Shown here in pieces: positions 1 to 64,000 of a stretch of 64,000 nucleotides of DNA. A model generated the notes under the pieces. That model was not told the origin of the DNA and did no database searches. It saw only the letters and a list, made by a program, of their open reading frames with translations. Made by a program: the position numbers and the translations under genes. Positions within the stretch are counted from its first letter, which is position 1. The number at the start of each line of letters is the position of its first letter. This DNA is from an uncultured Chloroflexia bacterium (lineage in GTDB: Bacteria; Chloroflexota; Anaerolineae; CG2-30-64-16). The stretch is from NCBI GenBank assembly GCA_963810095.1, contig CAWEMM010000006.1, positions 288,001 through 352,000 on the forward strand, read 5' to 3'.

Positions 1-38
1 GGCTGCGGGACGAAGGTCACATTCCAAGGTGAGAACTG

Positions 39-135
39 CGAACCACAAAGACACCAAGCCACGCAGCGATACTCAGAACGCCTGCGTAAACCGGCCTTGG
101 TGATCCCTTCGTGGCCTTTGTGCCTTTGTGGTTCG
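39..135. repeat. REP-like palindromic repeat, family A (CCACAAAG...CTTTGTGG)
   Basis: CGAACCACAAAG (39-50) / CTTTGTGGTTCG (124-135) inverted arms; same arms recur at 6132, 11043, 24864, 29808, 36394, 42107. Confidence 0.8.
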
Positions 136-197
136 TCCCCTCGACGTTTCGCCGCGTTCCTTGCCGCGCACCTCGGTTTGGGCTATACTCACCCATT

Positions 198-1534
198 ATG
201 CGAGTTTACTTGGAAACGCTGGGCTGCCGGCTGAACTACGCCGAGATGGCCGCCCTGGGTCGGCAGCTGGCCGCGGCCGGGCACGAGCTGGCCGAGTCGG
301 CGAGCGAAGCCGACCTGTGTGTGCTCAACAGCTGTGCGGTAACGGGCGAGGCGGCACGTCAAAGCCGCCAGCTGGCCCGCCAGATGGCGCGGCGCAAATC
401 CTGCTTCGAAGCTGATCGTCACGGGCTGCTATGCCACCCTTGAAGGCGAAACGGTCGGCAAGCTGCCAAACGTCCAACTGGTCGTCGGCAACGCTCGCAA
501 AGACGAGCTTCTTTCGGTCATCCGGGAACAGGTCGCCGCAAGCAGCGGGCTGGAGGACGGGAGCCCGGACGTCTCGCCCCTGCCCCCATCCCACGCCACG
601 CCACACAGCCGGACGCGCGCTTTTGTGAAGGTGCAAGACGGCTGCCGGAATAAGTGCACGTTTTGCATCGTAACCGTGGCCCGCGGCGACGAGCACAGTC
701 GCGCCATTCCCGAGATCGTCGCCGAAGTGCGCAGCCTCCACGAGGAGGGCTACCAGGAGGCTGTCCTCACCGGCGTGCATCTCGGCGGCTACGGCTCGGA
801 TCTGGGGCCCGGCCTTGCAGATCTCACCTCTGCTATCCTCGCCGGGACGGCGATACCCCGCCTGCGCCTCTCGTCGCTCGAGCCGTTTGACCTCCAGTCC
901 GGCTTCTTCGACTTGTGGGCAACATCTGGGGGCCGCCTGATGCCGCACCTGCACCTGCCCGCGCAGTCGGGCAGCGACGCCGTGCTGAAGCGCATGGCGC
1001 GGCGCAACCGGGTGGCCGACTTCGAGCGGCTGGTCGAGGCGGCGCGCGCCGCAATCCCCGGCCTGGCCGTCACGACCGACCTGATCGTCGGGTTCCCGGG
1101 TGAGACCGAAAGCGATTTCGACGAGACCGTGCAGTTCGCCGAGCGGGCTCGGCTTCGCCCATATGCACATCTTCCCATACTCTGCCCGTCAAGGGACGGC
1201 CGCCGCACGCTTTAGCGGTCAAATCCCGGAGTCCGAGCGCAAGCGCCGGGTGCACCGGCTGACGGACCTGGACGCTCGCCTCGGTCATCAGGTGCACGCG
1301 TCTTTCGTCGGCCAAGTCCGTCCGGTCCTCTGGGAGAATGCGGCTGCTGAGACCCCCCGCGGCTTGTCTGAGGCCGCATCGGGCGACACCCGCCAGGTCA
1401 CGTGGTCAGGCTTGACCGACAACTACTTGCGGGTACGAATGACCCTCGATGCCGGTGTGGACCTCCACAACCGCATCACGAGCACTCATCTCGTGGGGCT
1501 CGACGGCGATGACTTGCTGGGCGCCCTGATTTAG
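198..1534 (+). CDS. mtaB: tRNA t6A methylthiotransferase MtaB (radical SAM), two apparent frameshifts
   Basis: TLGCRLN and NSCAVT in UPF0004 domain; KVQDGCRNKCTFC radical-SAM motif; HLHLPAQSGSD, DLIVGFPGET, HIFPYSARQGT spread over ORFs 111-443, 625-1215, 1100-1534. Confidence 0.85.
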
Positions 1535-1551
1535 GATAGGAGCAACAACAG

Positions 1552-2007
1552 ATGACCCTCGAAGAACGCCTGGACGCGGACCTCAAGGACGCGATGCGCA
1601 GCGGCGACAACGTCAGCAAGCTGGCGATCCGGGCCGTGAAGACCTCGATCACCGAAGCGAAGGTGGCCGGCACGGAGCAGCGCGCGCTCACCGACGAAGA
1701 CGTGCTCCGGATCTTGCAGAAGCAGGTCAAGCAGCGCCGCGACAGCGTGGCCGAGTTTACCAAGGGCGGTCGTCCGGACCTGGCGGTCAAGGAAGAAGCC
1801 GAGATCGCCGTCCTCGAGAAGTACCTCCCCCAGCAAATGAGCGAGGACGAGATCCGCGTGCGGGCACAGGCCGTGATCGCGGAACTCGGCGTTACCGATC
1901 AAAAAGGCATGGGCCCGGTCATGAAGCGGCTCACGGCAGACCTGCGCGGCCAGGCCGACGGCACGACCGTCAGCCGGGTGGTGCGCGAACTACTCGCGGC
2001 GCAGTAG
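1552..2007 (+). CDS. yqeY: GatB/YqeY domain protein
   Basis: DLKDAMRS, KQRRDS..EF..GGR.DL, YLPQQMS, MGPVM motifs; AGGAG RBS. Confidence 0.92.
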   Translation: MTLEERLDADLKDAMRSGDNVSKLAIRAVKTSITEAKVAGTEQRALTDEDVLRILQKQVKQRRDSVAEFTKGGRPDLAVKEEAEIAVLEKYLPQQMSEDEIRVRAQAVIAELGVTDQKGMGPVMKRLTADLRGQADGTTVSRVVRELLAAQ

Positions 2008-2022
2008 AAATCCAAGACGCTC

Positions 2023-4260
2023 ATGAGCGATGCCGCGCCCGACGCACCCATCGTGACGCCTAATGGGCCGCTCCAGGGGGAAGACATTCCCTGGAACGCC
2101 CGGCTGCGCGTCCTGCTCGTGTGGCTGGCGCTCCTCGTCTTCATCACCTTCGTCCTCGTGGTGCGATTACCCCTCACCGGGCAAGTTACGCTTGACGTAG
2201 GAGACGTTGCAGGCCGCGACGTCGTCGCACCCCGCCAGGTGACCTACGTCAGCGAGCTCCAGACCGAGCAGCGGCGGGAGATGGCCGCGAACGCGGTCGG
2301 CGAGGTGTACGATCCCCCACAGGCCCGCATCGGCCGGCAGCAACTCACCCTTGCCGGGCAGATTCTCGACTACATCAACACGGTGCGGGCAGACAGTTTT
2401 GCCGATCTCAGCCGCCAAGGCCGCGGCCATCAAATCCATCCAGGGCGTGGACCTCCCGGACAGCGTCGTCGATCGCATCGTGACTTTGCCGGGGCCCGCC
2501 TGGGAATCGGTGGCAACCGAAATCCAGGTCGTCCTCGAACGGGCGATGCGCGAGGAGGTCCGAGAGAACACCCTGGCCGACGAGCGCCGGAAGGTAGCCG
2601 CCCGCGTGCGGCTCGACCTGCCCGACGAGGACGCCGCGGTCGTCACGGATGTGGTCCAGGACCTGCTGGTGCCCAATAGCTTCTACAACCCGGAGCGCAC
2701 GACGCAGCGCCGGCAGGAGGCACGTGACGCGGTCGAACCCGTGACGCAGACGTTCGAACGCAACGAAGTGATCCTGCGGGCAGGCGACATCGTGACGGCG
2801 CCGGACATCGAGGCGCTGCAAGCGCTGGGCTTGCAACAGCGGACCTGGTCGTGGCTGGAGTTTGCCAGCGCAGCAGGTTTTGCGCTCCTGCTGAGCGTCA
2901 TCTTGCTCTACTACCTATGGCGGATGGAGCCGCAGCTGTGGTTCCGGCGCAGCGAGGTGCTGCTCCTCGGGCTGGTGCTTGCGGTGTTCGTGCTGAGCGC
3001 GAAGCTGGCCATCCCCGTCCGGACGGTCGCACCCTATATCTTCCCGTACGCGGCCCTGACGATCATCCTGTCCATCGCGCTCAATCCCCGGCTCGCCATC
3101 GTCGCCACTGCCCTCTTCACCCTGGTCATCGGATACCTCACCGGCGGCAGCGTCGAGCTCATGACCTACGCGTTGGCGGGCAGCTTGATCGGCATGCTGA
3201 AGGTGCGCCGCGGCGACCGGCTCGCAAGCTTCGCATGGGGTGTGCTCTATATCGCCGTCGTGAACCTGTTTACCGTGCTGGCATTCCGGCTTCCCTCCGG
3301 CCAGTGGGACTGGCGCGGGCTGCTCGAGTTGAGCACGGCGGCGGTGGGCAACGCGCTTGCCGCCATGACGGTCACCATTGCCGGCGCTCTACCTGCTGGG
3401 TGCGCTATTTGGCATCACGACCACCTTGCAGCTGCTCGAGATTTCGCGACCCACGCACCCCCTGCTGCGCCAGTTGCTGCTCAAGGCGCCGGGCACGTAT
3501 CACCACACCCTGATTGTCAGCAACATGGCCGAACGCGCCGCAGAGGCCATCGGCGCGGACGCCCTGCTCACCCGTGTCGGCGCGTATTATCACGATGTGG
3601 GCAAAACGATCCGGCCCTACTTCTTCGTGGAAAACCGGACGGAAGGCGCCGACCCGCACGCCCGGCTCGATCCTTACACCAGCGCGCAGATCATCGTCAC
3701 GCACGTGAAGGACGGCATCGACCTGGCGCGCAAGTACCGGCTCCCCAAGCGCATCATCGACTTCATCCCCGAGCATCAGGGCACCCTGTTGGTGTCCTAT
3801 TTCTATCACCAGGCAGTGCAGCAGGCGGGCGGGGCCGACAAGGTCGACAAGACGCAGTTCCAGTACCCCGGCCCCAGGCCGCGCAGCCGCGAGACCGCCC
3901 TGACGATGCTGGCCGACGGCGCAGAAGCGACCGTGCGCTCGCGGCGCCCGGCTTCGATCGAGGAACTGGACCATATCGTCGGCGAGAGCATCCAGAGCCG
4001 GGTGCTGTCGGGCCAATTGGACGAGTGTCCGCTGACCCTGTGCCGACCTGGCTGCCATCCGCCGGGCGTTCGTCGACGTGCTGCGCGGGCTGCACCATCC
4101 GCGAGTCGCCTATCCCGGCGAGGCGGCAGCGGCCGCTGCGCCCGTGTCCGCAGTTCCGCTGGGCTCGGCGCCTTCGGCGCCCGGCAGCAGCGATGAGACG
4201 CAGGAGGAACCGAGTGAGCCAGTCTCAGAAGCGATCAACGGGAACCAGCCCGCTTTCTGA
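2023..4260 (+). CDS. 7TM-HD (HDIG) phosphohydrolase, PgpH-like c-di-AMP phosphodiesterase; frameshifted
   Basis: N-terminal TM, extracellular domain, 7 TM region, [31 protein letters not shown]; directly upstream of ybeY-dgkA; shifts near 2410, 3380, 4040. Confidence 0.85.
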
Positions 4261-4268
4261 CGCAGACG

Positions 4269-4769
4269 ATGCCCGCTGTCGACGATGTCGACGAAGCAGG
4301 CGCGGAGATGTCGAGCGACCCCGACGCGGCGATCGTCGTCGAGGTCGACGACGAGTTTGCAGACCGGGTGAATGGCGCGGACCTGGTGGCGGCAGTCGAG
4401 GCAGCGCTCGAAGCAGAGGGGCGCTCAGGCGAAGTGACCGTGGTCATCACGACCGACGAGGCGGTGGCCGAGCTCAACCTGCAGTACCGCGAGACCGATG
4501 GTCCGACCGACGTCCTGTCGTTCCCTGCGCAAGACCCCACCCCCGGATTTGTCTCCGCGCCCGAGATGGCTTCGTACCTGGGCGACATCATCATTGCGCT
4601 GCCCTTCACCGAGCGGCAAGCGGCCAGCCTCAACCGGCCGCTGCAGGCCGAACTCCGCCTCCTCGCGGTTCACGGCACACTCCACCTGCTTGGATACGAC
4701 CACGCGGAGCCCGTCGAAGAGGCTGACATGTGGGCGAGGCAAGATGCGGTCCTTGCGCGCCTTCCTTAA
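4269..4769 (+). CDS. ybeY: rRNA maturation endoribonuclease YbeY
   Basis: LN.QYR..DGPTDVLSF, LGDIII, HGTLHLLGYDH. Confidence 0.95.
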   Translation: MPAVDDVDEAGAEMSSDPDAAIVVEVDDEFADRVNGADLVAAVEAALEAEGRSGEVTVVITTDEAVAELNLQYRETDGPTDVLSFPAQDPTPGFVSAPEMASYLGDIIIALPFTERQAASLNRPLQAELRLLAVHGTLHLLGYDHAEPVEEADMWARQDAVLARLP

Positions 4770-5119
4770 GAGCTTCGTCTACGCGAGCCAAGGCATCGCG
4801 CACGGGTTCCGCACTCAGCGCAACATGCGGGTGGAACTCGGTATCGCCGATCGTCGTCATCCTCGCCGGCATCGCCTTTCGCATCGCTCCCGTCGAATGG
4901 GCCGTGATCTTCGTGTGCATCGGCCTCGTGCTCAGCGCCGAACTGATCAACACCGTGACCGAGCTGGCGGTGGATCTGCTGACGCAGCGATATCACCCGA
5001 TGGCGAAGCTTGCGAAGGATGCCGGCGCGGGCGCGGTGCTGATCGCCGCGCTGGCGTCGGTGGCTGTCGGCATTGCGATATTCGGGCCGCGGCTGTGGCG
5101 GCTGTTCTTCGGAGGTTGA
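4744..5119 (+). CDS. dgkA: diacylglycerol/undecaprenol kinase (DgkA family), one frameshift
   Basis: SFVYASQG..TQRNMR in one frame then LVLSAELINT.E..VDL, AKLAKDAGAGAVL in another. Confidence 0.85.
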
Positions 5120-5122
5120 TGA

Positions 5123-6123
5123 ATGGCTCAGATGACGCGCCGCGAGCGCCTGGCGGCAACGGTGGCGGGCGAACCGGTCGATCGCACGGCGGTGGCCCTC
5201 TGGCGGCACTTTCCCGGCGACGATCAGCGGCCGGCCGACCTGGCCGCCGCGACCCTCATGTGGCAACAGCAGTGGGACTGGGACTTCATCAAGGTCTCGC
5301 CGGCCAGCAGTTTCTGCCTGCTCGACTGGGGTGCGGGGGATCGCTGGGTTGGCGGCGATGAAGGCAACCGGGAGTACACCCGCCGGGTCATCACAGAGCC
5401 CGAGGATTGGACGCGGCTGCGGCCGCTCGATCCAGGCAGCGGCGCGCTCGGCGCGGCAGATCGAGTGCCTGCGCCGCATTGCGGACGGAGCCGGCAGCGA
5501 AGTTCCGTTCCTCCAGACGGTCTTCAGCCCGCTCGCCCAGGCGAAGAACCTCGCCGGGCAAGAACGCCTGATCGTGCACCTGCGCCAGTCGCCGGACGCG
5601 GGTGCGGGCCGGGCTGCAGGTGATTGCCGAGACGACCCTGCGCTTCCTCGAGGCGGCGAAGGCGACGGGGATTGCGGGCATCTACTATGCGGTCAGCTGG
5701 CAAATTATGGCTTGTTGAGCGAGGCAGAGTATCGCGAGTTCGGCGAGCCGTACGACCGGCGCATCCTGCGGGAGGCGGGCGACCTGCTCGTTCAACATGG
5801 TCCACCTGCACGGCCCGGACGGGATGTTCGACCTGGTGGCGGAGTATCCCGCGCAGGCGCTGAACTGGCACGACCGCGAGTCAGGGCCGTCGCTGCGCGA
5901 CGGGGCAGGCTGCGCTTCGGGGGCGCGGTCTGCGGCGGGCTGGAGCACTGGGAGCACCTGCTGCGCGGCGAACCGGACCAGATCCGCCGGCTGGTGGCGG
6001 ATGCTATCGCACAGACCGGCGGCCGGCGCCTGATCGTCTCGTCGGGATGCGTCGCACCCGTCAATGCGCCGTTCTCGAACCTGCGCGCCGTGCGCCAGGC
6101 CGTCGAGGACGCTCCGGGTGTGA
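5123..6123 (+). CDS. uroporphyrinogen decarboxylase (URO-D/MtaA) family protein, frameshifted; 3' end approximate
   Basis: MTRRERL.A...GEPVDR, QTVFSPL, MVHLHG, LNWHDR, LIVSSGC motifs across several frames. Confidence 0.75.
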
Positions 6124-6131
6124 GGGGGATT

Positions 6132-6217
6132 AACCACAAAGACACAAGGACTCAAAGCCGCGCAGAGCTCCGACTGAGGAGACTTCGTGTACCTTTGCGT
6201 CTTCGTGCCTTTGTGGT
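6132..6217. repeat. REP-like repeat family A
   Basis: AACCACAAAGACAC ... GTGCCTTTGTGGT. Confidence 0.8.
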
Positions 6218-6228
6218 CAGGGGAACGC

Positions 6229-6779
6229 ATGGATAGAACTTACCTGTTTTGCCCGCACTGCTCGGCGCCGCTCGCCCAGGGCGAGAAGTTCGGCCGCACG
6301 CGCCGCTACTGCCGCTACTGCGGTTTCATCCATTTCGTCGAGCCGAAGGTGGCGGTGGCCGCGCTGGTCAGCGACGGCGATCACGTCCTGCTCGTGCGGC
6401 GCAGCGCCATCCCGCGCATCGGCTATTGGGCGCTGCCGGCGGGATATATGGACGCGGACGAACTTCCCGAAGAGGCGCTGGTGCGCGAGGTGGCCGAGGA
6501 AACCGGGCTGGCCGTGCGGGTGACCGGCGCTCGAGGCGTCGCACCCCTGGCAGGGTGGCAGGAGCGGCGGGGCATCCTGCTGCTGTACCGGGCACCGCGG
6601 GCGGAGCGGCGAGGGGACGCCGGCGCCGTCGCCGGCGACGACGTCAGCGAGGCGCGCTGGTTTCGCCGCGACGAGATGCCCTGGGACCGAGTTGGCCTTC
6701 GAATCGACTGCCGAGCTGGTCGGCCGGGTGGGCCGAAAGGTCTAGCCGAGCAGAGACCGTCGGAGCAAACAGCCGGTAG
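6229..6779 (+). CDS. NUDIX hydrolase with N-terminal Zn ribbon; 3' end uncertain (frameshift)
   Basis: FCPHCS..CRYCG Zn ribbon; WALPAGYMDADELPEEALVREVAEETGL Nudix box. Confidence 0.85.
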
Positions 6780-8651
6780 CCGTCGCCGCCGCCCTGTCAC
6801 GCACAAACTGCACGCCGTCAACCCAGATCTCCGTCCGGCTGCGGTGTCCGCGTCATTCTGCGAAGTAAACACGAGATTCAACCGGCCCGGCCGCCCGCAG
6901 CGCCGCCAGGTCCGCGGCGCTCCAGCGGTAGATATAGTGGTCCCAGTCCAGCCCGCCGGAGACCGTGTCTGCCGTGTTGCCGGTGCGCAGCAGCTCGCGC
7001 ACGGCGCCTACCATCGCTCGACGCGCCATTCGGCCGTGAACCAGTCGTCGAACGGCCATGCCGGCGACGAGCCGCGGCCGTAGTCCTGGGCGTCGATCCG
7101 GTAATCGAAGCGCAGGATCGCTGCGTTAGCCGCCTCGGGGATGGAAACGGTCTGCGTGACGACGCCGCGTGCCGAAGGCCCGCCCGCGAAGTAGCAGCGA
7201 CGCGGCTCCCGACGTCACCGTACCGGTTACCACCGCTGCAGCCGTTCCCGAAGCTTGCCAATCGCTCAGCCCCGCCTCGAACCCCCCGTTGCTCATCAGC
7301 TCGGTGCACCCTGGAGATCGATATCCTGCCCCGGTCCAGGCGCCGGGATCGGCGGCGGCGGCTCGCCAGCCGGCGTGGCGGCCAGCGCGCGGCCGGCATT
7401 GATGCGCCCGGCGCCGAAATAGATATCGCGGCCCGGGGTCCCAGGTCGTCGGCCGTGCTTTCGATGATCGCCCGCACCTGGTCGGGGGTGAGGTCCGGAT
7501 TGCGGCTCAGGATCAGCGCGGCCAGGCCCGACACGTGCGGCGTTGCCATGCTGGTGCCGCTCATGTAGCCGTAGCCTTCGGCGTAATCTCGGGCGGCTTC
7601 GTCGAGTAGATGCTCGAGCCCGGCGCGGCCACGTCGACCCAGTCGCCCCGGGTCGAGAAGGAAGACAGGTTGTCGTTCGCCGTCGTCGATGCGACTGCGA
7701 TCGCGTGGACGTGCGCGGCCGGATAGTGGTACTCCTCCCGGCCGCTGTTGCCCGCCGCGGCGACCACCACGACGCCGTGCGAGTAGGCGTAGTCGACCGC
7801 CGCTTCTTCGCCCAGGCTGTAGCTGCTTGCGCCCAGGCTCATGTTGATGACCCGCGCGCCGTTATCGGTCGCGTAGATGATGGCCCGAATCAGCGCCTCG
7901 TAGGTGCCGATGCCATCCTGGAACACGTCGACCGGCATGATCGTGGCGCTGGCCGGCGATGCCCGGCAATCCCCATGCCGTTGTCGATCCGGGCGGCGGC
8001 GATGCCCGCGACATGGGTGCCGTGGCCGTGGTCGTCGTCAGCGGCTCGTTGTCGCCGTCGGCGAAATCCCAGCCGTGGACGTCGTCGACGAAGCCGTTGC
8101 CCTCGTCGTCGATCCCGTTGTCCGGGATTTCGCCGGGTTGGTCCAGATGCGCATCCCGCAGGTCCTCGTGGCCATGTCGACGCCGGTATCGAGCACCGCG
8201 ATCACGATTTCGGGCCGGCCCAGTGTAGCATCCCAGGCCGCGGGCGCGCCGATCCGCTGCAAGTACGGCTGCCTGGAAGGACGCATATCGGGATCGTTGG
8301 GCACGGCGTCGAGGCGGATCGTGTAGTTCGGCTCGGCCCACTCGACGCCGCCCGATTCGGCCAGGTCAGCGGCTGCCTGCGCAAGGGCTTCGCCGGCCGG
8401 CAGCCGACAAGCGCAAGGCCAAGCTCGGGAATCTCGCGCAGCACCCTGCCGCCGCCGGGCAGCAGCGCCGGGTGAGCACCCGGTGGCAGCTTGACGAGCA
8501 GTTCGGTTGGCGGCGTGCGGCGCGCTCCCAGCTGGAAGCCAGCGGACCGGGAGCGGGATGCAGGCGCGCGGACGGCCAGCGAAGGCGGTAGGAGTCAGGA
8601 GAACGCCGAGCGCAGGAGCGCGAGCGCAATCAGGGAGCGGAACATGGTCAT
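6742..8651 (-). CDS. secreted S8 subtilisin-family serine protease, multiple frameshifts; ends approximate
   Basis: AEPNY, IAVLDTGVD, DNGIDDEGNGFVDDVHGWDF, INMSLG, VAAAGN, SGTSMATPHVSG; signal-peptide-like start. Confidence 0.85.
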
Positions 8652-8660
8652 GGCGATGCC

Positions 8661-9956
8661 TCAATGGTAGTGTGACGTGCGGGGGCCGACCCCGCTGGCC
8701 AGCTGGCCCAGCGCTTCCGCCAGGTCGTCGCCGTTCTTTACCACGTAGGCTGCCAAGCCGCTGGCCTGGAGATCGGCAAGCGTCGGCGCCCAGTCAGGTG
8801 CGGGCCCGAACGTGCGGCCGGCCAGCAGAATGGCGACGCCGTGGACGCCGCGGGCGCGCAGGCCGCGCAGGACGGTGACCCACCGGCTGTCGGTGGAAGG
8901 CGTGATGACGATCAGCGTGGTGTGGCGCGCTAAGGTTGCGCCGTCGGTCGCCAGCGCCTCGGCGATGGGCAGCCGGCCGCGCGCCTGGATGACGGCCAGG
9001 ATTTCCAGCAGGCGGGTCAGCTGGCGCTCGCCGCGGTCGGGCTGCACGACCTCCCGCGTCTCTGCATAACTGAGGAAGCCGACTTCGCGGTCGGACTGCA
9101 GGAAGTGCTGGGCCAGCGACGCCGCGATGGTGACCCCGTACTCCACCGTGCTGGGCGGCAGCTCCATGTGCTCCACCCGCCGCGTCAGCCAGGGCATCAC
9201 CGTATCGTCGTCCGCCTCGTTCCAGGGCGCCTCGGCGTGCGCGTCCTCGTACATGTCGAGGAACATCCACACGTCGGCCAGCGGATCGAGCTCGAACTCC
9301 TTCGAAATCAGCCGGCCCGTGCGGGCGGTGGACGGCCAGTGGATGCGGTTGATGCTGTCGCCGGGCACGTAGTCGCGTACGCCCGAGACGCTCGACGTGA
9401 CGTAGGGCGTGCGCCGGTGAACCGACTCGCCGCCCGGCAGGTAGCCGGTGGGCGGGCTGAAGCCGGGCAGGTCGACGGTCGGCGGCGTGACCACCAGCGA
9501 GGCCGTGTCCGGGGTTTCCCGCGTGAAACCGGAAAATGCCCAGCGGGTCGCCGCTGGTCAGGGTCACCGGGCCAAGCGTGAAGCGCCCGCGGCGCCGGGC
9601 CAGCGTGCGAACCTGCCAGCGGGAGGTCGCGCCGCGGCCGAGCGAATTGACGACCCGGCTCACCTGGTGGCCGGGCAAGTCAGAGAAGTCGTGCACTTCG
9701 ACCCAAAGCTTCGGCCAGCGCGGAGCGGTTCACGAGTTCGAGCGTCTCCTCGAAGTACTTGCCGACCTGTGAGCGGTGCGTGCGCGTCGCGCGGCGCAGG
9801 CTCAGCCCGCGCTGGTTGAGCCACGCCCACAACAGCGAGACCACGATCACGCCGTGACACGAAGTACCAGAGATTGAAGGCCAGCGTCCGGCCGGATGCG
9901 AACGCGAAGACCGCGGTCACGATCCAGAGCAGGAAAATCGCCCAGGAACGTCGCAA
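8661..9956 (-). CDS. DUF58 domain protein, frameshifted
   Basis: [46 protein letters not shown]; N-terminal TM. Confidence 0.85.
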
Positions 9957-9974
9957 GTAACGTCTCCCTTCCCT

Positions 9975-10958
9975 CTAGCGTCGCGCGGATGCGCGTGCCG
10001 GGCACGGGCACCGACTGGGCGATCTGGTCGACCACGGCGCGAGCCTCGACGTTCTTGATGCGGGCCGAGGGGCTGATGATCAGGCGATGGGCGAAGGTCG
10101 CTTCGAGCAGGGCCTTGACGTCGTCCGGGATTACGTAGGTGCGCTCCTGCAGGGCCGCGTAGGCTCGGGCGGCCCGGAACAGGGCCAGGCTGCCGCGTGG
10201 GCTGACGCCCAGGTAGATGTCGGGGTGGCGCCGGGTGGCATTGGCCAGCTCGACGATGTATTCCTTGATCAGGTCGTCCGCGTAGATCTGGCGGGCTCGC
10301 GGCCTGCGCCTCGATCAGCTCCTCGGCCGAGACGACCTGGCCCAGATCCTGCAGCGGGTGGCGCTCGCGCTGCGATTCCAGCACCCGCATCTCGTCGGCC
10401 GGCGACGGGTAGCCCAGGCTGACGCGCATCATGAAGCGGTCGATCTGCGCTTCGGGCAGCGGGAAGGTGCCTTCGTACTCGATCGGGTTCTGCGTCGCCA
10501 GCACCAGGAAGGGCCGCTCCATCGGGTAGGTCCGGCCGTCCACGCTGACCTGCCGCTCTTCCATGGCCTCGAGCAGCGCCGACTGCGTCTTCGGCGTCGC
10601 CCGGTTGATCTCGTCGGCGAGCACGATCTGGGCCATGATCGGGCCGGGGCGGAACTCGAACTCGCGGTCCCGCTGGTTGAAGATCGACACGCCGGTCACG
10701 TCGCTGGGCAGCATGTCGGGCGTGAACTGGATGCGGCGGAACGAGCAGCCGATGGACTTGGCGATCGGCGCGCGCCAGCATCGTCTTGCCGACGCCCGGC
10801 ACGTCTTCGATCAGCAGATGGCCCTCGCACAGGAGGGCGATGAAGGTCATCTCCACTTCGCGGCGCTTGCCGAGGATGACCTTCTCGACATTCTGAACCA
10901 CGCGGTCCGCAAGGGAACCGATCACCTGGACGTTGGCGGCGGCTTGCGTATTATCCAT
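9975..10958 (-). CDS. moxR: MoxR family AAA+ ATPase, frameshifted
   Basis: [58 protein letters not shown]. Confidence 0.9.
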
Positions 10959-11042
10959 GCGGTCAACTGACTCCTCTAGAGTGAAACAGAGAACGAATTA
11001 TACCCCGTCTGCCTGCTTATGACAACGACGACTCAGGACACT

Positions 11043-11118
11043 CACCACAAAGACACGCAGATACGAAGGCACGAAGGCAGTGTCGTGACAGCCTCGGTGT
11101 CTATTGCGCCTTCGTGCG
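11043..11118. repeat. REP-like repeat family A (degenerate)
   Basis: CACCACAAAGACACGCAGATACGAAGGCACGAAGG ... GCCTTCGTG. Confidence 0.65.
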
Positions 11119-11135
11119 TAAGGCGCTCTGTGCGC

Positions 11136-11164
11136 TTGCTCACGGCACGTAAGCCGTGTAGAAT
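11136..11164 (+). promoter_or_regulatory. putative sigma70 promoter for the two-component operon
   Basis: TTGCTC-17 bp-TAGAAT, 55 bp upstream of ATG 11219. Confidence 0.5.
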
Positions 11165-11218
11165 CATGCCAGAGTTTAGGTATACGGCCCGTCATTGTAC
11201 TTACCAAGATCGGGAAAT

Positions 11219-11896
11219 ATGGCAGAACACATCCTGGTCATCGAAGACGACCCGCAGATCGCGGATTTGCTGCGCCGCGGCCTGATTTACGAGGGCTACT
11301 CGGTCAAGGTCGCGGGGGACGGCGCCGAAGGCTTGGCGGCCGCGCGCGACCGCCAGCCAGACCTCGTGCTGCTCGACCTCATGTTGCCCGGCATGGACGG
11401 CCTGACCGTGTGCCAACGCCTCCGTGCGGCAAGCGACGTGCCCATCCTGATCCTGACGGCCAAGGACGCGGTGCCCGACCGGGTCAAGGGACTGGATGCG
11501 GGCGCGGACGACTATGTCGTCAAGCCGTTTGCGTTCGACGAGCTGCTGGCCCGCATCCGGGCCCTGCTGCGCCGGCGACAGCCCGCCGCGGCCGAAGAAG
11601 CCCTGCGCTTCGCCGACCTCAGCCTGAACCCGGCCACGCACGAGGTCTACCGGGGCGCGCGCCGGGTCGAGCTGACCGCCCGCGAGTTCGAGCTGCTGAA
11701 CCTGTTCCTGCAGCACCCGCGCCAGGTTATCACCCGCGATACGCTCTACGACCGCATCTGGGGCTACGACTTCGGCGGCGAGTCGAACATCATCGAGGTC
11801 TACATCCGCTATCTTCGCTCGAAGCTCGAAGAAGGCGGCGAACCACGCCTGATCCAGACCGTCCGCGGGGTGGGTTACGCGCTAAGAGAAGAGTAA
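11219..11896 (+). CDS. OmpR/MprA-family response regulator
   Basis: [46 protein letters not shown]. Confidence 0.95.
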
Positions 11897-11897
11897 C

Positions 11898-13319
11898 ATG
11901 ACCATTCGCACCCGGCTGACCCTGTGGTATACGGGGCTGCTGGCGCTGACCTTGCTCCTCCTCGGCATCCTGATCTACTCCGTCGTCGGTCGGATCCTCC
12001 TTGTCAACCTGCAGGAGCGGCTGTCGGCCCAGGCCCAGGACGTGGTCGAGGCCATCCAGCAGGAAAACGACCCGATGGCGGTGATGGCTTCGGGCAACGT
12101 CCGCCTGCCGCCGATCGAGACGTTCGGCTCGCAGTACTTCATCCAGATCGTGCAGCTCAACGGCGTGACAAGGCAGATCTCGGAAAATCTGCGGGGCCAG
12201 CAGCTTCCCCGCGATCGCATGATGCTCCAGAACCCGGACGTGGAGCGGCCTCACTTTATGACGGTGCCGGCCGGCAACGGCGTTCGCTTGCACATGGCGA
12301 GCCTGGCCATCCCCATCGGGGGCCGTGCGGTGGGCATTGTCGAGGTGGCGAGCCTCATGTCCACCATCGACGACTCGCTGGTGGTCATCCGCCGGGCGCT
12401 GCTGTTTGGCAGCGTGCTGGCGCTGATCTTCGCCGCGGTGGGCGGCAGCATCCTGGCGCGCGCCGCGCTGCGCCCGATCAAGAACATCACCGAAACGGCA
12501 CAGCGCATCACCGGCACCAGCGACCTCAGCCAGCGCATTCCTGCCGGCGTGCCTACCGACGAAGTGGGCCAGCTGACGGCGACGATCAACGACATGCTGG
12601 GCCGGCTCGAGGCCTCGTTCGAGACCCAGCAGCGCCTGGTGGCCGACGTCAGCCACGAGCTGCGCACCCCACTGACGACCATCCAGGGCAACCTGGACCT
12701 GCTGCGCCGGGGCGCGGCCGACGACCCGGGCATGCGCGGCGAGGCCCTGGCCGCGATCGGCAACGAGACCGTGCGCATGCGCCGGCTGGTGAACGATCTG
12801 CTGCTGCTGGCCCAGGCCGACGCCGGGCTGCAGCTCCAGCTACAGCCGGTCGAGCTGGACACGCTGCTGCTCGACGTCTACCGCCAGGGCCAGGTCATCA
12901 GCCAGGGCACGGGCGTGCGCGTCCGGCTGGGCGCGGAGGACCAGGCAGTGGTCCTGGGCGACGCGGACCGGCTGCGCCAACTGCTGCTGAACCTCGTCGA
13001 CAACGCAATCAAGTACACGCCGTCGGGCGGCGACGTGACGCTGACGCTCAAGCGCCAGGCCGGCTGGGTGCAGATCAGCGTGGCGGACACCGGCTGCGGC
13101 ATCCCCGCGCAGGACTTGCCGCACATCTTCGAGCGTTTCTACCGGGCCGATCGCAGCCGGACGCGGCCGGGCGGCGCGGGGCTGGGCCTGTCGATCGCGA
13201 AGTGGGTGGCCGAGGCGCACGGCGGCGAGCTGGAGGTGGAAAGCGAGGTGGGCCAGGGCACGGTGTTCACCCTGTACCTGCCCGAGCCACACGCCGACGA
13301 GGACGAGGAGCAGGCATGA
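11898..13319 (+). CDS. HAMP sensor histidine kinase
   Basis: 2 TM, HAMP, DVSHELRTPLT, NLVDNAIKY, DTGCGI, IFERFYR, GAGLGL. Confidence 0.95.
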   Translation: MTIRTRLTLWYTGLLALTLLLLGILIYSVVGRILLVNLQERLSAQAQDVVEAIQQENDPMAVMASGNVRLPPIETFGSQYFIQIVQLNGVTRQISENLRGQQLPRDRMMLQNPDVERPHFMTVPAGNGVRLHMASLAIPIGGRAVGIVEVASLMSTIDDSLVVIRRALLFGSVLALIFAAVGGSILARAALRPIKNITETAQRITGTSDLSQRIPAGVPTDEVGQLTATINDMLGRLEASFETQQRLVADVSHELRTPLTTIQGNLDLLRRGAADDPGMRGEALAAIGNETVRMRRLVNDLLLLAQADAGLQLQLQPVELDTLLLDVYRQGQVISQGTGVRVRLGAEDQAVVLGDADRLRQLLLNLVDNAIKYTPSGGDVTLTLKRQAGWVQISVADTGCGIPAQDLPHIFERFYRADRSRTRPGGAGLGLSIAKWVAEAHGGELEVESEVGQGTVFTLYLPEPHADEDEEQA

Positions 13320-13845
13320 GCGAGAACGACCGGGACACAGGAAACGTGCGGCGACTGAGCACGGCCCCACCCGCTCGCGCTCGAGGTGCATGCCCGGCTG
13401 GTCGACTCGGGGCTGACGCTCGCCTTCGCCGAGTCGTGCACCGGGGGCCTGATTGCCGACCTCATCACCGACATTTCGGGCAGCTCGGCCTACTTCCTGC
13501 GGCAGCGCGGTCACGTACGCGAACAGTGCGAAAGAGGGCATCGTGGGCGTGCGGGCCGAGACGCTGGCCGCGCACGGCGCGGTCAGTGCGGAGACCGCGG
13601 CCGAGATGGCGCAGGGCGCGCGGCGCGCTTACGGTGCCGACATCGCGGCGTCGGTGACGGGCATCGCCGGCCCGACCGGCGCGACGCCGGGCAAGCCCGT
13701 GGGCCTGGTCTACATCCACCTGTCGGCCGAGGGTGCGGAGTGGGGCGAGCGGCACGTGTGGGACGGCGACCGGCTGGCGAACAAGGCGCTGTCGGCCGAG
13801 GCGGTGCTGCGGCTGGTGCTGCGATACCTGACGCGTCGCGACTGA
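13316..13845 (+). CDS. CinA C-terminal domain / NMN amidohydrolase (PncC-like), frameshifted
   Basis: AESCTGGLI, ISGSSAYF, HGAVS..TA.EMAQG, VTGIAGPTG, KPVGLV. Confidence 0.85.
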
Positions 13846-13948
13846 GCGGAGGAACCCCGCTTCGCGCGACCGCATTGTCGCGGCGGCATTGTGGCGAGCT
13901 TCCGTGCACCGTCTGCAGCGGCGAGCTTTTGCTCGCCGCTGCAGACGG

Positions 13949-16900
13949 CTACTTCGGGATCTTCCGCAGCTTCGCAAACCCCGCCAGCAGGGTCTTCGTC
14001 CCCTTGCCGGCGAACGCCACCGTCACTTCCTCGTCGTCCGCGGTCACTTCCGACTTCAGCACGATCCCCTGGCCAAACAGGCCGTGGTCGACGCGGTCGC
14101 CCGGCTTGAATTCCGCGGGGCGCTGCGGCCGCTCCTGCTTCTTCGGCGGCTCAGGGGGCTTCGGCGGCCAGGCAGGCGTGGCCCGGCTCGGGCCCCGGTT
14201 TCCATATGGTGTCGGGCGCTCGTCGGGCCGCGCGCGCCGGCTGGCCCCGCCCCAACTGTCTTCGTCGTCCGAACGCCGGCGCTCGCGCGGGTTTTGTGCC
14301 CAGCCGCTCGTCGCGCTGCCCCCTCGCCCGCCGCCCGCGCTGACCCCGCGCACCGGGCTCATGCCCATCGTCGTCCCCTGCGCCGCGGCCACGTCCCTGA
14401 GAAAGCGCGACGGCTCGTTGATCTCGCTGCGGCCCCAGAGCATCCGCCGGAACGCCCGCAGGAGATAGAGCCGGTCCTTGGCGCGCGTGAGCCCGACGTA
14501 CATCAGGCGGCGCTCCTCTTCCATCTGGTCCGGGTCTTCCATGCTGCGGCTGTGCGGGAAGATGTTCTCTTCCAGCCCCACCAGGAACACGACCTTGAAC
14601 TCGAGCCCCTTGGCCGTGTGCACGGTTAGCAGCGTCACCCGCTCGTCCTGCTCGGCCAGTTCGTCCTGGTCTGACACGAGCGCGACCTCTTCGAGGAACG
14701 CGGTCAGGCGTAGGTCGGGCGGGAAGTCGTCGTAGTGCGCGGCGACTGAGGAAAGCTCCTGCAGGTTCTCCCAGCGGTCCTCGCCCTCTTCCGTCCCGTC
14801 GCGGAGCCAGGTCGCATAGCCCGACTGCTCCGTGATCTTGTCGAGCATCTTGCTGACCGTGAGCCCGTCTTTCACGTCGAGCCAGCCCTTGAGCAGGCGA
14901 TAGAACGCGACCAGCGCGCGCTGCGCGGCCGCGCCGAACGCGTGCTGGGGCGGGTTGCCGCTTTCGCTGCGCCGGTAGCCGGCTGCCAGCGGGCTGGCAA
15001 GGTCGCCCGCGACCAGCGCCAGCCCACCCGTCATGGGCACGCCCTGCTCCGCGCTGAAGGTCGCCAGGGTCGAAATCGTCTTGTCGCCGATCGCACGCGG
15101 GGGCACGTTGATCACCCGCATCAGGCTCACGTTGTCGGCCGGGTTATGCACCAGCCGCAGATATGCGAGCGCGTCCTTGATCTCCTTACGCTGATAGAAC
15201 CGGGTGCCGCCGATCAGGCGATACGGGACGCCGCGTGCCACGAACGTGTCTTCCAGCGAGCGAGATTGCGCGTTGGTGCGGTACATCACCGCGACGTCGC
15301 TTAGCCGGAGCTCGCCCGAACCGGCCAGTCTTTGGATCGTGTTGACCACAAACTGCGCCTCGTCCGACTCGTCGTAAGCCTCGTGCATGATCACCTGGGC
15401 GCCCGCCCCGCGGTCGGTGCGCAGGTGCTTGGGCGTACGCTTGATGTTATGCGCGATGACGGCATTGGCCGCGTCGAGGATGCTCTGCGTGGAACGGTAA
15501 TTCTGCTCGAGCAGGATGACCTTGGCGTCGGGGAAGTTCTCACGGAAGCGCAGGACGTTGCGGTAGTCCGCCCCGCGGAAGCCGTAAATGGAATTGTGGA
15601 CCACGATGCCGTTCGCGATGTAGTTGCGATAGTTCGGCACAGACAGGTCAAACACCGGGCCATCGTATTCTTCGCGGGTGACGCTGACCACCTCGTCCTC
15701 ACCGATGTTGCCATCGTCTGCGAGGATCGGCACGCGGGCGCCGGGCGCCAGATTACCGATTGGCAGGAAGGCGTAGACGCGGTCCGTCAGCTTGGCGCGC
15801 CGCGACACATGCGCATCGGGCGCTGCATCAGCCAGCTCGCCCAACGCCTCCAGCATGGCATCGTAGTCCGCACCTTGCCTCCGCGCCGCCCAGTAACGGG
15901 TCTTGTGGACTTTCGTCCGCATCACCGTCTCCACCTGATCCCGGTACTCCGCGCTGCAGCTGCAAATAGACAACTCGTGTCCGTGCCACAGGCCGTGTGG
16001 CTTGTGCCACCGGTTGCCCGCGCGACTTGAGTTCTTGCGCCCCAAACATCGTAAACGAGATGGTCTTTCGCACCGAGCCGCCGCGGATCGTCGTCTGCGG
16101 AACATGATACGGATACGCAAGGCTCAAGCCATAATCGCCGGCGAGCCGTCGGGCAGAAGCCTCCGTATCGAGTGACTCGTACAGGAGGCTGATGGTCTCG
16201 GAGTTGAGCGCAATGCGCCGGCCATCGGCGTGAAAGCATGTCGTCGGCAGGCTGTACTTTGCCGCAAGGTAAGCCTCCCAGAAAGCCGCCTCGCCCTCGC
16301 TCTCGCAGGCATGCACCAGCCATATCGCGTCGCCCCGTTCCTGCCGCAGCCGCTCCTCGAATCCAGGATAGGCCTTGCCTCCGTTGGTTCTGATGGCACC
16401 GGTCCGGCCCACCCGATACCCTAAGCGATGCGAGTACATCAGGTACACGTACCGATAACGGCCATTAGGATCGAACCTTGCGAACACACAGTGTTCCGGC
16501 GTCGCAGTCAGAGATCGACCTTCGCGCGGTCGAAACATGCACGACCTGGCCCGAGTAGTGGTGCGACGAGAGCGCATCGACGGTCGCGCTTGCAGCCGCA
16601 CCGTGGCCGGCAGCGGCGATAACTTGGTCTCCCGCCTTGAACTGTTCGACAGGAATGCGCCCCTCCGGCGTCTCTATACCCGTACCGGCCACAAGGCATT
16701 GGTCCTCGTCGCCCACGGCAAACAGGTTGCGAGTCTTGCCGGCCAGCATGCAGACCATTTCGTATTGGGCCGAGTTCGTATCCTGGAACTCGTCGACCAG
16801 CAGATACTCGTACCGGTCCTGGTAGCGCGCCAGCACTTCCGGCTGGTCCTTGAACAGCCACGTCGTACGGCACAACAGGTCGTCGAAGTCCAGCGCGCCG

Positions 16901-17463
16901 TTGGCCTTGAGGATCTCCTCGTAGCGGCCGTAAACTCGCTTGGCGACTTCTTCGTAATAGGTGGTCGCGACGAAGTCTGTAGGCTTGACCAACTCGTTCT
17001 TGGCCTTTGAGATCGCGGAGCGCATCGCTTCGGGCCGGTACATCTTCTCGTCGATCTTGAGGTCTTTCAGCGCGCCACGGATGGCCGAGAGCTGTTCGCC
17101 GTCGTCGTAGATCACGTAGTTCGGGTTGAGGCCTGCGGGCCCTGCTTCGGCACGGAGGATGCGCGCGCAGATCGAGTGAAAGGTGCCGATGGTCAGGCCC
17201 TTCCAGCCCGAGCTCACCGGCACCGCCTCGCCCAGGAGACGGCTGATGCGCTCACGCATCTCGCCGGCGGCCTTGTTCGTAAACGTTACCGCCATGACCG
17301 CGCGGGGGTGCGCGCCCGCGACCCGGAGCAGGTATGCCACCCGGTGCGCCAGCACGCGCGTCTTCCCCGAGCCCGGCCCGGCTAACACCAGGACCGGACC
17401 CTTAACCGTCGTGACCGCCTCCCGCTCCGCGGGGTTCAGCCCGGCAAGAATATCATCTGGCAT
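13949..17463 (-). CDS. pcrA: ATP-dependent DNA helicase PcrA/UvrD with an intein
   Basis: LAGPGSGKT, TFTNKAA, VDEFQDTN, VGDEDQ|SIYGFRGA split by intein, LEQNYRST, TVHTAKGLEF, EEERRLMYVGLTRA, C-terminal Tudor-like domain. Confidence 0.95.
15593..16698 (-). mobile_element. intein in PcrA motif III with a central nuclease-like domain
   Basis: starts CLVAGT after DEDQ; block B TPEH; block F VFDLSVP; ends VVHN followed by Ser; 1106 nt with two apparent +1 shifts (~368 aa). Confidence 0.92.
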
Positions 17464-17499
17464 ATCCCCATCTATCCTATCGAAGCTCCGACCGGGGCG

Positions 17500-18174
17500 C
17501 TACGAGCAACGCTCTCGCCGCCCCTCGCCCAGCCCACCCTCGCGCAGGCAGCACCGGTCGCCGGTCATCGCCTCGCATGCATGCACGACATCTTGCCCCG
17601 GCCCGATCCCTACCCCGCCCAACATCTCGGACGCCAGGCCCAACGGTAACCCCATCACGGCCGAATAGCACCCGTCCCACGCCGCGACCGGTGCAAACTG
17701 CGGGTCCTGGATGCCGTAGGCGCCTGCCTTGTCCAGCGGGTCGCCGGTTTCCACGTACGCCTCGATCTCGGCGTCGGTGTAGGCGCGCATTTTCACGTCG
17801 GTCGCCGACACGCGCGTCTCGGCGCCGCTGCCGTTCAGGACGCACACGGCCGTGTAGACGACGTGCACGCGGTCGCGCAGCGCGGTGAGCATGGCGACGG
17901 CTTCGAGCGCATCCGCGGGCTTGCCCAGCAGCGCGCCGTCGAGCACGACCAAGGTGTCGGCTGCCAACACGACCTCGCCAGGGCGCCGCTCGGCGACTGC
18001 GGCGGCCTTCGCCCGGCACAGGCGGCAGACAAGTTCCTCGGGCGGCTCGCCGGGCAGCGGGTTTTCGTCCACGTCGGCCGCGTCGACCGTGAAATCAAGC
18101 CCCAGCGCGCTTAACAGCTGCATCCGCCGGGGCGACCTCGACGCCAGGACAAACGACTGCGCAAGCGGCATCAT
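17500..18174 (-). CDS. maf: Maf/YhdE nucleoside triphosphate pyrophosphatase
   Basis: [36 protein letters not shown]. Confidence 0.95.
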
Positions 18175-20063
18175 GCTCGATCCTTCACGACGTCCAACAC
18201 CTCGCACGCGACCTCGTACCGGCCGAAGCTCGGCATCAGGTACACGCCCTGCACCTTCGGCAGCTCCATCAACTCCAACAGCAGCTCTTGCGCCATCTTC
18301 ACGCCTTCCCGCCGGCCTTCCGCGCCGGCCGCCTCCATGCGCGCCAGGGCCGTCTCGGGAATGGTGATGCCGGGCACCTCGTTGTGCAAGAAGGAGGCGT
18401 GCCGGTGGCTCTGGAGGGGCAGCACCCCTATCAGAACGGGCACCGGGAATGCGCCGTGACGCTCCTCGTACAGGTTGAAAAAGCGCTGCCACAGCCCCGC
18501 ATCGAAGATTGGCTGCGTCATGGTCAGGTGTGCCCCCACGCTCACCTTCCGGTGAAAACGGTCGACCTCCTGCACCAGGTCGGCCCGCGTCGGATCGCTG
18601 GCGACGATGATCGTAAACGCGGACTGGCCGCCGAACGGCTTGCCCGAGCGGTCGAGTCCCTGGTTGAACTGGCTGATGATTTTGGCGAGCCCGATCGAAT
18701 CGACGTCGTACACCGCGCTGCTCTCGGCCGTGTCGCCCAGGCTTGGCGGGTCGCCGGTCAGCGCGATGATGTTGCGGATGCCGAGCGCGTGCGCGCCGAT
18801 CAAGTCGGCCTGGAGCCCCATCAGCGAGCGGTCGCGGGTGGTGAGGTGCAGGATCGTCTCGATGCCCACCTGCTGCTGGATCAGCACGCAGAGGGCGAGT
18901 GCGCCCATCCGGACGCGGGCCATGGGGCTGTCCGCGACGTTCACCGCGTCCGCGCCGCGTGCCAGGGCGACCCGGGCGCCCTCGAGCATCTTCGCGGCGC
19001 TGAACCCGCGTGGAGGGTCCACCTCGACGCTCACCACGAACTGGCCGGCCCGGATTTTCTGGAGCAGCCCGGTCGGCTCCGGCGCGTCCTCGTCGTCGGC
19101 GAAGCCGGTGCCTGCCCCGGGCGAGCTGACGCGCACCATCGGCAGCGGGGTCAGTTCCTCCTTGGCGTGGGCCGTGCCGACTGCTTGGTCGAGCGCGGCG
19201 CGCATGGCCTGGATGTGGGCCGGCGTCGTACCGCAGCAGCCGCCGATCAGCGCGGCGCCCTGCGCGAGAAACTGGGGCACACGTTCGGCGAAGTAATGCG
19301 GCGCGGTCGGGTAGACCATGCGCTCGCCCGCACGATAGGGGAGGCCCGCGTTGGGCATCGCCGACAGCTTTAGGCCAGGCTCGGCCGCGTGCATCTCGGC
19401 AACGAAGTCGAGCAGCCGGGCGGGACCGAGTGAGCAGTTCACCCCTGCAACGTCAGCCCCCGCCGCCGCCAGGGCATGTGCAACTTCCGAAGGCCATGCG
19501 CCATCCCCCGTCACGCCGTCGTTTCCGAACGTCACTTCGGCCACGACGGGCAGATCCGTCGTGGTCTTTGCCACTCGCACTGCCAACACGAGCTCAGGCA
19601 GGTCGGAAAAGGTTTCCAGGAGCACCAGGTCCGCGCCGGCCTCCCAGAGCGCCGCGAGCTGCTCGGCGAAGGCGGCCTCGGCCACGTCGGGCAGCAACTC
19701 GTCGCCCCGTCGTGCGCGCTTGCCCAACGGGCCCACGTCTCCGGCCAGCCAGACCGGCTGCCCGCTGATCTCGCGCGCCTCGCGCGCCAGCTTGACGCCG
19801 CGAAAGTTGAGCTCGCGCACGCGGTCCTGCATCCCGCACTCGGCCAGCTTCGTTGCGCTGGCGCCGAACGTGTTGGTCTGGATGACCTCCGCGCCGGCAC
19901 GGATGTAGGCCAGGTGCACTTCGCGCACCCAATCGGGCTGTTCCAGGTTAAGGACGTCGAGGCATTGGTCGAGCCGGGCGCCGCGCGCGTAGAGCATCGT
20001 GCCCATTGCGCCGTCGCTCAGCACCGGCCCCCGTGCGAGTCGTTCAAGAAAAGGATGCGCCAT
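18171..20063 (-). CDS. yitJ: bifunctional homocysteine S-methyltransferase / 5,10-methylene-THF reductase
   Basis: [31 protein letters not shown] then VEVDPP, DSPMAR, TGDPP, TQPIFD, HNEVPGI. Confidence 0.92.
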
Positions 20064-20283
20064 ACCGCTCCTTTATGGACTTGATGGCTGTGAGCCACCG
20101 GGAGCCGGATTATAGCATTTTGGCCCGCGGCGCGGTAATTACAGGGCGCGGTCAGCCATTTTGCAGTTGGCGCGGTTCGTGAAGGATGCTATAATCCGGA
20201 CGCGTCGCGTCATGTTACGTCGTCATCGACGACGCGCGCGTGGACTGTTCGCCGACCGTCATCGTATCGCCTCGGAGGTTGCC

Positions 20284-21693
20284 ATGTATCGACGCGGGAA
20301 GCGCCTTGGGGCGCGCCGCCTGCTGCCGTGGTTGGTGGCCCTTGTGCTGGTCCTCGCCCTTGCCGCGTGCACCCCTGCTACGACGCCCACCCCGGCCGCG
20401 CCGACCACTGCCGCACCTGCCGCGCCGACCGCTGTCGCAGCCGCCGGTGCAGGCACCGGTGCAGGCACCGCTGCAGGCACCGCTGCCCCAGGCGCGGCCA
20501 CGGGGGTGGCCCCTGCGACGCCGGGCGCCGCCGGCACTGGGGGAGGGACGCCGGCGGGCACCGCTGCCTCAGGCACCCCGGGCTCTCGCACGCCAACATT
20601 GACCCCGACGCCTGTGCCCACCCTCACCGAATTGCAGGCGCGGCTAATGCTGGCGAAGGCGTACCTCGACGGCAAAGACTACGAGAACGCTGCCACCCTA
20701 TACGCGCAGATCGCGCAAGACACGCGGGGCAATGCCGAAGCACTTCAGGGATTGCAGGCCGCCCTGGCCGGGAAAGCCGACATCCAGGCCACGCAGATGG
20801 CGCCGATCCCAACCGAGGCTCCCACCCCCGTGCCCACAGCCGTGCCCGCACCGACCCTGATGAGCGCGACCCGCTCCAAGGTGCTGGATGCGTTTGGCTT
20901 CGTCGTGGCCGCGCTCTTGCTCATCGCGTTACTTTACCTCTTCGGCGCGTTACTACGCTGGGTGCTGACCGCGCTGCGCGAACTCTGGTACATGCGGATC
21001 CTGCCGTTGTTCGGCCGTCCGGCCGTGCCGCCGGGCTTCCTGATTGGGGAGTTCGTCGGCTCGTGGACGACGGACGAGGAACTCGCCTCGCGGATCGTCC
21101 CGATCGCGATCACGCAGAAGCTGACCGAGTGGAACCAGTTGGTGCGCGACAAGCAGGCGCCGATCGAGCTGGAGCGGGAGCCGACCACGGGCGCGCTCGC
21201 CTGGCTGCGTGTGCTGTGGGCCTGGGTGCTGCCGCCGCCCCGAGGGTACCGCGTGACGGGCACCTTCCTTAAGGGCCCGGCCGGAACCCAGCAGATGACG
21301 GTGCAGCGCACGCACCTCGGACAGCACAGCGTGGACCGCAGCCGCACCTTCGAGAGCACGCGGGAGCCGGCCTCGGAAGCGTACGCAGACATGGCCTCCG
21401 AAGCGGGCAAGTGGCTGATCGTTCCTGCCGATATCGAGGCAGATGCCGCGATTGCCCTGGCTCGCGGCGCGGCCGGCGAGACGGTCTCGGCGAGTGCCAC
21501 ATTCGACGAGGTCCTCAACACCCTGCTGCCCGTGCGCCAGCAGGTCGACCAGGGACTTGTCGACTTCCCCGAGGCCCGGCGACGGATGACGCTGGCGGAG
21601 GGGTTGATCAACCGGCTGCCGGCCGACTCCGCCCTCCGCGCCGAGCTCACGCGCGTCTTTGCCGGCTTGCGGCGGGCCGTGCCCGGGGGTTGA
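20284..21693 (+). CDS. hypothetical lipoprotein with PT/A-rich linker, TPR-like segment, internal TM and C-terminal domain
   Basis: GGAGG RBS; LAAC lipobox; AKAYLDGKDYENAATLY TPR-like; hydrophobic FGFVVAALLLIALLYLFG. Confidence 0.7.
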   Translation: MYRRGKRLGARRLLPWLVALVLVLALAACTPATTPTPAAPTTAAPAAPTAVAAAGAGTGAGTAAGTAAPGAATGVAPATPGAAGTGGGTPAGTAASGTPGSRTPTLTPTPVPTLTELQARLMLAKAYLDGKDYENAATLYAQIAQDTRGNAEALQGLQAALAGKADIQATQMAPIPTEAPTPVPTAVPAPTLMSATRSKVLDAFGFVVAALLLIALLYLFGALLRWVLTALRELWYMRILPLFGRPAVPPGFLIGEFVGSWTTDEELASRIVPIAITQKLTEWNQLVRDKQAPIELEREPTTGALAWLRVLWAWVLPPPRGYRVTGTFLKGPAGTQQMTVQRTHLGQHSVDRSRTFESTREPASEAYADMASEAGKWLIVPADIEADAAIALARGAAGETVSASATFDEVLNTLLPVRQQVDQGLVDFPEARRRMTLAEGLINRLPADSALRAELTRVFAGLRRAVPGG

Positions 21694-21717
21694 CAGTAAA
21701 GCCCGAAGTGGTATAAT
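21690..21717 (+). promoter_or_regulatory. sigma70 promoter of the T-box-valS unit
   Basis: TTGACA-16 bp-TATAAT with extended TG; -35 overlaps the upstream stop codon. Confidence 0.85.
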
Positions 21718-21724
21718 GCCGCCA

Positions 21725-22040
21725 ACCGAATAGAGACGTGGAACCGGAGGAGTAGGCGCGGTATGTGGTGCTTCGCACCCCATACCATATCGTCGCCAGA
21801 GAGAAGGGGTCACCGGGTGAGAGCCCCTTCCGATGTGAGCAGCGTCGAACGTCGCCGGGGAGTCTGGCTGCCGAGCCTGCCTGTGTGCAAAACACGGGCC
21901 GGACAAGCGGCCACGGGCCAGCCCGTTATAGCTAAGAGTGGGCGTGTCGCAACTGTAAACTGCGTTTCCAGTTGCTTCTAGCCAACCAAGGTGGCACCGC
22001 GGAGACCTTCCGTCCTTGAGGACGGGAGGTCTTTTTGTTT
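21725..22040 (+). ncRNA. T-box riboswitch (Val)
   Basis: stem I with GGAGGAGTAG, AGAGA and GGTGAGAG elements; specifier loop GAAC-GTC-G (Val codon 21851-21853); AAGGTGGCACCGCG T-box at 21988-22001; terminator; upstream of valS. Confidence 0.92.
22003..22040 (+). terminator. T-box attenuator terminator
   Basis: AGACCTTCCGTCCT/AGGACGGGAGGTCT hairpin followed by TTTTTGTTT. Confidence 0.9.
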
Positions 22041-22081
22041 TCCCGGGCCAGGGTCCGGCCAGGACAACAGGAGAAGGAATC

Positions 22082-24847
22082 ATGACCAGTTTCGAAATGC
22101 CGAAGACCTACGATCCCAGCGCATCCGAGCGCCGGATCTACGATTGGTGGGAGTCATCGGGCTTTTTCAAGCCGGAGATAGCGCCGGCCGACGCCAAGCC
22201 GTTCGTGATCTCCATCCCGCCGCCGAACATTACGGGCGAACTGCACCTGGGCCACGTGATGTTCGTGTCACTCGAGGACCTGATGATCCGGTACAAGCGC
22301 ATGCGCGGTTATGCCGCCTTGTGGGTGCCGGGCTACGACCACGCGGGCATCGCGACGCAGCTCCAGGTGGAGAAGATGCTGAGCCGTGAGGGGCTGCGCC
22401 GGCAGGACATCGGCCGCGCCGAGTTCCTGCGGCGGACGTGGGAGTGGAAGGACAAGTACGGCGACCACATCGTGCGTCAACTGCGGCGACTCGGCGCGTC
22501 CTGCGACTGGGACCGGATGCGCTTCACGATGGATGAGGGCCTCAGCCGCGCCGTGCGCGAGGCGTTCGTGCGGCTCTACCGCATGGGGCTGATCTACCGC
22601 GGGGAGTATCTGATCAACTGGTCGCCGGGCCTGCAAACCGCGGTCAGCGATCTCGAGGTGGAGTACAGCGAGGAAGAGGCGACCCTCTACTATTTCAAGT
22701 ACCCGATTGCCGGCGCCAACCTCGACGACGGGCCGGGCAAGGGCTACATTCCGGTGGCGACCACCCGGCCCGAGACCATCCTGGGCGACACCGCGGTGGC
22801 CGTGCATCCCGACGACGAACGCTACAAGCACCTGATCGGCGCCACCTGCCTGGTGCCCCTTCTCAAGCGCACAATCCCGGTGATCCATGATACTTACGTA
22901 GACATGGGGTTCGGCACGGGCGCGCTCAAGATCACCCCGGGACACGACCCGAACGACTTCGAGATCGGCCAGCGCCACGGCCTGCAAATCATCGGCATGC
23001 TCGACAAAGACGCGAAGGTGAACGCGGCCGGCGGTCCTTATGCCGGCATGGACCGCTTTGAAGCGCGCAAGAAACTGTGGGCCGACATGGAAGCAGCGGG
23101 CCTCACCATCAAGACCGAGGCGTATCGGACCCAGGTGCCCCGGTCGCAGCGTGGCGGCGAAATCGTCGAGCCGATGGTCAGCACGCAGTGGTTCGTGAAG
23201 ATCAAGCCGATGGCCGACATGGGCCTCGAGGCCGTGCGCTCTGGCCGGATCGAGATCATCCCGGAGCGCTTCACGAAGGTGTACTATAACTGGCTGGAGA
23301 ACATCCGCGACTGGTGCATCAGCCGGCAGCTGTGGTGGGGCCACCGCATCCCGGCCTGGCACTGCGCGGACTGCGGCCACACCACCGTGGCCAAGACCGA
23401 CCCCGACCGGTGCGAGAACTGCGGTTCGGCCCACATCGAGCAGGACCCCGACGTGCTGGACACCTGGTTCTCGTCTGGCCTGTGGCCCTTCTCGACGCTC
23501 GGCTGGCCCGACGACACGCCGGACCTGCGCCGTTTCTACCCCACGACGGTCATGGAGACAGGCTACGACATCCTGTTCTTCTGGGTGGCGCGCATGATCA
23601 TGCAAGGGCTGCTGTACACCAATGACATCCCCTTCGAGACGGTGTATCTGCACGGGATGGTGCGCGACGACCAGGGCCGCAAGATGTCGAAGACGACCGG
23701 CAACGTGCTCGATCCGATCGCCTTGCTCGACGGCGCGGCTCGCGACGAGCTCGGCGACTACCTCCAGCGCCAGTATCCGGAAGGCATCCCGGCCATGGGG
23801 GCAGACGCGCTTCGCTTCACGCTGCTAACGGGATCGGCGCCCGGCGCAGACATGAACCTCAGCCTGCAGCGGGTGGAAGGCAACCGGAACTTCACGAACA
23901 AGATCTGGAATGCGACCCGCTACATCCTGTCGCAGCTGGGCGAGCGCCCGCCGACGGACATCGATCTGGAACACGAAACCCTCGATCTCCCCGAACGCTG
24001 GATCCTGAGCCGCCTGTCGGATACCCTCGCGGACGCGACCCGGCTGATGGACACGTTTCAGTTCGGCGAGGCTGGCCGGCAAATCTACGACTTCTTCTGG
24101 AGCGAGTTCTGCGACTGGTATCTCGAAATCAGCAAGATCGCGATCTACCGCGGCTCGCTCGAGGCCAAGGCGCGCACCCAGGCCGTGCTGGTCAAGGTGT
24201 TGGACGAGTCCTTGCGGATGCTGCATCCCTTCATCCCATACGTGACGGAAGAGACGTGGGGGTATCTGAAGCAGGCCTGCGCGGGTGGGGCCGGGGAGGG
24301 CGCGGCCGGCGCGGCCGCCTGGCCGGCCGGTCTCATCGTCGCGCCCTGGCCCACGACCGCGCGCAGCGATGACGCGGCCGAGTCGGAGATGGGCTTGATC
24401 ATGGACATGGTCCGGGCGATCCGCAATGCGCGGGCCGAGTACGACGTCAAACCCGGCCAGCAGCTTCACGCAAGCATCTCGGCCGGCGACCGGGCGCCGC
24501 AGCTCAAGGCCAACGCCGAAATCCTGTGCACGCTCGCCCGGCTCGATCCGGCGCAGCTCACCGTGGCCGAGCGGCTGGAAGCGCCCGCCCAGGCGCTGAC
24601 GCTGGTGACGGGTGCGGTGACAACCTACTTGCCCCTGGCCGATCTGATCGACTTTGAGGCAGAACGGCGGCGGCTCGCGAAGGAGTTGGAAGAGACAGAA
24701 TCCCAGCTCGTGCGCACCCGCGGGCTGCTCGACGGGCCGTTTGCCCAGCGCGCGCCGGCGAACGTGGTCCAGCGGGAGCGGGAGAAACTCGGCGAGCTCG
24801 AGGGACGCGCGCTCCGGCTGCGCGAGCGACTGGCAGACTTAACGTAA
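22082..24847 (+). CDS. valS: valine--tRNA ligase
   Basis: PPPNITGELHLGH, DHAGIATQ, DWCISRQLWWGH, DVLDTWFSS, KMSKT; C-terminal coiled coil. Confidence 0.98.
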   Translation: MTSFEMPKTYDPSASERRIYDWWESSGFFKPEIAPADAKPFVISIPPPNITGELHLGHVMFVSLEDLMIRYKRMRGYAALWVPGYDHAGIATQLQVEKMLSREGLRRQDIGRAEFLRRTWEWKDKYGDHIVRQLRRLGASCDWDRMRFTMDEGLSRAVREAFVRLYRMGLIYRGEYLINWSPGLQTAVSDLEVEYSEEEATLYYFKYPIAGANLDDGPGKGYIPVATTRPETILGDTAVAVHPDDERYKHLIGATCLVPLLKRTIPVIHDTYVDMGFGTGALKITPGHDPNDFEIGQRHGLQIIGMLDKDAKVNAAGGPYAGMDRFEARKKLWADMEAAGLTIKTEAYRTQVPRSQRGGEIVEPMVSTQWFVKIKPMADMGLEAVRSGRIEIIPERFTKVYYNWLENIRDWCISRQLWWGHRIPAWHCADCGHTTVAKTDPDRCENCGSAHIEQDPDVLDTWFSSGLWPFSTLGWPDDTPDLRRFYPTTVMETGYDILFFWVARMIMQGLLYTNDIPFETVYLHGMVRDDQGRKMSKTTGNVLDPIALLDGAARDELGDYLQRQYPEGIPAMGADALRFTLLTGSAPGADMNLSLQRVEGNRNFTNKIWNATRYILSQLGERPPTDIDLEHETLDLPERWILSRLSDTLADATRLMDTFQFGEAGRQIYDFFWSEFCDWYLEISKIAIYRGSLEAKARTQAVLVKVLDESLRMLHPFIPYVTEETWGYLKQACAGGAGEGAAGAAAWPAGLIVAPWPTTARSDDAAESEMGLIMDMVRAIRNARAEYDVKPGQQLHASISAGDRAPQLKANAEILCTLARLDPAQLTVAERLEAPAQALTLVTGAVTTYLPLADLIDFEAERRRLAKELEETESQLVRTRGLLDGPFAQRAPANVVQREREKLGELEGRALRLRERLADLT

Positions 24848-24863
24848 GGCGGAAGCTAAACGC

Positions 24864-24959
24864 AACCACAAAGGCACCAAGACACGAAGGCTCCCAAAGG
24901 CGAGCGGCCGGCCGTCGGCGAGAGCTGTGCGTGACCTTGTGTCTTGATGCCTTTGTGGT
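24864..24959. repeat. REP-like repeat family A
   Basis: ACCACAAAGGCACCAAGACAC ... GTGTCTTGATGCCTTTGTGGT. Confidence 0.8.
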
Positions 24960-25045
24960 GAGCAGCGCGCTGCGGCGAGCAGGCCGCGCAACTATTTGGG
25001 CCATCTTCGAATTTTCTATCCGACTCGGTACTTCCGCACAAAAAA

Positions 25046-25061
25046 TGTGACGTCTTTCACA
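25046..25061. promoter_or_regulatory. CRP/FNR-family binding site
   Basis: perfect TGTGA-N6-TCACA with an A-tract on its 5' side, upstream of the cytochrome locus. Confidence 0.65.
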
Positions 25062-25386
25062 TGATGAAGATCATAGACTTGTGACGCCGATATGCGTAAC
25101 ATAGGGATGTAAGACAGGCGTATCAATCAGCGACTCATCGCGCATCGCACTTTCATCGCAGCAGCTCCGGTACGCCTGATCTTGAACTTCAGGCGTCTCC
25201 ACGCCTGGACGATGTCCCTGGTAACGAGAGGCTCGCTTCCCCCGTTTCATTACGGAAGCGCTCTTTCGCGCCAGGGACTTTTACTGTTATCCTTACAGGT
25301 GTCACGGTCGGGTTTTCCACGTAGATCAGGCGCGCGTCCGTGACCTTTGCATCGAACAAGATGTCATCGCGAGGAGCAATAGCTGA

Positions 25387-25648
25387 ATGAGCGAACCGAT
25401 CGTGACGATTAGTGGGCAACGCGTCTGATCCACGGGGCCAAACCCCCGAAGCAGGCACTTCCTCTGAGCGGGGCGAACCAATCGACACGCAGGGCCGGCC
25501 CGTCTGGCTGACGGAAATGTCGCCCAGCGGCTGGGCAAGCGGCGGCAACGAGGAGACCTTCGAAGCCGGGCTGCCGTTCCTGGCCGGCCTGGTCGTCGTC
25601 GTCGCGCTTGTCGTCACCGTGCTCCTGATCCTGACTCGCCGCCGCTGA
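25387..25648 (+). CDS. small tail-anchored membrane protein (probable frameshift near 25415)
   Basis: GAGGAG RBS before ATG 25387; ORF 25412-25648 ends in LPFLAGLVVVVALVVTVLLILT-RRR. Confidence 0.5.
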
Positions 25649-25812
25649 TCGTCTATCTCTGCAACGCTTCGTGAAAAAATACACCGCATAAACCATGACG
25701 AGCGTCATATAGTGCGCAAAGTTACAGGGCTTATAATGCATGTCTGCGACTTTCTGCACTATTTCACCATGCCGTAGTGCCATCTGAAGAACCATACGGA
25801 GGAGTAACCACG

Positions 25813-26913
25813 ATGACCCTTGCTTGCCCAGGCAGGCATCCCGTCCGGTGGTTGATCGTAGCGGGGCTGGCCGCCCTGCTTTTTGCCGCACTTGCCGCGG
25901 GCGCCAGCGCTCAAGCGGAAGGCGGGGATAACGCCACCTGTCTCGGCTGCCACTCGAACCCCGGGTTGAGCGTTGAGCTCGCCAGCGGTGAGACACTGCC
26001 GCTCACTGTGGATCCCCAGGTGTATCACTCATCTGTCCACGCAAACCTGACGTGTACGTCGTGCCATACGAACATCTCGGGTTACCCGCATCCCAAGCTG
26101 ACCGCGGGCGACCGCCGCTCGTTCCAACTCGAGCGCTACCAGCAGTGCAAGACCTGTCACCAGGACCAGTACATGCAGTCGCTGGACAGCAACCACGCTC
26201 GGGCACTTGCCGCGGGTAATCGGACCGCGGCAATCTGCACGGACTGCCACGGCGCACATAACGTCACCAAACCGGACCAGCCGCGCCAAAAGGTCTCCGA
26301 GACCTGCAAGAAGTGCCATAGCGTCATCCAGGACCAGTACGCGCACAGCGTCCACGGTGCGGCTCTCACAGACAACAGCAATCCCGACGTACCCGTCTGC
26401 ACCGACTGCCATGGCGCACACACGCAGGAAGACCCCACCACCGCCGCCTTCCGGCTCAAGTCGCCCAACATTTGCGGCGGCTGCCATGGCAATGCAGCCA
26501 TGATGCAGAAGTACGGCATTTCGACCGATGTCTTCAACACCTACGTGGCCGACTTCCACGGCACCACGGTCACGTTGTTTGAGAAGCAGCATCCGGATCA
26601 GCAGACCAACAAGGCCGTCTGCACCGACTGCCACGGCGTCCACAACATCCTCCCGGTCACCGATCAAAACGCGACGGTGGTCAAGGAGAACCTGCTGGCG
26701 ACGTGCAAGCGCTGCCATCCGGACGCGACGGCCAACTTCCCGAGCAGCTGGGTCGGCCACTTCCAGCCCAGCCGCACGAACCAGCCCTTGGTCTACTACG
26801 TGAACCTTTTCTATAAACTCCTGATTCCGGCCGTAATCGGCGGCATGGCGCTGTTCGTCGGTCTCGACGCAGTGAGCCGAATCGTCCGCCGCGTGCGGCG
26901 AAAGGGGGCGTGA
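25813..26913 (+). CDS. membrane-anchored nonaheme cytochrome c (CbcL c-domain-like)
   Basis: signal peptide, 9 CxxCH motifs, C-terminal TM. Confidence 0.9.
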   Translation: MTLACPGRHPVRWLIVAGLAALLFAALAAGASAQAEGGDNATCLGCHSNPGLSVELASGETLPLTVDPQVYHSSVHANLTCTSCHTNISGYPHPKLTAGDRRSFQLERYQQCKTCHQDQYMQSLDSNHARALAAGNRTAAICTDCHGAHNVTKPDQPRQKVSETCKKCHSVIQDQYAHSVHGAALTDNSNPDVPVCTDCHGAHTQEDPTTAAFRLKSPNICGGCHGNAAMMQKYGISTDVFNTYVADFHGTTVTLFEKQHPDQQTNKAVCTDCHGVHNILPVTDQNATVVKENLLATCKRCHPDATANFPSSWVGHFQPSRTNQPLVYYVNLFYKLLIPAVIGGMALFVGLDAVSRIVRRVRRKGA

Positions 26914-26916
26914 TCC

Positions 26917-28602
26917 ATGGCGACCGCACAGACGACTGACAATCACGTCCCAAGCAAGACCTACTTCGAGCGTTTCACGCTGGCGCAGCGGATCGAGCAC
27001 ATCGTGCTGCTCGCCTCCTTTACCGCGCTGGCGCTCACCGGCCTCCCCCAGAAGTTCGCAGGGAACGCTGTTGCCGATACCCTCATCGCCTGGATGGGCG
27101 GGATCGAGGCGGTGCGCATCATCCACCGCATCGCCGCGGTGACCATCGTGCTGATGAGCGTGTATCACGTCATTGTCCTGGGCTACAAGATCTGGGTGCG
27201 CCGCGTCGAGATGACGATGCTGCCCGGCCTGAAAGACCTGACGGACGCACTCGACCTGGTGCTCTACAACCTGGGGCTCAACAAGTCACACCCCCGCATG
27301 CCGCGGTACAACTTCGGTGAGAAGGTCGAGTATTGGGCCATGGTGTGGGGCACGGTGGTCATGGCAATCACCGGGTTCATGCTGTGGAACCCCATCTCGA
27401 CCACTCGCTACCTGCCCGGCCAGGTTATCCCGGCCGCGAAGGCAGCACACGGCGGCGAGGCCGTGCTTGCCGTGCTGGCGATCCTCATCTGGCACTTCTA
27501 TAACGTGCACGTAAAGAGCCTGAACAAGAGCATGTTCAACGGCAAGATGTCGAAGCACCAGATGGAAGAAGAGCACGGCCACGAGCTGGAACAACGGCTG
27601 GCCGGCGAGACCCGACCCGCGCCGGATCCGGCGGGCGTGCGGCGCCGCGAGCGCATCTACCTGCCCGTTGCCATCGTGTTGGCGTTGATCGGCATCTTTG
27701 CCGTCTACCAGTTCGCCACCTTCGAGCAAACCGCGATTGCGACGCTGCCCGCGCCGATCGAGCGCCAGGAGGTCTTCACACCTCTCACGCCGACACCCGG
27801 CCCGAGCTTGACGCAGGTCGCGGCTGCGCTGATCCCGCACCCGATCAAGGGCCAGGAGCAGTGTGACACGTGCCACGGCCCGAACGGGATGAAGCCTTTC
27901 CCGGCGGATCACGCGGGCCGGCCAAACGAGTCGTGCACCGTCTGCCACCAGCCGGGTCCGACGCCAACGCCGGGCGCGGCCACGGAAACGGGCGGCCAAG
28001 CCGGCGTGCCAGCGGCCATCCCGCATCCGATCGAAGGCGATACCTACAAGGATTGCACGACGTGCCACGGCGAGGGCAAGATCAAGCCGTTCCCGGCCAA
28101 TCACACGTCCTTCCCCGTCGATTCGTGCACGGGCTGCCATAAGCCGGCCGCCAGCGGCGCGGCAACGCCAGAAGCTGCGGCTTCGCCGGCCGCGGGTGCT
28201 ACGGCAACGAGCGGCCAGGCCGCCGGTCCGGCCGCCATCCCGCATCCCATCGAAGGCGACATGTACAAGGACTGCACGACGTGCCACGGCGAAGGCAAGC
28301 TGAAGCCGTACCCGGCGAACCACACGTCGTTCACGGTGGATCAGTGCACGAGCTGCCACAAGCCGGCCGACACAACCGGGGCCACGGGCAGTAGCGGTTC
28401 GACCGGCGGTTCGACCGGCGGGACGAGCGGCGGCGCAGCGGCTGCGGCGCCCGTCATCCCGGCCAACCACGACCTGACCAGCCCGCTGTTCAAGGACTGC
28501 ACGACCTGCCACGGCGAGGGCAAGCTGAAGCCATTCCCGGCGAACCACGCAAGCTTCACCGTGGAGCAGTGCCAGACTTGCCATAAGCCGGCGGCGCAGT
28601 AG
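26917..28602 (+). CDS. cytochrome b (FdnI/HydC-like) fused to four diheme cytochrome c repeats
   Basis: RF...QRIEH, TGLPQKF, IIHR, RYNFGEKVEYW, AHGGEA.LAVLAILIWHFY; then 8 CxxCH in four IPH/IPANH repeats. Confidence 0.9.
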   Translation: MATAQTTDNHVPSKTYFERFTLAQRIEHIVLLASFTALALTGLPQKFAGNAVADTLIAWMGGIEAVRIIHRIAAVTIVLMSVYHVIVLGYKIWVRRVEMTMLPGLKDLTDALDLVLYNLGLNKSHPRMPRYNFGEKVEYWAMVWGTVVMAITGFMLWNPISTTRYLPGQVIPAAKAAHGGEAVLAVLAILIWHFYNVHVKSLNKSMFNGKMSKHQMEEEHGHELEQRLAGETRPAPDPAGVRRRERIYLPVAIVLALIGIFAVYQFATFEQTAIATLPAPIERQEVFTPLTPTPGPSLTQVAAALIPHPIKGQEQCDTCHGPNGMKPFPADHAGRPNESCTVCHQPGPTPTPGAATETGGQAGVPAAIPHPIEGDTYKDCTTCHGEGKIKPFPANHTSFPVDSCTGCHKPAASGAATPEAAASPAAGATATSGQAAGPAAIPHPIEGDMYKDCTTCHGEGKLKPYPANHTSFTVDQCTSCHKPADTTGATGSSGSTGGSTGGTSGGAAAAAPVIPANHDLTSPLFKDCTTCHGEGKLKPFPANHASFTVEQCQTCHKPAAQ

Positions 28603-28617
28603 GCGCGATAAGCAATA

Positions 28618-28703
28618 AGACCTGGTTTCTTCACGAAACCAGGTCTCCGGCAGACGATGATAAGAACCAGGTTCCTCTCGCCAATGGCGCCGAGAGGAAC
28701 CTG
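28618..28703. repeat. tandem palindromes of family B, probably acting as terminator between convergent genes
   Basis: AGACCTGGTTTC/GAAACCAGGTCT (28618-28646) and CAGGTTCCTCTCG/CGAGAGGAACCTG (28668-28703). Confidence 0.75.
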
Positions 28704-28716
28704 TTTTGTTTTTGGC

Positions 28717-29745
28717 CTATGGCAGGATCACGGTTCGCACCTCGCCGCCCCAGCGCTCGAGCGCATCGAGCGTCGCGTTGACCCGCCCGGCCTCCAGCGG
28801 CACGGTCTGCGTCACCACGTGCGACAGGTTCAGCACGCCCCGCCGTGCAAAATCCATCAGCAGCGGGAACTCCTGCAGCAGGTGATCGGACACGCCGACG
28901 ATCTCCGCCTCCCGGCCGATGACCTCCTGGTACGAATCCACCTCGAACGGCTTGCGCGTGATGCCCGCCAGCGCCGCGCGGCCCTGCACAGCCAGCACCT
29001 GTACGGCCTGGCGCATCGTGAGGGGCAGGCCGATCAGCTCCAGGCTGACGTCGACCCCCCGCCCGCCGGTCAGCTGGCGCACCAGCTCGACCGGGTCGGC
29101 GCCCGCGGCATCGACCGGGATTGCGCCGAAGCTGGCCGCGAGGACGAGCTTCTCCCGGTTCAGGTCGACCGCATATACCTCGGCGGCGCCAAGTCCCTTG
29201 GCCAACTGGATGGCCGACATGCCAAGCCCGCCCGCACCGAACACCGCGACCGTCTCGCCTGGCTGCAGCCTTGCCTTGCGCAGCGCGTGAAATGAGGTCG
29301 ACGACGAGCACATCATAATCGCGCCCGCCTCGAACGAGACCTGCTCGGGCAGGGGCACGATGCCCCGCTCGGGGACGGCGATGTACTCCGCATAGCCCCC
29401 GTCGCGGTGCTTCCCCAGCATCTTGCCCGTCTCGCAGAATTGCTCCTGCCCGCGGTTGCAGTGCTGGCACTGCCCGCAGGTGACCAGGTAATGGAGCGCG
29501 ACGCGATCGCCGATGCGGGTGCGCGTCGTACCGGGCCCGAGCGCTTCGACGATGCCCGCAACCTCGTGGCCGAGCGTGAGGGGCAGCGGCCCCGCGTAAG
29601 ACGCACCGCCGCGATAGTGCGCGTCGGAGTGGCAAATGCCTGCTGCCTTAATGCGCACGAGCACTTCGCCGTGCTCTGGTGTGGGCGTCGGAGTTTCCTG
29701 GTCCTCCAGCGGTTTGCCAATTTCAGTTAGTCGAACTGCTTTCAA
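28717..29745 (-). CDS. zinc-dependent alcohol dehydrogenase (MDR family)
   Basis: GICHSD, LGHE, CGQCQHC...C, GAGGLG. Confidence 0.93.
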   Translation of the reverse strand: MKAVRLTEIGKPLEDQETPTPTPEHGEVLVRIKAAGICHSDAHYRGGASYAGPLPLTLGHEVAGIVEALGPGTTRTRIGDRVALHYLVTCGQCQHCNRGQEQFCETGKMLGKHRDGGYAEYIAVPERGIVPLPEQVSFEAGAIMMCSSSTSFHALRKARLQPGETVAVFGAGGLGMSAIQLAKGLGAAEVYAVDLNREKLVLAASFGAIPVDAAGADPVELVRQLTGGRGVDVSLELIGLPLTMRQAVQVLAVQGRAALAGITRKPFEVDSYQEVIGREAEIVGVSDHLLQEFPLLMDFARRGVLNLSHVVTQTVPLEAGRVNATLDALERWGGEVRTVILP

Positions 29746-29767
29746 GATTCAATCCTCCATGTTATCT

Positions 29768-29796
29768 TTGAACGGGTGCAAGGCCCATGATATAAT
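29768..29796 (+). promoter_or_regulatory. putative sigma70 promoter for melA
   Basis: TTGAAC-17 bp-TATAAT with extended TG. Confidence 0.6.
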
Positions 29797-29807
29797 AGGG
29801 GGAAATC

Positions 29808-29944
29808 TACCACAAAGACACCAGGACGCGAAGGTCAGGCGTGCCAGAAACCCGGTCTCAACCGCCAGCTTCGCCGGCGCAGAAGACCCGGTTTCTTTGT
29901 CGTTCGTACGTCGTTCAGCTTCGTGTCTTGGTGTCTTTGTGGCA
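29808..29944. repeat. composite REP-like repeat (family A arms enclosing a family B palindrome)
   Basis: CCACAAAGACACCAGGAC / GTCTTGGTGTCTTTGTGG around AGAAACCCGGTCT...AGACCCGGTTTCT. Confidence 0.8.
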
Positions 29945-29974
29945 AGTACACCTTTCCCGCGATGAGGACTTCCC

Positions 29975-31402
29975 ATGCCCAAGATCACCCTTATCGGCGC
30001 CGGCAGCACGGTCTTCGCCAAGAACCTCCTTGGCGACATCCTGGCCTACCCGGAACTTGGCGACGCGACGATTGCGCTGCACGACATCGATCCGCAGCGC
30101 CTGAACACCACCAAGAATGTGGCGGAACGGCTGGCCCAGGGCCGCGGCGCGCACCCCCGGATCGAAACCCACCTCGATCGCTGCGCCGCGCTCGAAGGCG
30201 CCGACTACGCCATCTCCATGTTCCAGATCGGCGGCTACCGCCCGTCGACCGTCGTCGACTTTGAAATCCCGAAGAAGTATGGCCTGCGGCAGACGATCGG
30301 GGACACGCTCGGCATCGGCGGGATCATGCGCGGCCTGCGCACCATCCCCGTATTCCTCGATATTGCCCGGGACATGGAGCAGGTGTGCCCGGATGCATGG
30401 CTGCTGAATTACGTGAACCCCATGGCAATCATTACGTGGGCCATCCAAAAGGCGACGAAGATCAAGAACGTCGGGCTGTGTCACAGCGTGCAAGGGACGG
30501 CGGAACACCTGGCGGAAGACATCAACGTGCCGGTGGACGAAATACGCTACACCTGTGCGGGCATCAACCACATGGCCTTCTACCTGAACTTCTGGCGCCG
30601 TACGCCCGACGGCGGCGTGGAAGACCTCTACCCGCGCATCCACCAGGTCGTCGAAGAGGGCCGCGTCCCGGAACACAACCGCGTGCGTTACGAGATGCTA
30701 AAGCGGCTGGGTTACTTCGTGACCGAGTCGAGCGAGCACTTTGCCGAGTACGTGCCGTGGTTCATCAAGCGCGACCGGCCCGACCTGATCGAGAAGTTCA
30801 ACATCCCGCTGGACGAGTACCTGCAGCGCTGCGAGTTTCAGATCGCAGGCTGGGAGTTCGTCCGCAAGCAGATGGAGAATCCCGCTGCCATCACCGATGC
30901 CGACATCCAGGCCTTTATCGATTTCATTCGCAGCCAGCCGGTCACTTCGGAGAAAATGGTCGAGGGTGCGATCGAGCAGGTGCTGGAGTTTGACAAGCCC
31001 AAGAAGAGCATGGAGTACGGATCGGGGATCATCCACAGCATCGAGACGAACACACCCCGGGTGATCTACGGCAATGTGCTCAATCACGGGCTGATCGACA
31101 ACCTGCCGCAAGGGTGCGCCGTGGAAGTGCCGTGCCTCGTCGACGCCAACGGGGTCCAGCCGACCCGGATCGGCGCGCTGCCCACCCACCTGGCCGCCTT
31201 GATGCGCACGCAGATTAACGTGCAGGAGCTGACCGTCGAAGCCGCGCTGACGGGCAAGCGCGAGGCCGTCTACCATGCGGCCATGCTCGACCCGCACACG
31301 GCCGCCGAGCTGGACCTGGATCAGATCTGGCATCTTGTGGATGACCTGATCGAAGCCCACGGCGACTGGCTGCCTGCGCTGAGTAAATGGCACGCAGATT
31401 GA
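29975..31402 (+). CDS. melA: NAD+-dependent alpha-galactosidase, GH4
   Basis: [60 protein letters not shown]. Confidence 0.93.
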
Positions 31403-31473
31403 ACTGATTGAACTGGTCCTCATGCTCTTTGCCGACGGGATCATCGAATCAGTCAGATCAGTTCAATCTGCGT
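31392..31473. repeat. 17-bp perfect inverted repeat overlapping the melA stop
   Basis: ACGCAGATTGAACTGAT (31392-31408) / ATCAGTTCAATCTGCGT (31457-31473). Confidence 0.8.
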
Positions 31474-31480
31474 CCTGTCG

Positions 31481-32689
31481 TCAGAACGCCGGCGTCGGGT
31501 AGCCGGGCGGATAAATCAGGTACACGGTCCCGCCGGAGTTCGTCAGCCAGAGCGGCTCGAGCTCGGAACGCAGGTAGGTGCGCTGGACATCTTCGTCGGC
31601 TGCCGCGGCCGGGTCGTTCACGATGGGGTTGCCGGCGTTGTCAAACCCGACGATGACGGCCAGGTGCCCACTGCTGGACGGGATGGCCGCGCCGGTCAGA
31701 TCGTTCTTGCCCCACGCAAAGCTGAAGACCACCGGCACGCCCGCTTTCACCCACGGCTCGACCTGGTCGAAGCTGGCGAAGCGTGCGACGTACGCCTCCA
31801 TGCCCCGGCTGGCCGCATAGGCCGTATTGAAGGGCCAGTTGCCGTGGCCGTCATACACGTAGTCGTAGACGCCCTCGACGGCCTTGCGCACCCGCAGCTC
31901 ACACGCCCCAGAATCAATCCCCCAGTAGCCCAGGACCATCGAGACCGAGGTCGGGCTGCACCAGACATTTCCGCCATCCGGGTAGACCATCTGCGAGCAC
32001 TCGGGTACGTCGATCAACGTGTTCCAGTTGGCGGAGTTTCCCTTACTGGCCGCGGCCTTCTTAGGCGCACTCGAGCTGTAGGCGAGAGACAGCCCGGAGA
32101 CGCTCGGCACGCTGTCGTTCGCGCTGAACAGGCGCACCTTGAGCTGCAGTGCGTCGGCCGCCGCCTTTTTGTTCGTCAGCACGAGCGTGTCGGTCGCCAC
32201 ATAGCCATCGTCTCGCCCTGCAGCTTCACCGAATGCCGGTCAATGGCGCCGCCTTGCTCTTTGTCGTGCGACGCCCACACACCCATGTTGTACCACTTGG
32301 TCCACCGCGTGCCGATATTGCGCGCGCAGCTGCACCTCCACCCACGTGCCGTCGGGCGTTTTCGCATTCCATGAGGCAATCGCTTCGCTGAAAGCGAAAG
32401 GCCGGCGTGACCACCGGCCCTTCGGCCTCGCCTACCTTGTATGTCCCGCGGTTGTAAATGCCATCGGCGGGTCGGTTACGGACTGCGCGTTCGCCAGGTC
32501 GAGCGTGAGCGTTTCGGCTGCGCAGTCGAAGGGTCACTGCCTGGACGTAAATGCGTTGAGATCGTCGCCGGTCCATTTCGTGAAGCCCGTCTGGTAGCCG
32601 CCGCCCTTGTCGCCCGCAAATGCGGTCGCGGGTAGCGCAGCCAGGACAAGCACGACCAAACCAAGTCGAAGGAGAGTTACTGCGTGCAT
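31481..32689 (-). CDS. secreted peptidase C39-like family protein, frameshifted
   Basis: signal peptide; SQM.YPDGG..WCSPTS.SMVL, GNWPFNTAYA, GHL.VIVGF, VNDPA. Confidence 0.82.
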
Positions 32690-32764
32690 GGAGGACTCCT
32701 CATTGAGGGAATAGAAGTACCGCACTCATTATAACGCAGGCCGCGGCTTCTGGTGACCCCAGAT

Positions 32765-33708
32765 TCAGGTTTCGGTCAGCGGCCTGATTTCCACCAGCGG
32801 CATCAGCCGGCCGACGTCGTCGGGATCGAAGCGGCACGCCTCCCACGTGAGTGTGTTGGCCGCCGCAGCAGCCATTCCCAACCGCAGCGCGTCGAGCGGC
32901 GACTCGCCCCGCAGGAGCCCGGCGACTAACCCTGCCGTCATCGCGTCGCCCGAGCCGATTGGATTCAGCGCCTGCACGGGCGGGGGGACGGCGTGCCAGG
33001 CGCCGTCGCCGGTCACCAACAGGCTGCCTCGCTCGCCGAGGGTCAGGATCGCCATCCGGGCGCCCGCCCCTCGCAAGTCGCGCGCACGGCCTGCTGCTCT
33101 CGGCCGCGTCGCCGAAGTTGCGGCTTACGAAGCCCTCTGCCTCGGCCAGGTTGACCTTCACGACGTCTGGGCCGGCGGCAAGGCCCTCCCGCAGCGCATC
33201 GCCGTACGTGTCGAGCAGCGTCAGCGCGCCCTGGCTTGCGCGCCCGCTCGATGAAGCGCCCGTAAAGGGTATCGGCGGCGGGCCCAGGCGAGCTGCCGCA
33301 CATACACAGCGCCGCAGCCCCCTTGACCAGCTGCTCAAACGCCACACCGGCGCGCTCCGCGTCCTCGGCGGCGAATTCGGCCGGCGGCGCATAAAACGCC
33401 CGCTGCGTCCCTTGCGCGTCGACGATCGTGATTTGCAGCCGCGTCTCGCCGCTCACCCACACGGGCGTCGCCTCGAACGGGTCGTCCTGCAGCACCTCTG
33501 CCACGTCGCGCCCGATCATCCCGCCGAGCGCCACCAACGAGTGAGCGGGCACGCCGAGCAATCCCAGCGCGCGTGCGACATTGTTCCCCTTCCCGCCCGC
33601 GATGTGAGTCACCCGGTGGGCCTCGGTGCGGTACACCGGCCGCATCTCGTCGACGAAGTAGGTCGTGTCCAGCACGGGGTTGAGCGTCACGCAGAGGGCA
33701 TATGCCAC
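32765..33708 (-). CDS. PfkB / 1-phosphofructokinase-family sugar kinase, frameshifted
   Basis: VTLNPVLD, GGKGNNVAR, KVNLAE, TLGERG, NPIGSGD. Confidence 0.85.
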
Positions 33709-33723
33709 CGCCCCCGCCCGCGC

Positions 33724-34738
33724 TCATTGCGCCCGCACCGTTTCGATAAACGCCAGCAGGTTCTCCAGCGGGACGTCGCCGGGCATGTCGTGCGACGGCG
33801 CGACGATGAATCCGCCGCCGCGGCCCAGCGTGTCCATCAAGCGGCGCACCTCGTCCCGCACCTGGCGGGGCGTGCCGAACGGCAGCAGCTGCTGCACGCT
33901 GACGCCGCCGTAGAAGGTGAGCGCGTCGCCGTAGCGCGACTTCATCTCCTGCAGGTCCATTACCTCGGGTTGGAACGGGTTGAACACCTGCAAGCCGATT
34001 TCGATGAGCTCGGGAAACAGGTCCTGCACCTTGCCGCACGAATGGAGACATACGGCCTTGCCCGCTGCGGCAACCCTCTTGTACATGGCGGCGGCCCGCG
34101 GCTTGATGAACTGGCGCCAGCGCTTTGCGCCGAACATCAGGCCGCGCTGCTGTCCCCAGTCATCACCGAAAAGCACGCCGTCGAAGGGTTGCTCGAGCAT
34201 CTGCGTCGAGCACCGCCATGTTCCACTCGAAGATCCGCTCGAGGAGGGCTTCGACGAAAGCGGGCGCTTCGATCATGTCGGCCATCAACGCCTCCATGCC
34301 CCGCAGCGTCCACGCCCGCTCGAACAGCGAGAAGCTGACGCTGAAAAGCTTGAAGCGCTGCGGGTGGGCGGCGAAGAAGCCCGGCAACCCGGCGTACCGG
34401 CGCGGGTCGAGCGGATCGGGCACGACGAGCGCCCCGAGGTCGCGCTCGGGCAGCACCCGGTTCGCCGGCACGCCGATGTCCCTATCGACGGTCTTGTTCC
34501 ATACGACGCCCCACTCGTCGCCGAACATGCCCGGCTCGGCAAGCGGCTCGTACTCGAGCCGCGACTTGTAGCGGACGATGTGATTGCCCAACAAGTCGTC
34601 GAGTTGGTGCGTGCCATAGTGGGCTTCCAGCTTGGCGCGGGCCGGCAGGGTCAGGTTGACCTGATAGGGAACAGAGTCGGGCTGTACGTGCCGGATGGCC
34701 TGCCAGACGCGCTGGCGTGGCGTAATGGCTGCGTTCAA
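33724..34738 (-). CDS. URO-D/MtaA family protein, one frameshift
   Basis: TPRQRV..AI, DEWGVVW, FERAWTLRGME, GDDWGQQ, HSCG, NPFQPE, YGGVSVQ, GGGFIVAPSH. Confidence 0.85.
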
Positions 34739-34842
34739 CGGGGGCCTCCGAGGTGGTTTGGCACGGCAAGTATAACGTGCGGGGTCAAAAACCGGAAGGA
34801 TTTGAACGCTTTAGGCCGTGCTCATTTCTTCGCCCTCATGGC

Positions 34843-34871
34843 TTCACGCTCGCACCGTTCGGGCGTATAAT
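34843..34871 (+). promoter_or_regulatory. putative sigma70 promoter of the Mg-transport operon
   Basis: TTCACG-17 bp-TATAAT, about 250 nt upstream of the start codon. Confidence 0.55.
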
Positions 34872-34904
34872 GGGCGCGACTCCGTCAGCAAAACCCACAT
34901 CCGC

Positions 34905-35040
34905 GTGTCGCCAGGAGGACTGCAGTACCGTTCAGACCAACACGCTTGGCCTGACTGCCGGCTCACGCGGGTTCCTCCCGGCAGACCCCGGAGCGGCCGC
35001 CAGGGCAGCCTGACCCCGCTGGCTTCCCAACTGGCGTTGT
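34905..35040 (+). ncRNA. candidate structured cis-regulatory RNA in the leader of the Mg-transport operon
   Basis: closing stem CGCCAG/CTGGCG plus GGAGG/CTTCC; internal hairpins TCAGACCAA/TTGGCCTGA and CTGCCGG/CCGGCAG. Confidence 0.5.
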
Positions 35041-35123
35041 ATTTGACACCCTATTGTGCAACTCGTTGCACTGTTGTAATATTCCTGACCCGTATTTCGT
35101 TGCGCAGAGCAGGAGGGATGACC

Positions 35124-36380
35124 ATGACCTACATGAGTCAGCTCATCGGGAAGACGGTCGCCGACGTGAACGGCGAGCGTGTGGGCCGGCTGGACGACCT
35201 GGTGGTCACCGCAGGGGGCCAGGTGCACCCCGTGGTGAGTGCCTTGGTCGTCAAGGGCCGCAACGCGAAACCACTGCTGGTGCCCATCACCGACGTCGCG
35301 GTGCTGATCGCACCGGCTATCCCCCTGAAGAAACGCAGAGCGGAAATCACGCCCTACGTGCCCGGCGAGCGCGATCTTTTCCTGGCACGCGACATTCTCG
35401 ACAAGCAAATCATCGATATGAACGGGATGCGGGTCGTTCGTGTGAACGACCTGGATCTGGCGTGGGTGAACGGCAATTTCTATGTCGCGAATGTGGACAT
35501 CGGCGGCATGGGGCTGATGCGCCGCCTGGGGCTGGCCGGCCCGACGGAAAAGGTCGCCGGCCGGCTTGGCAAGGCGCCCGCGGGGGGGGTGATCCCTTGG
35601 GACACCGTGGAGCTGCTGCCCGGCAACCAGCCGCTCCGCCTGAAGGTGCCCAGCGACAAGCTGTCCGAGCTGCACCCGGCCGATCTCGCCGAAATCATCA
35701 GCGATTTGAGCCGAGCAGAAAGCAGCATGTTCCTCGACAACCTGGACCTCGAGACGGCGGCCGACACCCTGGAAGAGGTGGAGCCGGATTTCCAGGCGAG
35801 CCTGGTCGAGGGGATGTCTGACGAAAAGGTTGCAGACCTCCTGGAGGAAATGGCGCCCGACGAGGCCGCCGACCTCCTGGCCGAGCTGCCCGAGGAACGC
35901 AGCCAGGAACTCCTCAGCCTGATGGAGCGCGACGAAGCCGACGACGTCCGGAAGCTGCTCGCCTACGACGTGGATTCGGCCGGCGGCATCATGACGACCG
36001 AGTACATTGCGGTACCGGTAGGCCTGTCAGCCGAAGAAGCGCTGGCCTATATCCGCGAGAACTCGGACGAGGCCGAAACGATCTTTTATGTCTACGTCAC
36101 CGAGTCCGCCGGTCGCCTGTCCGGCGTGTTTTCGCTGCAAGACCTGGTGCTTGCGAAGCCCAATACGCCGGTGGAAGAGTTCATGCACCACCGTGTAGTG
36201 AGCGTGCACCCGGCGGCCAGCCAGGAAGAAGTGGCGGAGGTGGTCGCCAAGTACAACCTGCTGGCAGTGCCGGTCGTAGACGACGAGGGCCGCTTGCACG
36301 GCATCGTCACGGCGGACGATGCCTTGGACAAGCTCATCCCGACGGCCTGGAAGAAACGCCTGCCGAAGATGTACCGGTAG
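35124..36380 (+). CDS. PRC-barrel + MgtE N-terminal + CBS protein (MgtE cytosolic part, no TM domain)
   Basis: LDKQIID..G.RVVRVND, LHPADLAEII, MAPDEAADLL, SAGGIMTTEY, YNLLAVPVVD, GIVTADD; no hydrophobic C-terminus. Confidence 0.9.
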   Translation: MTYMSQLIGKTVADVNGERVGRLDDLVVTAGGQVHPVVSALVVKGRNAKPLLVPITDVAVLIAPAIPLKKRRAEITPYVPGERDLFLARDILDKQIIDMNGMRVVRVNDLDLAWVNGNFYVANVDIGGMGLMRRLGLAGPTEKVAGRLGKAPAGGVIPWDTVELLPGNQPLRLKVPSDKLSELHPADLAEIISDLSRAESSMFLDNLDLETAADTLEEVEPDFQASLVEGMSDEKVADLLEEMAPDEAADLLAELPEERSQELLSLMERDEADDVRKLLAYDVDSAGGIMTTEYIAVPVGLSAEEALAYIRENSDEAETIFYVYVTESAGRLSGVFSLQDLVLAKPNTPVEEFMHHRVVSVHPAASQEEVAEVVAKYNLLAVPVVDDEGRLHGIVTADDALDKLIPTAWKKRLPKMYR

Positions 36381-36393
36381 CAACGACCGGCTC

Positions 36394-36465
36394 AACCACA
36401 AAGACACGAAGCCACGAAGGGGCATAGGGCTTTGTGGGGCTTTGCGTGCTTCGTGCCCCAGTGGT
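36394..36465. repeat. REP-like repeat family A, intra-operonic
   Basis: AACCACAAAGACACGAAGCCACGAAG ... CTTCGTGCCCCAGTGGT. Confidence 0.75.
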
Positions 36466-36493
36466 GTCGTTCTGATGACGCGGGGGAGAGCCT

Positions 36494-37753
36494 ATGACGC
36501 TCGGACAACGCTTGCGCCCATTTCGCATCCGGCTGCTCCTGCTGCTGTCGGTGGTGGGACCCGGCATTATCACGGCCAACGTCGACAATGACGCCGGCGG
36601 CATCACGACCTACTCCGTTGCGGGCGCACATTACGGTTACAGCCTGCTGTGGATGATGCCGCTGGTCTTGCTCGCCCTGATCATCGTGCAGGAGATGAGC
36701 GCGCGGCTCGGCGTGGTGACGGGCAAGGGCCTGGCCGACCTGATCCGTGAGTCGCTGGGCCTGCGGCTGACGGCGCTGGTCCTCGGCATCCTCATGTTCG
36801 CCAACCTGGCGAACACGGTCAGCGAGTTTGCGGGTGTTGCGGCCAGCATGGAAGTCTTCGGCGTCAGCAAGTACATTTCGGTGCCGATTGCCGCCGTGCT
36901 CGTCTGGCTCCTCATCGTCAAGGCTAACTACAAACTCGTCGAACGCATCTTCCTGGTCGTAAGCGCGATTTACCTCACGTACATCATTTCCGGCGTGCTG
37001 GCGCGGCCCGACTGGGGCGAGATCGCCAAGCAAACGGTTACCCCGTCCTTTTCCTTCGAGGCCGGCTACGTCACGATCTTCGTAACGATCATCGGCACGA
37101 CCATTGCGCCGTGGATGCAGTTCTACCAGCAGTCGTCGATCGTGGATAAGGGCCTGAAGATTACCGACTACGCTTACGAGCGCATCGACGTCGTGGTGGG
37201 TTCGATCTTTGCGGTGCTGGTCGCGAGCTTCATCATGATCGCGTGCGCGGCGACCTTGTACAAGGAAGGGGTCACCATCAATACGGCGCAAGATGCGGCG
37301 CTGGCGCTGAAGCCGCTGGCCGGGCCGTTCGCGTCGGGGCTGTTTGCGCTGGGTTTGCTCAACGCGTCGGTCTTCTCGGCGGCCATCCTGCCGCTGAGCA
37401 CAGCCTACGTCGCCTGCGAAGCATTCGGGTGGGAGAAGGGCGTGGACCGCGGCTGGCGCGAGGCGCCGGTGTTCTTCAGCCTATACACGGCCTTCATCAT
37501 CGTGGGCGCGCTGATCATCCTGTTGCCGATCAAGTCGCTCATCCAGGCCATGTTGGCAAGCCAGACGCTGAACGGCGTGCTGCTGCCCGTCATCCTGATC
37601 GTGATGCTGCGCCTCATCAACGACCGGGGCTTGATGGGCCGCTTTGCCAACAGCCGGATTTTCAACATCATCGCCTGGCTCATGGTCGCCGTGCTGATCC
37701 TGCTCACGGTCATCCTCATCCTGGTGACCGTGTTCCCCAATCTGCTAAGCTAA
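36494..37753 (+). CDS. NRAMP-related divalent metal transporter (NRMT/Mg2+-type)
   Basis: TM1 DNDAGG instead of MntH DPGN; TM6 GTTIAPWMQ instead of ATIMPH; QEMSARLG.VTGKG. Confidence 0.88.
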   Translation: MTLGQRLRPFRIRLLLLLSVVGPGIITANVDNDAGGITTYSVAGAHYGYSLLWMMPLVLLALIIVQEMSARLGVVTGKGLADLIRESLGLRLTALVLGILMFANLANTVSEFAGVAASMEVFGVSKYISVPIAAVLVWLLIVKANYKLVERIFLVVSAIYLTYIISGVLARPDWGEIAKQTVTPSFSFEAGYVTIFVTIIGTTIAPWMQFYQQSSIVDKGLKITDYAYERIDVVVGSIFAVLVASFIMIACAATLYKEGVTINTAQDAALALKPLAGPFASGLFALGLLNASVFSAAILPLSTAYVACEAFGWEKGVDRGWREAPVFFSLYTAFIIVGALIILLPIKSLIQAMLASQTLNGVLLPVILIVMLRLINDRGLMGRFANSRIFNIIAWLMVAVLILLTVILILVTVFPNLLS

Positions 37754-40700
37754 GCGGGCGGCCTGTTCCATGATGGCCCGGTGCCAGGGGACGTTGTCGA
37801 GCAGCGACATGCGCGCGGCTTCGCCGGTAAAAGGCGCGGCCATGTCTTCCAACCAGGCGCGAGCGGCCGCAATCACCTGGGCGGCGCGTGGGTCGGCCGC
37901 CGCCTGCAGCGCCCGGTAGCACCCCCAGATCACCCGTAGCGGCTGCTCCGTGCCATTGAGCGCGGCCCGGTTTTCCACGTGCGGCCCACCCAGCCCGGCC
38001 AGGAGCGTCTCGGCAGTGCTCAAAGCCTCGGCATCTGCTCCAAGTTCGAGGTAGACGTGGCACAGTGCGCCGAGCGCTTCGAGAACCAGCGCCTCGTTGC
38101 CCAGCGCCCGCCGCAGCTCCAGCGCCGCCTGCGCCGGCGCCAGCGCCTCTTCCGGCCGGCCGGTCCCGCAGAAGACATACGCCTGGCACGTCAGCGCGTA
38201 CGCTTCCATCAGCCGGTTGCCCAGCTTCGGCGTGAGCAGCAGGCACTGCTCCACGCACCTTTCGGCTTCAGCGTAGTTGCCGCTCGCCTCCGCGGCAATC
38301 GCCATGTTGACCCAGACGGACTCCTGGTCGGGCAACTCGCGGGCTTCACGAAACAAGAGCAGCGCTTGTTTGAAGTCCGCATCGGCGCGGTCATAGTTGC
38401 CCACCTGCGTCGCCATCCAACCGGTATTGATCAGGACAATCGCCTCCCCGGAGATATCGCCTAGCAGGCGGGTCAAGTCCAAGGCTTCCCCGTATAACGC
38501 CAACGCTCGCGGCAAGTCGCCCACTGCGCCCACAGAAACGGCCAGGTTGTTGAGCGCTTTGGCCAACTGGCGCTCGTCGCCGATAGACCACGCGATCTCA
38601 CATGCCTGCTCGTGCGACGCGCGCCCATGTTCGAGATCACCTTGCATGATTGCGGCCAGGCCGTCGACCCCGAGGGCTTTGGCCTGCAGCAGCAGGTTGT
38701 TCAGCTCGTGGCCAAGGCGATGCGCTTCGGCGAAACACGCCCGGGCGGCGGGATATTCGCCCCGGCGCATGAGTAGGCTGCCGATCACCAGTTGTGCGCT
38801 GGCCTCGACGTCGCGCCGGCCCGAACGCCGGCTGAGAGCGATCGCCTGCTCGCTGACGGCAATCGCCTGGTCGGGCTGCCCCTGGAGGAGCAAGGTGTCG
38901 CCGCGGCGGTAGGCGGCATCGGCGCGCATCCCGTCATCGTCCAGCGCGTCGGCCAACTGCTCCAGCGCGGCTATATCCGCCAGTCGTTCGTCGAGACGGG
39001 CGATCACGGCATAAACAGACTCCCGGACCGCGATGACCTCCCAGCGCTCGGCCTGCGCCTCTGAAGGCAGCAGCGCAAGCAGGCGCGTATAGTGTTCGAT
39101 CGCGCTCGCATTGAGGTACGTCTCGCGGGCCGCGTCTGCGGCAAGCCGGAGATAGACGCGAGCCTTCTCTTGCAAGCCGGCCTGCTCGGCATGATAGGCC
39201 AGTTCGCCGTACCGGGCGCGCAGGTCATCCCGATACAGGTTTTCGAGCGCGGTCACCGCCAGCGCGTGCAGCGCCTGCCGACGGCTGCTAACCTGCATTT
39301 GATAGGCCGCGTCGCGCAGCAGTGCGTGCCGGAAGAGGTACTTGAGCTCGGTCAACGCCGCCCAGATCGCCTGCCGCTCGGCCGCCGCTACCATTTCTGC
39401 GACGGCCCGGCCGCGCAGCATCTCCGAAAGCAGGCGCACTTCAAACTCGCGACCCAGCACTGCGGCCGTTTGCACCGTCTCGCGGATCTCGCGGCCGAGC
39501 CGGTCGAGCCGTGCGACGAGCAGCGCCTGGAGCCCGTCGGGCAGGGGGGCCAAGCCGGCCTCGGCCAGCCGCCAGCCCGACCCGCTCTGCACCAACTGGC
39601 CCTGCTCCTGGAGGTAGACCAGCAGTTGCTCGGCAAAGAAAGGATTACCGTCAGCCCGGCCTTCGAGCAGGTCGACTACGGCAGGCTCGACCGGCCCGCC
39701 CAACAACGCAACCGCGAGCGCTTCGAGTTGCGCTCGGCCCAGCGGCCCGAGCAGCAGTTCCTTCGTGCGCAGAGTGGGGGGCAGCGCGCCCGGTTCTGGC
39801 CGCCCGGTCATCAAGATCGCAACGCGGGGGCCGCGCCCTCGTCAGTCCACAAGACGTCCTGCAGCCGGAGCAAAAACGCCTGCGAGTCTGTGTCCAGCCA
39901 ATGCACATCTTCGATCACGAGGATCACCGGCTCGACGAGGCCGGCAGCCTGGATCAAAGCGGCAAGGGCCAGGAGGGTGTTGTCGTGCCGCGCCTGTGGG
40001 TCGAGCTGTTCGTAGAGCGAGTCGGGCCAATATAGCCCGACCAGCGCGCCCAGGAAAGACCGCGTCCGGTCCAGTTCGTCCTTCAGCCTGGCATCAGGGG
40101 TCGCAGCGATGAGGTCGTCCACCACCCGATTGAAGGCGCGCTTGTTCCTCGCTTCGGCCAGGCCCTCTGAAATCCCGAAGTAGTTCTTCAGCCAGTAGCG
40201 AAACGGATTGAGCGATTCGCGCAGGATCACGTCGCTCTGGGCAACGAACGACCCGAACCGGCGCCGGCCGTCCTTCTGCAGGGTCGCGATGAACTCGTGC
40301 ACCAGCCGGCTTTTGCCCGCGCCGGCCTCACCCCACACGACCAGCATGGGCATCACGTCGTCGCCCCGCCTCCTGCTCGCCCACAGCGGCTCGACAAAGT
40401 CGGCGAGCGCGTGCAGTTCTGGGTCCCGCCCGGTGAGGGCGCCCCGGTAGAACGTCTCGACGAGCTCCTTCCGCTCCAACAGCCGGTAAACCTTCTCCGG
40501 CTGCGTGAAGCCCTTGAAGCTACGTTCGCCGACGTACTCTATTTCGAACTCCGTCTCAGCCCGGCGGGCAATGTGTTCGTCAAGCCAAACTTCGCCGCGG
40601 GGCGCCGTGGTCATGAAGCGGGCGGCCAGGTTCACCCCCCGGCCGAACACGGCATACTCCTCGGAAAGCTCGCTGCCCGCGAACCCGGCATGCGCCGACA

Positions 40701-41673
40701 GGTACGTCACCCCGGCGTTGATCGGCAGCGCGGTCTCGGTTTGCAGGTCGAGCACGAAGCTCAGCGCACGTTGGATGTCCTTCTCGTAGGCGACGGGCGC
40801 GCCCCAGGTTACCAACAGGTGCACACCTTTGTCCCCGAACTGCAGCTTGAGCAGCCCGCCGTAACGATCCAGCAGCCCGAACACGATCTGCATGAAGCCG
40901 TCCAGTTGGGCCTCGGTGCGGATGCCGGGTAGGCTGACGAAGAGGTGCGTGACCTGGCGGAACTCCGCGCCGAACGCCTGGTCGAGCGGCAGGGCAGGAT
41001 AGAAGACCGCGGCGGCCTCGGCGTCCACGGGGTGAGTGACGAAAGGGCGAGCGTTCGGCAGCGGACCGTCCACCGAGATTAGCCGGAAGTGCTCGCCTGC
41101 CGGAGTGGTCGTGATCCGCTCGCCAAGCCGCGGCCGCAGGGCACGGTGCAAGACGACCTGGCCCGGACCGCCGTCATGCTCGGCCGCCACCGCACCGTCG
41201 ATGGCTGCGCCGGCGAAATAGAAGGCCGCTCGCAGCCGGTCTACCGCCTCCAAAATGCCCCAGCGCACCTCGCCCGCGCTCAGGCCGATCTCCGCGGTGA
41301 CCGTCGAATGCCCATAGGGCGTGGCGAAAATCGGGTGTGCTGCGGCCCGCTGGCAGATCGTGACTGCAGCGGCGAGGCTGCGCGCCAGGAATTCGTCGCT
41401 CTCGCCCTCCTGGCGGAAGACGGCCATGAAGCTGTCGCCGCCATGGGTTGCGACAAAACCGCCAAACTCGAACACGGCCGCGATCAGCGGCTCGAACGCC
41501 GAGCGCATCACCCCCGCAAGCGCCTCGGCGCCCGCCTGGCCGTGTTCCATGAGCGCATCTGTCATCGCCGAGAAGCCGGTGATATCGACGAACAAGCAGG
41601 CTGCCTCAAAGGCGCCGCGGCTCGCACCCGCAGACCGCTGCTGCAGGATAAACTCGGGGACAAGGCGATGCAT
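37745..41673 (-). CDS. tandem class III nucleotide cyclase - AAA/STAND ATPase - TPR protein (soluble adenylyl cyclase-like), one frameshift near 39812
   Basis: FVDITGFS..GGDSF; GDKG..WGAP..VNLAARFM; GEAGAGKSRL; IEDVHW.D; GNPFFAEQ; YLFRHALLRDAAY; TPR array. Confidence 0.88.
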
Positions 41674-41867
41674 GTGCCAACCTCTCACATGGACTGGCCT
41701 CAGTTTACACCACTGCGTGCCGGCCGACTAAACCAGTCGCAAAATGAGCTTGCCTACACAGCGAGTCCTTGCCACCTTGCGATGAGTTCAGGCACCTGTC
41801 TGGTCTATGGCAGAGCGACATCGCTTTTGCCACTTTTCAATGCCCTTACATTCGCGGGGTATCGCCC

Positions 41868-41983
41868 AGAGGTGGCATAATAATCATAAAAGTATAAACA
41901 TCGCCAAAGAACACAGATCCCCCCGGCGGTGCCCGGCCGGCACGGTGAGATGTTTATATCTTTATGATTATTATGCCACATCT
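41868..41983. repeat. AT-rich 35-bp inverted repeat with 46-bp spacer
   Basis: 41868-41902 vs reverse complement of 41949-41983: 32/35 identical. Confidence 0.85.
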
Positions 41984-42062
41984 ATGGGGGGTCTCGCGAA
42001 TGCCAATACCTCCAAAACTGGCAGCTTATCATGCGCCTAACTGAATCGTACGCCGAAACTGC

Positions 42063-42183
42063 GACCTGGAGACCTGCGAGGTCTCCGAGGCCCGCAGGTC
42101 GGGCCGGCCACAAGAATCACAAAGGACCAGGTTTCTGACCGAAACCTGGTCCTTTTCGTGCTGCGATTATGCGTGTTTGTGCT
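42063..42183. repeat. cluster of palindromic repeats (family C, then family A enclosing family B)
   Basis: GGAGACCTGCGAGGTCTCC; AAAGGACCAGGTTTC/GAAACCTGGTCCTTT at 42121-42154. Confidence 0.75.
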
Positions 42184-42213
42184 TAGCTACGCTCCTGTTC
42201 TGCCGGTTCAGCG

Positions 42214-42810
42214 TCAGGAAGACGAACCCGTCGACGGCGCGTTCGGGGTCGTCGGAGTCGTACCCGTGCCCGGCCTCGCGCCCGATCCAAAGTCGCCCCG
42301 GCCAAAGCCGCCGTGGCCGTGGCGCCCGCCACCAGGGCCGCCCAGCATTCCGAAGTCGCCGTGACCGCCGCCTACCCAACCCTTGTCGAGGCCAATCGTC
42401 CACCAATCCGCCTCTTCCTGGGTCATCGTGCCGTCCTTGACGGCCTGCGCCAGCTGCGCCTTCATTTCAGTCACGCGATCCGCATTCAGCGCGGTCTCGA
42501 TCGTCGCCAGGTCGACGCCCTTTTCGGTGGCAATCTGGCTGAGCGTCTTGCCGCCGTGCAGCGCCTCAAACAACTGCGCCGGGGTCATCCCCAGCTTTTC
42601 GGCGACGAGGTCGAACGCCGCCGAGTCGCCGCCCCGGAACCCGAAGCCGAGGCCCAACCCGTCCTGCTTGGGTTGGGTGGTGGTGGTGCCGGGCGTCGTC
42701 TGCGCGGGCGGCGTGGTCGTCTGTGCGAGCGCCGTGCCGACCGTGGCCATGCCGAGCGCAGTCACCAGTGCGATGGCGGTGAGCGTCAGCGCCAGCTTCC
42801 TTGTGATCAT
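42214..42810 (-). CDS. secreted hypothetical protein with Gly-rich segments
   Basis: AGGAG RBS; signal peptide ending ALA-Q; AEKLGMT..L...L.GGKTL..IA.EKGV; AVKDG.MTQEEAD. Confidence 0.75.
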   Translation of the reverse strand: MITRKLALTLTAIALVTALGMATVGTALAQTTTPPAQTTPGTTTTQPKQDGLGLGFGFRGGDSAAFDLVAEKLGMTPAQLFEALHGGKTLSQIATEKGVDLATIETALNADRVTEMKAQLAQAVKDGTMTQEEADWWTIGLDKGWVGGGHGDFGMLGGPGGGRHGHGGFGRGDFGSGARPGTGTTPTTPNAPSTGSSS

Positions 42811-43022
42811 GTCTTGCTCCTTCAGGTGATTGTCCGGCGGGGCATCGCCCGCCTGCACTCGTAACTCTAGCAGCCGCCTGTTTAGGTTGTGTCAAGATCA
42901 GGTCAGTTTCGCGTTGGATCGCTCCCGATCTCACAGATGCCGGTAGACTTTGCCGGAACGCGCGCCCGGTGCTATATTGACCCGACGTGCAGGGGCCGTA
43001 CAACGCGGCAGGGAGGTGCTGA

Positions 43023-43391
43023 GTGTTTCGAAGCTACGAGCATAAGTCCCAGGCGCTGCTGCCGCGAGCCCAATTCCTGCGCCGGCTGTTGGGGCACGTC
43101 CTTGTCGCTCTCGGCTTCATGACGTTTGCCCTCGCCGTCGGGATCGTCGGCTATCACGTCACCGAACACCTGGGTTGGCTCGATTCGCTCCTCAATGCCG
43201 CGATGATCCTTGGCGGCATGGGGCCGGTCGACGCCGTCAAGACCGCTGCGGGTAAACTCTTCGCCTCCTTTTACGCCCTCTTTTCCGGCGTGGTTTTTCT
43301 GGGAATTGCCGGGATCATCGTTGCGCCGATTGCGCACCGCCTGCTGCACCGGCTGCACCTGGAAATGGAGGATGAGCCCGCGAAGGGTTGA
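43023..43391 (+). CDS. small 2-TM protein resembling a K+-channel pore domain with non-canonical filter
   Basis: TM1, WLDSLLNAAMILGGMGP, TAAGKLFASFYALFSG, TM2; GGAGG RBS. Confidence 0.7.
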   Translation: MFRSYEHKSQALLPRAQFLRRLLGHVLVALGFMTFALAVGIVGYHVTEHLGWLDSLLNAAMILGGMGPVDAVKTAAGKLFASFYALFSGVVFLGIAGIIVAPIAHRLLHRLHLEMEDEPAKG

Positions 43392-43445
43392 CCGCGCCGG
43401 CGATCAATGCCATACTTTATTCGCAAGCTTGTGGGTGGAGACCGC

Positions 43446-43694
43446 ATGTCCCTTTCCGATTTTTTGCGCCGCGACCGGGCTCGCCGGCAGATCGCCGTGT
43501 CAGGCCAGGTGATTCCAGAGGCCGGGCGCTGCGTCCAATGCGGTATTTGTTCGTTCTATTGCCCGATCAGTATCGACGTGCGCCGTCACGCCTGGGAAGG
43601 TCAGCCCGTGATTGAAAGCCACTGCCTGACGTGCGGCGAGTGCGTCGCGCGCTGCCCGCGCGGCGTGCTCCGCTTCGAGCGAACGCAATCGTAG
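43446..43694 (+). CDS. 2x[4Fe-4S] ferredoxin
   Basis: CVQCGICSFYCP and CLTCGECVARCP; GGAG RBS. Confidence 0.88.
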   Translation: MSLSDFLRRDRARRQIAVSGQVIPEAGRCVQCGICSFYCPISIDVRRHAWEGQPVIESHCLTCGECVARCPRGVLRFERTQS

Positions 43695-43735
43695 GGACGA
43701 CGCCAATCGTCGCGCCCTGGTCGCCAGGAAAGACT

Positions 43736-45043
43736 ATGCCCGCCCGCTACCTCATCATTGGCGCCGGTGTTGCCGCCATGGCGGCAGCCGAAAGCATCCG
43801 CACGGCAGACGCGGCCGGCGAGATCACGCTGCTTGCCGACGACCGGCAAGGGTACTACTCGCGCCCCGGCCTGGCCTATTACCTCACGGGCGAAGTTACC
43901 CGCCCGCTGCTCTTCCCATACAAGGACCCGGACTGGGCCCGCTTGTCCGCACGACGGGTGCTGGGACGCGCGGCCCGCCTCGATCCTGCGGCTCACCGCG
44001 TTTTCCTCGACGACGGCGCCGTCCTGCCCTACGACCGGCTGTTGCTGGCGACGGGCGCGACCGCGGTCCGGCCCGAGCTGCCCGGCGTCGACCTCCCGGA
44101 AGTCGTGAAGCTGGACAACCTGGAGGACGCGGACCGCATGATTGCGCTTGCCAAGCGCGCCCGATCGGCCGTCGTCATCGGGGGAGGCATCACCGCGCTG
44201 GAGATTGCGGAAGGACTGCGGCCCTACTGCCGGCAGATCCACTACCTCCTCCGCGGCGACCGCTACTGGAGCAACGTCCTCGATGAAGCTGAATCCCAGC
44301 TCGTCATGGGGCGGCTCAAGCATGACGGCGTCCAGCTGCACACGCGCACCGAAGCCGCGGCGGTGCAGGGCGCGGGTGGGCATGTCACGGGCGTGCTCAC
44401 GATGGAGGGTGAGCGGATACCCTGCGAATTGGTTGCCTTCGCCATCGGGGTCATGCCGCGCACGGAACTGGCCCGGTTTGCCCGCCTGGCCGTCGACCGG
44501 GGCATCCTCGTCGACGACCGCCTGGCAACCAGCGCGGCCGACATCTTTGCGGCCGGCGACGTTGCCCAGGTATACGACCCTCACACGGGCCGGGCGATCC
44601 TGGACACGCTCTGGAATGTTGCCCGGGGGCAAGGCGAGGTCGCGGGGCGCAACATGGCGGGTGCGAACGTGCCCTACGTCAAGCCCGTCGCGCTCAACGT
44701 CACCCGGCTGGCAGGCATCACGACGACCATCATCGGCGCCGTGGGCGCCGGGAAGGACGCGGACCTGGTTGGCATCGCCCGCGGCGACAGCGAGGCGTGG
44801 CGGGCGCTGGGCGACGCGGTGACCGCGGAAAACCACCACGAGATCAATCGCCTGCGTCTGCTGATCGGACCCACCACCATCGTTGGCGCGGTGCTGATGG
44901 GCGACCAGGCATTGTCGCGGCCCCTGCAACGGCTGATCGCCCAATCCATCGACATCACCCCGATTCGCGGCCGCTTGCTGGCGCCCGGTGCGGCGCTGGG
45001 CAAGATCATTACGGAGTTCGAGCATGCAATCCCTCGCCCGTGA
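43736..45043 (+). CDS. FAD/NAD(P)H-dependent oxidoreductase (ferredoxin/rubredoxin reductase, NirB N-terminal-like)
   Basis: IIGAGVA, YDRLLLATGA, VIGGGITALE, TS..DIFAAGDVA. Confidence 0.9.
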   Translation: MPARYLIIGAGVAAMAAAESIRTADAAGEITLLADDRQGYYSRPGLAYYLTGEVTRPLLFPYKDPDWARLSARRVLGRAARLDPAAHRVFLDDGAVLPYDRLLLATGATAVRPELPGVDLPEVVKLDNLEDADRMIALAKRARSAVVIGGGITALEIAEGLRPYCRQIHYLLRGDRYWSNVLDEAESQLVMGRLKHDGVQLHTRTEAAAVQGAGGHVTGVLTMEGERIPCELVAFAIGVMPRTELARFARLAVDRGILVDDRLATSAADIFAAGDVAQVYDPHTGRAILDTLWNVARGQGEVAGRNMAGANVPYVKPVALNVTRLAGITTTIIGAVGAGKDADLVGIARGDSEAWRALGDAVTAENHHEINRLRLLIGPTTIVGAVLMGDQALSRPLQRLIAQSIDITPIRGRLLAPGAALGKIITEFEHAIPRP

Positions 45044-45698
45044 GCGGCCGAAGCCGGTGGAGCTGTGGTGGGCGGCGGGGATCATGGTCGCGATCACAGC
45101 CCTCTATCTCCTGCTGACCCAGGTCGCAGGCGCCAGCCCGCGCTCGAGCGGCCTGTTAGGCCATGGCATCGGGGTGGTCGGGTTCATCCTGATGCTGATG
45201 ACCGAAACGCTCTACTCGCTGCGCAAGCGCTCGCGGCGGGCGCGCTGGGGCCGCACGGCCAGTTGGCTGCGGTTCCACATCGTGACGGGAATCGTGGGGC
45301 CGTACATGGTCCTGCTGCACGCCGCATGGCGCTACAACGGCCTGGCCGGACTGGTCATGTTGATGACCGTGATCGTGGTGATCAGCGGGTTTGTCGGCCG
45401 CTACATCTACACGCGCATACCGCGCAATGCGGACGGCCTGATGTTGGAAGCCGCCGAATTGCAGGCACAGCTCGACTCCGCCGGGGGTTTGCTCGCGGAA
45501 GGCGGAGCCGGGGCACGCGACGCGGGCCGGATTGCCGCACGCCAGAAGCAGCTCGAACGACAGGCGACCATGGTGACAAGCACCCGCAAGGCCATGGGAA
45601 CGTGGACCTCGGTTCATATTCCGCTGGGCGTTGCGCTCTTCACCGCCGCGTTCCTCCACATCCTCGCGGCCATTTACTTCGCTACGCTGCTGCACTGA
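45024..45698 (+). CDS. membrane protein with ferric-reductase-like bis-His pairs (putative di-heme cytochrome b)
   Basis: about 5 TM; YSLRKR; two H-x13-H pairs (FHIVTGIVGPYMVLLH, VHIPLGVALFTAAFLH). Confidence 0.75.
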   Translation: MQSLARERPKPVELWWAAGIMVAITALYLLLTQVAGASPRSSGLLGHGIGVVGFILMLMTETLYSLRKRSRRARWGRTASWLRFHIVTGIVGPYMVLLHAAWRYNGLAGLVMLMTVIVVISGFVGRYIYTRIPRNADGLMLEAAELQAQLDSAGGLLAEGGAGARDAGRIAARQKQLERQATMVTSTRKAMGTWTSVHIPLGVALFTAAFLHILAAIYFATLLH

Positions 45699-45755
45699 CC
45701 GACAGTGTGGTGTGATGCGGGCAAGCTGCCTGCGTCACACCGCATGGGAGACTCA

Positions 45756-47415
45756 ATGAACCGACGGCTTGGCTGTATGACGGGGGGCGGCCTGCTCGCC
45801 GCAGCCCTCACGATCGCCATCGTGCTCGTGTTCTACGTCGCGCGGGGCGGCGCCATGTTCAGCCCCGGCCCGCTCAACGCGCAGCCCGGCGAAGAGGCGC
45901 TGGGTGGTGTGACGGCCCACGCGGAAATTGGGGGCCAGTGCGCGGCATGCCACACGGCGCCGTGGTCAAGCGCAACCCTCGCGGATCGCTGCCAGGCCTG
46001 TCATGCTTCCGTCGCAAACGAACTGGTAAGCAACCAGGGACTCCACGCCCAACTCAGAGGACAGGCCGGCGCCTTCGATTGTCGGGGCTGCCACAGCGAG
46101 CACAAGGGCCCGACGGCCGCGCTGACCCAGATCGACCCCGCGGCCTTCCCCCACGCTGCCACAGGTTACGACCTGGCCGGCCATCGGGCAGATGACCGGC
46201 GGACGGCCCTTTGCGTGCGGCGACTGCCACACGACCGGCGTCACCCAGTTCGCCGTGGCAACCTGCCAGGATTGTCACCGGCAGATGGACGCGGCGTACA
46301 TGACGGCGCACGTCGCCGACTTCGGCGAGGCGTGTCTCGGCTGCCACGACGGGGTTGACCGCTACAGCCGCAAGCGCTTCGACCACAACGCGCTGTCCTT
46401 CGCCCTCGATGGTGAGCACACGGACCTGGCTTGCAGCAAGTGTCATGCCGGCGCGGCCTCGCCAGGCGACCTGCAAGCAACGAAGTCGGGATGCGTGGAC
46501 TGCCACCGGGCGGACGACGCACACAAGGGCCAGTTCGGGACCGACTGCGCGGGCTGCCACAACACGGCTGCCTGGCCCGACGCCACCTTCGACCACGCCA
46601 AGACCGCCTTCCCGCTGACCGGCAAGCACGAGGGCGTGAAGTGCCAGGACTGCCACCGGGACGGCCGTTTCAAGGGCACAAGCGCCCAATGCGTCGACTG
46701 CCACCGGGCGGACGACGCCCACAAGGGCCAGTTCGGGACCGACTGCGCGGGCTGCCACAACACGAGTGCCTGGCCCGACGCCACCTTCGACCATGCCAAG
46801 ACCGCCTTCCCGCTGACCGGCAAGCACCAGGGCGTGAAGTGCCAGGACTGCCACCGGGACGGCCAGTTCAAGGGCACGAGCTCCCAATGCGTCGACTGCC
46901 ACCGGGCGGACGACGCCCACAAGGGCCAGTTCGGGACGGACTGCGCGGGCTGCCACAACACGGCTGCCTGGCCCGACGCCACCTTCGACCATGCCAAGAC
47001 CGCCTTCCCGCTGACCGGCAAGCACCAGGGCGTTAAGTGCCAGGACTGCCACCGGGACGGCCAGTTCAAGGGAACTCCTCAGCAGTGCGCTGCCTGCCAC
47101 GAGGACCCGGTCTTCCATCGCGGCGCGTTCGGAACGCAGTGCCAGGACTGCCACACGACGGCCCGTTGGCAGCCCGCCACCTTCAACCAGCGCCACACTT
47201 TCCCGATCGATCACGGTGAAGGCGGCGCCTCATCCTGTCGCACATGCCACCCCGATGCCGTAAAAGCCTATACCTGTTACGGCTGCCACGAGCACACGCC
47301 GGCCGAGACGATTGCGAGGCATGCGGAAGAGGTGCAGGGCGATATCACGGACTGCGTGAGGTGCCACCCAACCGGACAGGAAGAGGGTGAGGGCCACGGG
47401 GGCGGCGGCGACTGA
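45756..47415 (+). CDS. membrane-anchored multiheme cytochrome c (~21 CxxCH), one frameshift near 46190
   Basis: N-terminal TM, FSPGPL, 3 CxxCH in the first frame and 18 in the second; FDH...FPLTGKH repeats. Confidence 0.88.
46492..47085 (+). repeat. three tandem 198-bp intragenic repeats (66 aa, 3 hemes each)
   Basis: units start at 46492, 46690, 46888 and are nearly identical at DNA level. Confidence 0.92.
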
Positions 47416-47511
47416 GAGAAGCGCGGCCAGCAAGCGGGCAGCGCAGCAAGGCGGCAGACAAACAAATGGGCCGGGAAGCGTCTTGCTTCCCGACCCTCTG
47501 CGACGGGTCTC

Positions 47512-48059
47512 TTATCGACTCTTCCCCGCCTGTGACTGGCCGGCCTTCGCCGGCGGGGCTTCACCTTGCGCCTGGGGCGGCGGAGCGCCTGCCGGCGGTC
47601 GGGGATGCCGGGTCGGCCGGCGCTGCGCTGCGACCTCGCGCGCGCAGCGACCAACTCCGGCGGCGCCTCGAAATAGATCGTCACGCCTTCGAGCGGCCCA
47701 CCCATTTTCCACTTCTGTGCCAATTCCCAGCTGATGTCGGCAATCCAGCCCCGCTTGCGCAGGTTATTGCGGTGCTTGGCCTCCGCGCAATCTACAACCA
47801 TCAAGGGGCCGACGATCTCGCCGTTGGGGTGACGGATCCAGACCTTCTCGCCGATGTGCTCGGGGTCAATGAGCGCAATTGCGTCCACACACTCCGCACA
47901 CTCGGGGACGTGGCCCTTCCAGACCCGCCAGTTCCACACTTTTGTCATCAGGCTGCTCTCTCCCGTTTGCCTTGGGGGAGCATAGTAAGTGACTTCGCCG
48001 GTGATTGGCTTCGAGACCGAAAGACTTACCGTCAGGAGAACTGCCGCGATCAGCGTCAA
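47512..48059 (-). CDS. secreted hypothetical protein, RlpA/double-psi beta-barrel-like; 3' end uncertain
   Basis: AGGGAGG RBS before TTG; signal peptide; GEVTYY, VVDC, IADISWELA. Confidence 0.55.
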
Positions 48060-48212
48060 ATTTTCCTCCCTTGGAGCTTTTCGCAGGGAGCGACCTGCAG
48101 TGAGAGGGTCGCCAACTGCGAGGATAAGGAAGAAAGACGCTCTTTTTTGTGATTTGTTCCGCTGGAATGGAGAGTTCAGTGGCATCAGCATAGCCGAATG
48201 CAATCATGCTTT

Positions 48213-49793
48213 CTAGGGCAGTTCTAGCGCCGCGGCAGATGCCACCTCCTTCGCCAGTGTCCCCGAATGTATCAGCTCGGCCAGCGACTCGATATCCGGT
48301 GTAGTCGGGCGATCGTGCTCGAGAAATGCAGCCACACGGCGGACTGCGGCGTAGGCCGCCGCACTGCCCACCCCCAGACGGTCCGGCCCGTGCTCGCGCA
48401 GGTCCACCGCCTGTGCGGCGGTCAGCAGCTCGATGGCGAGCACCCGGCGTACGTTGTCCAGGATTTCCAGCGTGTGCCGTGCCGCATTGGCGCCCATGCT
48501 GACGTGGTCCTCCTGGTTGGCGCAGGACGGGATGGAGTCGACGCTGTCCGGATGCGCCAGCGTCTTGTTGTCGGAGACGAGGGCGGCCGCCGTGTACTGC
48601 ACCATCATCAGGCCGCCGTCAAGCCCGCTCTCGCGTACCAGCATGGCCGGCAGCCCGGCATTGAGCTCGGGCGTGAGGAGGCGGAAGATTCTGCGTTCGG
48701 CAATGTCGGCCACCTCGGCCATGGTGATGCCCAACAGATCGAGCCAGAGCGCGGGGCCCTGGCCGTGGAAGTTCCCGCCCGAAATGGCCCGGTAAGTGCC
48801 GTCGGGGTTCGGGAAGATGAGGGGGTTGTCGGTCGCCGCGTTAATCGCCGCACTGAAACGGCCGCGCACAAACGCAACCGCGTCGAGCGCGGGGCCGAGC
48901 ACCTGGGGTGTGCAGCGGAGGCTGTAGGCATCCTGCACGCGGCCGCTCATCGAGTCGACCAGCCGGCTCCCTCGGGTCAGCGCACGCATGTTAGCGGCCA
49001 CCCGCTGCTGCCCGGGCTGCCCGCTCACCGCATGCAGGTCTGGATCAAACGCAGCGGAGAGACCGGCGAGTGCTTCCAGCGAGAGCGACGCGCCGATTTG
49101 CGCGTGGGCCAGCAGGTTTTCGGCGTCGAAGGTCGCGAGCGCCCCGCACGCGGCCATAAAGTCGATGCCGTTTGAGAGCGCCAGGCCCTCCTTGGCCAGG
49201 AGCACGGGCCGTTCGATGCCCGCCCGGCGCATCGCCTCGGCCCCGTCCAGCAGCTGGCCGCCGTACCTGGCCTTCCCGCCGTAAGCACCCTGGCCCGCCG
49301 CGTCTTCAGCGCCGTCACGCGAGAGAACGACCGCAATGTGGGCCAAGGGCGCCAGGTCGCCGCTGGCCCCAAGCGAGCCCTTTGCCGGAACGACGGGCGT
49401 GACGCCCGCGTTGAGCATGTCGATCAGCGTCTGGGCGATCAACGGTCGCACGCCCGAGTTGCCCTTGGCGAGCATGTTGGCACGGATCACCATCATTGCC
49501 CGCACGACTTCATCCGGCAGCGCCTCGCCCACCCCCACGACGCACAGCACGACGAGGTTGCGCGACAACTGGCGTGCCTGGGCCGCGCTGATCTGCCGGG
49601 TAGCCAGCGAGCCGAAACCGGTGTTGACGCCGTAGATGATGCTTCCCTCGCCGTCGATGGCATCCACGACCCACTGGTGGCTGCGCTGCATCCGGGCGCA
49701 AACCTCGCCGTCGAGGGGGGCAACCTTCTCGCCGAAGCGGGCGATGGCCACAACCTGCTCGATCGTCAGGCGGCTGCCAGTGAACTCAATCAT
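48213..49793 (-). CDS. hutH: MIO-dependent aromatic amino acid ammonia-lyase (HutH-like, atypical)
   Basis: YGVNTGFG, GSLGASGDLAPL (MIO), KEGLAL.NG, QDAYSLRC.PQ, DNP, GGNFHG, NQEDHVSM. Confidence 0.85.
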   Translation of the reverse strand: MIEFTGSRLTIEQVVAIARFGEKVAPLDGEVCARMQRSHQWVVDAIDGEGSIIYGVNTGFGSLATRQISAAQARQLSRNLVVLCVVGVGEALPDEVVRAMMVIRANMLAKGNSGVRPLIAQTLIDMLNAGVTPVVPAKGSLGASGDLAPLAHIAVVLSRDGAEDAAGQGAYGGKARYGGQLLDGAEAMRRAGIERPVLLAKEGLALSNGIDFMAACGALATFDAENLLAHAQIGASLSLEALAGLSAAFDPDLHAVSGQPGQQRVAANMRALTRGSRLVDSMSGRVQDAYSLRCTPQVLGPALDAVAFVRGRFSAAINAATDNPLIFPNPDGTYRAISGGNFHGQGPALWLDLLGITMAEVADIAERRIFRLLTPELNAGLPAMLVRESGLDGGLMMVQYTAAALVSDNKTLAHPDSVDSIPSCANQEDHVSMGANAARHTLEILDNVRRVLAIELLTAAQAVDLREHGPDRLGVGSAAAYAAVRRVAAFLEHDRPTTPDIESLAELIHSGTLAKEVASAAALELP

Positions 49794-51059
49794 AAGAATC
49801 CTCCCCCCTGCGTTGGACAGGGTCACGCTCAACCACCCGCCCCCGCTTGACCATCCGGTCGACCGCGTTGTTGCCGAGACGGTAAATCACGTCTTCAAAC
49901 GTCGGCAGACGCCAGATCTGGATATCGGCAAGCTGACCGGGGGCGAGCGCACCCCGGTCGGTCAGTCCCAGCGCCCGTGCGCCGCCGACTGTGCAGGCCA
50001 GCAGCGCCTCCTCGGCAGAAAAGCGATACAGCCGGCAGGCAAGCTGCATGACGAGCTGCAGCGACTCGGTCCAGCATGCGGGGCAGAGGTCGGTGGCCAG
50101 GGCCAGCGTCATGCCCTGCGCCATCAGCATCCGGGCATCGAACGGACGGCGATGCGCGACCGCCCAGTCGAGGGCCGGCATGACGACCCCGACCACGCCC
50201 GCCTCGGCCAGGCGGCGCGCCGCATCCGGGGTGGTGTAGTTCAGGTGATCCGCCGATACCGCGCGCAGCTCTGCTGCCAGGGCTGCGCCGCCGATATCCG
50301 AGTACGCGTCGGCGTGCACTTTGGGCTTGAGCCCTGCCGCACGCCCCGCCTCGAGGATCCGGCGCGACTCGGCCACGGTGTAGTAGCCGTCGTCCAGATA
50401 GACGTCGCAGAACTCTGCGAGCCCTTCGCGTCGCGACCTCAGGAATCATTTCGTGCAAGATGGAGTCGATATAACGCTCGCGGGGCACGCCGGGCGGGAA
50501 GTCATGTGCGGCGAGGAACGTTGGCACGACGTCCGCCGGTCCCGCTTGCCCAAGACGCCTGGCGACCCGAAGCATCCGCAGCTCGTCGGCAACGGTCAGC
50601 CCGTAGCCACTCTTCACTTCGACAGTGGTCGTGCCATGGCGGAACATGCTCTCCAGCCGGGCTGCCGCGCCGGCGAACAACTCGTCTTCCGAGGCGTTTC
50701 GGGTCATCCCGACGGTGGCGAGGATGCCCGCAGGGATGCCCAGCTCGCGCGACCTCGGCCGCGCTGCGCGTCATGCGAGCGGCGTACTCCCCGACCCGCG
50801 AGCCGCCGAACACAAGGTGGGTGTGGCTGTCGACGAAGCCGGGTGCGACGATACATCCAGACGCGTCAAGCACTGCGGCCGGCGCGACGTCAACCTGGCG
50901 TGGGACGTCGTCCTTCGTTCCGACGGCGACGATTTGCTCGCCGGCTATCGCAACCATGCCGTCCGGAATGCGGCCAGCCAAGTCATCTCCCGAGGGCACA
51001 CAGGTGAGCACCAGGCCGCCCTGGATCACAAGGCTTGCGGAAGGCAGCGACACGTTCAA
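49786..51059 (-). CDS. hutI: imidazolonepropionase-like amidohydrolase (HutI-like, atypical), two frameshifts
   Basis: PGFVDSHTHLVFGGSR, GTTTVEVKSGYGL, PTFLAAH, SADHL, GARALG...G.L.PG..AD. Confidence 0.82.
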
Positions 51060-52819
51060 CTCTGGGCCGGCGCCTTCTCGGCCGTGTGCGCCCCCACCGG
51101 GTGGGGCCCCCGGCGGTCGACCGTGCCGTCCTCGGGGCCGAAGGTTGCCGTTGGGCTCCACCAGAGCGGCACCCGAATGCTGTCGGTCGTCAGCGGCCCC
51201 TTGCCCTGGGCCACCTGCCGCGCCAGTTCGTAACCCGCCTGGGCGTGGCGAATTACGCCGATCCCCGAGTCGACCGTCAGAGCCGCCTCCAGCCGCAGGT
51301 CGGCTTCCTCGCTACCGTCCGCGATCATGGTGACGCCCGTGTGCACCGCCTCGCCCATGGAATAGTTCGCCTGGATGGCGATCAGGTCGCACATCGCGGA
51401 CGCATTGAGCAGCGCGTTGAGGTAGGGCCAGTCCGAGATGAGGTCGCCGCCGTCGAGCATCTTTTCCGACTCGAAGGTCGGGTTGACGATCGAGCCGGAA
51501 TCGAGGTTATCGCGCGAGAAACCGACCGGTCCCTTGACTTCGCCGTCGCGGATGAGCCGGTTGACGGCCAATCCAAACGCCTTTCGCTCGCCGAAGCCAA
51601 GATAGCACACGCGGGCGGGCAGGCCCTCGATAGGGAGAATGCGGCGAGCGAGATTGATCCACTTGACGGTCGTCGCGTCGTGCGGGAACATCTCGAGCAC
51701 CAGGTCGTCGAGCCGTGCCAGGTCCGCGGCCTCGCCCGAGAGGCAAGTCCAGCGGAACGGGCCCCGGCCGACGGTGAAGAGCGGCCGGATGTAGGCGGCG
51801 ACGAATCCGGGGATGCGCATGGCGGTTTCTTCGGGCATACCCGCGTCACGACATTCCTTGCGGATGCTCGTGCCGTATTCGAAGACCTGGACGCCCTGGT
51901 CATGGAAGCCGAGCATGGCGGTCAGCTGTCGCTTCATCGACTCGCGCGCCCGGTCCAGGTAAGCCAGCCGGTCCGTGCGGCGCGCGGCCTCGGCTTCTGC
52001 CACGGAACAACCGGCCGCAATGTAGGAAATCGGATCATGACAGGGGCACATCTCGGTGACGATGTCCGGCTTCCACCCCAACTCGAGCGCCCGGGGGAAG
52101 AGATCGGCCGCGTTCCCGTACAAGCCAATGCTCAGTGCCCGGCCCTCAGCCTTGGCCTTCTCGGCCAGTTCGATGCCCTCTTCCAGCGAGTGCACCTGCA
52201 CATCCAGGAACTTCTTCGCAATGCGCACCGGGATGATGTCGGGGTTTGCATCGACCACCAGGCAGACGCCGCCGTGCATGGTCATCGCCCGCGGCTGGTT
52301 GGCGCCCATGCCGCCGAGCCCCGCAGTGAAGAGCGTGCGCCCCACAAGTGACCCGCCGAAGTGCTGCTCGCCGATCGCGCCCAGCGTCTCGAACGTCCCC
52401 TGGATCACGCCCTGCGTGCCGATGTACTCCCAGGGCGCGGCCGTGTACTGCGCAAACATGGTCAGGTTCTTGTCCTGCAGCTCGTAGAAAACCGGCCAGG
52501 TGGCCTTCATGATGTTCGTGTTCGCCATGACGACCCGGGGCGCCAGGCGGTGGGTCTTGAAGACCGCGACGGGCATGCCGGACTGGATCGCGAGCGTTTC
52601 GTCGTTTTCGAGGTTGAGGAGCGCGTCGACGATGGCGTGATACGACTCCCAGTTGCGCGCACACTTGCCAATGCCGCCGTAGATCACCAGCCGCTCCGGC
52701 TTCTCGGCGTTCTCCATGTTGTTCTCCAACATGCGGAGCAGCGACTCCTGTTTCCAACCCTTGCAGCGGAGCGTGGGGCCGCGCTGCGCCCGAACGGAGT
52801 AAAGGATCTCGTTTTTCAC
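51056..52819 (-). CDS. hutU: urocanate hydratase-like protein (HutU-like, divergent)
   Basis: LVIYGGIGK.ARNW, YIGTQG..QGT.ET, TAGLGGMG, PGFV.AYIRPLF..GRGPFRW, GLPARVC, D.WPYLNALLN. Confidence 0.85.
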   Translation of the reverse strand: MKNEILYSVRAQRGPTLRCKGWKQESLLRMLENNMENAEKPERLVIYGGIGKCARNWESYHAIVDALLNLENDETLAIQSGMPVAVFKTHRLAPRVVMANTNIMKATWPVFYELQDKNLTMFAQYTAAPWEYIGTQGVIQGTFETLGAIGEQHFGGSLVGRTLFTAGLGGMGANQPRAMTMHGGVCLVVDANPDIIPVRIAKKFLDVQVHSLEEGIELAEKAKAEGRALSIGLYGNAADLFPRALELGWKPDIVTEMCPCHDPISYIAAGCSVAEAEAARRTDRLAYLDRARESMKRQLTAMLGFHDQGVQVFEYGTSIRKECRDAGMPEETAMRIPGFVAAYIRPLFTVGRGPFRWTCLSGEAADLARLDDLVLEMFPHDATTVKWINLARRILPIEGLPARVCYLGFGERKAFGLAVNRLIRDGEVKGPVGFSRDNLDSGSIVNPTFESEKMLDGGDLISDWPYLNALLNASAMCDLIAIQANYSMGEAVHTGVTMIADGSEEADLRLEAALTVDSGIGVIRHAQAGYELARQVAQGKGPLTTDSIRVPLWWSPTATFGPEDGTVDRRGPHPVGAHTAEKAPAQS

Positions 52820-52942
52820 GGGTGACTCCTGGTGGGGCTCTTGCCATGGAGGCCACAGACGGCCCTGAGTTACTCAGAGAGCACGAGAATCAGGGCCGAG
52901 GTTGCTCGCCGCGCGCCCGCGGCGCCCTCTGTGGCTGATCTG

Positions 52943-53851
52943 TCAATCGATGAGCGCGAGCTCGATGATCTGTTCCGTTGAGAACTCGTGCACCTGCAGA
53001 TAATAGCGCGCCACCTCTTCCAGCGCGCCGAGCGGAACCGGGCCGACGAGCTCGGTGCCGGCAATGGCAACGCCATAGCGAGCGGCCTCGGCCCGGATAG
53101 TCTCGAGCACGCGCGGAATAGGTGTCTTGGTGTAGTTGATGAGGTTCATCGAGACCTGGACCAGGTCTTTCCCCTCCAGCGCGAGGCCCATCGCCCGCAC
53201 GTACCTGTAGCCCCCGCTGACATGGCGCACTGCCTTGGCAATCCTGTCCGCGATGCTGACGTCGGTCGTGCGGAGGTTAACGTTGAAGGCAATCAGCGGG
53301 AAGCGGGCGCCGGTCACGAGTGCGCCCGACCGGGGGTTGAACGTTGCGGGCCCTTCGTCGGGCGCCCACTCGGGCTGCTGCAGCTTCGCCTCGAGCGCCT
53401 CGTACTCACCCTTGCGGATGTCGGGAAGGCTCTTGCGCTCGGGTCGCGTCGCCGCGTCCTCATAGTAATAGACCGGGACGCCAAGCTGGCCGACGAAGCG
53501 ACCCAACTGCCGGGCGATATCCACCGCCTCGGCCGGCTCCACGCCGCGCACGGGGATGAAGCCCGCGACGTCGACGGCACCCTGCCGGGGATGGCTCCCG
53601 TGATGCTCGCGCATGTCGATGAGCTCGTAGGCTTTCACGACAAGCCGCTGGGTCGCCTCCAGCACGTCCTCGGGCTCGCCCAGGTAAGTGAACACCGAGC
53701 GGTTGTGGTCGGGGTCGCTCGAGTAGTCGATGAGACGCACGCCGGCCACACTCCGCACCGCGTCGGCCACCTGCTCGACCACGTCTGGTTTGCGGCCCTC
53801 GCTGATGTTTGGCTCGCACAGGAGGATCCTCTTCACTTGAGCTCCTTTCAT
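52943..53851 (-). CDS. glutamate formiminotransferase (FTCD N-terminal type)
   Basis: CEPNISEGR, DPDHNRSV, IDMREHHGSHPRQGA.DV, GARFPLIAFNVNL, QVSMNL, ELVGPVP. Confidence 0.92.
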   Translation of the reverse strand: MKGAQVKRILLCEPNISEGRKPDVVEQVADAVRSVAGVRLIDYSSDPDHNRSVFTYLGEPEDVLEATQRLVVKAYELIDMREHHGSHPRQGAVDVAGFIPVRGVEPAEAVDIARQLGRFVGQLGVPVYYYEDAATRPERKSLPDIRKGEYEALEAKLQQPEWAPDEGPATFNPRSGALVTGARFPLIAFNVNLRTTDVSIADRIAKAVRHVSGGYRYVRAMGLALEGKDLVQVSMNLINYTKTPIPRVLETIRAEAARYGVAIAGTELVGPVPLGALEEVARYYLQVHEFSTEQIIELALID

Positions 53852-54065
53852 CGCTGGTCGGGCGCCGCGTCACGAAGATCCCGCACGTGCGCGTTGCGGC
53901 TCACCGCGCTCATTGGAGTGGGCGACCGGCGCTTCACGCCGCTCGGCGAGTCACCGGCCGCGCCACTGCAATGCTGATGGCACTTGCCAGTTCTGTCAAG
54001 GAGGAACGGGTCGACCTGGCCACCCCGAGGGAGCACTCGGTCGCGCTCGCCGGCACCGTTTCCGC

Positions 54066-56071
54066 TTACGGCCGGGGGGCCATCGTCAGCGTGGCAAGCT
54101 GGCCCTGCGCGCCATCCTCCACCACCGCGACCAGCACATCGCCCGGGCGGACGACCGTCTCGCCCCGCGGGATGAAGATACGCCCCCGGCGCCGGATGGA
54201 CGCGATCAGGCAATCGGGCGGCCAGGGAATTTCGCGCATCTCGTGGTCCGCAGCGAGTGCGCCCGGCTGCACGGTAACCTCTACCGTGTGCGCGCCCGAG
54301 TACACACCCAACCGCACCTGCTCCTGCGTGTGCCGGGCAACGGCACGGCGGGTCGCGGCCAGGTCGTAGGCCCGGATAATGTCAGCCCGGCTCAGAATCC
54401 CCAGCAATTCGGCCGGATCGCCGCGGTTCACGACAGGGAGCCGGCCCACATCCCGGACGCTCATCCGCCGCAACGCCGCACCGATGGACTCATCTGCAAA
54501 GGCTGTCAGCAACTCACGCGTGCAGATCGCGGCCACGTGCGTGTCAAGCCCTGCGCCGCGCTCGTGGGCGCGCTGCAGGTCGCTCAGCGTCACGACGCCA
54601 ACCAGGCGGCCGCCGGTGTCGACCACGGGCATTCCGTGATGGTGCGTCAGTGCGAAGGCATGGTCCGCCTCCGCCAGTGTGGCAGATTCGACCAGGGTGT
54701 GCGCGACGGGCGACATGGCCTCGCGAACTGTCAGCGAATCCAACACGTCCACATCGCGACCGCGCTGCAGGCGAATGCCGTGCCGCGCCAACCCGACCAT
54801 GTAGACCGAGTCCGGACTGATGCGCCTCGAGATTGCAAGGCTGACTGCCACTGCGAAAAGCAAGGGTAGGATGATGCGGTAGTCATGGGTCATCTCGAAC
54901 AACAGGAGGACCGCAGTCAGCGGTGCGTGCACTGCGCCGGCCAAGACCGAAGCCATTCCCACCATGGCGAACGCGGGCGCCTGGATGCCGAGCCCCGGAA
55001 AGATGAATGCCGCGCCCCGCCGAAGACATAGCCAAGGGTGGCGCCGATGAACAAGGCCGGCGCGAACACGCCGCCGGGAAACCCCCCGCCGATGCTGACC
55101 GGCGTCAGGATCAGCTTGGCAAGCAGCAAGGCAAAGACGGTGGTTACCGCGATACCCCCGCCGCCGTTGAGCAGTCCGCCGATTACATCATAGCCAACGC
55201 CCAGCACGCCGGGCAGGAAGATGCCGACGATGCCGACGATGAGGCCGGCGATCGCGGGCTTGACCCAGACCGGGGTATGCACGCGCTCGCGAAACACGTC
55301 GCCCGAGAAGTAGAGCAGCTTCACATATAGTGCGGCGACGGGCCCGGCCACCAGGCCGAGCACGAGGTAAAGGGGCAGCTCCAGCACCGATTGAAAGGGA
55401 TAGGGCGGGACGGCAAAGGCGGGCTCGGGCCCCGACACCGCCTGTGTCAGAACGGCCGACGCGACGGCGGCGAGTGTGATAATGCCGAACGCGGCGCTAC
55501 TGATCTCGCCCAGTATGACCTCGAGGGCGAAGAAGAGGCCGGCAATGGGAGCATTGAATGCAGCTGCGATGCCTGCTGCTGCACCCGCGGCGACGAGCGC
55601 ACGCACTCGCTCGTCGGACAGGTGCAGCAACTGGCCAAACATGGAACCGAGGCTCGAGCCGACCTGTACCGAGGGGTCTTCCGGACCGACCGAGGCGCCG
55701 GTCCCGATTGCGAGGGCCGCGCCGGCAACCTTGTAGGGCGTGCGGGTATAGCGCAGCCGGCCTCCGGCCAACGCGGTGACCTCGATGATGCCGGCTACGC
55801 CGTGGTGACGCTCGTGGCCCACAAAGCGGTGCATCAGGAGCCCGACAAGAAGGCCCCCGAAGGCGGGGATGAGGGCCAGCGCCCATGGACCGATATGACT
55901 GAGCGCCGCGCCAATCTCCTGGTACGCCGCCGTGTAGACAAGCTCGATCAGCCGCTTGAAGAGCCAGACGCCGCCCGCGGCCAGCAACCCGACCAAGACC
56001 GCCGCACCACCGAACACCGCGGACTCGGGTGGCTGGTGCACGTCGAGCCAACGCCGAACTGCGCCCCACAT
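54066..56071 (-). CDS. ClC chloride channel/antiporter with CBS pair and TrkA-C domain, one frameshift near 55000
   Basis: GASVGPEDP, GAAAGIAAAFNAPIAG..F.LE, GGVFAP, APLTAVLLLFEMT.DY, CBS, IPRGET...PGD. Confidence 0.9.
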
Positions 56072-56171
56072 CCCAAACCCCCACACGGGGTCATGTTACT
56101 GCCGGTGGCCCATTTGTGCAGTAAGGGGCAAAACAAAAGGGCCGGTTCCACCTTGGCATGCCGCCGCCGCT

Positions 56172-56609
56172 TTATTGCGGCGTGCCCGCCCAGGGGATGC
56201 AGAGCCGCTGGCCGACATAGATCCGGTTGTAGTTCTTGATCCCGTTGTTCCACGCCAGCCGCCATACCGTCACGCCGTAACGGCTGGCGATCTTAGCCAG
56301 GGTGTCGCCCGCCCGCACCGTGTACTTCGTGCGGCACGTCTGCCCAGGCGGGAACGTGGGAGGAACCGTCTCGGTGGGAATCCAGAGGTAGGTGCCCGCC
56401 CAGATCCGGTTGATGCTCGCCAGCCCGTTAACGGCAGCCAGGCCGTCCACCGTCACGCCAAACTTGTGTGCGATAGAAGCCAGCGTATCGCCGGGCTTCA
56501 CCAGGTACCAGAAACCGCCGCCTTGTGGCGACGCCGCAGACGCGGCCGCCGGCAGAGCCAGCGCGAAGACGACGACGAACACGGTTGCCACCAGAAGCTT
56601 GCGCCGCAT
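56172..56609 (-). CDS. secreted protein with two LysM domains
   Basis: signal peptide; YLVKPGDTLASIA, YTVRAGDTLAKIA. Confidence 0.92.
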   Translation of the reverse strand: MRRKLLVATVFVVVFALALPAAASAASPQGGGFWYLVKPGDTLASIAHKFGVTVDGLAAVNGLASINRIWAGTYLWIPTETVPPTFPPGQTCRTKYTVRAGDTLAKIASRYGVTVWRLAWNNGIKNYNRIYVGQRLCIPWAGTPQ

Positions 56610-56726
56610 GTGAGCCTCCTTGTGAGCGGACGTCCAAACTACACCATACACCCATTTTCGCGTATAATCAACGGGCTTTCTCGGCGCCTGAGAGTGTCTA
56701 TCATCAGCCCATCACGAGGTCTACGC

Positions 56727-57194
56727 ATGAGCGACGAACCCACCTTCGACATCGAAGCCGCGCACCGCTACTTCTCCACAGAGTGCTTCAATCGCGCCTG
56801 GGATCTGATCGACCAGGAAGAGCGAACGCCTGCCGAAGAAGATGAGATGCTCAACCTGAGCCTTGCCTCGCTGTGGCACTGGACGCAACGGCCTGACTGC
56901 AGCGACAAGGAGCTGTCACTCGGCTACTGGCAAGTTTCGCGCATCTACGCCATTACCGGCCGGCCGGAAAATGCCGTCTGGTACGCGGAACGCTGCCTGG
57001 AGGTTACCGAGGGCGCGGAGCTGCCGCCGTTCTACCTGGGCTATGCCTACGAGGCACTGGCCCGCGCGGCGATGGCGGGGCGGAACAAGCGGCAGGCGAT
57101 GGAGTATATCGTCCAGGCCCGGGCGCTGGCCGAGCAGGAAACGAGCGAAGAGGACAAGCAGCTGCTTCTCGACGAACTCGCGACAATCCTCTAG
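56727..57194 (+). CDS. conserved hypothetical helical (TPR-like) protein
   Basis: HRYFS..CFNRAWDLI, ASLWHW, YWQVSRIYA, YAYEALARA; GAGG RBS. Confidence 0.75.
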   Translation: MSDEPTFDIEAAHRYFSTECFNRAWDLIDQEERTPAEEDEMLNLSLASLWHWTQRPDCSDKELSLGYWQVSRIYAITGRPENAVWYAERCLEVTEGAELPPFYLGYAYEALARAAMAGRNKRQAMEYIVQARALAEQETSEEDKQLLLDELATIL

Positions 57195-57301
57195 CCCCTA
57201 AAGAAACGCCGACCGGTTGCCGGCCGGCGTCGGTATCCTGACCCTTCTCTGCTCGTGCCACTCGGCGAGGTGCACTCAACCCCCGAAGGAGCGTGCTGGT
57301 C

Positions 57302-58612
57302 ATGCGTTCAGTGAACAACCCGATGTCCGGCGGTGAGCCGCGCCGGCCGGACCTATCCGGTCTGGCAGCATTCATGGCTCTTCTCTCCGTTACGTTCGGC
57401 GCGCTCCATTTCGTCCGCCTGCGCTCGCCGGGCGGAACGAAGTTCCTCGTCCCGCGTGTGATGGCCGGCGCACTTTCGCCCGTGTGGGCCGCGTTCGGGC
57501 TCCTCGCCGCGCTGTCTGCGCTCTGGGCCCGGCGGCCCTGGATCGCGATCTCCGGCCTGGCCGGCGCACTGGCCTCGCTTTCCTACATTCGCCGCATTGC
57601 CGCGGTGACACCCCCTGCGCCCGAGCCATACGCGCTGCTCCCGCGAAATGCGCCGCAGGTGACGCGTGACCTGGTGTTCCACATCACGACCCAACCGGAC
57701 AGCTGCGGGCGCGGGCCTCGGCCGCTGTACTGCGACCTCTGGCAGCCGGCGCCCGGCGGCGCGCGGTCGCGGATTGGGGTCGTCTACCTCCACGGCAGCG
57801 CGTGGTATCTGGGCGACAAAGCCCAAATGACCGACCCGATGCTCGGGCTCTGGAGCAGCCAGGGGCACGTGGTCATGGACGTTGCCTATCGCATGTGCCC
57901 CGAGACCGACCTCCGGGGCATGGTTGCAGACGCGTGGACCGCGGTGGCGTGGCTGAAGGATCGCTCGGGGGAATATGGGATCGACCCGGACAAGGTCGTC
58001 ATCTCGGGCACGTCGGCGGGTGGGCACATCGCGCTGCTCGCGGCCTACACCGCAGAAGAGGCGGCGCACGTCGCACCGGAATTGGCGGGACGCGATGTGT
58101 CCGTTGCGGGCGTATTCACGATGAGTGCGCCCGTCGATATGACCTCGATGCTGGCGTATCATCCGGACATGGGAGCGAGCGCGCACCCGCAGCCGGGCAC
58201 CGGCTATGATCCGCTCACCGACCTCGACCCGGTGGTCCCGCCTCAGCCCGGCGCCCCCCGGCGCGCACGGATGCGCTGGCAGCGTGCGCAGGCGCGCCGG
58301 CTCTCAGGGCTCGTCCGCGACCTGCTGGGCGGCGGGCCGGACGAGGCACCCGAAATGTTCGAGTTTGCCACGGTGAAGACACACGTGCGCGCCGGCCTCC
58401 CCGCCACGCTGCTCATCCAGGGCGACCAGGATGTACTTGTGCCCGTTGAGCCGACGCGCGAGCTGTACTGGCAGTTGCAAACTAACGGCGTGCGGGCGGC
58501 CTATCTCGAGCTGCCGCAAACCGACCACGCCTTCGAGATCGCCGCGCCGCAGATCTCGCCGCCCGCACGGGCAGCCGGTATCGCGATCCAGCGGTTTTTG
58601 GCCGAACTGTAG
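57302..58612 (+). CDS. membrane-anchored alpha/beta hydrolase (esterase)
   Basis: N-terminal TMs; LHGSAW, GTSAGGH, QGDQD.LVP, HAFE. Confidence 0.88.
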   Translation: MRSVNNPMSGGEPRRPDLSGLAAFMALLSVTFGALHFVRLRSPGGTKFLVPRVMAGALSPVWAAFGLLAALSALWARRPWIAISGLAGALASLSYIRRIAAVTPPAPEPYALLPRNAPQVTRDLVFHITTQPDSCGRGPRPLYCDLWQPAPGGARSRIGVVYLHGSAWYLGDKAQMTDPMLGLWSSQGHVVMDVAYRMCPETDLRGMVADAWTAVAWLKDRSGEYGIDPDKVVISGTSAGGHIALLAAYTAEEAAHVAPELAGRDVSVAGVFTMSAPVDMTSMLAYHPDMGASAHPQPGTGYDPLTDLDPVVPPQPGAPRRARMRWQRAQARRLSGLVRDLLGGGPDEAPEMFEFATVKTHVRAGLPATLLIQGDQDVLVPVEPTRELYWQLQTNGVRAAYLELPQTDHAFEIAAPQISPPARAAGIAIQRFLAEL

Positions 58613-58638
58613 CCCGGCGCCAAAGTCGGCGGAGACAC

Positions 58639-58681
58639 AAAAAAGGCGGCGAAGACACCCAAGAGGGTCTTCGCCGCCTTT
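58639..58681 (-). terminator. intrinsic terminator after rhlE (likely bidirectional)
   Basis: AAGGCGGCGAAGAC/GTCTTCGCCGCCTT hairpin with an A6 tract on the + strand. Confidence 0.85.
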
Positions 58682-58693
58682 CTGATCCTCAGA

Positions 58694-60082
58694 TCAGTTG
58701 TTGTTGCTCGGAGAGCCCGCCCTGTTCGGGGAGCCCGCCGGCCGCCTGACTGGCCCGTGCGCCGGTTGCGTCCGCGGCGCCGGCTGGTTGCGCGTGCCGC
58801 CGCCCAAAGGGGCATGAGGCTGCACCGGCTGGCGTGGGCCAGGCGTAGAGACAGGTGCAGCGGCGCCCTGGGCAGGCGCTCGCTTCGGCTGCGACCGCGG
58901 CTGTCGGGGTCCCCGCGCAAACTCGTCGCCGCTCGGCTTCTGCGCAGAATAGTCGAACCCCTTCAGCGTCCGGCGCTCGAGCCGCTGGCCCAACAATCTC
59001 TCGACCGCTCGCACGTCGGGTTCGTCCTCGATCGTAACCATGGTGTAGGCCTCGCCGGTCCGCTCGGCCCGGCCCGTCCGGCCGATGCGGTGCGTGTACG
59101 CCTCCGGCGTGTCCGGCATGTCATAGTTGATCACATGAGAAATGCTCAGCACGTCGATCCCGCGCGCGGCGATGTCGGTGGCGACCATGATCTGGTGTTC
59201 GCCCGAGCGGAACCCGTCGAGCGCAGCCTGGCGGCGGTTCTGCGACAGGTTGCCCTGCAGCGACGTCGCGCTGAACCCGGCGGCAGCCAATTGTTCGGCC
59301 ACCCGCTTGGCCCGGTGCTTGGTCTTGGTGAAGATGAGCACTGAGCCGTCGCCGAGCGTCGGCAGCAGCGCCTTCAGAAACGCGGTCTTGAGATGCTGCG
59401 GCACCGGGTAGAGCGCGTGCGAGACCGTCTCGGCCGGCGCGGGCTGACCGATCTGCACCGTCACGGGGTTTTTCAGAACGTCGCCGGCCAGCTTACGAAT
59501 GTCGTCGGGCATGGTGGCCGAAAACAGGAGCGTCTGGCGTTCTTGGGGCACAGCGCGCACGATGCGGCGCACGTCGGGCAGGAAGCCCATGTCAAACATG
59601 CGATCCGCCTCGTCGAGCACGAGCACCTCGATGCCGCTCAAATCCGCCGTTCCCTGGCCCACATGGTCCAGCAGGCGGCCCGGGCAGGCGACGACCACGT
59701 CGACCCCGTGCTCCAACGCCTGGACCTGGCCCGTCATGCCCACGCCGCCGTAGACCGCAACGCTGCGTACGCCGGCCCGTTTGCCAAGCGCGATGAATGA
59801 CTGGTGGATCTGCTCCGCCAGTTCGCGGGTTGGTGCGACGACGAGCACCCGCGGGCGCCGCGCGCGCGGTCCTTGCGCAGCGCGCGAACGCTCGAGGCGC
59901 TGCAGAATCGGCAATGCGAAGGCGGCGGTTTTGCCGGTGCCCGTCTGGGCCAGGCCCATGACGTCGCGGCCGGCCAGCACGTGAGGGATTGCCTGTTGCT
60001 GAATCGGAGTCGGCTCTTGATAGCCGAGCGCGTCGATGCCCGCCGCAATGCGCGGGCTGAAGTTAAAACCTGAAAATGTCAC
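58694..60082 (-). CDS. rhlE: DEAD-box RNA helicase (RhlE-like)
   Basis: Q motif PTPIQ, AQTGTGKT, PTRELA, DEAD, SAT, ARGID, HRIGRTGR. Confidence 0.93.
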   Translation of the reverse strand: MTFSGFNFSPRIAAGIDALGYQEPTPIQQQAIPHVLAGRDVMGLAQTGTGKTAAFALPILQRLERSRAAQGPRARRPRVLVVAPTRELAEQIHQSFIALGKRAGVRSVAVYGGVGMTGQVQALEHGVDVVVACPGRLLDHVGQGTADLSGIEVLVLDEADRMFDMGFLPDVRRIVRAVPQERQTLLFSATMPDDIRKLAGDVLKNPVTVQIGQPAPAETVSHALYPVPQHLKTAFLKALLPTLGDGSVLIFTKTKHRAKRVAEQLAAAGFSATSLQGNLSQNRRQAALDGFRSGEHQIMVATDIAARGIDVLSISHVINYDMPDTPEAYTHRIGRTGRAERTGEAYTMVTIEDEPDVRAVERLLGQRLERRTLKGFDYSAQKPSGDEFARGPRQPRSQPKRAPAQGAAAPVSTPGPRQPVQPHAPLGGGTRNQPAPRTQPAHGPVRRPAGSPNRAGSPSNNN

Positions 60083-60376
60083 TGAGAGTCCTTCCCTGGC
60101 ATGTCTGAGCCAAGTCGCACTCTCAGCCCATCCTTTACACTTTTTGCGATTTCGTCTTGCTCCGGCGTTGGCTTTTCGGCAGTTCTGCCTCCAACCACAA
60201 GAGAAATGACGTCACCACTTCTTAAGATGGAATTATTATAACCTAGATTAGCAGAAATAGCTAATCCAGCCCTGTCTTTTCCAACTACTTCACAAAGTGG
60301 TATACTGGTTGCGGATCGCACCGCCCCACCCATCGGCCTACCAACCACCTGTGCAGCAAGGAGCCACCGTCCGATC

Positions 60377-61135
60377 ATGCAAGATCCAATTCTCGAGCAA
60401 GTTGTCGCGCTCTCCAATGAACTCGGCCGGCCCGAATTCGACTACGTCATCCTGGGTGAGGGCAACACCTCAGCCCGCGCCGACGATACGACCTTTTATG
60501 TCAAAGGTTCGGGCACCCAGCTCCGAACCATTACCGGCGCCGGATTTGCCCACGTCGCATTCAAGCCGGTGCTGGCGCTGGTCGAACGGCAGGGCTTGAC
60601 GGATGCCGACGTGAAGACCGCGCTCGCCGCGGCGAAGGTGGACCCGGCCCAGGGGCCGCACCCATCCGTCGAGACGCTGCTGCACACGCTGTGCCTCCAG
60701 CTCCCCGGCATCAACTTCATCGGCCACACCCACGCAACTGCGGTCAACATGCTGACCTGCTCCGTCGGGTTCGAGCAAGCGTTCGCCGGACGCCTCTTCC
60801 CGGATGAGATCGTCTTGTGCGGCCCGGCCCCGGTCCTGGTGCCCTACACCGACCCCGGCGTGCCCCTTGCCCTCGAAGTATGGCGGCGCATCGAAGCGTA
60901 TCTGGCGAAGTATGGCGAACAGCCGAGGATGATCCTGATGCAGAACCACGGGCTGATCGTCCTGGGCCGCACGCCCCAGCAGGTGCTCGACGTCACCGCG
61001 ATGGCCGTCAAGACCGCCCGGGTGCTCCTCGGCACGTTCGCGGCCGGCGGCCCACGTTTCCTTTCCGACGCGGACGTCAACCGGATCCACACCCGTCCGG
61101 ACGAGCTCTATCGCCGGCAGCAGTTGAAAGTGTAG
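60377..61135 (+). CDS. class II aldolase/adducin family protein
   Basis: GEGNTSAR, VKGSG, PSVETLLH, HTH, QNHG. Confidence 0.88.
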   Translation: MQDPILEQVVALSNELGRPEFDYVILGEGNTSARADDTTFYVKGSGTQLRTITGAGFAHVAFKPVLALVERQGLTDADVKTALAAAKVDPAQGPHPSVETLLHTLCLQLPGINFIGHTHATAVNMLTCSVGFEQAFAGRLFPDEIVLCGPAPVLVPYTDPGVPLALEVWRRIEAYLAKYGEQPRMILMQNHGLIVLGRTPQQVLDVTAMAVKTARVLLGTFAAGGPRFLSDADVNRIHTRPDELYRRQQLKV

Positions 61136-61143
61136 GAGAGACC

Positions 61144-61965
61144 ATGTTAGAAGCCCCCTATCCCGAGTTGAATGAGCTCCTGGTTTTGATCGGCGAAGCT
61201 GGGAGCCGCATGTCGGAAATCGAAGCAACCGAGGGCGCGGCGGGTAACATCTCGCTGTACATCGGCTGGCCCCTTGACCCCCGGCGCACCTTCCCCAACG
61301 TGGAGACGATTGACCTGCCGGATGCGATCCCCGAGCTTGCCGGCAAGGCGTTCCTGATCACCGGTTCGGGCCGGCGCCTACGCGAGATTATCGACAACCC
61401 GGCGGCCAACTTGGGGTACCTGTTGGTGGACGAAGGCGGCCAGACCGGCCAACTGCACACCGCACCCAGCCGGCTTTTCGAGAAGCTGACGAGCGAGTTC
61501 AACTCGCACCTGGCCGTGCACCGCGACCAGGTCCGGCTGACGGGCACCAACTTCCACGCCGTGCTGCACGCCCAGCCGCCGCATTTGACCTATCTCAGCC
61601 ACATCCCCCGCTACCGGGACGAGAAGTATCTGAACCAGCACATCCTGCGCTGGGAGCCGGAGACGATCGTCAACCTGCCGGAGGGCATCGGTATGATCCC
61701 GTTCAAGCTGCCCGGCTCGGCCGAGCTGATGGCGTCGACGGTGCAGTCGTTGCGGACGCATCGCATCGTGCTCTGGGCGAAGCACGGCGTAGTGGCGCGG
61801 TCAGACGTCTCGGTCAAGCGTGCGTCCGATCGCATTGAGTATGCGGAAACCGGCGCTCGCTACGAATACATGAATCTCACCAACCGGGAAGCCGGCGAAG
61901 GGCTAACCGTCGAGGAAATCCGCACCATCTGCGCGGCTTTCAACGTGCAGCAGGCGATTTACTAA
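61144..61965 (+). CDS. rhamnulose-1-phosphate aldolase-like class II aldolase
   Basis: EGAAGNIS, ITGSG, TSEFNSH, LHAQP, WEPE, PGS.EL, WAKHG. Confidence 0.85.
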   Translation: MLEAPYPELNELLVLIGEAGSRMSEIEATEGAAGNISLYIGWPLDPRRTFPNVETIDLPDAIPELAGKAFLITGSGRRLREIIDNPAANLGYLLVDEGGQTGQLHTAPSRLFEKLTSEFNSHLAVHRDQVRLTGTNFHAVLHAQPPHLTYLSHIPRYRDEKYLNQHILRWEPETIVNLPEGIGMIPFKLPGSAELMASTVQSLRTHRIVLWAKHGVVARSDVSVKRASDRIEYAETGARYEYMNLTNREAGEGLTVEEIRTICAAFNVQQAIY

Positions 61966-62146
61966 ACGAAAGCTGCATGAACTCGCTGCCAGACCGTCGG
62001 GCTCGGAGACCCCGAAGGTCGCCAGGTGCGCAGCTCACGACGGGACGTTTGGAAGCTTCTGTCGCCGCCCCAGCCACCACGACCAACAGGGCGAACGAAA
62101 CTCCTCAGTGCTTCACTGAACTTCTCCCCGGGGAGCCGGCTGCTGC

Positions 62147-62662
62147 TCAGCCCGCGCCGACGGGCTCGACCACAATTTCGACATTATTCGCCGGCGCGCC
62201 GCGGGTCAGCACAGGGTTCATTGTGGTGCTGATCCACCTTAGCTTGCCGTCGACTGTGATACGCGCGCTGACCGCGTAGGTCATTCGCGGGTCGATGGCC
62301 GACGGATCATAACCGAGCGAATAAGGGATCGGGACTTGCTTGCCCTGCGTCTCGATCGTCTGCGAGGCTACGAGTATTGCAGGCGCATCGGCGCGCGAAA
62401 CATCTTGGAGCTTGACCTCGACCACCGCATTTGACGGCAACGCGATGCGCTGACGATACGTCACAGTGCCGGTGATCGCGGTCATAGCCGGCCCAGGGAC
62501 GGGCGTCGGGGTTTGCATTCTCTCAGTCATCAATTCACTTGCTCCGGCGGCGGTGCTATCCCGTCCGGGAAAGACGGGTGGGAGGGCCGTACAGCCTGCG
62601 GCAACGCCGAGGACGACCAGCAAAAGGGCATAGACGGTACGGTATCGCGGATGGGAACGCAT
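62147..62662 (-). CDS. YbaY family lipoprotein
   Basis: AAGC lipobox; GTVTYRQRIALP..A...V.LQDVSRADAPA, QVPIPY.L.YD. Confidence 0.88.
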   Translation of the reverse strand: MRSHPRYRTVYALLLVVLGVAAGCTALPPVFPGRDSTAAGASELMTERMQTPTPVPGPAMTAITGTVTYRQRIALPSNAVVEVKLQDVSRADAPAILVASQTIETQGKQVPIPYSLGYDPSAIDPRMTYAVSARITVDGKLRWISTTMNPVLTRGAPANNVEIVVEPVGAG

Positions 62663-62765
62663 CAACACTCCTCCCTTAAGCTACAGGGCGCGGAAATCTC
62701 TCCCGCTGTCAATCAGTGGGCGGCCTGGACACACGTTATACAGAAGCGAGACAGGACTCTGTAAC

Positions 62766-63317
62766 TCACACTACACGGCGAAATTCGCCGTACACCTCGG
62801 CCAGCGCTCCAGGGGTGTAGTGGGCGTTCAGGCCGCTGGGATTCGGTAGAATCCACAGCCGAGCCCCGCCGAGCCGCTCGGGCTGTTCGCCCAACACCGC
62901 GTTGCGCTGCCCGAAAGCGTCGCGGTAAGCGGTCACGCCCAGCACGGCGACCACCCGCGGGCCGTATTCGCGCACCTTCGCGGCCAGAACCCGGCCGCCT
63001 TCCAGCAGTTCCGCCGGGGTCAACTCGGCCGCGCTGGCTGTCGCGCGCGTCACGAGGTTCGTAATCCCGTAACCGAGCGGCAACAGGTCGCGCTCCTCCT
63101 GGGGCCGGAAGAGGCGGGGCGTGAAGCCGGCCGCGTACAACGTCGGCCAAAACCGGTTGCCCGGCCGCGCGAAGTGATGGCCGGTGTGCCCGGAGTAGAG
63201 GCCCGGGTTAATGCCGCAGAAGAGCACGGTCAGCCCGGGGCCGATGACGTCCGGCACGGTCTTGCCGTACGCTGCTTGGAGGTCGGCGGGCGTTGGTTTG
63301 GCAGGTGATGATCCCAT
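62766..63317 (-). CDS. mug: G/U mismatch-specific uracil-DNA glycosylase
   Basis: FCGINPGLYS, HHFARPGNRFW, GITNLV, LPNPSGLN. Confidence 0.93.
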   Translation of the reverse strand: MGSSPAKPTPADLQAAYGKTVPDVIGPGLTVLFCGINPGLYSGHTGHHFARPGNRFWPTLYAAGFTPRLFRPQEERDLLPLGYGITNLVTRATASAAELTPAELLEGGRVLAAKVREYGPRVVAVLGVTAYRDAFGQRNAVLGEQPERLGGARLWILPNPSGLNAHYTPGALAEVYGEFRRVV

Positions 63318-63512
63318 AAGGTAATTCTGCCCCTTGTAGCGTTGATCCGAGCGTGCTATGATGCACGACACAAACCTAACACAATCGCCGTGCACGAGCA
63401 ATTCCGAGGAATTCTGTGTCGCGCTGCTGCTCGGGGCCGCCAGCCACTTGTGCCGTATTCTCAGGATCGCGTCGGAAAGACGCCATCCGGTCGCGGGAAA
63501 GGAGCGGTCACC

Positions 63513-64000
63513 ATGTCGCCACAGATGGGCAAGACAGACTCCTATTTGCTGCAATCGCTGCGCAACCTCGCTACTTCCAGGGATCTCTTCGACGATGGTC
63601 CACCTCCCACCGTAACCATGTTGATCCGACTGCGTGACCCGGCCCGATTTGTCGCGCCCGCGGGCTTCGAGGAGCTTTCCCGCATCGGCAACATCATTTC
63701 CGGTCGCGGCACGGGCGAGGCGCTTGACCTGCTGCAAAGCGACCCGAACGTGCTAGGTATCGAGGCCAGCCGCCCGGCAAAAACGCCCGAGGGCGCACCC
63801 GTCGCGCCTGCCGCGCCGATGGCGGCGTTCGTGGGGCGCGCGGGCGCCGAGACGGCCGTCATCTCCTACCCGCTCAACTTCGTCCGGGCGGCAGCCGTGC
63901 ATCAGGGCGCGCCGGCCGAAACGGGAGACGCGTGCCTGGTCGCCGTCCTGGACGGCGGCATCGATGTCTTGCACCAGGCCTTCCGCGACGATGCCGGCGC
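63513..64000 (+). CDS. S8 family serine peptidase, 5' part (runs off the window)
   Basis: AGGAG RBS; open frame MSPQMGKTD...LVAVLDGGIDVLHQAF containing the subtilase catalytic Asp motif. Confidence 0.7.
   Translation, partial: MSPQMGKTDSYLLQSLRNLATSRDLFDDGPPPTVTMLIRLRDPARFVAPAGFEELSRIGNIISGRGTGEALDLLQSDPNVLGIEASRPAKTPEGAPVAPAAPMAAFVGRAGAETAVISYPLNFVRAAAVHQGAPAETGDACLVAVLDGGIDVLHQAFRDDAG

What the first reader, a model, noticed from the sequence alone, without database searches (positions are those of the whole stretch)
48213..53851. hut-like operon with coordinated active-site changes in all three core enzymes: probable pathway for a modified histidine
Seen versus canonical motifs recalled from characterised enzymes. 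Lyase: keeps the MIO ASG and HAL-type NQED, but has NLVVLCVVGVG where HAL has LVLSHAAG (imidazole-binding His83 of P. putida appears to be Cys). Hydratase: AQYTAAPW for GQMTAGSW, TEMCPCHD for TDQTSAHD, SRDNLD for GRDHLD, and IQANYSMG for HHGGGVG, while YGG, GPFRW and the Asp are kept. Amidohydrolase: DVYLD for DVFCE, HADAY for HADE/HAEQ, TDLCPAC for TDxNPG. The operon is led by a THF-dependent formiminotransferase. Established: Hut paralogues are known for ergothioneine/thiourocanate and N-methylhistidine breakdown. Inference: parallel changes around the imidazole ring indicate a non-histidine substrate (for example an N-methyl- or thio-histidine), possibly an undescribed route feeding C1 units to folate.
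Basis: partly seen in the sequence, partly recalled or inferred. Interest (0 to 1): 0.78.

Follow-up and report, generated by a model that had tools for sequence, protein, structure and literature searches.

The report
Second hut cluster for methylated histidine
This is a second, diverged copy of the histidine-breakdown genes that most likely degrades N-methylated histidine, a pathway type already described in soil bacilli, here found in an anaerobic Chloroflexi genome and joined to a folate-dependent last step.

Summary
The minus strand carries formimidoyltransferase, urocanase paralogue, imidazolonepropionase paralogue and MIO lyase, tightly packed. These are probably assembly errors: the neighbouring ClC gene is also split, and a 97%-like public contig lacks the extra base at 50431.

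The same contig also carries canonical HutH, HutU and HutI, so this is a true second set.

The hydratase belongs to a tight, long-stemmed clade. It is 70-93% identical across Chloroflexota, Desulfobacterota, Actinomycetota, Spirochaetota and Bacillota, and it is separate from canonical urocanase and from the thiourocanate and S-methyl-thiourocanate hydratases. One member, 71% identical with every signature motif, is named "N(tele)-methylurocanate hydratase" by UniRef. That name matches the published N-tau-methylhistidine pathway (Beliaeva et al. 2022), which I could not read.

The clade signature is nearly invariant.

In 55 of 80 related loci a formimidoyltransferase lies beside the pair, and in 52 a cyclodeaminase does. 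This suggests a folate-linked exit that may be undescribed.

Verdict: a real finding and a broadly correct reading, but a known kind of system. Interest is moderate to low.

The parts
52943..53851 (-). Glutamate formimidoyltransferase (FTCD N-terminal type, 302 aa). First gene of the cluster and the only FT found in the genome.
   Evidence: TIGR02024 413.9 bits against cut-off 221; PF07837 + PF02971. Single hit in the own genome.
51056..52819 (-). Urocanase-family hydratase paralogue (587 aa) of the clade that UniRef names N(tele)-methylurocanate hydratase. It has a clade-specific C-terminal tail (PLWW...).
   Evidence: All three urocanase Pfam domains. hutU 629.6 bits, below the cut-offs of both thio-type models. 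Motif changes against solved urocanases. 71% identity to P0367. Trees.
49786..51059 (-). Imidazolonepropionase paralogue read in three frames. A likely TTG start at 51059 overlaps the hydratase stop. The stop at 49786-49788 lies 8 nt inside the lyase start.
   Evidence: Three-frame translation. hutI profile pieces 2-75 / 76-179 / 175-377. tblastn of an intact orthologue. Start codons.
50727..50745 (-). First frameshift in the amidohydrolase gene: one extra base relative to orthologues, between ...AAEVAR and LGIPAGI...
   Evidence: Not covered by any public contig laid.
50431..50431 (-). Second frameshift: one extra base. Without it the frame reads ...EMIPEVAREGLAEFCDVYLDDGYYT, as in orthologues.
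   Evidence: One contig of run X3 (262 nt, 7 other letters) leaves out exactly this base (table 4).
48213..49793 (-). MIO-dependent ammonia-lyase of HAL type (526 aa from the likely start; the ORF extends to 49832). It has Leu-Cys where HAL has Ser-His83.
   Evidence: PF00221. hutH 553.7 bits against cut-off 539. Alignments to HAL structures and to the genome's canonical HAL. The collection's own call is 526 aa.

Best explanation
The cluster is a second, paralogous hut-type pathway for a ring-N-methylated histidine, most likely N-tau(tele)-methylhistidine.

Proposed steps:
1. The MIO lyase removes ammonia to give N-tau-methylurocanate. In this lyase the imidazole-facing His83 of HAL is replaced by Cys.
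2. The urocanase paralogue hydrates that product to the N-methyl-imidazolone-propionate. Its Rossmann GxGxxG motif is kept, so NAD+ binding is presumed.
3. The imidazolonepropionase paralogue opens the ring to N-(N'-methylformimidoyl)-L-glutamate. It lacks the Glu/Gln of the HxxE/Q motif, which sits next to the leaving nitrogen.
4. The formimidoyltransferase passes the C1 unit to tetrahydrofolate. A cyclodeaminase, unlinked in this genome and adjacent in most relatives, would then release methylamine and 5,10-methenyl-THF.

What is shown: the gene order, the paralogy, the clade membership, the conserved substitutions and the conserved neighbourhood.

What is inferred: the substrate (from a database name and a paper I recall but could not read), every chemical step, and the use of the transferase on the methylated intermediate.

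The two frameshifts in the amidohydrolase gene are most likely assembly errors, not decay.
For: 1. A canonical set exists elsewhere on the same contig C6: HutU 943.4 bits, HutH 640.7 bits, HutI 439.7 bits. The window copies score 629.5 and 553.1, and the hutI pieces 188.9 + 111.5 + 52.6. They are about 47% identical to the canonical copies.

2. The hydratase clade is distinct.
- 27 clade rows, including the window and P0367, form one side of a branch with SH-aLRT 91.
- In one search the same clade has SH-aLRT 100 on a stem of 1.51.
- It is separate from canonical HutU (P0123, 930 bits) and from P0125, which passes the S-methyl-thiourocanate model at 894 against 880.

3. P0367 (Crassaminicella thermophila, UniRef100_A0A5C0SBK3) is named 'N(tele)-methylurocanate hydratase'. 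It is 400/565 = 71% identical to the window protein and shares FAQYTAAPWEYIG, EMCPCHDP, SRDNLDSGS and IQANYSMGEAVH.

4. The signature is conserved.
- 81 of 81 clade hydratases have SRDNLDSGS and the Q--(A/V)NY(S/A)MG deletion motif.
- 66 of 71 paralogous amidohydrolases have HxDAY, and none has E or Q there.
- Of 51 non-canonical MIO lyases (50 from the related loci plus the window's own), none has His at the His83 position: 31 Cys, 19 Asp, 1 Ser.

5. The neighbourhood is conserved in the 80 related loci: amidohydrolase 75/80, FT 55/80, MIO lyase 57/80, all four genes 42/80. Cyclodeaminase is present in 52/80.

6. Aerobic Bacillaceae-type loci lack FT and the cyclodeaminase and instead carry two M20 hydrolases and transporters. 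This fits the published hydrolytic exit to glutamate and N-methylformamide, which I know from the abstract as recalled.

7. The reference list of PMC11432326 confirms that the paper exists. Its text says N-tau-methylhistidine reacts with a HAL-type lyase and that His83 is thought to contact the substrate imidazole (passages).

8. Evidence that the frameshifts are errors.
- A 97%-like contig of run X3 lacks the base at 50431.
- The adjacent ClC gene is also split: Voltage_CLC profile 1-287 in one ORF and 300-346 in the next.
- Orthologues in G005, G014 and G040 are single-frame.
- Same-genus or same-family assemblies G001, G002 and G011 show the hydratase itself in several frames.
Against: - The substrate rests on one automatic or curated database name for a 71%-identical protein. 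In the listings I saw, the other named relatives are all called plain 'urocanate hydratase'.
- I could not read the 2022 paper, so I cannot say that its enzymes fall in this clade.
- The window lyase (Cys type) is only 44-48% identical to the Asp-type lyases of the Bacillota loci. The entry substrate could therefore differ between lineages.
- FT is the only formiminoglutamate-consuming enzyme found in this genome. Its presence in the cluster need not mean it accepts a methylated substrate.
- There is no cyclodeaminase, GntR regulator or transporter within the 64-kb window.
- MttB-family methyltransferases lie beside the pair in 16 of 80 loci and corrinoid proteins in 6 of 80. The simple N-tau-methylhistidine model does not explain them.
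- If the two frameshifts are real, the pathway is dead in this organism. The first one has no outside check.
Confidence: 0.6

Rival explanations
1. The same kind of paralogous pathway, but for a different modified histidine: N-pi-methylhistidine, an N-alpha-methylated or betaine form of a ring-methylated histidine, or another C2-unsubstituted imidazole acid. In this reading the hydratase and amidohydrolase are a common core fed by different entry enzymes in different lineages.
For: - Entry enzymes vary around a constant core. There are Cys-type and Asp-type MIO lyases (31 and 19 of 51).
- MIO-less lyase-family proteins occur in L051, L057 and L059. They carry GQA/GQS where MIO lyases have ASG. 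The L057 protein, the only one I searched, scores 154.5 bits to ergothionase 6s7j.
- AcnX plus swivel dehydratase pairs occur in 9 loci, 7 of which lack a lyase.
- MttB-family methyltransferases occur in 16 loci and corrinoid proteins in 6.
- A 2026 preprint reports a trimethylammonia-lyase that makes N-pi-methylurocanate from N-pi-methyl histidine betaine (passages).
Against: - The only name attached to the clade says tele.
- 70-93% identity across the hydratase clade argues for one substrate.
- Nothing in the sequence discriminates pi from tau.
Confidence: 0.2
2. An isofunctional second histidine pathway: the paralogues act on ordinary histidine, urocanate and imidazolonepropionate, for example under different redox or regulatory conditions.
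For: - All three proteins pass or nearly pass the NCBIfam hut models.
- Carboxylate-binding and catalytic residues of urocanase are kept.
- FT scores as a plain glutamate formimidoyltransferase.
- In G014 (95% complete) only the paralogue type was found with this query.
Against: - The paralogues coexist with a canonical set in the same genome. They sit directly beside canonical HutU or HutI in L028, L052 and L054.
- Residues invariant in canonical, thio-type and S-methyl-type hydratases are replaced throughout the clade: TDQT, RDH, the GGG loop.
- HAL His83 is gone from all 51 non-canonical MIO lyases examined. I recall from Roether et al. 2001 that its loss costs about 10^4-fold in activity.
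- The amidohydrolase lacks the HxxE/Q residue.
Confidence: 0.07
3. An ergothioneine / thio-histidine route (thiourocanate or S-methyl-thiourocanate hydratase type).
For: - In the tree the clade groups with the thio-type hydratases rather than inside canonical HutU (SH-aLRT 99).
- Several pocket residues are Cys in this lineage.
Against: - The scores are far below both curated cut-offs: 588.8 against 930 and 627.5 against 880.
- The motifs differ from 7ned and from P0125/P0128: YGG is kept, and there is no WGGLTAAAW.
- The lyase keeps the MIO group, whereas ergothionase is MIO-less (as recalled).
- The FT/cyclodeaminase exit needs a formimino carbon, so C2 cannot carry sulfur (chemical inference).
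- The Cys residues are absent from 7 of 81 hydratases.
Confidence: 0.03
4. The cluster is a decaying relic in this genome: the amidohydrolase gene is a true pseudogene with two frameshifts, so the pathway no longer runs here.
For: - There are two independent +1 shifts in one 1.27-kb gene.
- Neither lies in a homopolymer run.
- The first shift has no outside check.
Against: - The other three genes are intact, and the amidohydrolase pieces keep all motifs with no stop in the correct frames.
- The neighbouring ClC gene is split as well.
- Related few-contig assemblies show multiple frame breaks in the hydratase.
- One public contig lacks the extra base at 50431.
Confidence: 0.12

Closest known systems
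N-tau-methylhistidine degradation pathway of soil Bacillota (Beliaeva, Atac, Seebeck, ACS Chem Biol 2022, 17:1989). I saw the reference. The abstract is recalled; the text was not read.
   Same: - It has the same logic of lyase, urocanase-type hydratase and imidazolonepropionase-type hydrolase acting on a ring-methylated histidine.
- A member of the window's hydratase clade carries the name N(tele)-methylurocanate hydratase.
- Bacillaceae-type loci of the same clade carry hydrolases instead of FT.
   Different: - Here, and in 55 of 80 related loci, the exit enzyme next to the core is a THF-dependent formimidoyltransferase. In 52 of 80 a cyclodeaminase accompanies it. The published exit, as recalled, is hydrolysis to N-methylformamide.
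- The host is an anaerobic-type Anaerolineae MAG.
- The lyase has Cys, not Asp, at the His83 position.
- Membership of the published enzymes in this clade was not checked.
Canonical histidine utilisation HutH-HutU-HutI with the formimidoyltransferase exit (TIGR01225, TIGR01228, TIGR01224, TIGR02024)
   Same: - Same folds and the same order of reactions.
- The MIO motif is kept.
- The Rossmann motif and the residues E44, Y52, T133, R362 and D443 are kept.
- The HxH metal site is kept.
- FT scores as a normal member.
   Different: - About 47% identity to the genome's own canonical copies.
- Clade-wide replacements: M132Y, S136P, I138E/Q, Q264M, S266P, H444N, and the HHGGG loop shortened.
- HAL S82-H83 becomes L/A/S-C.
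- HutI loses its GGG loop, DxFxE becomes DxYxD, and HxDE/Q becomes HxDAY.
Thiourocanate hydratase (NF058530) and S-methyl-thiourocanate hydratase (NF058531; PDB 7ned is a relative) of ergothioneine catabolism
   Same: They are non-canonical urocanase paralogues. They group with the window clade apart from canonical HutU (SH-aLRT 99).
   Different: - The window protein scores below both cut-offs.
- Those enzymes keep TDQT(S/A)AHD, RDH and the GGGG loop and change YGG to YA(A/S). The window clade does the opposite.

Membership tests
N(tele)-methylurocanate hydratase clade (name from UniRef) | Clusters with a named member, apart from canonical and thio-type urocanases | tested here: met
   - 71% identity to P0367.
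- 27 clade rows lie on one side of a branch with SH-aLRT 91.
- The clade has SH-aLRT 100 on a stem of 1.51.
N(tele)-methylurocanate hydratase clade (name from UniRef) | Clade signature residues: (A/S)(Q/N)YTA(A/G)PW(E/Q), GxNQ, xM(C/T)P(C/A)HDP, SRDNLD, Q--ANYSMG | tested here: met
   The window protein has all of them. 81 of 81 clade rows share SRDNLDSGS and the deletion motif.
N(tele)-methylurocanate hydratase clade (name from UniRef) | Hydrates N-tau-methylurocanate and not urocanate | not testable with these tools
   An enzyme assay is needed. The name's experimental basis could not be read.
Canonical urocanate hydratase HutU (TIGR01228) | Score over the curated cut-off | tested here: met
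   629.6 bits against 375. The cut-off is lenient, however: the S-methyl-thiourocanate enzyme type P0125 also scores 644.
Canonical urocanate hydratase HutU (TIGR01228) | Conserved motifs GQMTAGSW, TDQTSAHD, GRDHLD, HHGGGVG as in solved urocanases | tested here: not met
   All four are replaced. The genome's own canonical copy keeps all four with minor substitutions outside their cores.
Thiourocanate / S-methyl-thiourocanate hydratase (NF058530 / NF058531) | Score over the curated cut-off | tested here: not met
   588.8 against 930 and 627.5 against 880.
Histidine ammonia-lyase HutH (TIGR01225) | MIO-forming Ala-Ser-Gly and catalytic Tyr53, Asn195, Tyr280, Arg283, Phe329, Glu414 (numbering recalled from P. 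putida HAL) | tested here: met
   YGVNTGFG, GASGD, ALSNG, QDAYSLRC, NFHG and NQED are all present. Score 553.7 bits against 539.
Histidine ammonia-lyase HutH (TIGR01225) | Ser-His83 pair facing the imidazole ring | tested here: not met
   Leu-Cys in the window. None of the 51 non-canonical MIO lyases examined has His there.
Imidazolonepropionase HutI (TIGR01224) | Intact gene scoring over the cut-off | tested here: inconclusive
   There are three pieces of 52.9, 101.4 and 169.6 bits. No single frame reaches 298. Orthologues are intact.
Imidazolonepropionase HutI (TIGR01224) | HxH, the beta5 His followed by Glu/Gln (HxDE / HAEQ), the beta8 Asp, the GGG loop | tested here: not met
   HxH, the beta5 His and the Asp are kept. 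Glu/Gln is replaced by Ala, and the GGG loop is replaced by IPAG.
Glutamate formimidoyltransferase (TIGR02024) | Score over the cut-off, both FTCD subdomains present | tested here: met
   413.9 bits against 221; PF07837 + PF02971.

The most novel reading that the evidence does not exclude
In anaerobes the methylhistidine-type hydratase and amidohydrolase core is wired to folate.

- The formimidoyltransferase would accept N-(N'-methylformimidoyl)-glutamate.
- The cyclodeaminase would then release methylamine and give 5,10-methenyl-THF. This would be a C1-conserving exit, unlike the hydrolytic release of N-methylformamide.
- The same core is a hub fed by several entry enzymes: Cys-type and Asp-type MIO lyases, MIO-less lyases, AcnX-type dehydratases, and MttB/corrinoid demethylases.
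- That would imply a family of methylated histidine derivatives, including betaines, being catabolised in sediments and digesters.
Probability: 0.35. Interest if true: 0.55.

Novelty: new member of a known kind. Interest (0 to 1): 0.35.

Why it matters
- Annotation. Hundreds of genes now annotated 'urocanate hydratase', 'histidine ammonia-lyase' and 'imidazolonepropionase' in Chloroflexota, Desulfobacterota, Actinomycetota, Spirochaetota and Bacillota genomes belong to a distinct paralogous pathway. In the genome collection, 368 stretches encode a relative of this hydratase. Metabolic reconstructions that count these genes as histidine catabolism are probably wrong.
- Biology. If the folate-linked exit is real, it would be a new way for anaerobes to harvest a C1 unit, and to release methylamine, from methylated histidine in necromass.
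- Limit. For the finding as given, the main message is that the core idea is already in print.

Tried and rejected
1. Literature. Ten full-text searches found no held paper that describes urocanase paralogues for methylhistidine. The key paper is not held, either by DOI or by PubMed id. Supplements are closed and were not asked for. The identity of PDB 8q9u/8q9v was not resolved. They score only 492 bits to the window hydratase, so they are not close members of the clade.

2. Thio-histidine reading. Rejected on NCBIfam cut-offs, motifs and the tree.

3. 'Coordinated Cys lining'. Rejected as a clade feature.

4. Search of the window for a cyclodeaminase, GntR regulator, MttB, corrinoid protein, AcnX or M20 relative. 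Nothing was found.

5. Public runs. The best holder had only 0.22 of the sampled words. The contigs laid leave 50618-50779 uncovered, so the first frameshift could not be checked. No habitat is claimed from these small shares.

6. ESM Atlas on the amidohydrolase orthologue. It gave only 'imidazolonepropionase family protein' clusters.

7. My context component labelled 'M20?' mixed M20 peptidases with NhaC-type transporters. I do not use its counts. The 'AMH' component (78 loci) was inflated by spurious alternative-frame ORFs inside the hydratase gene, so I use the tblastn count of 75/80 instead.

8. No structure prediction, complex prediction or RNA tool was used.

This report is the same with that field added.

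Full report
WHAT IS THERE

The window is G000:C6:288001-352000, at 62-70% G+C in 2-kb windows. On the minus strand between 53851 and 48213 lie four genes.
- A glutamate formimidoyltransferase, 52943-53851. TIGR02024 413.9 bits against a cut-off of 221; PF07837 + PF02971.
- A urocanase-family protein of 587 aa, 51056-52819, with all three urocanase Pfam domains.
- An imidazolonepropionase-like gene, about 51059-49786.
- A MIO-type aromatic amino-acid lyase, 48213-49832.

The genes are packed tightly. A TTG at 51059 overlaps the hydratase stop. The amidohydrolase stop at 49786-49788 lies 8 nt inside the likely lyase start at 49793. That start is supported by the protein collection's own call of the lyase, which is 526 aa long (P0407).

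Hydratase.
- AQYTAAPW replaces GQMTAGSW.
- TEMCPCHD replaces TDQTSAHD.
- SRDNLD replaces GRDHLD.
- IQ--ANYSMG replaces HHGGGVGMG, with a two-residue deletion.
- Counting along the 1uwk alignment, E44, Y52, T133, R362, C410 and D443 are kept. The Rossmann motif GLGGMGxxQP is kept.
- The roles of these residues are recalled from Kessler et al. 2004, not tested here.

Lyase. It keeps GASGD, NQED and the other HAL catalytic motifs. It has Leu-Cys where HAL structures and the genome's own canonical HAL have Ser-His.

Amidohydrolase. It has CDVYLDD, HADAY and TDLCPAC where solved HutI proteins have D(I/G)F(T/C)E, HADE / HAEQ and TD(F/C)NPG(S/T).

Correction 1. The amidohydrolase gene is not one open frame. 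It is read in three frames, matching hutI profile positions 2-75, 76-179 and 175-377. Each break is one extra base relative to intact orthologues.

Correction 2. The Cys residues are lineage-specific (see below).

ARE THE FRAMESHIFTS REAL?

- Orthologues in G005, G014 and G040 are single-frame.
- The adjacent ClC channel gene is split too. Voltage_CLC profile 1-287 lies in ORF 54917-56086, and 300-346 plus CBS and TrkA_C lie in ORF 54066-54965.
- Related assemblies G001, G002 and G011 show the hydratase itself in several frames.
- One short contig of public run X3, with 7 other letters in 262, leaves out exactly base 50431.
- The first break lies in a stretch that no laid contig covers.

I read the breaks as probable assembly errors. 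A true pseudogene remains possible, at about 0.12.

A TRUE SECOND SET

The same contig C6 carries canonical HutU (943.4 bits, at 1.75 Mb), HutH (640.7 bits, 1.7 kb from it) and HutI (439.7 bits, at 1.09 Mb). The window copies are about 47% identical to them.

The genome (88.5% complete) has one FT, the window's. It has one stand-alone cyclodeaminase on contig C11. No HutG was found, and no HutF scored over the cut-off. The FT may therefore serve both pathways.

THE HYDRATASE CLADE

- Against 5.8 billion proteins, the 120 listed best hits are 78-93% identical. Every one that carries a name is called 'urocanate hydratase'.
- Among 1.84 billion 50%-representatives, the best full-length hit is P0121 at 59%. 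The next are 43-49%.
- NCBIfam puts P0123 in canonical HutU (930 bits) and P0125 in S-methyl-thiourocanate hydratase (894 against 880).
- The window protein, P0121 and P0124 score about 590-630 on all three models.
- In the trees the window clade has SH-aLRT 100 on a stem of 1.51 changes per column. It groups (SH-aLRT 99) with the thio-type paralogues rather than inside canonical HutU.
- These are quick trees. Long branches meet, so the deep order is unsure.

DISTRIBUTION AND NEIGHBOURHOOD

A scan of one genome per species found 368 stretches encoding a relative, and 80 loci were kept. By record title they come from:
- Anaerolineae and other Chloroflexota
- Desulfobacterota
- Spirochaetota
- Thermoleophilia and other Actinomycetota
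- Calditrichota
- Bacillota, including isolates of Lysinibacillus, Ureibacillus, Brevibacillus and Neobacillus, and a Clostridiaceae strain
- Desulforhopalus singaporensis

A few titles, such as Thermoplasmata, Brocadiaceae and Micromonospora, look like binning or labelling oddities.

By tblastn with the window proteins:
- the amidohydrolase paralogue is present in 75 of 80 loci
- FT in 55
- a MIO lyase at 40% identity or more in 57
- all four genes in 42

Many loci are cut by contig ends. ORF clustering adds the following (with Pfam checks):
- a cyclodeaminase (FTCD_C) in 52 loci
- a GntR/UTRA regulator in 24
- MttB-family methyltransferases in 16
- B12-binding proteins in 6
- AcnX plus swivel pairs in 9, of which 7 lack a lyase

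In L028, L052 and L054, canonical HutU or HutI genes lie in the same cluster, next to the cyclodeaminase-FT pair and the paralogues.

SIGNATURES ACROSS THE CLADE

Hydratase. All 81 clade hydratases (window plus 80 loci) have SRDNLDSGS and the Q--(A/V)NY(S/A)MG motif. EMCPCHDP occurs in 74. The other 7, from Bacillota-type loci, have (S/E)MTPAHDP.

Lyase. Of 51 non-canonical MIO lyases (50 from the related loci plus the window's own), the His83 position is Cys in 31, Asp in 19 and Ser in 1. It is His only in the two canonical copies in the alignment. Four further rows, from L051, L057 and L059, are MIO-less lyase-family proteins.

Amidohydrolase. Of 71 paralogous amidohydrolases, 66 have HxDAY and none has Glu or Gln there. 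A large subset has Asn for the beta8 Asp.

So the changes are conserved and coordinated. The Cys pattern is not the common denominator.

WHAT IT MOST LIKELY DOES

A search with the Lysinibacillus member (L099) listed one protein, P0367 from Crassaminicella thermophila, whose UniRef name is 'N(tele)-methylurocanate hydratase'.
- It is 400/565 = 71% identical to the window protein and has every signature motif.
- It lies in the same clade: 27 rows on one side of a branch, SH-aLRT 91.
- Its nearest locus in my set, L101, has the order hydratase-amidohydrolase-cyclodeaminase-FT, with the lyase nearby.

[quoted passage not shown] Its existence and DOI I confirmed in the reference list of PMC11432326. 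As I recall the abstract, Bacillus terrae and other soil bacteria convert N-tau-methylhistidine to glutamate and N-methylformamide through hut-like steps. I could not obtain the text.

The Bacillaceae-type loci of the clade fit that description. They have no FT or cyclodeaminase. In Lysinibacillus L099, the only one I annotated with Pfam, there are two M20 hydrolases, two transporters and a sigma-54 activator.

The chemistry also fits, by inference. After ring opening the tau nitrogen is the terminal nitrogen of the formimino group. The Glu/Gln of HxxE/Q sits by the leaving nitrogen in amidohydrolases of this type. Its loss, and the loss of the ring-distal His83 in the lyase, are what a methyl group on N-tau would call for.

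WHAT REMAINS OPEN

- The substrate rests on one database name and a recalled abstract.
- The window's Cys-type lyase is only 44-48% identical to the Asp-type lyases of the Bacillota loci.
- The folate-linked exit is an inference from adjacency. The window's FT may just be the genome's general formiminoglutamate transferase.
- The MttB/corrinoid genes, AcnX pairs and MIO-less lyases next to the core are unexplained. They suggest more than one methylated histidine derivative entering the same core.

VERDICT

The system belongs to a kind already described. The thio option is rejected, and one gene is broken in this assembly. Confidence in the methylhistidine reading is 0.6. Interest is 0.35. The folate-linked, multi-entry version has probability 0.35 and would be worth about 0.55 if true.

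Noticed in passing
window 54066-56086 (-): The ClC chloride-channel gene with CBS and TrkA_C domains is split into two overlapping ORFs in different frames (Voltage_CLC profile 1-287 and 300-346). This is a third frame break within 8 kb.
   Followed up: partly
window 45705-47415 (+): Two overlapping ORFs in different frames (45705-46358 and 46192-47415) both hit multihaem cytochrome c3/c7 families. They are possibly one large cytochrome gene broken by another frameshift.
   Followed up: no
L064 9904-11370, L080 3083-4603, L033 1640-3145 and 5486-6190, and 13 further loci: MttB-family methyltransferases lie next to the hydratase-amidohydrolase core in 16 of 80 loci, and B12-binding corrinoid proteins in 6 of 80. 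They occur in Desulfobacterota, Thermoleophilia and Anaerolineae. In Desulfobacterota one MttB type sits directly downstream of the hydratase. This suggests demethylation of a quaternary or N-methylated histidine derivative.
   Followed up: partly
L062 13997-15223, L063 16950-17444 and 7 further loci: AcnX (aconitase X) plus swivel-domain pairs occur in 9 loci, 7 of which lack any lyase. A dehydratase may replace the ammonia-lyase as the entry step.
   Followed up: partly
L057 10803-12389, L059 10869-12446, L051 1319-2818 and 10966-12411: In three Actinomycetota loci the core is flanked by lyase-family proteins without the Ala-Ser-Gly of MIO (GQA/GQS instead). The L057 protein, the only one searched, is about as close to ergothionase 6s7j (154.5 bits) as to HAL. 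They may be trimethylammonia-lyase-type entry enzymes.
   Followed up: partly
amidohydrolase paralogues of L062-L078, L082, L088, L092, L101 and others: The beta8 Asp, a metal ligand in solved HutI (TD.NPG), is Asn (TN.NPG / TN.CPG) in a large subset of the paralogues. This is unusual for the amidohydrolase superfamily.
   Followed up: no
L028 11041-12729; L052 970-4349; L054 1339-6207: Canonical HutU (and in L052 and L054 canonical HutI, in L054 also a Ser-His HAL) lie in the same cluster as the paralogues, sharing one cyclodeaminase-FT pair.
   Followed up: partly
window 51056-51160 (C-terminus of the hydratase): There is a clade-specific C-terminal tail of about 30-45 residues with a conserved (V/I)PLWW(S/E)P...TFGP(E/D)D stretch. 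It is absent from solved urocanases.
   Followed up: no
P0124 and P0121 (representative library): Two further urocanase-family lineages score about 590-620 bits on all three NCBIfam models. P0124 has DGIYTAAGW and TDQSPCHDN. P0121 has GQYTAGPWEY and MEMCPCHDP and is sister to the window clade. Both appear uncharacterised.
   Followed up: partly
L048, L044, L096 record titles: Clade members sit on contigs labelled Thermoplasmata archaeon, Brocadiaceae and Micromonospora provocatoris. The last is 99%-like Lysinibacillus copies in the tree. These are likely binning or contamination artefacts rather than transfer.
   Followed up: no
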